Positions 1 through 32,150 of a DNA stretch of 32,150 nucleotides are shown here, in pieces. The notes under the pieces are model-generated. The model was not told the DNA's origin, did no database searches, and saw nothing but the letters and a program-made list of their open reading frames with translations. How positions within the stretch are numbered: the first letter of the stretch is position 1; the number at the start of each line of letters is the position of its first letter. The stretch comes from Acidimicrobiia bacterium (GTDB lineage Bacteria; Actinomycetota; Acidimicrobiia; Spongiisociales; SHLN01), in NCBI GenBank assembly GCA_041619515.1, contig JBFKDW010000029.1:1-32150 (forward strand), read 5' to 3'. Made by a program: the position numbers and the translations under genes.

Positions 1-1069
1 CAGACGCCGCCGGCGGTGGTGGTGTCGCCACCGTCGTCGACGTAGTGCTCGTCGTCGTAACCACTGCAGTCGTCGTCGTCGTCGTCGTGGACGGCGCCAC
101 CGTCGTCGACGTCGTCGAAGACGGCACCGTCGAAGACGTCGTCGGAGGCGCCACCGACGTAGTCGTCGTCGTTGCCGGACGGGCAGTGGTCGACGTCGTT
201 GAGGTCGGAGTGCCAGCGGTGGTCGAGGTGGTCGTGGACGAATCCGGTGGATCGAACCTGAGCGAGGCGACCGGTTCGCCGACAATCGAGGCGGACACCG
301 GGCTCCAACCCGAGAGCCCGAAGGGGGTTTCGCGAACGGGAGCCAGGAAGTAGTTGGCTTCGGCGATGAACACGATCCCGTCTCGGGGCCGGAACGCTGC
401 AACCGTGTCGGTCCCGTCGGCGTTCCAGTCACCCAGGAAGACTTGATCGCCGTACACGCCGTAGGGGAACTCGCTGTGGGCGATGCCGGTGCTCAATTCG
501 TTGCGGAGATACACCGAAGCGGTGGAAGGTCGGTACACCCCGACGCCGTCTACACCATCGCCGTCGAAATCTCCGGCGATCGGCCGGTCGGTGGGCACCC
601 CGAAGAAGAACCGGTAGTCGGCATCGTGGGCGAGGAGGCGGTTGGACACGTAGAACTGGCTCTCGGATGGTCGGTAGATGGCGATCGTGTCGCAGCCGTC
701 GCCGTTCCAGTCGCCCGCCAGCGCGGAATCTCCCGGAACCCCGATGTACCACTCCACATCCGGTTCGCCGGAGGAATTGTCGTTGCGGAAGGACGCCCGC
801 CCCGACGTGGGGTCGTAGACGCCGATCGTGTCCAATCCATCGCAATCCCAGTCGCCGAGCAGAGGGGTGTCGCCCGGCTCGCCAAACGACACGGTGTGCA
901 CGGAGTCCTTGTCATAGCGGAGGTGCCATTCGGCCGTGGCGGCATTGAACATCGCAATCGGGGAGTGGTCCGGGGTCGGGCTGGCCGACGCTCCCGGAAT
1001 CAGCAGGGCAGTGAGGGCTACTGCCAGAGCGGTGATCACCCACCGTGGTTCGCTGTGTGCCGCAACCAT
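1..1069 (-). CDS. Secreted protein with four FG-GAP-like GD(W/F)xxDG repeats and a long Thr/Ser/Pro-rich linker; 3' end runs off the window
   Basis: Not in the ORF track (no stop inside the window); translated by hand. ATG 1069 follows GAGGAG. Signal-like MVAAHSEPRWVITALAVALTALLIPGASA, then GDWDCDGLDT, GDWNGDGCDT, GDFDGDGVDG, GDWNADGTDT, then STTTSTT...TTTTTTTAVVTTTSTT. The frame is open to position 2. Confidence 0.9.
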   Translation of the reverse strand, partial: MVAAHSEPRWVITALAVALTALLIPGASASPTPDHSPIAMFNAATAEWHLRYDKDSVHTVSFGEPGDTPLLGDWDCDGLDTIGVYDPTSGRASFRNDNSSGEPDVEWYIGVPGDSALAGDWNGDGCDTIAIYRPSESQFYVSNRLLAHDADYRFFFGVPTDRPIAGDFDGDGVDGVGVYRPSTASVYLRNELSTGIAHSEFPYGVYGDQVFLGDWNADGTDTVAAFRPRDGIVFIAEANYFLAPVRETPFGLSGWSPVSASIVGEPVASLRFDPPDSSTTTSTTAGTPTSTTSTTARPATTTTTSVAPPTTSSTVPSSTTSTTVAPSTTTTTTTAVVTTTSTTSTTVATPPPPAAS

Positions 1070-1111
1070 CTTCAATCATCTCCTCACAGCGATCCAGTGC
1101 CGCCGAGGGAA

Positions 1112-1139
1112 TGATCGTCACACAGAGTGGTTTTCTTGA
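1112..1139 (-). promoter_or_regulatory. Putative sigma28 (WhiG/FliA)-like promoter TCAAG-N15-GACGATCA
   Basis: Minus strand TCAAG at 1139-1135, 15-nt spacer, GACGATCA at 1119-1112, upstream of the SD and ATG 1069. Similar motifs precede four other genes in the window. Confidence 0.4.
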
Positions 1140-1219
1140 ACCGAGATGGCCTCTATAAGTGGTCTAGCTGCGTGGTCTACCTGATTTGCCCCGGTCCGTC
1201 TCAGAGGGTTGCGCAGCGC

Positions 1220-1846
1220 TCAGCTGCCGTGAGCCTCGTCAGTGCCGAGAAACTCGGGCATCGTCGCATGGTCTCCTGATCCGATCCCGCGCCTCGTCAC
1301 GACCTCCCGCACCGTCATCAGCAGGATCTTCACATCGAGCAGCGGGCCCCAGTTGTCGACGTACCAGACGTCGTGGGCGAACTTCTCGGGCCAGGTGAGG
1401 GCGTTGCGGCCATTGACCTGTGCCCATCCGGTGATGCCGGGCTTGCACTCATGGCGCCGCCACTCGGTGGGGTTGTAGCGGTCACGGTATGCCACGGGAA
1501 GCGGTCGTGGGCCCACCAGGCTCATATCCCCCCGCAAGACGTCGAGCAGCTCGGGGAGCTCGTCCAGGCTCAGGGCTCGCAGCATGCGCCCGAGCCTCGT
1601 GAGCCGCTGCTCGTCGGGAAGGAGGTTCCCGTTGCGGTCGCGGCCGTCGGTCATCGTGCGGAACTTGGTGATCCGAAACACCTCGCCATTGAGCCCGATG
1701 CGCTCCTGTCTGAACAGCACAGGAGAGCCGAGACTCACCCGAACGATCAGCGCCAGGATCGCCAGCACCGGCAAGAGGGCCACGCCGACGACGGCGCTGA
1801 GGACTACGTCCATCGAGCGTTTGATCAGTTGCTTGGATGAACCCAT
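1220..1846 (-). CDS. pglC: Small monotopic phosphoglycosyl transferase (Bac_transf), PglC/EpsL-like, 208 aa
   Basis: KRSMD, single hydrophobic helix, QERIG..GEVF, KFRTM, D..RLT, SLDELPE, GDMSLVGPRP, PGITGWAQVNGRN, DVWYVDNW...DVKIL. Confidence 0.92.
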   Translation of the reverse strand: MGSSKQLIKRSMDVVLSAVVGVALLPVLAILALIVRVSLGSPVLFRQERIGLNGEVFRITKFRTMTDGRDRNGNLLPDEQRLTRLGRMLRALSLDELPELLDVLRGDMSLVGPRPLPVAYRDRYNPTEWRRHECKPGITGWAQVNGRNALTWPEKFAHDVWYVDNWGPLLDVKILLMTVREVVTRRGIGSGDHATMPEFLGTDEAHGS

Positions 1847-1923
1847 GGCCTTCCGTACCCGTGGCTACAGTTGTGGATCGCCTCCGCGAACATCCGCCCA
1901 CCCTCACCGCGAGGATTCAGACC

Positions 1924-3062
<1,139 letters not shown>

Positions 3063-3066
<4 letters not shown>

Positions 3067-5471
3067 GCGTCTCGCACCACGTCCGCCAGCGCCGCTTCCA
3101 GCCGGGCGCGAATGAATTCGGGCGCTCCGTCCACCGGGAGTTGGCGCACCAGCGCCGGGTCGGCGCCCGGCACCCCGTAGCGGTTGAGCAGCCCGTGGGG
3201 CCGGTCGATCAATTCCTCGCTCTCGCCCGCCAGCACTTCGTGGAGCTTCTCGCCGGGCCGCAACCCGGTGAAGACGATGTTGGGAGGTTGCCCGGGTCGG
3301 AGTTGTTGCTGGAGTCTCTCGGCCAGCTCGACGATGCGCACCGGATCACCCATCTCCAACACGAACACGTCGCCCCGCCCACCCAGCGCACCTGCCTGAA
3401 CCACGAGCTGGCAGGCTTCCTCGATCGTCATGAAGTAGCGGCTGACCTCCGGGTGGGTCACGGTTATCGGCTCGTTATTGAGAATCTGCTCTCGGAACGT
3501 TGGGATCACCGAACCGTTCGAACCGAGCACATTGCCGAAACGTACCGACATGCACGCGGTCGGCCCTTGCTGGGCGCAGTGCGCGGTCAGCATCTCGCTG
3601 AGTCGCTTCGTCAGCCCGAGCACGTTGATCGGCTCGGCCGCCTTGTCGGTCGACACGTTGACCACCCGGTCGGCTCCAACCGATAGTGCCGCCTCCAGCA
3701 CGTTCAGCGTGCCGATGACGTTGGTTTTGACGGCTTCGCCGGGATGCGATTCCAGGAAGGTGACGTGCTTGCGGGCGGCGGCGTGGAACACGACTTCCGG
3801 CTTGGCCTCCTCGAAGGCAGCCTGCAGGGCGCGGGCGTCGCGAATGTCACACAGGATGAGCTCGTCGGAGTCGAGCAGGGCTCTTCCTTCGAGGGCGAGC
3901 TGCAGCCCGTGCAAGGCGTTCTCGTCGATGTCCAGCTTGAACAACTTCTTGGGGTCGAACTGCTCGATGATGCGGCACAGCACCGATCCGATCGAGCCGC
4001 CTGCGCCCGTCACCAGGACCCGTTTCCCGGTCAGGTAGCCGGCGATGCCGTCGAGGTCGAGGCTCAACTCCTCCCGCGGCAGAAAGTCGGCCAGCGTCAG
4101 ATCCCGAATGTCCGAAGCGGCCACGTCGGTTTCCGCCAGTGCATACTCCGACAGTCGGGGCAGGATGCGCACCTTCAGGTTGGCCCGGTGGCCGATCTCT
4201 GCGATGTCGCGGACGACGGTTCCGGTCGCAGACGGCATCGCGATGAGCAGCACGTCGGCGTTGTAGCGGAACGTGGCAGGGCCGATCGACTCCCGGCCTC
4301 CTACCACCGGCAGCCCGAGCGGGCGGCTTCCATGTTTGGCGTGGTCGTCATCCAAGAAGGCGACGGGGACGGAGTTGGCCTCGGGGTTGCCCCACACCGC
4401 GGCGGCGGCTTTGAGCCCGGCGTCGCCCGCTCCGAACACCAGCAGCCGGTGGGGGCGTTTGTGGGGGGATCGTCCGCTCATCGCGTAGACGGCCCGGGCG
4501 AAGTAGCGGGCACCCAGGGCGGCGATCAGGAAGAATCCGCTCCCTGCCAGGGCGGCGCCGATCGGTAAGGGATCGGCACCCGGGAGCAGTGTTTCGGCCA
4601 ACAGCACCGAGAACACGGCCAGCGTCCCGGTCATGAGCCAGCCCACCTCCTCGTTGGACACGAGCTGCCACCGGCCGCGATAGAGGCCGACCCGGAACCC
4701 CCACAGCAGCTGGACTGCCACCGCGGTCGCGATTCCTACCAGCAGGCCGAACTTGTCAACCTGCGACCATACGAAGTTCTGATGGGCCAACGCCGCAACC
4801 GGAAGGGCCAGTGTCCAGATGACCTGGTCGGTGACTACCAGCCTGATGTGCGGGAATCGCGCCGGCAGCCGGCTGCGCGGTGGACGCGGTTCGTTTGGCT
4901 GTTGTTCCCGCCGCCGGAGTATCACCACGAGTGTCTTGGCAAGGATGCGCAGGTCTGTGCTGAGCGAGAGCTGGTCGATGTATTGGATGTCGTAGTGCAT
5001 GTTGTGCACAAGCTCGCGACCGTCGCCTCGGGCATCGGTCTGCCACAGGCCGGTGATACCGGGGCGAACCAGATGCCGCCGCCGCTGCCACGACTCGAGG
5101 CCGGCGAGCACCTCGGCATCCACCGGGCGGGGGCCGACGAGGCTCATGTGGCCGGAAACCACGTTCCACAGCTGGGGGAGCTCGTCGAGGCTCAAACGCT
5201 GCAACAACCGGCCGAAGCGCCCGGCCCTCCCCGGTAGCTCTGTCCTGAGCCGATACAGCGTGAAGGGCCGCTCGTTGAGCCCGACGCGCGGCTCCCCAAC
5301 CACGGGGCGAGCCCGGAGCACCAGAACCACTGCTGCCATCAGGGAGAGAAGGAGGGGGGCGGTTGCGAGCGCCGCTCCGAGCCCGACTATTCGATCGAGC
5401 AGCGGCTTCCCGAGGCGCGGGTAGATGCCGCCCGGTCCGCCGAGTGAAACGGTCTCGGAGTCCCTGTTCAC
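3063..5471 (-). CDS. Fusion: divergent monotopic PGT + 4-TM/CoA-binding-like region + PglF/CapD-type UDP-GlcNAc 4,6-dehydratase (Polysacc_synt_2), 802 aa
   Basis: N-terminal SLDELPQLWNVVSGHMSLVGPRP and PGITGLWQ; central hydrophobic helices, GLYRGRW, VFGAGDAG, FLDDD; C-terminal VLVTGAGGSIGS, HAAARKHV, STDKA, VRFGNVLGSNGSVIP, RYFMTIEEA, GLRPGEKLHE. The GTG start overlaps the upstream TGA (GTGA, 5468-5471). Confidence 0.92.
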
Positions 5472-8191
5472 AATCGTTCAGCCCGGCCGGGGGGAGTCAC
5501 GCCCCGGGTATCCAGTACCAGGGCGGCGGCGGCGCAGATGTTCTCCACATCGAAGCTGCTGTGGGGCGTGTGGATGACCACGAGGTCGGCGTTTGTCGCA
5601 GCCCCCAGCGGGTCCAGCACCCGCTCGAGCGGTTGACCGTCGACTACGAACTCCGGGACGAGCGGATCGGCGTACACCGGGCGCACGCCGGCCCGCCGCA
5701 AGGCCCGCACCAGTGCCGTAGCCGGGGTCTCCCGGACATCTCCGACGTTGGGCTTGTACGCAACGCCGAGCACGAGAACGGTCGATTCCGACAGTTTCTT
5801 GCCGTCGGACGTCAGCATGGCGGTTGCCCGCCGTGCCACGTAGTCCGGCATGTAGTCGTTGATCTTCTGGGCGAGCTCGATCATTTGGAATTGCGAACCG
5901 AGCTGGCGAACCCGGTACGAGAGGTAGTTGGGGTCGATCGGAATGCAGTGGCCGCCGACCCCCGGTCCCGGGTAAAAGGCTTGGAAGCCGAACGGCTTGG
6001 TGGCGGCCCCGCGAATCGTTTCCCAAATGTCGACCTCCAGCATGTCGCAGAAGATCGCCAGCTCGTTCACCAAGGCGATGTTGACATGCCGATAGGTGTT
6101 CTCGAGCAGCTTGGCCATCTCCGCCTCCCGGGTGCCGGAGAGCACGACGACCGGGGCAAACTTTCGATAGAACTGAGCGGCCCGCTCGGCGGAAGCATCG
6201 TCGAGGCCGCCCACCAGCTTCGGTGTGTTGTGCACTCCCCAGTCGGCGTTGCCGGGATCGATGCGCTCGGGCGAATAGGCGAGATAGAAGTCGATTCCGG
6301 CTGTGAGGCCGGAGCGCTTCTCCAGCACGGGACGCACGACCTCGTCGGTCGTGCCCGGATAGGTGGTGGATTCGAGAACGACGGTCTGGCCCGGGCTCAA
6401 GTGGTCGCCGATTGCCTCAGCGGCGCCCAGCACTGCATTGAGGTCCGGCAGCCCGTCGCGCAGCGGGGTGGGGACGCTAATGGTCACCACGTCCGCCTCG
6501 GCGAGAACCGACGCGTCCGAGGTCGGGGTGAACCCGCTCGAGAGCACGGCGGCCAGCTCCTCGTCGGTGACATCCTCGACATAGCTGGTCCCGGCGAGAA
6601 GCGATGCGATCTTGTCGGGGTCGATGTCGAGCCCGGCCACCCGCAGCCCGGCGTTGCTCGCCCCGACGGCAGCGGTGAGCCCGACGTAGCCGAGGCCGAC
6701 CACCGCCAGATCGAATTCTCGACCGACGGGTGGAGCGGGGCGGGCGGCCGTCTCTCGTTTGTCGAGCTCGTATCGGTACTCGGGGACCGGGGTGGGAGCC
6801 GAGCGGGCGTGTTCCACCAGCAGGCCGGACAGGGACTGGGTAAGGGGTGGGAGCACCTCGACGTGCAGGCCGGCCTCATCCGCCAGTGCGGTGATGCGCG
6901 CGATCTCCCCTGACGGGGCCGACGGCATCGCCACGAGCAGCGAGTCGGCGTCATAGCGCCAGGCCGCCGAGGCGATCGCCGCCCTGGTTCCCACCACCGG
7001 GAGGCCGAGGCGGCGGCTGCCCGTCAATCTCCGGTCATCATCGAGGAACGCCACCGGCTCGGCCGTCGCCGTGGGGTCCTGCAAGAGAGCTTCGACCGTC
7101 TCGATCCCGGCCCGACCGGCACCGAACACGATCAACCGTCGGGCCCGCTGATGAGTCGATCGGTGCTGGCGGGTGTAGGAGGCCCTCGCCACGTACCGGG
7201 CGGCAAACGCGCCGACGACGAAGAATGCTCCGGCTCCCGCCATGGCACCACGCGGCACGAGCGACACGATGAGGGTGGAGGTCAGCACGAGGCCGAGGGT
7301 CGTTAGAGCTGCTCCGCTCGCCAGCCAGCCGGCTTCCTCGAACGAGCCGAGTCGCCAGCGCCCCCGGTAGAGGCCTACCCCGTATCCCCAGGCCAGCTGA
7401 GCGGCCATCGCTGCCAACCAGACCGCAACCATCCGCACCCAATTGACGCTGCCGAATGAGAAGTCGAACCGGGCGTAGACCGACGCCGTGATGGCGATCG
7501 GCCACAGCAGGAGGTCGCTGGCGATGAGGCGAAAGTGGTTGATGTGAACCCATCTGCGGCGGCGCCCGGCCGGCTCGAGATGGCGACCTTCGCGGCGCAG
7601 CGCCCACACGCCCAGCGTGACGGCGAGGATCCGGAGGTCGGTGATCAGTGACAGCTGATCGATGTATTGGATGTCGTAGTGGAGGTTGTCCGACAGGCGC
7701 CGGCCGTCACCCCGGGCTTCGGCCTGCCACAGGCCGGTCAAGCCCGGCTTCACCTCGTGGCGCCGGAGCTGCCAATCCTGCAGCGACGCAGCAGCGGCCG
7801 GGTCGATGGGACGGGGCCCGACCAGGCTCATCTGGCCGAGAACGATGTTCCACAGTTGGGGCAGCTCATCGAGGCTCCAGCGCCGAAGGAAGCTCGCCAC
7901 CTGGCGCCGCCGGCCGCGCAGATCACCGGTGCGACCGGTGCGGATCCGATACAGGTTGAACGGGGCTCCACCCTTGCCGATACGGCGCTCACGTTCGATG
8001 CCGAAACCGCCGAACATGAACCCGGAGACCATCATCATGACGAGAACGAACGGGAGCGTGATGACGCTCGCCACCAGGCCTACTGTGAGGTCGAAGAGCG
8101 GCTTGACGAGCTGTTCGTATGGACCGGCGCGCCGGACAGCCTCGCCACGCCGGGCGGTTGGCGGGACGCCGATTCTGGGCACCTTGCTCAT
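5468..8191 (-). CDS. Fusion: divergent monotopic PGT + 4-TM/CoA-binding-like region + nucleotide-sugar 6-dehydrogenase (WbpA/TviB/WecC-like), 907 aa
   Basis: SLDELPQLWNIVLGQMSLVGPRP, PGLTGLWQ, GLYRGRW, VFGAGRAG, FLDDD; then VVGLGYVG, SVPTP, ESTTYPGTT, SPERIDPGN, AEMAKLLENTYRHVNIA, catalytic-Cys motif PGPGVGGHCIPIDP, GVAYKPNVGDVRETP. Confidence 0.92.
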   Translation of the reverse strand: MSKVPRIGVPPTARRGEAVRRAGPYEQLVKPLFDLTVGLVASVITLPFVLVMMMVSGFMFGGFGIERERRIGKGGAPFNLYRIRTGRTGDLRGRRRQVASFLRRWSLDELPQLWNIVLGQMSLVGPRPIDPAAAASLQDWQLRRHEVKPGLTGLWQAEARGDGRRLSDNLHYDIQYIDQLSLITDLRILAVTLGVWALRREGRHLEPAGRRRRWVHINHFRLIASDLLLWPIAITASVYARFDFSFGSVNWVRMVAVWLAAMAAQLAWGYGVGLYRGRWRLGSFEEAGWLASGAALTTLGLVLTSTLIVSLVPRGAMAGAGAFFVVGAFAARYVARASYTRQHRSTHQRARRLIVFGAGRAGIETVEALLQDPTATAEPVAFLDDDRRLTGSRRLGLPVVGTRAAIASAAWRYDADSLLVAMPSAPSGEIARITALADEAGLHVEVLPPLTQSLSGLLVEHARSAPTPVPEYRYELDKRETAARPAPPVGREFDLAVVGLGYVGLTAAVGASNAGLRVAGLDIDPDKIASLLAGTSYVEDVTDEELAAVLSSGFTPTSDASVLAEADVVTISVPTPLRDGLPDLNAVLGAAEAIGDHLSPGQTVVLESTTYPGTTDEVVRPVLEKRSGLTAGIDFYLAYSPERIDPGNADWGVHNTPKLVGGLDDASAERAAQFYRKFAPVVVLSGTREAEMAKLLENTYRHVNIALVNELAIFCDMLEVDIWETIRGAATKPFGFQAFYPGPGVGGHCIPIDPNYLSYRVRQLGSQFQMIELAQKINDYMPDYVARRATAMLTSDGKKLSESTVLVLGVAYKPNVGDVRETPATALVRALRRAGVRPVYADPLVPEFVVDGQPLERVLDPLGAATNADLVVIHTPHSSFDVENICAAAALVLDTRGVTPPGRAERL

Positions 8192-8205
8192 GACTAAAAA
8201 CCCCT

Positions 8206-8236
8206 CGTGCGGGTGTAGCAGCTACCGTCCCGCACG
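8206..8236. promoter_or_regulatory. Imperfect inverted repeat in the 5' leader of the fused-PGT operon
   Basis: CGTGCGGG-T-GTAGC-A-GCTAC-CGT-CCCGCACG. On the minus strand it lies downstream of a TACTCT -10 candidate (8262-8257) and is followed by AGGGGTTTTTAGTC-ATG. Confidence 0.5.
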
Positions 8237-8377
8237 CTCCGTGTTCGCTGTGGATCAGAGTACAGCGGCCGGACGAGTCTCGCGTCCCACACTGTCACGG
8301 ATGTGAGCTCGCTCCCGGGCGATCGCCGGCCCGGAAGAAACCCGATTTCTGAATCCCGAGTTGAATGTCGGAGACCC

Positions 8378-9622
8378 ATGGATCCCTCTCAATCGATCTC
8401 CCGCTGGCCTTCGTGGGCCCTGCCCGCCCTGACGGCCGTCTGGATGGGGTCTTTTGTCTATCTCGGGCTGGCCTCGCGCCTCCCCGACATCCCGGGCCTC
8501 ACCGGTCGCGGTGAATCGGTGGCTTCGTTCGGGCATTTCACGACCACGCTGGTTTTGGCGGTCCTCGTCTACGGCTTGATCCGGTCGCGCGGTCTCGATC
8601 GGCCGACCCTCGGTATTGCCATCTCGTCGGTGGTGGCCGCCACTCTGGCGGGTGGCATCGTCGAGGTGTTGCAGTCGTTTTCTCGGACCCGGAGCCCGCA
8701 GCTGGCGGACCTCTGGTTCGACGGGTTGGGGGCGGTGGTGGGCGTGGGGCTGATGGGGGTCATAGATGCTCGGCCATCGCTCCGGCCGAAGCTGGTGGAG
8801 GGGGCCCACGTTCTGGGAGCGGTGGCCGTTTCTCTGACGATCGCAGCCTTCTTCATATGGCCACCGATCACCCCCGAGGAAGTCGCTGCCTACTGCCCGG
8901 CCGGCGTCGAAGAGCGCCGGGTACCGCGAGTGGAGGTGGAGGCTGGGATCGGCTCGCGTGTGAGCGATGGCCTGCTGGCCCTGTACAGCTTTGAGGACTC
9001 GAGCGACGACGTGTCCGGGGTGGCTCCCGCTCTGAACCTCGTCCTCGAAGGTGGAGCCGCGCTCAGGAACGGGGAGCTTCGCATCACGGGCGTCGACGGT
9101 GTTGCCCGCAGCGCGCGTGCGGCCACCAAGGTGGATGATGCGGTGAAGGTGACTGATTCATTCACGGTCGAGGCATGGGTACGGCCGCGTGATCTGCTCC
9201 AGCGGGGCCCGGCCCGAATTGTCACGGCCTCGGGTAGCACCAGCCTGAGCGACGTCAACTTCCATCTCGGGCAGGAGCGAACCTGCCTCAGCTTTCGGGT
9301 AGCCGCAGGCGGCGGGGCCGCAGAGTGGCTCTTGATCGAGGGGGTGTTCTCTGCTCCACAGCCCGCCTGGCACATCGCAGTGACCTATGAGCGGGGCTCG
9401 ATCGGGGTGTTTGCCGAGGGAGCGCACGTCGAGAGCCGGGTAGTGGAGCCCGGGCCCCTCGACTCGTGGGCTCCCGACTTTCCTCTCTACGTCGGCAACG
9501 AAGCGACTCTCAACCGTCCCTTCAGGGGTGACATTCTGCTGGTTGCCATCTACGGCCGGGCCCTGACTGCCACCGAGATCGCCAGCAACTACGCGGCGGG
9601 AGCCTTGACGAGCCCGCCATGA
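8378..9622 (+). CDS. VanZ-like membrane domain fused to a C-terminal LamG/ConA-like jelly-roll domain, 414 aa
   Basis: About 5 hydrophobic helices with a VanZ-like pattern (GHF..., IVEVLQSF...R..QLADLWFDGLG). LamG motifs LLALYSFED, FTVEAWVRP, WHIAVTY, LYVGN, FRGDI..VAIYGRALTATEI. ATG 8378 follows GGAG. Confidence 0.82.
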   Translation: MDPSQSISRWPSWALPALTAVWMGSFVYLGLASRLPDIPGLTGRGESVASFGHFTTTLVLAVLVYGLIRSRGLDRPTLGIAISSVVAATLAGGIVEVLQSFSRTRSPQLADLWFDGLGAVVGVGLMGVIDARPSLRPKLVEGAHVLGAVAVSLTIAAFFIWPPITPEEVAAYCPAGVEERRVPRVEVEAGIGSRVSDGLLALYSFEDSSDDVSGVAPALNLVLEGGAALRNGELRITGVDGVARSARAATKVDDAVKVTDSFTVEAWVRPRDLLQRGPARIVTASGSTSLSDVNFHLGQERTCLSFRVAAGGGAAEWLLIEGVFSAPQPAWHIAVTYERGSIGVFAEGAHVESRVVEPGPLDSWAPDFPLYVGNEATLNRPFRGDILLVAIYGRALTATEIASNYAAGALTSPP

Positions 9623-9655
9623 GGGACCCAACGGCACGGTCGCCGGCGACGCCGG

Positions 9656-10639
9656 CTAGCGCTCGAGCGCCCACCTGCCGTCGTGTTGCCACCGTTGGCC
9701 GGAGCGGTGGAGCCGACCCCTCCAAGTCCACGGCCGGAGCCTGCGCCGAAAGCGGCGGGCCGCCCAGAGCATGATCACCGCCGGCCGGGACCACCCGGGG
9801 AACCAGTCCTGGCGCACCCGGGTCAACGTGACCTCGTACGCGTCGCCGTCTGGTTCCATAGCCCAATGGCCGGCCGTGACCGTCCCCACGGGCGCGGTGA
9901 TCGAGAAGCTTCCGTTGCCGGCAGCCGGGGGGCCCGGCCGGGCCGGCGGTGGGTCCGGTTCCAGGCTCACTTCCAACCAGCTTCGGTCGTTGCCGACCCG
10001 GAGGCTCGCACCGCCGGAGCCGTTGCAGCCGGCCATGACGATTCCCGACGCCGCCCGGGCCGACCAATGGCTGGCGAGCCGGTTGGGCATGAGGAATGGC
10101 CGGGGGGCCATCATGCGGCCCCCGATCTCCACGTTGACTACCGACGTGCGTCTCGGGAGCAGCCGGAAGCTGTCGGTGTAGAGCAGCCGCAGCGCCGGCG
10201 ATTCCAGCTGGGGGGTGGCAGGGACGAACATGGGCCGGGCGGGGATACGGGCCCGGTGGTGCACCCCGAGGCGGACCGGTCGCCCCTCCCGCTCGGTGAA
10301 CGACACATCGACCTGGACGCGGCGGGCGTCGACGCTGAAGTCGAGGAGGTCGAGATCCGTTGCAAACAGGCCCCCCAGCGGGATATGTGAAAACCCGGGG
10401 TCGGATCGGAACCACTTCTCGGTCAGACCCAGGTGGGGTTCGAAGTAGACGTCCACCTCCCCCGACCATTGCTGCAGCTTGACCAGAAGGCCGGAACTGC
10501 GATCCGTGTCCGGGCCGCCGATCGCGAGCATCTGCACCTCGACGGAGTCGAACGGCGCCCCGGTTGCCAACGGCACCTCGACGAATGCCTGCAAGGGTGC
10601 GCGGGTCAGGCCGACGGGGAACGCATCGGCTGGGTGCAT
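9656..10639 (-). CDS. Hypothetical protein, 327 aa
   Basis: Fills the gap between neighbours, has GC-rich third codon positions and GGAG 5 nt before the ATG. No motif recognised. Confidence 0.72.
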   Translation of the reverse strand: MHPADAFPVGLTRAPLQAFVEVPLATGAPFDSVEVQMLAIGGPDTDRSSGLLVKLQQWSGEVDVYFEPHLGLTEKWFRSDPGFSHIPLGGLFATDLDLLDFSVDARRVQVDVSFTEREGRPVRLGVHHRARIPARPMFVPATPQLESPALRLLYTDSFRLLPRRTSVVNVEIGGRMMAPRPFLMPNRLASHWSARAASGIVMAGCNGSGGASLRVGNDRSWLEVSLEPDPPPARPGPPAAGNGSFSITAPVGTVTAGHWAMEPDGDAYEVTLTRVRQDWFPGWSRPAVIMLWAARRFRRRLRPWTWRGRLHRSGQRWQHDGRWALER

Positions 10640-10709
10640 CGGATCTCCGGGGATGAACGAAGGAGCGGATGCTAAACGAGAATCCTCCGCCGGGCCGCTC
10701 CGACTCGCG

Positions 10710-12098
10710 CTAGGCGGCGTCCTGGTCGGGCTGCTCGGCAGCGGCCGGCATTGGCAAGGTGAACGAGAAGACGGAGACGCCGTCGAGACGCTCGTACGAC
10801 AACTCGCCGCCCATGGCCGCTGCCAGCATGCCGGCGATGAAGAGCCCGAGGCCGACGCTGCCGGTCGTGAGCGGAGCCTCGCCCTGATGCACGAAGCGGC
10901 TGAACAGGCGCTCGATCAGAGGTTCGGGCACGCCGTCGCCGTCGTCCATGACACTGATCGCATACCGGCCCTCCCTCGCCCGCCCCTCGATGGCGATAGT
11001 GGGCCCACCGTGCTTGGTGGCGTTGCTCACCAGGTTGCGCACGAGCTGGCCAAGGTGGTGCCGGTCGATGCTGAGGACCGCCGGCTCGCAATCGACCGTC
11101 AGCTGGAAGCCCTGGCGACGGAACAGATCGATCGATGAGTCGACCACCGTCCGCACGTCCAGGTCTTCGAGAACCAGCTGCAGAGATCCGCCTTCGTTCT
11201 TGGCGGCGGTCAGAAGGTCGTCGACCATTCGGTTGAGCTCGCTGGCTTCGGACAGGATGACGCCGGTGGTTTCGGCCAACATCTCGAACTCGACGTGCTC
11301 GGGCCCCTGGTTGAGCATGTCGTCGAGGACCATCGCAAATCCGAAGATCCCGGTGAGCGGGGTGCGGAGCTCGTGCGAGAGATTGGCGACGAACTCGTCT
11401 TTGGTCCTAACCAGCTCCCGCTCCTGCTTCAGCGCCAGTTGCAGATCGGCGTTTCGCTGGCGGCGGCGCATGGCACTCCGGAACACGAAGAACGCAACTG
11501 CCGGCACGAGCAGGGCAACGCCCAGGCTGGCGAGCCGGGCAATAGTGCCGGCCGTGGTGCGAAGCGCCGCCAGCCGGCTGGCGGCCTGATTGCGCTCGCC
11601 GGCAATGACCTCGTTGAGCCGGTCGAGGTCGGGAAGTACTTTGGAGGTGGCCAGCGACTCGGCGGCCGCCACCTCACCCGCCCGGATGGCTTCGGCCGCG
11701 CCGGCCACCGAATCCTCCACCGCGGCAATCGAGCCCGTGATCAGCACGCTCGGCTCGCCGAGCTCGGCAGCCCATTCTGCAACGCCGTCGCTGAGGTTGG
11801 ACACGTTGGCTTCGAGCCCGGATACGGCTGCCTCGAGGTCGGGGACCTGAAGACCGCCGGCCGAGGACCGGGCGAGCACAAGTGCCACGCCCAGGTCGGC
11901 CCGGGCTACTGCGCTGATGGTGAGGAGTTGCTCGGACTGGCGGACGAGGTCTGCATCGGTGGCGTACTGCTCTGTCTGGGTGCCGGTGGCGAACGCGATC
12001 GACAGCCCTACCAGAAGGCCGATGAGGCCGACGGCAGCGCCGGAAGCGAGGCCGGAGAGCCGCGAGCTCTCGGCAGGTGCCTCAGGTAGTGCATCCAC
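10710..12098 (-). CDS. Membrane sensor histidine kinase (2 TM, helical extracytoplasmic sensor, HisKA + HATPase), ~462 aa
   Basis: H-box FVANLSHELRTPLTGI, N-box LVRNLVSNATKHG, G1 DDGDGV, G2 GSVGLGL, two TM segments. Start set at GTG 12098 because the track start (12233) overlaps the divergent gene; exact start uncertain. Confidence 0.9.
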   Translation of the reverse strand: MDALPEAPAESSRLSGLASGAAVGLIGLLVGLSIAFATGTQTEQYATDADLVRQSEQLLTISAVARADLGVALVLARSSAGGLQVPDLEAAVSGLEANVSNLSDGVAEWAAELGEPSVLITGSIAAVEDSVAGAAEAIRAGEVAAAESLATSKVLPDLDRLNEVIAGERNQAASRLAALRTTAGTIARLASLGVALLVPAVAFFVFRSAMRRRQRNADLQLALKQERELVRTKDEFVANLSHELRTPLTGIFGFAMVLDDMLNQGPEHVEFEMLAETTGVILSEASELNRMVDDLLTAAKNEGGSLQLVLEDLDVRTVVDSSIDLFRRQGFQLTVDCEPAVLSIDRHHLGQLVRNLVSNATKHGGPTIAIEGRAREGRYAISVMDDGDGVPEPLIERLFSRFVHQGEAPLTTGSVGLGLFIAGMLAAAMGGELSYERLDGVSVFSFTLPMPAAAEQPDQDAA

Positions 12099-12105
12099 AG
12101 AGTGT

Positions 12106-12132
12106 CTTTCGGCCGGTGAGGGCGCTGCCTCA
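12106..12132 (-). promoter_or_regulatory. Putative sigma28-like promoter TGAGG-N14-GCCGAAAG, 7 nt before the kinase GTG (leaderless)
   Basis: Motif and spacing read directly from the minus strand; no SD before GTG 12098. Confidence 0.5.
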
Positions 12133-12146
12133 AGGTTTTGCGAGCT

Positions 12147-12158
12147 GTGACTAGTCAC
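12147..12158. promoter_or_regulatory. Perfect 12-bp palindrome GTGACTAGTCAC in a divergent intergenic region, possible operator
   Basis: Perfect dyad lying between two divergent sigma28-like promoter candidates. Confidence 0.35.
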
Positions 12159-12192
12159 TCCGGATGTCGCCAGATTGGTGTGCGTCCGGCCA

Positions 12193-12219
12193 TTGGGTTT
12201 CTGAGGTTTTGGCCGATGT
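12193..12219 (+). promoter_or_regulatory. Putative sigma28-like promoter TTGGG-N14-GCCGATGT, 6 nt before ATG 12226 (leaderless)
   Basis: Motif and spacing seen directly; no SD. Shares GGGTTTCT...GCCGAT with the upstream region of the paralog. Confidence 0.5.
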
Positions 12220-12225
12220 GATGTC

Positions 12226-13485
12226 ATGGCCAACCGAACCGCCGTCCTCGTATTCGCAGCCGCTACGGCGATGCTCCTCGCTTCCTTGTCAGTCAGTGCG
12301 CAGGTGGCACTGGCCGACTTTTCTCATGCACATCGCTCATACGAGGCGGCGCTGGCTGAGATCGGGGCAATCAAGGACGCGGCGTGGTCCGCGATGGATG
12401 CCGCCGCGGCCGAAGCCGAAAGCGGAATTGCCGCCGCCACCGAGCAGGGGGACGCCGAAGCCTCCCTCGACCGGGGCGTGCGTACCGTCGAATCGGTGTA
12501 CTGGACGGCTGCCGAGGATCTGTGGCTGGTGGCGGAGGACTCCGGGTGGGCTGATCCGGTGACCGCGGCAGCCTGGGAGGCAGCTGAGGCACTCGAAGCT
12601 CATGGGTATCAGCTGGTCGGGTCCATCAGGGGCCACTACGAGGCGTGGGTTGAAGCAAACTCGGCACCGGACGAGGATGCCGTCGTCGCCGACATCGAGC
12701 GCAAGCTGGAGAACGGGCTGATCATGATCACAGAGATCGTGGCCGACACCGGCGAGGCACTGGAAGATGCCGACGACGCCGCCGAGGCAGACACCGCCCG
12801 CGATGCAGGCTTGTCTGCGGTCGACGAGCGAGTCGGCATCACCACCAACCGGCTCGACAATCAACTCGCCCGCCTTCCCGACAGCTCGGCGGTCCAGGAT
12901 GCTCATGCCCGCGCGTTGGAGGAGCTCACCGCCGCCGGGGCGGCGGCTCGAGGGGCAGTCGCAGACCAGCACTCCGAGTGGATTGCGGCCCACACGCCCA
13001 CCCTCCCGCCTCCGACGATTCCCCCGACCACGACCACCACGACGGTTGCGCCGACGACCACCACGACGGTTGCGCCAACGACCACCACGACGGTTGCGCC
13101 GACGACCACCACGACGGTGCTGCCGTCTCCGGCGCAGCTTCCCCCGACCGAGCCGCCGTTCAAGTCCGACGCCTACATGCCGGAGCTCCCGGATCCGGTG
13201 GTGTTGTCGGCTGCGGTTTCCTCGGCTCAAACCGCAGAGTCAGCCATGGCGACCATTGGGCTGGTGCGCCGCGTCATCGATTCCCAGCTACCTGCGGTTG
13301 TATCAACCGTGGCGGTCGGGCCGCTGGTCGTGCTCGGCTTGATCATCGACGCCATCCGCGCGGCAGGTGCCCTCATGGCGGTGCCGTGGCTGCTCCTCGG
13401 CCTGTATATGGCAGGACTTCTTCGCCGGGCCCCGAGCTCGAATCCGGGCCGGGTCGCTCGGGTTTCTCTGCTCGGTCGCCGATAA
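12226..13485 (+). CDS. Secreted/membrane-anchored acidic helical-repeat protein with Pro/Thr-rich stalk and conserved C-terminal membrane domain (paralog A), 419 aa
   Basis: Signal-like MANRTAVLVFAAATAMLLASLSVSAQVALA, Ala/Glu/Asp-rich body, PTTTTTVA repeats, hydrophobic C-terminus and basic tail. Clear similarity to the next gene. Confidence 0.88.
   Translation: MANRTAVLVFAAATAMLLASLSVSAQVALADFSHAHRSYEAALAEIGAIKDAAWSAMDAAAAEAESGIAAATEQGDAEASLDRGVRTVESVYWTAAEDLWLVAEDSGWADPVTAAAWEAAEALEAHGYQLVGSIRGHYEAWVEANSAPDEDAVVADIERKLENGLIMITEIVADTGEALEDADDAAEADTARDAGLSAVDERVGITTNRLDNQLARLPDSSAVQDAHARALEELTAAGAAARGAVADQHSEWIAAHTPTLPPPTIPPTTTTTTVAPTTTTTVAPTTTTTVAPTTTTTVLPSPAQLPPTEPPFKSDAYMPELPDPVVLSAAVSSAQTAESAMATIGLVRRVIDSQLPAVVSTVAVGPLVVLGLIIDAIRAAGALMAVPWLLLGLYMAGLLRRAPSSNPGRVARVSLLGRR
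13030..13118 (+). repeat. 24-bp intragenic tandem repeat (ACGACCACCACGACGGTTGCGCCR, ~3.7 copies) encoding TTTTTVAP
   Basis: Units at 13030, 13054, 13078 and a partial unit at 13102. Confidence 0.93.
13458..13485 (+). promoter_or_regulatory. Putative sigma28-like promoter TCGGG-N15-GCCGATAA, 7 nt before ATG 13493 (leaderless)
   Basis: Exact sigma28 -10 consensus GCCGATAA at 13478-13485, whose TAA is also the stop codon of paralog A; no SD. Confidence 0.55.
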
Positions 13486-13492
13486 ACGTGCC

Positions 13493-14758
13493 ATGGGGAA
13501 CCGGGCGGCATTTCTCGTACTAGCAGCAGCGGGCGCCATGCTGGCTGCCTCCTTCGGGCTGCATTCCGAGGCGGCGTACGCCGAAAGCTCTCCGTCCGAC
13601 GCTATCAACGAGATCGGTGCTATTCAGGATGAGGCGTGGGACGGGATCGACGCGACCGTGGCGGCCGCCGCTGCTGAGCTCGAGGACGCAACCACTGTCG
13701 ACGAAGCCAAGGCGATACGTGATCTCGCCGAGGCCGCAGTCGACGGCGCATTCGATCAGGCCATCCACGACATGAGTCACGTAGTCGCGGCCGCCGACGA
13801 TCATCCAGACGTCGAGGCCGCCTTCGATGCGGCCAAAGATGCGCTCGACGAGCATGCGGCGGGTGCCGAGGGCGACATCAAGGCCCTCTACGACGACTGG
13901 AAGTTCGAGCACGAGGCGCCGCCCGCCGCAGAAGTCATCTCCAAGATCGACGAGAAGCTCACCGACGGTCTCGAGAGGCTCGATGGCATCCTGGAGCGGT
14001 ACCAGGACGACCTCGCCCAAGCCAAGGGGGTCGAGGAGGCGGACGCCGACCGCGACAAAGCGCTGGAGGACATCGCCGATCGCTACGCACGAGTTGCCGA
14101 TGACATCGACGATGCGCTTTCCGAGCGGCCGTTCGATCCCGAGGTGGTCCAGGCGCACTCCTCAGCCGTGTCGCGCCTGGATTCCGCAGCAGCCGATGCC
14201 GACCACTCGATCCGGGCGATGCACGAGGCCTGGCCGGCGGGCACAACGACGTCCACGACCGTCCCAAGGCCTCCGGCTACGAGGCCGACCAGGCCGGTCC
14301 CGCCGCCTCCGACCACGCCGTTCACCCGGCCTCCGACCACAGGGCCGACGACGACCACCAGCACCCCGACATCGTCAACGACCACCACCACGCTGAATCA
14401 GGCCGCACAGTTGCCTTCCACCGGGCCGTCGGAACCAGGGGGCCCCGCAGCCGCTCCCGATCCGGACCCGGCGGTGCTGTCGGACACCGCGGCGCGTTCT
14501 GTCGCCGATCCAGGCGACGGAACGATGGCCGCGGTTGGCTTTGTGCGGAGAATCGTCGACTCCCAGCTGCCGACAGGCGTTGCGACCGTCGCCGCCGGCC
14601 CGCTGGTGGTGCTCGGCCTGGTCATCGACGCCATCCGGGCGGCGGGCGCCGTCATGCTGGTGCCATGGCTGCTCCTGGGTGTCTATATGGCGGGGCTCCT
14701 GAGCGCCCGCAGCAGTCGGAAGAGCACGACGAGCCAGCCCGGCCGCCTGCATGGGTGA
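13493..14758 (+). CDS. Secreted/membrane-anchored acidic helical-repeat protein (paralog B), 421 aa
   Basis: Start set to ATG 13493 (MGNRAAFLVLAAAGAMLAASF aligns with the paralog A N-terminus). Pro/Thr-rich stalk; C-terminal 59 aa are 46/59 identical to paralog A. Confidence 0.88.
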   Translation: MGNRAAFLVLAAAGAMLAASFGLHSEAAYAESSPSDAINEIGAIQDEAWDGIDATVAAAAAELEDATTVDEAKAIRDLAEAAVDGAFDQAIHDMSHVVAAADDHPDVEAAFDAAKDALDEHAAGAEGDIKALYDDWKFEHEAPPAAEVISKIDEKLTDGLERLDGILERYQDDLAQAKGVEEADADRDKALEDIADRYARVADDIDDALSERPFDPEVVQAHSSAVSRLDSAAADADHSIRAMHEAWPAGTTTSTTVPRPPATRPTRPVPPPPTTPFTRPPTTGPTTTTSTPTSSTTTTTLNQAAQLPSTGPSEPGGPAAAPDPDPAVLSDTAARSVADPGDGTMAAVGFVRRIVDSQLPTGVATVAAGPLVVLGLVIDAIRAAGAVMLVPWLLLGVYMAGLLSARSSRKSTTSQPGRLHG

Positions 14759-14767
14759 GACGCTCCG

Positions 14768-17014
14768 CTAGGCGAGCCCGGTGTCGAGCAAGCGCACTGC
14801 TCCGCTCTTGTCGAGTGGGTCGTTGAAGTTGCCGCATTTGGGCGACTGGACACAGGAAGGGCAGCCTGCTTCGCACGGGCAGTCACGGATCGCCTCGAGT
14901 GTCGCCGTCAGGAGGCGGCGGCCGTGGTCATAGCCAACCGGAGCGATTCCCGTCCCGCCCGGATAGCCGTCGAAAATGAACCAAACCGGGCCGCCGATCT
15001 CCGGGTGCATCGGAGTCGACAACCCTCCGATGTCCCATCGGTCACATATCGCGAACAGCGGCAGCATGCCGATGGCGGCGTGCTCGGCGGCGTGGAGAGT
15101 GCCGGGCAGATCCGCCTGTGAAACCGAGGCGGCCGACACCAGCGAATCAGGCACCTCGAACCAGAACGCCTGCGTCTCATACCGGCGAGAAGGGAGGTCG
15201 AGCGGCTCGTAGCCGAGGATATGGCGGGTTCGGATCTCCCTTCGCTGGAAGGCAACCACCGACGACTCGACTTCCACACGTCCGTGGGCCAATCCGAAGC
15301 GCCCCAGCTGTGTGTGAGCGATGATCTCCCGCAAGCCGATCCACTTCTCCTCCTTTGGCTGGGTGTAGTACCCGACCGATGCCGGCTGCACTCGCGCTTC
15401 CCGCAACGCCAGGTCGAGAGTCTCGACGAGGAACGTCTCTCCCTGATGCAGGTAGATCGCCCCGGCGTGCGCTTGCATGAACGCAGCTCCCTCATCGAGG
15501 GTGCCGAGCAGCTTGCCGGTGGAATCATCCACGATCCGGTACGGACCCCCGCCGGAGGACCGTATTCCGACATCGGGGGCAGGTGAGCGCCTGCTTGCCC
15601 AGTACAGCTTCCCGTCCCTGACGCGCAGTCGCTCCTCCCTGGCCAGCTGGGCGGCTCGCTCCTCGAGGTCTTCACCCAGGAACTCGCGGTCTTCGGGGGT
15701 GAGGGGAAGCTCGTAGGCAGCACAGCCGACGTGAGCGGCGAGCACGTCGGGATTGGCGGGGTTGACCACGGCGGCCTCGGGCGGTCGGTCGAACAGCTCC
15801 TCCGGGAGATTCATGAAGTACTGGTCGAGTGCATCCTGTCCTCCCACCAGCACGGCTAGGGATTCGTCGACGGTGCGGCCCGCTCGCCCGGCCTGCTGGC
15901 GAAAGGAGGCGATGGTCCCGGGGTAGGTAGTGAGGACGGCGGCGTCGAGGCTTCCGACATCGATGCCCAGCTCCAGCGCATTGGTCGTGACGACGCCCCG
16001 CAACTCCCCGGCGAACAGCCGGGCTTCGATCTTGCGGCGCTCAGCCGGCAGGTATCCGCCGCGATAGGCGGCGACTGTGTCGGCCACCTCAGGCGACAGC
16101 CGCTGCTTCGCCCATCGGTACATGAGCTCGGTGCCTTTGCGGCTGCGGGTGAAGGCGATCGTGTGCAAACCACGGTTGATGAGATCCAGGAACACATCGG
16201 TGGACTCTCCGAGCGCCGAGGCCCGGCGTCCGTCGCCCTCCTCCGTGAGCGGAGGGTTCCAGAGCACGTAGGTCTTGGCCCCGGTGGGTGACCCGTCCTC
16301 ATCGATCACCTCGGCCGGCAGCCCGGTGAGATTGCGGGCCAGGTCACCGGGATTGCCGATGGTGGCGGAGGTGAACGCGAATGTGGGCTGGGCGCCGTAG
16401 TGGGCGGCGAGCCGGCGCAGCCGCCGCAACACGAGGCTGACGTGACTGCCGAAGATGCCCCGCAGCATGTGCATTTCGTCGACAACCACGAACTCGAGGC
16501 GCGACAGGAACGAGGACCAGCGGCCGTGGTGGGGGAGGATGCCGACGTGGAGCATGTCCGGGTTGGTGAGCACCACGTTGGCGTGGCGCCGCACCCAGGT
16601 GCGCTGGTCGGCGTCGGTGTCTCCGTCGTAGGTTGCCTCGGTCATCGACGGCACTGCCAGCTTGTGGATGGACCGGAGCTGGTCCTGTGCCAGGGCCTTG
16701 GTCGGGTAGAGAAGCAGGGCGGTGGCGCCCTCGCCCCCGGCGAGCGACTCGATGATCGGTAGTTGGTAGCACAGCGACTTGCCGGAGGCGGTCCCGGCCA
16801 CGATCACGGTATTGGTTCCTGCCCGGATTGTCTCGATTGCCCGCACCTGATGCCGGTAGAGGCGTTCGACGCCCAACTCGGCGAGGCGGGCGGTGAGGGC
16901 GGGGGCGAGCGGCGGGTCGAGGGTTGCGAAGATGGGCCCGGCCGGACCTATCTTTTCGACGTGGACGACGCGGCTCTCCGGTGCCTGCATCCACTCACTG
17001 ACGATGTCGTCCAT
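14768..17014 (-). CDS. DEAD/DEAH-box helicase with C-terminal DUF1998 zinc-binding domain (Hrq1/SftH/MrfA-like), 748 aa
   Basis: LYRHQ, AGTASGKS, PTKALAQDQ, DEMH, SAT, LELGID, QQAGRAGR, HAAEHA, FDGYPGGTG, CPCEAGCPSC. Confidence 0.95.
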   Translation of the reverse strand: MDDIVSEWMQAPESRVVHVEKIGPAGPIFATLDPPLAPALTARLAELGVERLYRHQVRAIETIRAGTNTVIVAGTASGKSLCYQLPIIESLAGGEGATALLLYPTKALAQDQLRSIHKLAVPSMTEATYDGDTDADQRTWVRRHANVVLTNPDMLHVGILPHHGRWSSFLSRLEFVVVDEMHMLRGIFGSHVSLVLRRLRRLAAHYGAQPTFAFTSATIGNPGDLARNLTGLPAEVIDEDGSPTGAKTYVLWNPPLTEEGDGRRASALGESTDVFLDLINRGLHTIAFTRSRKGTELMYRWAKQRLSPEVADTVAAYRGGYLPAERRKIEARLFAGELRGVVTTNALELGIDVGSLDAAVLTTYPGTIASFRQQAGRAGRTVDESLAVLVGGQDALDQYFMNLPEELFDRPPEAAVVNPANPDVLAAHVGCAAYELPLTPEDREFLGEDLEERAAQLAREERLRVRDGKLYWASRRSPAPDVGIRSSGGGPYRIVDDSTGKLLGTLDEGAAFMQAHAGAIYLHQGETFLVETLDLALREARVQPASVGYYTQPKEEKWIGLREIIAHTQLGRFGLAHGRVEVESSVVAFQRREIRTRHILGYEPLDLPSRRYETQAFWFEVPDSLVSAASVSQADLPGTLHAAEHAAIGMLPLFAICDRWDIGGLSTPMHPEIGGPVWFIFDGYPGGTGIAPVGYDHGRRLLTATLEAIRDCPCEAGCPSCVQSPKCGNFNDPLDKSGAVRLLDTGLA

Positions 17015-17053
17015 CGGGGCCGATCGTAGGGCGCCCTCGTGACAGAAACCGCC

Positions 17054-17635
17054 CTAGACCTGCTCGCGATGGCGGATGAGTGCGGGAAGGGTGCGGAGGA
17101 GAATGCCGAGGTCGGTGAGCAACGACACCCGGTCGAGGTAATCCAAATCGACGGCGAGGTGCTCGGTGAGTATCCGTCCGTCGCCCCGGGCGTGGAGCTG
17201 CCACGGACCGGTCAAGCCTGGTCGCACGAGGTGGCGCCGGGTCACCTCCCCGTTCAGCTCTGAGGCGGTGACCGGATCGAGTGGGCGGGGACCGACCAGA
17301 CTCAGGTGGCCGAGGGTGACATTCCACACCTGCGGGAGCTCATCGAGGCTGGTGCTGCGCAGCCATCTGCTCAGCCGCAGCTGTCTGCCTCGAAGGTCCG
17401 TCTGGTGGTCCTTTCTGGTGTTGACCCGGTACAGGTTGAACCGCCGGCCGTTGCGTCCCATCCGGGCCACCCGTTCGACCGGAGCCCAGCCAAACGCAAC
17501 CCAGGACATTGTGATCAGCACCAGCACCAGCGGAAGGGTGAGGACCGTCAGAACGAGGCCGCCGATGCGGTCCAGAATCGGCTTCGCAAATCGGGCGTAT
17601 GCGCTCAGTTGGGCGCGGTCGAGATCGGTCTTCAT
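17054..17635 (-). CDS. Stand-alone divergent monotopic PGT-like (Bac_transf) protein, ~193 aa
   Basis: KPILD, SLDELPQVWNVTLGHLSLVGPRP, PGLTGPWQLHARGDGR; KFRTM is replaced by RVNTR. ATG 17635 lies 8 nt after TACGGT; ATG 17641 is the alternative start. Confidence 0.88.
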   Translation of the reverse strand: MKTDLDRAQLSAYARFAKPILDRIGGLVLTVLTLPLVLVLITMSWVAFGWAPVERVARMGRNGRRFNLYRVNTRKDHQTDLRGRQLRLSRWLRSTSLDELPQVWNVTLGHLSLVGPRPLDPVTASELNGEVTRRHLVRPGLTGPWQLHARGDGRILTEHLAVDLDYLDRVSLLTDLGILLRTLPALIRHREQV

Positions 17636-17679
17636 TCCCATTCACCGTAGTCAAACCGCGGCCCGTTGACCACTTACCT

Positions 17680-17706
17680 TCAGGCGGGTAGGGGCGGTGC
17701 CGATGA
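17680..17706 (+). promoter_or_regulatory. Putative sigma28-like promoter TCAGG-N14-GCCGATGA, 6 nt before ATG 17713 (leaderless)
   Basis: Close to the FliA-type TCAAG-N14-GCCGATAA pattern. Confidence 0.55.
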
Positions 17707-17712
17707 AAGAGC

Positions 17713-17910
17713 ATGGCTATACCCATCTTCCTCGTCATACTCCTCGGCGCCCTCCTCAATGGTGGCACCGCCGTGATGGAAGGCGACGATGTCGCTCAGC
17801 ATGCGCTCTTCGGGGCGGCCGCCGGCGCCGCCGCCGTCGGCATCCTTTTTTGCGTCTTCTGGGTGCTCGGGCTGTTCATCGACTTCGACTTCTCCACGTT
17901 GAGCTGGTAG
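17713..17910 (+). CDS. Small two-TM membrane protein, 65 aa
   Basis: Two hydrophobic stretches, GC-rich third positions, fits the gap before nhaA and has its own promoter motif. Confidence 0.7.
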   Translation: MAIPIFLVILLGALLNGGTAVMEGDDVAQHALFGAAAGAAAVGILFCVFWVLGLFIDFDFSTLSW

Positions 17911-17933
17911 GTCACGGGTAACCTTCCCGGGCG

Positions 17934-19289
17934 ATGGCCGAAAACGAGCGTCTCCCGCCGACATGGGTGGAATCCGACCGGGTGATCCCAACCAGGTTCG
18001 CCCGCCCCCTGCTTCGGTTTACCCAGCTGGAAGCCGCCTCCGGGATCGTGCTGCTCGCAGCCGCGATAGTCGCGGTCCTCTGGGCCAATCTCGGCATCTT
18101 TGGCGACAGCTACACGAGGTTCTGGGAAACCCAGCTCGACTTTTCGCTGGGAGGCTTCCATGTCGAGGAGGACTTGAAGCACATCGTCAACGACGGCCTC
18201 ATGACCATCTTCTTCTTCGTCGTGGGTCTGGAGATCAAGCGGGAGCTGCGAATCGGCGACCTGCGAGACCCGAAGGCGGCAGCGTTGCCGGCCATCGCCG
18301 CCCTCGGCGGCATGATCGCCCCGGCTCTCCTCTACCTTGCGTTCAATGCCGGCACCGACGCCGCTCGCGGGTGGGGCATCCCGATGGCCACCGACATTGC
18401 GTTTGCGGTGGGGGTGGTGGCGCTGCTCGGCTCGCGCGTGCCCAGCACGGCCAAGCTGTTCCTGCTCGCCCTTGCGATCGCAGACGACATCGGGGCCATC
18501 GTCGTGATCGCCGTGTTCTACACCGACGACCTGAGCCTGCCGTGGCTGGCAATCGCGCTGGCGCTGCTCGTGATCATCTACGGCGCCAAGCGGAACAACG
18601 TCCGCAACTTCGGCTTCTACTGGGTGGTGGGGATCGCGGTCTGGTTCGCCGTCTTCGAATCGGGAGTTCACGCCACGCTGGCCGGTGTCGCCCTCGGCCT
18701 CATGACCCCGGCCGGCGCCTACTACGCAGGACGCGAATACGACCGCAAGGCGAGGGAGACCCTCGACCTCTTCGCCGCGGATGATTCGACCACTCCCGCC
18801 CGCGAGCAGGTCGAGCACGAGGCGCTCCAGCTGGCCACGGTGGCCAAGGAGTCGGTGTCCCCGCTCACGCGACTGGAGGAATCCATCCATCCCTGGTCGT
18901 CGTTCGTTGTGATCCCGATCTTCGCACTCGCCAATGCCGGTGTCGTGTTTGCCGACATCGGCCTGGCCGATGCCATCACCAGCTCCGTGTCGTTGGGGGT
19001 ATCGCTTGGATTGGTGGCAGGCAAGATCATCGGCATCACACTGTTCACATGGATCGCGCTTCGCATCGGCGTCGGGGTCTTCCCCAGAGGAACCGGCTGG
19101 GCCGACATCGTCGGGCTGTCGGCACTGGCCGGGATCGGGTTCACGGTTTCCCTGTTCATCACCGAGCTCGCCTTTGACAACCCGATCCTGGCCGACCAGG
19201 CCAAGATCGGCATCTTCCTCGGCTCGTTTGTCGCCGGAGTCATCGGCTACGGGTTGCTTCGTATCAAACCGAACGGGGGCGCCGCTTAG
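17934..19289 (+). CDS. nhaA: Na+/H+ antiporter NhaA, 451 aa
   Basis: VNDGLMTIFFFVVGLEIKRE, GWGIPMATDIAFA, LAIADDIGA (twin Asp), SGVHATLAGV, PIFALANAGV, GKIIG, GIGFTVSLFI. Confidence 0.96.
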   Translation: MAENERLPPTWVESDRVIPTRFARPLLRFTQLEAASGIVLLAAAIVAVLWANLGIFGDSYTRFWETQLDFSLGGFHVEEDLKHIVNDGLMTIFFFVVGLEIKRELRIGDLRDPKAAALPAIAALGGMIAPALLYLAFNAGTDAARGWGIPMATDIAFAVGVVALLGSRVPSTAKLFLLALAIADDIGAIVVIAVFYTDDLSLPWLAIALALLVIIYGAKRNNVRNFGFYWVVGIAVWFAVFESGVHATLAGVALGLMTPAGAYYAGREYDRKARETLDLFAADDSTTPAREQVEHEALQLATVAKESVSPLTRLEESIHPWSSFVVIPIFALANAGVVFADIGLADAITSSVSLGVSLGLVAGKIIGITLFTWIALRIGVGVFPRGTGWADIVGLSALAGIGFTVSLFITELAFDNPILADQAKIGIFLGSFVAGVIGYGLLRIKPNGGAA

Positions 19290-19293
19290 GCGC

Positions 19294-21243
19294 CTATGGG
19301 GCGATCGCCCCCGGCTGACCCTGCAGCACGTCTCCCACATACCGGCCGTTCCATTCGCCGATCTCGTCCCGGGCCAGCGCCCCCGCAGGCTCGTCGAGGC
19401 GCCAGTATCCGACCGGCCCGGCCTCGAGCACCAGCTGCCCGTACTCGGCCGGGTCGCCGATGGCGTCGTAGTGATTCTCGATCTCCGCCCGCGACAAGAC
19501 CCGGTCGTAGATGGCGACCTCGTCGATGCCTCCGACAAACCCGGCCCGGTACCCGTTGCCGATGATCCAGGGCAGCGACGACTCGGACGGCGATTTGGTG
19601 ATGGTCTGGGAATTGGTTTGCTCGCCGTCAATGTAGAACCGCAGGAGGCCTCCGCTTCCCGAGACATCACGGGTTATCACCACGTGGCTCCACTCGCCGG
19701 AAGGCAAGATCGTGACCGAGCCAAACCTGAGGTAGGTTCCATCGCAGCAATTGCCTCCAGATTCGCCGTGGAAGTAGTTCAGGCGGCCATCCTCCTCGTG
19801 GATGATCAGTCCTTCCCCGGAGTAGGCCTTCCCCAGGACCACCCGCCGCACAGACAGATCCTCCGGGCGGAGCCACATCTCCAATGTCATGTCGTCCGCC
19901 AGCCCGGGGATGTCGCCGACCTCGACCGATCCGGATAGAAACTCGGCTGCCGAGCCGGGGACCGGCTCCGGCAGCCGGAACGGGAAGGTCATGGTCTCGG
20001 TGGCCGTCAGCTCGAACTCATCGGTGTAGGTCACCGTGATGGCGTACTCGGATCCCGCCAACTCGGCGCCGGACGGAGCCACCGAAATCGGGTTTCCGGA
20101 TTCGATGGCAACCTCGGAAACCTCACAGGCGCCCTCCGCGGTGCACTGACGGGACTCGAGCCGCCACCGCACGTCCCGGGGCTGCACGGGCGCGTCGTCG
20201 ACCACGGCAGCGGCGATTTCCAGCGGGAAGCCATCGGTGATCGTGAGACCGGGCGGAGGTTCGACAATCGCAACTTCGGGCGCAACGCTCCCGGCCCTGG
20301 TCTCGTCCAGCCCGTCCAGGGCCGGGATCGTGTAGCTGGTGATAGCCGGTTGCAGCCCGGACTGCACGATGGTGAGCTCATCCCCTCCGGCTGTCAGGCC
20401 GGTCGCCCCGGTGAGGTCGCCGCCGGCCACCTGGGCGATGCATGGCGCCGAGGCAACCGCCCCTGCCACGGTTTCGCCCGGAGGGCGTTGCCAGATTGCG
20501 ACATCGAACGGGGTCGTCACCGCTATCACCCGGCCGTTCGGGGAAATGTCCGCATCCGTCACCGTGGTGCCGACTCCGGCGACCGCCACCAGATCGCCGA
20601 CTCCGCCTTCAGCCAGCGGCGCCTGGCCACGGAACAGTATGGAACGGCGCCTCCCGGTGGCGATCACGTACAAATCTCCGGTCTCGCCATCCACCATCAG
20701 GGCGGATGCCTGCGGGCGCTGGCCCGACGCCGAGAACCGGAGCACGGTGGGCTCGTCCTCAAGTGCGGGACCGGCGGGGTCCGGTTCTTCGAATCGGAGG
20801 ACCGTGAGCACCTCGGCAGCAAGGTCTGTGTCTTCGAGCACCAGGTACATGAAGTCTTGATCCGCCGTCCGTCCGGGGCCGATCGCCAGATCGACGACCT
20901 CTTCAATCTCAGCGGGAAGGGTGACCGACCCGAGGGGGTCCCCGCCGTCGCGACGCACCGCCCACAACCGGAGCTCACCGCGGACGTCGCCGATGAACCA
21001 GCTCACACCGTCATGACTCCGGCTCGTTGCCAGGCCGATGACACCCGAGATCTCTCCGGTTGCCAGCTCCGAATGCTCGGACGCGAAGGGCTCACCGCAT
21101 CGCACCGCCGCCGGGTCGCCGAGGGTGGTGGTGACAGCCGTGTCCGGTCCGGCCACCTGGCTGCACGCGGCCGCCACCAGCGCCAGCACTACCCCCGGCA
21201 GCAGTCGGCGGAAGCCGACGGCGCTCCTGCGACTACGACTCAC
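19294..21243 (-). CDS. Lipoprotein: beta-propeller-like N-terminal domain, Ig/PKD-like linker and C-terminal LamG-like domain, 649 aa
   Basis: Basic N-terminus plus lipobox-like LVAAAC. LamG motifs TLEMWLRP, WSHVVIT, FYIDG, IIGNG, FVGGIDEVAIYDRVLS, PVGYWRLDE. Confidence 0.85.
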   Translation of the reverse strand: MSRSRRSAVGFRRLLPGVVLALVAAACSQVAGPDTAVTTTLGDPAAVRCGEPFASEHSELATGEISGVIGLATSRSHDGVSWFIGDVRGELRLWAVRRDGGDPLGSVTLPAEIEEVVDLAIGPGRTADQDFMYLVLEDTDLAAEVLTVLRFEEPDPAGPALEDEPTVLRFSASGQRPQASALMVDGETGDLYVIATGRRRSILFRGQAPLAEGGVGDLVAVAGVGTTVTDADISPNGRVIAVTTPFDVAIWQRPPGETVAGAVASAPCIAQVAGGDLTGATGLTAGGDELTIVQSGLQPAITSYTIPALDGLDETRAGSVAPEVAIVEPPPGLTITDGFPLEIAAAVVDDAPVQPRDVRWRLESRQCTAEGACEVSEVAIESGNPISVAPSGAELAGSEYAITVTYTDEFELTATETMTFPFRLPEPVPGSAAEFLSGSVEVGDIPGLADDMTLEMWLRPEDLSVRRVVLGKAYSGEGLIIHEEDGRLNYFHGESGGNCCDGTYLRFGSVTILPSGEWSHVVITRDVSGSGGLLRFYIDGEQTNSQTITKSPSESSLPWIIGNGYRAGFVGGIDEVAIYDRVLSRAEIENHYDAIGDPAEYGQLVLEAGPVGYWRLDEPAGALARDEIGEWNGRYVGDVLQGQPGAIAP

Positions 21244-21302
21244 GATCGGATCGCCCGGCCAGAGACGGGAGGGGGCCCGTCAACCGAGCCACGGATTGTC
21301 AC
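21240..21302 (-). CDS. Putative 20-aa upstream ORF (MTIRGSVDGPPPVSGRAIRS) coupled to the lipoprotein gene
   Basis: TATGTT -10 candidate (21334-21329); GAGGAG (21314-21309) 6 nt before GTG 21302; TGA overlaps the lipoprotein GTG (GTGA). Confidence 0.35.
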   Translation of the reverse strand: MTIRGSVDGPPPVSGRAIRS

Positions 21303-21455
21303 CACAGACTCCTCTTCCCGGTCTGGTCAACATACAACGGAATCTCATTCATGGATGGTGTCATCCGGCGATGGTGATCCTGCCGCGGGCTGCGGAGCGT
21401 CGGGCACCGGGACCTCGTGCCGCCCGCCCCCCGCCGGTCGAGCGGCTTGGTTGGT

Positions 21456-21461
21456 TATACT
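21456..21461 (+). promoter_or_regulatory. Putative housekeeping -10 element (TATACT) for hppA
   Basis: TATACT ending 37 nt before GTG 21499; GGAG SD at 21487-21490. Confidence 0.5.
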
Positions 21462-21498
21462 CCCGCACCGATTTCCGAGCCGTTTTGGAGCTGTTTCT

Positions 21499-23565
<2,067 letters not shown>

Positions 23566-23612
23566 CCGGTCGCCAACCCGAGCTTGGGGCACCCGTGCGC
23601 GAGACTTGGGCC

Positions 23613-24848
23613 ATGGAGATCACCATCGTGCGCCACGGCCAGTCCGAATCCAACCGCAGCGGGCTGTGGCAGGGGCAAGGCGACTCGCCGCTGTCGGCGG
23701 AGGGACGGATCCAGGCCGGAGCGCTCGCCTACCGTCTGGAAGGGCGAAGCTACGACCTGGTTGTGTCCTCCGATTTGCAGCGGGCAGCCGATACCGCCGG
23801 CCTTCTCGGGCTCGACGCAGAGATCGATCCTGCCTGGCGAGAGCTGCACATCGGCAGCTGGGAGGGCCGTTCGCGGGAGGACGTCATGGCCGACGACGGT
23901 GAAGCCCTGGCCGCTGTGCGCGCCGGCGAGGACGTCAGGCTGGGCGGCGGGGAGAGCTTGCGGGAATTCGACGAGCGAGTCGGCGCCGCATTCGACAAGC
24001 TGCAGGCCCGGCTCGGCCCCGACGATCGTGCCCTGGTCGTCGCCCACGGCGGAGTCATCGCCTCCCTGACTCGCAATGTGCTCGGTCAGGCCAGAAACCT
24101 CTGGACGGGGTTCGGCCCGCTCGAGAACACATCCCTGACACGGTTTCGCGTCTACTCCTCGGGTCCCATGCTCATCAGTTACAACGACGCCACGCATCTC
24201 GGGCCGCTCAACCGCTGGACGCGGGAGCGACACGACGAAGGCAACACGCTGCTGACACTGATACGCCATGGACAGACCGATGCCAACATCGATGATCGCT
24301 GGCAGGGAGTGACCGACGGGGAGCTCACACTGGACGGTCGGGCCCAGGCGGCGGCGCTGGCCGGCTGGTACCCCGGGCTCGACTCCCTCTACTCCTCGCC
24401 GCTGCGCCGAGCCCAGGACACGGCGGCGGCGCTCGGCGAGGTCCTCGGTGTGCCGGTCGTATCCCACGAAGGCGTGATCGAGATGCACCTCGGGGACTGG
24501 GAGGACCTGACCACGCCGACGATTCAGGCCGAATGGGCTCATCTGTGGGAGCAGATCTACCACCAGGGCGAGGATCTTCCGCGCGGATCGACGGGCGAAT
24601 CCCTCACCGAGACGGCGGCGCGGATGGAAGCAGCGCTCCAGGAGCTCGCTCACCGCCACGCCGGTGCCCGGGTAGGGGTCGTGTCGCACGGCGGCGCCAT
24701 CCGCTCCTTCGTGCTCGATCGCCTCGGCATCGGTCACGAGGGACGCGATCGTCTCGCCTTCGTGGACAACACGGCCGTCACCCATGTGGTGATCAGCGAA
24801 GACTCCGCCACCATCGCCGACTACAACGTCGCCCCACACCTCGAGTAG
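23613..24848 (+). CDS. Tandem two-domain histidine phosphatase (phosphoglycerate mutase family), 411 aa
   Basis: Domain 1 IVRHGQSESN...SSDLQRA...VAHGG; domain 2 LIRHGQTDAN...SSPLRRA...VSHGG. Start at ATG 23613. Confidence 0.92.
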   Translation: MEITIVRHGQSESNRSGLWQGQGDSPLSAEGRIQAGALAYRLEGRSYDLVVSSDLQRAADTAGLLGLDAEIDPAWRELHIGSWEGRSREDVMADDGEALAAVRAGEDVRLGGGESLREFDERVGAAFDKLQARLGPDDRALVVAHGGVIASLTRNVLGQARNLWTGFGPLENTSLTRFRVYSSGPMLISYNDATHLGPLNRWTRERHDEGNTLLTLIRHGQTDANIDDRWQGVTDGELTLDGRAQAAALAGWYPGLDSLYSSPLRRAQDTAAALGEVLGVPVVSHEGVIEMHLGDWEDLTTPTIQAEWAHLWEQIYHQGEDLPRGSTGESLTETAARMEAALQELAHRHAGARVGVVSHGGAIRSFVLDRLGIGHEGRDRLAFVDNTAVTHVVISEDSATIADYNVAPHLE

Positions 24849-24950
24849 GGCGGCCCCCTCCCCAGTGGGGCGGCGCTTCGACGCCCTGTCCCGAAGGGTC
24901 GGATGGAGCGGGGCCAGGGGTTCTGGGTGGGGCCTCCCTAGCCTGCCGCT

Positions 24951-26033
24951 ATGCGCCTCCTGCTCATCACCAACGACTACTTGCCGAAAGCGGGTGGGAT
25001 TCAGCAATACCTCGGCAATCTCGTCGAGCGCTACGACGGCCCGGTGCAGGTGCTCGGGCCGCGGGACGACGCAGCCGAGCGCGACGCCCAGGTGATCAGA
25101 AACAAGCGGCGGTTCATGTGGCCGACCCGCAGAACCCGCGCCTGGATCGAGGAGCAGGCCCGGCGGTTCAACCCGGACGTCATGGTCTTCGGCGCGCCCT
25201 ACCCGCTCCCGACCCTCGGCCCGGCGCTCCGCACGTCTCTCGGCGTCCCGTACGGCGTCATCGCCCACGGGGCCGAGGTCACCGTCCCCGCCGCCCTGCC
25301 CGGGTTCCGCCAGCTGCTGGCCGGGCCGCTCAAGTCTGCCGACGTCATCTTTGCCAACAGCCGCTGGACCAGCCGGAGGGTGGAGCGACTGACGAAACGC
25401 CCTGTCACCTACCTCGGTATCGGCGTGGACGGCGATACCTTCTACCCGGCCGATGGGCGCTGGAGCGGCGCCGAGGTGGTCGTTGGCTGCGTGAGCCGCT
25501 TCATTCCCCGCAAGGGCCACGCCGAGGTGCTACATGCCGTTGCCGAGCTCAGGTCCTCCGGGCACGAGATCAGAGCCAAGATCATCGGGCGGGGCAGGCT
25601 GGAGGGCAGGCTCCGCAAGGTGGCGGAGACCCTCGATGTTCCCACCGACTTCCATGTCGACATCCCGTGGAGCGAGCTCGCACGCCGCTATCGCGAGATG
25701 GACATATTCGCCATGCCGTGCCGAAGCCGCTGGCTCGGTCTCGAACAGGAGGGCCTGGGGATCGTCTTTCTCGAGGCGGCTGCGAGCGGGCTCCCGGTCG
25801 TCGTCGGCGCCTCGGGTGGAGCCCCCGAGACGGTGCTCCCGGGACGCACCGGGTTCGTTGTTCACGACCGTGACGGGCTGGTCGAAGCCCTGCACATGCT
25901 GGTGGGCGATCGATCCCGTGCCCGGCACATGGGGGAAGCCGGCCGACGATTCGTGGAAGCGACCTATGCGTGGGATGGGGTGATGGAACGCCTTAGGTCT
26001 GGCCTGGAACTGGCCGTAAAGAACGCGAGTTAG
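24951..26033 (+). CDS. pimB: GT4 glycosyltransferase, PimB'-like phosphatidylinositol mannoside mannosyltransferase, 360 aa
   Basis: LLITNDYLPKAGGIQQY, HGAE, VSRFIPRKG, EGLGIVFLEAAASGLPVVVGASGGAPETV resemble actinobacterial PimB'. TAGCCT lies 6 nt before the ATG. GT4 is secure; the specific function is less so. Confidence 0.78.
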   Translation: MRLLLITNDYLPKAGGIQQYLGNLVERYDGPVQVLGPRDDAAERDAQVIRNKRRFMWPTRRTRAWIEEQARRFNPDVMVFGAPYPLPTLGPALRTSLGVPYGVIAHGAEVTVPAALPGFRQLLAGPLKSADVIFANSRWTSRRVERLTKRPVTYLGIGVDGDTFYPADGRWSGAEVVVGCVSRFIPRKGHAEVLHAVAELRSSGHEIRAKIIGRGRLEGRLRKVAETLDVPTDFHVDIPWSELARRYREMDIFAMPCRSRWLGLEQEGLGIVFLEAAASGLPVVVGASGGAPETVLPGRTGFVVHDRDGLVEALHMLVGDRSRARHMGEAGRRFVEATYAWDGVMERLRSGLELAVKNAS

Positions 26034-26058
26034 ATCAGGTGCGGGATACTGTCGCCCC

Positions 26059-26087
26059 TTGACACGGGCGGTCCAACCCCGTAGACA
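26059..26087 (+). promoter_or_regulatory. Putative sigma70-type promoter TTGACA-N17-TAGACA for topA
   Basis: Perfect -35, 17-nt spacer, near-consensus -10; AGGAG SD at 26101-26105. Confidence 0.55.
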
Positions 26088-26109
26088 GTCGCCTTCTGAC
26101 AGGAGTTCC

Positions 26110-28695
26110 ATGACGAAGCCGCTCGTCATCGTCGAGTCACCGGCCAAAGCGAGGACCATATCCGGGTTCCTTGGCGACGGCTACGTGGTCGAATCGAGCA
26201 TCGGCCACATCCGGGATCTGCCGCGCAATGCGGCCGAAGTCCCGCCGTCCCACAAGTCTGAGCCATGGGCCCGGCTGGGGGTCGACACGGAGAACGACTT
26301 CAAACCGCTCTACGTCGTTCCCAAGGACAAGAAGGACCAGGTCAAGAAGCTCAGAGGTCTGCTCAAAGACGCCAGCGAGCTTTACCTCGCCACCGACGAA
26401 GATCGCGAAGGTGAGTCCATCGCCTGGCACTTGCTCGAGACCCTCAACCCAAAAGTTCCGGTAAAACGGATGGTGTTCCACGAAATCACTGCCCCCGCCA
26501 TCGAGGAAGCCATCGAGAACTCGCGTGACCTCGACCGGCACCTCGTCGACGCCCAGGAAGCCCGTCGCATACTCGACCGCCTCGTCGGATACGAGGTTTC
26601 GCCCGTGCTGTGGAAGATGGTTCGCCCCAAGCTGTCGGCCGGCCGGGTCCAGAGCCCGGCGGTCCGGATCATCGTGGAACGCGAGCGCGAGCGGATGCAG
26701 TTTCGGATGGCGAGCTACTGGGACCTCGAAGGCACCTTTTCCACCCGCCCGGGCAGCACCGAAGAAAGCGCGTTCGGTGCCAAGCTGCTCACCCTCGACG
26801 GCACCAGGCTCGCCACCGGCAAAGACTTCTCGCTGACCGGTGAGCTTTCCACGGAAAAAGACGTGCTCCTTCTCGACGAGGCGGCTGCCAATCGGCTCGC
26901 AGGAGAGCTGGAGGCAGCCGACTTCGCGGTGCGGTCGGTAGAGCGCAAGCCATACACGAAGAAGCCGGCTGCCCCGTTCCGCACCTCCACCCTGCAGCAG
27001 GAGGCCGGCCGCAAGCTCCGCTTCGCAGCCGCCCGCACCATGTCGATTGCTCAACGGCTCTACGAGAACGGCTACATCACCTACATGCGGACCGACAGCA
27101 CCACCCTGTCGGAGACCGCGATCGAAGCCGCCCGCACCCAGGCAGTCGAGCTCTACGGGGCCGGCTCCGTGCCGGACGAGCCGAGGATCTACACGTCCAA
27201 AGTGAAGAATGCGCAGGAAGCCCACGAGGCGATCCGCCCCGCCGGCGACGTGTTCCGAACCCCTGCCGAGGTTGCCGCCGAGGTTGGCGCCGACGAATCG
27301 GGCCTCTACGAGCTGATCTGGAAGCGGACGGTGGCCTCGCAGATGAAGGACGCCAAAGGCGAACGGGTTCAGGTACGCCTCGGCGCAGTCACCGATGGCG
27401 GCCGCGAGGCCGTGTTCGGCGCCGGAGGCCTGATCATCACGTTCCCCGGTTTCATGCAGGCCTACGTTGAGGCGTCCGACAACGGCGAGGGCAACGGCAA
27501 CGACGTCGAGCGCCGGCTTCCCGCCATGGCCGAGGGCGATCCCCTCGACGTCGTGGAGCTCGCATCCAGCGGCCACGAGACCAAACCGCCCGCCCGCTAT
27601 ACAGAAGCGAGCCTGGTGCGGCGGCTCGAGGAGCTGTCCATCGGACGCCCATCGACCTACGCCTCCATCATCTCCACCATCCAGGATCGGGGCTACGTCT
27701 GGAAGAAAGGGACCGCGCTGGTTCCATCGTTCACGGCATTCGCAACGGTGACGCTGTTGGAGACCCACTTCCCTGAGTTCGTGGATTTCGCGTTCACGGC
27801 CCGGATGGAGGACGACCTCGACCGCATCGCCCGCGGCGAGACCGAGGCCATCCCCTGGCTGTCCGGGTTCTACTTCGGCAACGGCCGTCCCGGGCTCCAC
27901 CAGCTCGTCACCGAGCAGCTGGGGGAGATGGACCCTCGACAGTTGAACTCCATCGTCATCGGGGCGGACGAAAACGGCCAGAAGATCGAGGCCCGTTCGG
28001 GGCGGTACGGCCCCTTCCTGTCGCGCGGCGAAGACACGGCCCCGATTCCCGAGGATTTGGCCCCCGACGAGCTAACCGTGGAGAAGGCCGTCGAGCTGCT
28101 GGAAGCTCCCAGCGGGGACCGTTCCCTCGGGAGCGATCCGGCCACCGGCAAGAGCATCGTCGCCAAGACCGGACGCTACGGGCCCTACGTGGTCGTCGAA
28201 GAGCCGGAAGGCTCAAAGGAGAAGCCCAAGACGGCTTCGTTGTTCAAATCTATGAGCCTCGACACGATCACGCTGGAGGAGGCCCTGCGGCTGTTGTCAC
28301 TGCCGCGGCTGGTGGGCACCGATCCCGAAACAGGGGAGGACATCACCGCCCAGAACGGCCGGTACGGTCCCTACCTGAAGCGCGGGACCGACTCACGCAG
28401 CTTGGAGACCGAAGAGCAGTTGCTCGAGATCGATCTGGATGGCGCCCTCAAGGTGTTTGCACAGCCCAAACGCCGGGGGCGGGCGGCAAAGCCGCCGCTC
28501 AAGGAGCTCGGTCCCGACCCGGTGAGCAAAGCCGAGATGGTGGTGAAGGACGGCCGTTTCGGGCCGTATGTGACGGACGGCGAGTACAACGCCTCGCTGC
28601 GGGTCGGCGACACCGTCGACTCGATCACACCCGAGCGCGGCGCAGAGCTCCTCGCCGAACGTCGCGCCAAGGGCCCCGCCAAGAAGAAGAAGTAG
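26110..28695 (+). CDS. topA: DNA topoisomerase I, actinobacterial type with C-terminal Topo_C repeats, 861 aa
   Basis: LVIVESPAKA, LATDEDREGE, SAGRVQS, catalytic ITYMRTD, AQEAHEAIRP, GRPSTY, four GR(Y/F)GP(Y/F) repeats, Lys-rich end. Confidence 0.98.
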   Translation: MTKPLVIVESPAKARTISGFLGDGYVVESSIGHIRDLPRNAAEVPPSHKSEPWARLGVDTENDFKPLYVVPKDKKDQVKKLRGLLKDASELYLATDEDREGESIAWHLLETLNPKVPVKRMVFHEITAPAIEEAIENSRDLDRHLVDAQEARRILDRLVGYEVSPVLWKMVRPKLSAGRVQSPAVRIIVERERERMQFRMASYWDLEGTFSTRPGSTEESAFGAKLLTLDGTRLATGKDFSLTGELSTEKDVLLLDEAAANRLAGELEAADFAVRSVERKPYTKKPAAPFRTSTLQQEAGRKLRFAAARTMSIAQRLYENGYITYMRTDSTTLSETAIEAARTQAVELYGAGSVPDEPRIYTSKVKNAQEAHEAIRPAGDVFRTPAEVAAEVGADESGLYELIWKRTVASQMKDAKGERVQVRLGAVTDGGREAVFGAGGLIITFPGFMQAYVEASDNGEGNGNDVERRLPAMAEGDPLDVVELASSGHETKPPARYTEASLVRRLEELSIGRPSTYASIISTIQDRGYVWKKGTALVPSFTAFATVTLLETHFPEFVDFAFTARMEDDLDRIARGETEAIPWLSGFYFGNGRPGLHQLVTEQLGEMDPRQLNSIVIGADENGQKIEARSGRYGPFLSRGEDTAPIPEDLAPDELTVEKAVELLEAPSGDRSLGSDPATGKSIVAKTGRYGPYVVVEEPEGSKEKPKTASLFKSMSLDTITLEEALRLLSLPRLVGTDPETGEDITAQNGRYGPYLKRGTDSRSLETEEQLLEIDLDGALKVFAQPKRRGRAAKPPLKELGPDPVSKAEMVVKDGRFGPYVTDGEYNASLRVGDTVDSITPERGAELLAERRAKGPAKKKK

Positions 28696-28838
28696 CAGTA
28701 CCTCGCCGTCTCCGCGGGGACCGGGTGCCCGGCAGGGCGGGCATCGCGGCTCGACCGTGGAATGTGCGGCGGCCTGGAAGTGTGCCGGTGTGGAAGCCCG
28801 GTGATTCCGAGCCTTGGCGTTACGGCTAACGTCCTTTT

Positions 28839-30218
28839 GTGGCCGTTGAGACTGAAGTGCATCCGTCGCGAACCACACTCCAGCTCGTAACCCGTGGGCC
28901 GTTTGCCAGGTTGTGGTGGGCAGGGTTGTTCTCGAGCATGGGTGATTGGGTGGCGTTGTTCGCCACACTGACCCTCGCCGCACGGCTCGGTGGAGCTCAG
29001 GCGGAAACCGCCATCCTCGTGCCGCTCGTGGCGCGCCTCTTGCCCGGCCTGTTCTTCGTAGCCCTCGGGGGAGTGCTCGCCGACCGGTTCAATCGCAAGG
29101 TCATGATGATCATCGCCGACGTGGGGCGGGGCCTGTTCGTCCTCAGCCTGGCGTTCGTCGACAACCTCGTGCAGCTGTTCTTCGTCTCTCTCGTCCTCGA
29201 GTTGTTCACGCTGCTCTGGCAGCCATCCAAGGAAGCCTCCCTCCCGAACTTCGTGAACTCAAGCGACCTCGCAACCGCCAACGGGCTGTCCCTCGGTGCG
29301 GCCTACGGAACCTTTCCGCTTGGTGCCGCCCTCATCTGGGTGCTCGACCTGGTTCCCGAATTCGGGTTCACAGAAGCGATCAACTCCGGCCCCGAAACGC
29401 TCGCCTTCCTGGTGGACGGCGCCACCTTCCTGGCGTCGGCGGCGCTCATCGCCACCATCGCCTTTCCCCGCCGACCCCGGGCCCGTCGCACCAAGAGCCG
29501 CGGCGCCCTGGCTGCCCCGCTCCACGACCTCAGAGAAGGCATCAGCTTCGTGGCGCGAAGCCGTACGGTTCGCACCATCGTGCTCGGGATGGCGGTCGGC
29601 CTGTTCGGAGGCGGGGTGCTGTTTGCCCTTGGTGAGTCCTACGCTCGCCGGGTGGTGGGCGCCGACCAGCAGGGGTTCTACGCGCTGTTGTTCGCGCTCG
29701 GGACGGGGGCGGCCGTCGGGATCATCGGAGCCAGCATCCTCGGCGCCCGCAACGCCAAAGCCGACGTTGCCTTCGGCTTCGGGCTCGGCCTGACGGGTGT
29801 GTCCCTCCTGGCCACCTCGGCGGTCAAGACGATCGTCGGGGCCATGGGATGGATTGCGTTCGTCGGCGTTGGGACGGGTATCGCTTACGTCATGGGATTC
29901 AGCCACCTGCACGAGAACGTGGAGGACGAGTTCCGGGGCCGGACCTTCGCTGCCCTCATTGCGCTTCTTCGCACCGGGCTACTGGCGTCATTGGCGATCG
30001 CCGGTGTTTCGGCCAAGCTGCTCGACGCCGAGTTCGCCGCCCCGTTCGACAATGGCACGCGCAACGTCATCGCCCTCGGGGGCGTCATCGTGCTGGCCAC
30101 CGCCCTGGCTTCCCTGTGGGCGGTCCGCGATCGGATCCGCGCCCCCGGGGAAACCCTCAAGGGACTGTCCCGGGCGCGAAATCCGTTCATCGACGACGAG
30201 GACCCGAAGCAACAATGA
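28839..30218 (+). CDS. MFS transporter, 459 aa
   Basis: About 12 hydrophobic helices, motif A GVLADRFNRK, FARLWW...SSMGDW, DEFRGRTFA. TAACGT lies 6 nt before the GTG. Confidence 0.92.
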   Translation: MAVETEVHPSRTTLQLVTRGPFARLWWAGLFSSMGDWVALFATLTLAARLGGAQAETAILVPLVARLLPGLFFVALGGVLADRFNRKVMMIIADVGRGLFVLSLAFVDNLVQLFFVSLVLELFTLLWQPSKEASLPNFVNSSDLATANGLSLGAAYGTFPLGAALIWVLDLVPEFGFTEAINSGPETLAFLVDGATFLASAALIATIAFPRRPRARRTKSRGALAAPLHDLREGISFVARSRTVRTIVLGMAVGLFGGGVLFALGESYARRVVGADQQGFYALLFALGTGAAVGIIGASILGARNAKADVAFGFGLGLTGVSLLATSAVKTIVGAMGWIAFVGVGTGIAYVMGFSHLHENVEDEFRGRTFAALIALLRTGLLASLAIAGVSAKLLDAEFAAPFDNGTRNVIALGGVIVLATALASLWAVRDRIRAPGETLKGLSRARNPFIDDEDPKQQ

Positions 30219-30829
30219 ATGGTCGCTACATCGCATTCGAGGGAATCGACGGCGCCGGCAAGTCGACCGTCGTGGAGGCCGTCGCCGCCGAATTGCGTAC
30301 CGACGGCCGGACCGTTGTCACCGTCAGGGAGCCGGGCGGCACCCCGGTGGGCGAGGCGATCCGCGACATCCTGCTCCATTCCCACGACGACCTGGTGCCC
30401 TGGGCCGAGGCAATGCTCTTTGCCGCCGCCCGCGCCCAGCTGGCGGCTCAGGAGGTTGCGCCCCGGCTGGAGTCCGGCACCTGGGTGTTGTCCGACCGGT
30501 CCGTGTACTCCTCGCTGGCGTACCAGGGAGTAGGCCGGGCGCTCGGAGTCGAGCCGGTCCGTTCGGTGAACGCAGCAGGCTTGGGTGCGGTGTGGCCGGA
30601 TCTCGTCGTTGTGCTCGAGCTCGACCCGACGGCGGGGTTGGCCCGTCAGGAGACGCCCGATCGCATCGGAGGAGAGGGTGTCGAGCTCCAGCAACGGGTG
30701 GCTGCCGCCTATCGCGACCTGGCCGCATTGGACCCGGCGGTGGTCCTGATAGACGGCAGCCGGACCATTACGGAGGTGGTGGGCGACTCGGTTGGCCTGA
30801 TCCGGGAGCGGTTCGATGAACCTGTTTGA
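30215..30829 (+). CDS. tmk: Thymidylate (dTMP) kinase, 204 aa
   Basis: IAFEGIDGAGKST, REPGGT, LFAAARAQ, SDRSVYSSLAYQG. ATGA overlap with the MFS stop. Confidence 0.96.
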   Translation: MNGRYIAFEGIDGAGKSTVVEAVAAELRTDGRTVVTVREPGGTPVGEAIRDILLHSHDDLVPWAEAMLFAAARAQLAAQEVAPRLESGTWVLSDRSVYSSLAYQGVGRALGVEPVRSVNAAGLGAVWPDLVVVLELDPTAGLARQETPDRIGGEGVELQQRVAAAYRDLAALDPAVVLIDGSRTITEVVGDSVGLIRERFDEPV

Positions 30830-31850
30830 CGGGGTGATCGGCCATGACCGCGTTGTCGAGATGCTCGATCGCGAAGCCGCGCAACCGGCCCACGCCTATC
30901 TCTTCACCGGCCCCTCAGGCGTCGGCAAGGCAACCGTGGCTCGCCGCTTCGCGGCGGCACTGCTGAGCCCGGCGGATGCCGACGGCCGCCGGAGGGTGAA
31001 CGATGCGACCCATCCGGATCTCCACCTGGTAGAGCCCGAGGGCCGCACGGCGCTCACTGTCGATCAAGCCCGCTCGACGGTGGCGCGAGCCTCTCGCACC
31101 CCGGTCGAGTCCAATCGCAAGGTCTTCCTGTTCGAAGAAGCCGGGATGATGAACGACGAGGCGGCCAACGCGCTGCTGAAAACCCTCGAGGAGCCCTCGG
31201 CCACGGCCGTGTTCATTCTCATCACCGAGTCGGAGGATGACCTGCCGGCCACCGTCGCCAGCCGATGCCGGGTGGTGCGGTTCGGCAGGGCCGGCGAGGC
31301 AGAGATTCGCCAGGCGCTGGTCGACCGGGAGTTCCATCCCGACCAGGCAACCGAAGCCGCCCGTATCTCGGGGGGGCGCCCCGGCCTCGCCCTGGCTCTG
31401 GCGGAAGAGTCCGAAGTGGCCGATTACCGCAAGGTGTGGCTCACCGTCCCCGGACGGCTTTCCCTGGCGCCGGGCGACGCCTTTCGGCTGGCCGAGCACG
31501 TTGTCGGCGCCGCCGGACCGTTGCTGGCGGCGATCGAGGCGACCTATTCGTCAGATGACACCAGGGAATCTAAGGACCGGGTGGAGCGGGCCACCCGCCG
31601 GGCCGCCCTGTCTCTCCAGGTCAACGGCCTCGAGATCCTCGCCTCCTGGTATCGGGATGCTGCCGCCGCCCAGTTCGGCGCGGCGGTCCGCAACACCGAT
31701 GTCCCGGGCGTGGAGTTCGCCGCGGTCAGGCCCCAGGCCGCCGTACAGCGAGCCGAGCGGGTGCTTGCCACCATCGAAGTGCTGGAACGCAATCAGCGTC
31801 CGGTTCTGGCGCTCGCCTCCCTGTTCGCCGATCTGGCGGTGATCGAATAG
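30816..31850 (+). CDS. holB: DNA polymerase III subunit delta', 344 aa
   Basis: HAYLFTGPSGVGK, HPDL, AANALLKTLEEP, TVASRC; follows tmk. Confidence 0.93.
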   Translation: MNLFDGVIGHDRVVEMLDREAAQPAHAYLFTGPSGVGKATVARRFAAALLSPADADGRRRVNDATHPDLHLVEPEGRTALTVDQARSTVARASRTPVESNRKVFLFEEAGMMNDEAANALLKTLEEPSATAVFILITESEDDLPATVASRCRVVRFGRAGEAEIRQALVDREFHPDQATEAARISGGRPGLALALAEESEVADYRKVWLTVPGRLSLAPGDAFRLAEHVVGAAGPLLAAIEATYSSDDTRESKDRVERATRRAALSLQVNGLEILASWYRDAAAAQFGAAVRNTDVPGVEFAAVRPQAAVQRAERVLATIEVLERNQRPVLALASLFADLAVIE

Positions 31851-31862
31851 CGTTTCAACCGG

Positions 31863-31888
31863 CCGAGACCCGGGGACGCCGGGCTCGG
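31863..31888 (+). terminator. GC-rich stem-loop after holB, possible terminator or processing hairpin without a U-tract
   Basis: CCGAG(A)CCCGG-GGACG-CCGGGCTCGG: 10-bp stem with one bulge. Confidence 0.35.
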
Positions 31889-31907
31889 GACTATTCTCCT
31901 CTCCCAG

Positions 31908-31982
31908 GCCGGGGTAGCTCAGGGGTAGAGCAGCTCACTCGTAATGAGCAGGTCCGGGGTTCGAATCCCCGCTCCGGCTCCA
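31908..31982 (+). tRNA. tRNA-Thr (anticodon CGT), CCA encoded
   Basis: Acceptor GCCGGGG/CTCCGGC, D-arm GCTC/GAGC, anticodon stem GCTCA/TGAGC with loop CTCGTAA, T-loop TTCGAAT, 3' TCCA. TATTCT -10 candidate at 31892-31897. Confidence 0.97.
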
Positions 31983-32070
31983 AACCGCGTCCTGCTCGGT
32001 GCGCTCACCGCGGCTGCTTCTGCGTGTCACGGGCGCCGAGTACCCTGGTGGGCCCCGAGGAAAGATCGCA

Positions 32071-32150
32071 ATGGCCGATCAGGCCAACTTCGAGAAGGAC
32101 GCGATGGAGTTCGCCCCGCAGCTGTATTCGGCTGCGCTGCGGATGACGCG
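32071..32150 (+). CDS. 5' end of an ECF sigma factor, SigR/SigH-like (partial)
   Basis: MADQANFEKDAMEFAPQLYSAALRMT(R) resembles the FERDA....QxY..ALRMTR start of Streptomyces SigR and mycobacterial SigH. GAGGAAAG SD and TACCCT upstream. Only 26 full codons are visible. Confidence 0.75.
   Translation, partial: MADQANFEKDAMEFAPQLYSAALRMT

Follow-up and report, generated by a model that had tools for sequence, protein, structure and literature searches.

The window analysed here, a 32,150-nucleotide stretch of an Acidimicrobiia contig, belongs to a genome (G000) of 146 contigs that is 95.65% complete. Two tandem genes, A and B, lie on its reverse strand (Table 1), and an ORF check of the window showed that both frames are open over these coordinates. 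The TGA of A and the GTG of B share a 4-nt overlap, GTGA, at 5468-5471, and the same tandem pair with an identical overlap is present in a second genome (G004). Both genes start with a homologous cassette of a PGT-like domain, four transmembrane helices (4TM) and a DUF, as the preliminary description had claimed; aligned over 445 columns, the two cassettes share 47% identity (E 2e-113), and the motifs quoted there line up. Pfam matches in A run from Bac_transf (residues 30-195) through CoA_binding_3 (287-447) to the N, central and C domains of UDPG_MGDP_dh (495-899), and those in B from Bac_transf (22-185) to Polysacc_synt_2 (485-754). The CoA_binding_3 match in B falls under the cut-off (21.6 versus 25 bits); this region aligns with the DUF of A. 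Pfam and the reading frames thus agree with the earlier account of A continuing into a 6-dehydrogenase and B into a PglF/CapD-type dehydratase, coupled through the overlap.

Table 1. Positions of the fusion genes, their domains and other genes of the window
Feature	Position	Strand	Remarks
Gene A	5468..8191	-	907 aa; divergent PGT, 4TM, DUF (PF13727), UDP-sugar 6-dehydrogenase
A, monotopic PGT-like domain	7592..8119	-	aa 25-200; residue alignment
A, four predicted transmembrane helices	7160..7534	-	aa 220-344; structure model, hydropathy resolves only partly
A, DUF / CoA_binding_3 Rossmann-like domain	6836..7150	-	aa 348-452; Pfam and model
A, fusion junction	6722..6835	-	aa 453-490; conserved short helix, then variable linker replacing the PglF-type linker
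A, UDP-sugar 6-dehydrogenase domain	5471..6721	-	GLGYVG, E607, K694, C749; TIGR03026 403 bits, cut-off 190
Gene B	3063..5471	-	802 aa; divergent PGT, 4TM, DUF, PglF/CapD-type UDP-GlcNAc 4,6-dehydratase
B, PGT-like domain	4908..5426	-	aa 16-188; residue alignment
B, 4TM bundle and DUF	4146..4847	-	4TM aa 209-331, DUF aa 338-442
B, PglF-type dehydratase domain	3066..4037	-	TGAGGSIG, T608-D609-K610
PglE-type DegT aminotransferase	1837..3066	+	convergent with B; start probably ~35 codons 3' of the ORF start
Canonical small PGT, PglC (diNAcBac) type	1220..1846	-	K59, M63, R79, R88, D93-E94, GNLLP
Stand-alone loop-short PGT-like gene	17054..17641	-	195 aa; same loop-short subfamily as the A/B heads

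In both genes the PGT comes first, unlike in large monoPGTs, where 4TM and DUF precede the PGT core. The interval between PGT and DUF holds four helices in both predicted models; a hydropathy scan also gave four in B and resolved A less cleanly. The model of A is poor at residues 147-217, and the fold searches were filled by C-terminal domains and bear on those domains, not on the cassette. In a promoter and terminator scan, signals stayed at chance level.

Among the 120 matches listed, 23 proteins have the domain order of A (window A and 22 others that are 49-72% identical to it), and in a set of 1.84 billion representatives this architecture falls into a single cluster at 50% identity. Contigs from another study's run (X6) span 6720-6840, 4850-4930 and 5468-5471, and X5 contigs span 5468-5471 and the PGT-TM junction of A, in both cases with no indels listed. 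Because 23 proteins share the architecture and other-study contigs bridge the junctions (including the ~6720-6840 and ~4850-4930 stretches singled out in the preliminary description), we conclude that the fusions are not assembly or frameshift artefacts, an explanation that could draw on the 146-contig assembly and on junction support from contigs rather than raw reads, but is refuted by the homologues and the tandem pair of G004 and retains a negligible probability.

Related fusions have arisen elsewhere, and PGT-PglF fusions have several independent origins. They also occur in Pseudonocardia acaciae and in one Chloroflexota group; other actinobacteria carry a 4TM-DUF-PglF-PGT-aminotransferase fusion, and Lottiidibacillus carries a PGT-dehydrogenase fusion that lacks the 4TM-DUF. 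In addition, P0130 is a PGT-4TM-DUF-PglF protein with a canonical PGT, P0025 a sister dehydrogenase on a 4TM-DUF without PGT, and P0011 bears an additional, more decayed PGT copy. The dehydrogenase family of A is fused to many different partners. A pattern-based scan of contigs from metagenomes and genomes, with joint alignment, gave 160 loci, from which 146 PGT domains passed a length filter; the matches listed were ordinary PGTs with no fusion among them, and these loci served as controls only. Our literature search found architecture A in no paper; the fusion catalogue of O'Toole 2021 and the monoPGT network supplements lay outside that search and may list such fusions.

The C-terminal enzymes keep their catalytic motifs in 23/23 dehydrogenases and 14/14 dehydratases. 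In A, the N, central and C domains, the NAD motif and the catalytic Lys and Cys are all present, and we take GLGYVG, E607, K694 and C749 to have their 6-dehydrogenase roles. Equivalog scores of A lie below cut-off for TviB (207 versus 592) and WecC (230 versus 459) in a model list without WbpA, and the nearest solved structures are ManNAc- and GalNAc-type dehydrogenases. From residue ~205 onward, B is a complete 4TM-DUF-dehydratase with GxxGxxG and Thr-Asp-Lys kept, and it matches C. jejuni PglF with Z 41.5 and rmsd 2.1 over 332 aligned residues (E 4e-67). From sequence, A is predicted to make a uronic-acid donor and B a 4-keto-6-deoxy donor, at the inner membrane face.

We next compared the fused PGT-like domains (23 A and 13 close B) with the 146 background domains, in C. 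concisus PglC numbering. The background set is biased at the dyad and GPRP because its members were fetched by patterns spanning those sites; a second control of 52 large PGTs, not picked by DNA pattern, has Asp-Glu in 52/52 and KFRxM in 50/52. Lys59 is found in 146/146 background domains, 0/23 A and 3/13 close B; all 23 A and both window proteins have Arg in its place (Arg82 in A, Arg74 in B). Met63 and Phe/Tyr43 each occur in 144/146 background domains and in neither A (0/23) nor close B (0/13), and the RxTxxG motif in 137/146, 0/23 and 2/13, respectively. Loss of Phe43 alone says little, because in the canonical C15-type ancestor this position is mostly Leu. The Lys59-Asp93 spacing has a background median of 47 and minimum of 28, compared to 23-29 in A and 22-28 in close B; it is 26 in window A and 22 in window B versus 34 in PglC, so that the mobile loop (residues 61-81) is 8-12 residues shorter in the window domains. 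Within A and within B, this loop varies in sequence and length. Both window proteins have Arg in the Arg79 column, whose placement is uncertain because of the shortened loop.

Other residues are kept. Window A retains D34-x12-P47, D108-E109, R103, R127 and R160, and window B retains D96-E97, R115 and R148. The re-entrant helix residues D11, P24 and D168 of PglC are present in both proteins, the first two in 23/23 A. Both also have the Asp-Glu dyad, which is broken in 4/23 A, and the GPRP arginine, and all 36 fused domains carry Arg112 and Arg145 of the active site together with GPR. The Arg88 position is R103 in A and Gln91 in window B, with Arg in 12/13 close B. The fused domains share with C. 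concisus PglC the DX12P re-entrant helix, the Asp-Glu dyad, GPRP and Arg145, and differ from it by lacking Arg8, Phe43, Lys59, Met63, RxTxxG, the GLLLP loop and the C-terminal tail. In monotopic PGTs, Arg88 takes part in polyprenyl-phosphate binding. Lys59 and Arg88 orient the substrate (PMC12802240), PglC R88Q has minimal activity (PMC10519829), and Phe43, Met63 and Arg79 form a uracil clamp in a Chai-1 prediction (PMC12550135).

Comparison of G000 with G004 gives 69% and 73% identity and dN/dS of 0.23 and 0.19 for the fused PGT domains, compared to 86% and 0.08 for the canonical C15-type PGT. Values of 0.19-0.28 still indicate purifying selection, and those of the fused domains lie close to the 0.21 found for the 4TM bundle. 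Lost activity cannot be read from rate alone, because in the G012/G010 pair the dN/dS of the neighbouring small PGT (0.27) exceeds that of the fused PGT (0.08; C15 type, 0.03); the 4TM and DUF rows of this pair, whose domain borders were misplaced, are excluded. The monoPGT domains of this lineage form a series from canonical (C15 type, P0130) through Lys59-to-Arg (C82) and loop-short to dyad-broken forms. The Lys59-to-Arg relative heads a tandem PGT-PGT protein (C82 of the window's genome, G004 and G010). The stand-alone loop-short copy keeps its place next to nhaA in four further genomes of this genus, is under purifying selection in the five genomes, and has its own loop, TRxDxQTDLRGR, conserved in 5/5 genomes read.

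The neighbouring genes suggest a pathway. The best solved relatives of the 1837-3066 product are 1o61 and 4ztc, which we take to be PglE. The canonical PGT at 1220-1846 has the complete aromatic box (Y118, Y122, W150, F154 and F197) and a GLLLP-like loop (GNLLP), the two features that define diNAcBac-type PglC (PMC10186338), and its sequence makes it the likely priming enzyme. A separate PGT is present in 6/8 fusion loci read, the other two being 6-kb contigs; in G000, G004, G012 (C274) and G010 (C75 and C70) this is a small PGT bearing K-[FLI]-R-T-M, and at the G247 locus it is a polytopic WecA-type enzyme. B would convert UDP-GlcNAc to a 4-keto-6-deoxy sugar, PglE would aminate this product, and the separate PglC would load the bacillosamine-type sugar onto polyprenyl phosphate. 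For PglD, no PF17836 match was found in the window's genome (95.65% complete). A, the only WbpA/WecC-like dehydrogenase found in that genome, would oxidise a UDP-HexNAc to a uronic acid and could feed a WbpB/D/E-like trio on contig C106. A conserved link to this trio was rejected, since a WbpD-like match occurs in 1/5 genomes tested and in none of the other three that carry A (G004, G012 and G247), so that the statement holds for the window's own genome only.

The cassette trees bear on how the pair arose. A cassettes nest inside B-type cassettes (SH-aLRT 93; 96 on the 4TM-DUF alone), although the A clade itself has weak support (81/76) in a careful 20-row tree. The window genes are ~70-76% identical to their own orthologues versus 47% to each other, 33/79 positions match at four-fold sites, and A and B each occur in genomes without the other. 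Constraining the two window cassettes as sisters was rejected (p-AU 5.5e-45), as was a local recent duplication. The preliminary description had proposed that a PGT-PglF fusion duplicated and that one copy swapped its C-terminal enzyme; the duplication and swap are supported, and a local or recent event is not. At the level of sequence, A and B are paralogous fusions of long standing: they share one membrane cassette at the N terminus, and the enzymes at their C termini differ and look intact. In the 4TM-DUF tree, this module of A and B descends from PglF, not from large PGTs. An order-wide small PGT (the C15 type) would have fused ahead of an ordinary 4TM-DUF-PglF, a state that P0130 retains; the fused PGT would then have lost its donor-binding side, the gene would have duplicated, and one duplicate would have acquired a dehydrogenase directly after the DUF. 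Gene conversion between A and B was also considered; they share no stretch of identical DNA longer than the 23 nt of the HYDIQYID codons, which is flanked by saturated third positions and is not long enough to decide. In G010, a degraded copy of A is located upstream of B.

B resembles C. jejuni PglF and S. aureus CapD, and differs by its added N-terminal PGT-like domain and by Leu at the PglF Met405 position. A shares the three-domain fold and motifs of WbpA, TviB, WecC and Cap5O and passes TIGR03026, but bears a 490-residue membrane cassette, whereas known 6-dehydrogenases of these types are, to our knowledge, soluble single enzymes. The PGTs in the fusions of other lineages (P. acaciae, Chloroflexota, other actinobacteria, Lottiidibacillus) are unrelated and canonical; those of A and B are stripped, and the dehydrogenase of A is joined via the 4TM-DUF. 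Neisseria PglB is an example of a bifunctional monoPGT. Like that class (PMC11257628, PMC10186338), A and B combine a monoPGT core with a sugar-modifying enzyme. With the large monotopic PGTs S. enterica WbaP, E. coli WcaJ and M. xanthus EpsZ, they have in common the four-helix bundle, DUF PF13727 and monoPGT core (PMC10942596, PMC12802240); unlike these, they are permuted, with the PGT first, carry an extra enzyme after the DUF, and are missing Lys59, Met63 and a large part of the loop. The nearest Atlas clusters are of the large monotopic PGT kind, at only 0.78.

We favour the reading, with a probability of about 0.6, that A and B are precursor enzymes tethered to the membrane and probably regulated by nucleotides, whose PGT-like head does not prime the glycan. 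The 4TM-DUF would tether each enzyme and, as has been suggested for WbaP, may act as a sensor of uridine nucleotides. The sharing of this module by large PGTs and PglF has been called puzzling, and uridine-nucleotide feedback has been proposed (PMC10942596); A would put it on a third enzyme class, where the idea could be tested via NADH. The head retains the re-entrant helix, the metal site (Asp-Glu) and the greater part of the basic side for the lipid phosphate, so that it is most likely an extra anchor, with polyprenyl phosphate or an intermediate linked to lipid as its ligand. In the membrane-tethered module beside a lipid-loading domain that was first described, a working lipid-loading enzyme is doubtful given the loss of Lys59, Phe43, Met63 and the loop, the Gln at Arg88 in B and the adjoining canonical PGT. 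The kept dyad, Arg112 and Arg145 of both window domains, the conservative Lys59-to-Arg change and the persisting purifying selection weigh against this preferred reading.

These kept residues, with DX12P and Asp169, are also the chief argument for active PGTs whose remodelled donor site loads each protein's own product (the 4-keto sugar of B, the uronic acid of A) or a non-uridine donor onto polyprenyl phosphate and starts non-PglC glycans, the channelling first proposed for this locus. Such enzymes are consistent with the invariant Arg at position 59 (23/23 A), the low dN/dS and the conserved loop of the stand-alone copy; small PGTs acting on UDP-4-keto sugars are known (WreU, WbfU; PMC11257628), and loop variation tracks substrate (PMC10186338). 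We nevertheless regard activity as improbable, given a loop unconserved within A or B, the dyad lost in 4/23 A, the R88Q change of window B, rates two to three times as high as in the canonical paralogue, separate PGTs in 6/8 loci, and P0025 without a PGT.

Less probable again, though compatible with the preferred reading, is that the cassettes are chiefly pairing modules, through whose 4TM-DUF parts A and B join into one heteromeric complex in the membrane and balance two UDP-GlcNAc pathways. WbaP dimerises via its DUF and helix bundle (PMC10942596), and the A-B overlap in G000 and G004 and the A remnant before B in G010 would fit such a complex. However, G002 and G010 have B without intact A, in G012 the two genes lie on different contigs with other neighbours, and neither monomer model has a clear WbaP-type hairpin after the DUF, where large monoPGTs carry the beta-hairpin of their dimer swap. 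G247 (93% complete) contains A but no PglF match, which makes an obligatory heteromer unlikely.

Slightly weaker still is the view that the PGT-like domain is a vestige folded into the membrane that binds nothing specific, leaving an ordinary PglF and a membrane-bound dehydrogenase. Its dN/dS of ~0.2, equal to that of the 4TM bundle, the dyad losses in A, the more decayed extra PGT of P0011, the decayed A gene of G010, and the many fusion partners of the dehydrogenase family point this way. The syntenic, selected stand-alone copy in five genomes, the residues invariant in 36/36 fused domains and the Lys59-to-Arg relative at the head of a tandem protein argue against it.

As a tentative extension of the preferred anchor reading, with odds well under even, the loop-short domain may represent, on sequence grounds, a half-enzyme class in monotopic PGTs, in which the lipid-phosphate and metal side is kept and the UDP-sugar side dropped. 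Such a portable module could sense free polyprenyl phosphate or cleave stalled lipid-PP-sugars, tying precursor synthesis to carrier supply. If so, A would be the first dehydrogenase under control of a WbaP/PglF-type 4TM-DUF, assayable through NADH. The natural monoPGT series could test the predicted UDP-binding pose and could yield a monoPGT pseudoenzyme or lipid-carrier sensor; the architecture is rare, is confined to uncultured genomes, consists of known domains and has similar fusions elsewhere. The loop-short module is found on PglF, on a 6-dehydrogenase and alone, and its milder form precedes a canonical PGT.

The products of genes A and B share a cassette of a phosphoglycosyl transferase-type (PGT) domain, four helices (4TM), and a DUF (PF13727), which precedes a UDP-sugar 6-dehydrogenase in A and a PglF-type dehydratase in B. 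The genes overlap by GTGA in the window, which is the entire contig C29 of a 3.1-Mb genome (146 contigs, 95.65% complete). Pfam assigns Bac_transf, CoA_binding_3, and three UDPG_MGDP_dh domains to A and Bac_transf and Polysacc_synt_2 to B, and the first 450 residues of the two products are 47% identical, bearing out the tandem fusions with a common cassette and GTGA overlap proposed in the preliminary description. Those close homologues that have a name bear the label Acidimicrobiia bacterium. Predicted models of A (mean pLDDT 70; 22 rows) and B (pLDDT 84; 34 rows) alike have a long N-terminal helix, four more helices, a Rossmann-like DUF, and the enzyme last.

Features of the window and related loci
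Feature	Location	Coordinates	Strand	Description
Gene A	window	5468-8191	minus	907 aa, ORF open
Gene B	window	3063-5471	minus	802 aa, ORF open
Stand-alone loop-short PGT-like gene	window	17054-17641	minus	between nhaA and DEAD-box/MZB helicase
Predicted secreted protein	window	1-1069	minus	directly behind PglC; repeated GDWxxDG motifs; long Thr/Ser-rich stretch off contig end
VanZ-LamG protein	window	8303-9622	plus	VanZ-like membrane domain fused to LamG domain; orthologue in genome G004
Second LamG protein	window	19294-21243	minus	orthologue in G004
Histidine-phosphatase ORF	window	23202-24848	plus	two histidine-phosphatase domains; 78% conserved in G004
Tandem PGT-PGT protein	own contig C82 (L234)	2311-3627		also in G004 and G010
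WbpB/D/E-like trio	own contig C106 (L232)	756-3651		with glycosyltransferases and a Wzy_C gene
Gene A remnant	G010, contig C75 (L202)	10559-10960		decayed dehydrogenase end, directly upstream of intact B

All gene A domains occur in the same order in 23 of the 120 proteins listed (593 matches passed), including the window's own, and architecture A homologues are 49-72% identical. Genome G004 has an A-then-B pair with the identical overlap, adjoining the same aminotransferase. Contigs of three sequencing runs were compared, of six with matching sequence, where X1 may be the source of the window assembly. X6 contigs bridge both junctions that the preliminary description had singled out for checking, as well as the A/B overlap, and X5 contigs span the overlap and the gene A PGT-TM junction, with no indel listed across the junctions in the compared contigs. 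Given the 23 proteins, the G004 pair, and these bridging contigs, it is exceedingly improbable that the fusions are artefacts.

By their motifs, the C-terminal enzymes look intact. Gene A scores 403 bits against TIGR03026 (cut-off 190) and passes no specific equivalog cut-off; the NAD motif, EMAK, and GGHC are present in 23/23 homologues, and, among solved structures, ManNAc- and GalNAc-type dehydrogenases are its closest relatives. Gene B matches C. jejuni PglF (E 4e-67, Z 41.5), with the Thr-Asp-Lys residues in 14/14. Elsewhere (P0092, P0106, P0118, P0120; P0103, P0112, P0357), members of the gene A dehydrogenase family contain insertions that by Pfam accession are intein/LAGLIDADG sequences, or are fused to ABC transporters.

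The PGT domains are remodelled. Residues were numbered after C. concisus PglC by way of the PglC encoded in the window, whose alignment to the C. concisus protein is gap-free, and 23 A and 13 close B domains were compared with 146 background PGT domains. Lys59 (146/146 background vs 0/23 A and 3/13 B), Met63 (144/146 vs 0/23 and 0/13), Phe/Tyr43 (144/146 vs 0/23 and 0/13), and RxTxxG (137/146 vs 0/23 and 2/13) are largely lost, where the counts are not independent events because the sequences are kin. Between Lys59 and Asp93, the background spacing has a median of 47 and is never below 28; it is 26 in A and 22 in B. Both Lys59 and Met63 are retained in 21/21 distant fusions. DX12P, the catalytic Asp-Glu dyad, Arg112, Arg145, and Asp169 are retained in both window domains; Arg88 is retained in A, and B has Gln in its place; the dyad is broken in 4/23 A proteins vs 0/52 large PGTs. 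According to published work, Lys59, Arg88, and Arg111 orient substrate (PMC12802240), a uracil clamp made up of Phe43, Met63, and Arg79 has been predicted (PMC12550135), loop 61-81 closes upon ligand, Arg88 and Arg145 bind the lipid phosphate, and PglC R88Q has minimal activity (PMC10519829). Given these roles, it is mainly the nucleotide side that the losses affect. It counts against this that the C15-type ancestor has mostly Leu43, that Arg for Lys is a conservative change, and that the fused PGT domains are under purifying selection: dN/dS between the window's genome and G004 is 0.23 and 0.19, compared to 0.08 for the C15-type PGT, with the dehydrogenase at 0.14 and PglF at 0.10 (all rough, with dS near 1).

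We favor, with a probability of about 0.6, the reading that A and B are precursor enzymes tethered at the membrane and likely regulated through the DUF, whose PGT-like head would be non-priming, while PglC would begin the glycan. In WbaP, dimerisation occurs through the DUF, and UMP, UDP, and UTP stabilise this domain (PMC10942596). That the fused PGT is instead active with a changed donor is a less likely alternative. Heteromeric A-B pairing would be compatible with the other readings and is rather unlikely. Slighter still is the chance that the fused PGT is a mere vestige.

The remodelled form also occurs outside the fusions. The stand-alone loop-short copy, whose mobile loop is shortened, lies beside nhaA in 4/4 other genus genomes read (identity 65-70%), and its dN/dS of 0.20-0.28 in three pairs indicates purifying selection. 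In the tandem PGT-PGT protein, the N-terminal domain has a milder form (Arg59, Met63 kept, short loop) and the C-terminal domain is canonical; in P0011 a further, more decayed PGT precedes the first. Speculatively, the loop-short domain might be a portable half-enzyme that senses free polyprenyl phosphate or cleaves stalled lipid-PP-sugars.

The 4TM-DUF of A and B falls within PglF proteins that belong to the same order and are not fused. In a quick, midpoint-rooted tree, the fused PGT domains were nearest to a small canonical PGT present across the order (own contig C15); the fusion P0130 still has this canonical form. From the canonical motifs of outgroups, we infer a direction from canonical to remodelled. 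The 23 A rows formed one group inside the B rows in a quick cassette tree (SH-aLRT 93), with support of only 81/76 in a careful 20-row tree. The latter ruled out the window cassettes as each other's sisters (p-AU 5.5e-45), and only 33/79 of their four-fold sites match; the local duplication giving sister cassettes, as first envisaged, is thus abandoned. We conclude that the A/B duplication is older than the genus split and, because of G247, probably older than the family split. The swap point is just after the DUF. The A dehydrogenase domains form a clade (support 99) with that of P0025, a single Logan protein (697 aa; 4TM-DUF-dehydrogenase) with no PGT and a 4TM-DUF unrelated to that of A; a second search found no more such proteins among 120 matches listed.

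A profile of 22 A proteins was searched against 1.84 billion representatives. Among the 150 matches listed, one cluster (P0012) matched end to end and one protein (P0025) from the 4TM onward; six further long or N-extended matches that were checked had other partners or none. In 13 other genomes of the family, many 72-89% complete, intact A is present in G004 and G012, and B in G002, G004, G010 (twice), and G012, such that G002 and G010 have B without intact A. In a draw of 400 genomes from the class, with four candidates scored in each, G004 and G247 alone yielded the full cassette; A is present in G247, where PglF gave no match. Architecture B is wider: the order PGT, 4TM-DUF, PglF holds in 35/37 proteins examined, with carriers including Pseudonocardia acaciae and a group with a Chloroflexota member. 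The PGT domains of these fusions lie in other parts of the tree, implying that the PGT-PglF fusion arose more than once. Pfam also lists 8 trifunctional proteins of 1,100-1,300 aa (P0132-P0137, P0139, P0140; one labelled Actinomycetota) that join 4TM-DUF-PglF to a PglC-type PGT and then a DegT aminotransferase, and 3 proteins are a PGT-dehydrogenase lacking the 4TM-DUF.

A and B are built entirely of known domains, and bifunctional monoPGTs have already been named as a class (PMC11257628, PMC10186338); PMC6441080 offers only background on CapD and CapM. In full-text literature searches, which did not extend to the main catalogue of monoPGT fusions (O'Toole 2021), no listed paper dealt with a dehydrogenase bearing 4TM-DUF or with the loop-short subfamily; both may be new to print.

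The window aminotransferase is PglE-type, and the small PGT of the window has GNLLP and all five aromatic-box residues, the signature of diNAcBac use (PMC10186338). With B, these would provide three of the four bacillosamine steps; PglD was not found in the genome. A separate PGT is nearby in 6/8 fusion loci read, and the remaining two are 6-kb contigs. The genome has two more family dehydrogenases, of which the first is TuaD/Ugd-like and the second belongs to a different subfamily; contig C106 has no 6-dehydrogenase. A is the likeliest first enzyme for the C106 trio (3q2k and 3mqg are WlbA and WlbB), a link that is not conserved in other genomes. The G004 locus has a WecB 2-epimerase, and in G012 and G247 A is followed by an SDR-type gene. 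Wzy_C genes are on own contigs C106, C82, and C15. The predicted secreted protein has no Pfam match and is a possible O-glycosylation target.
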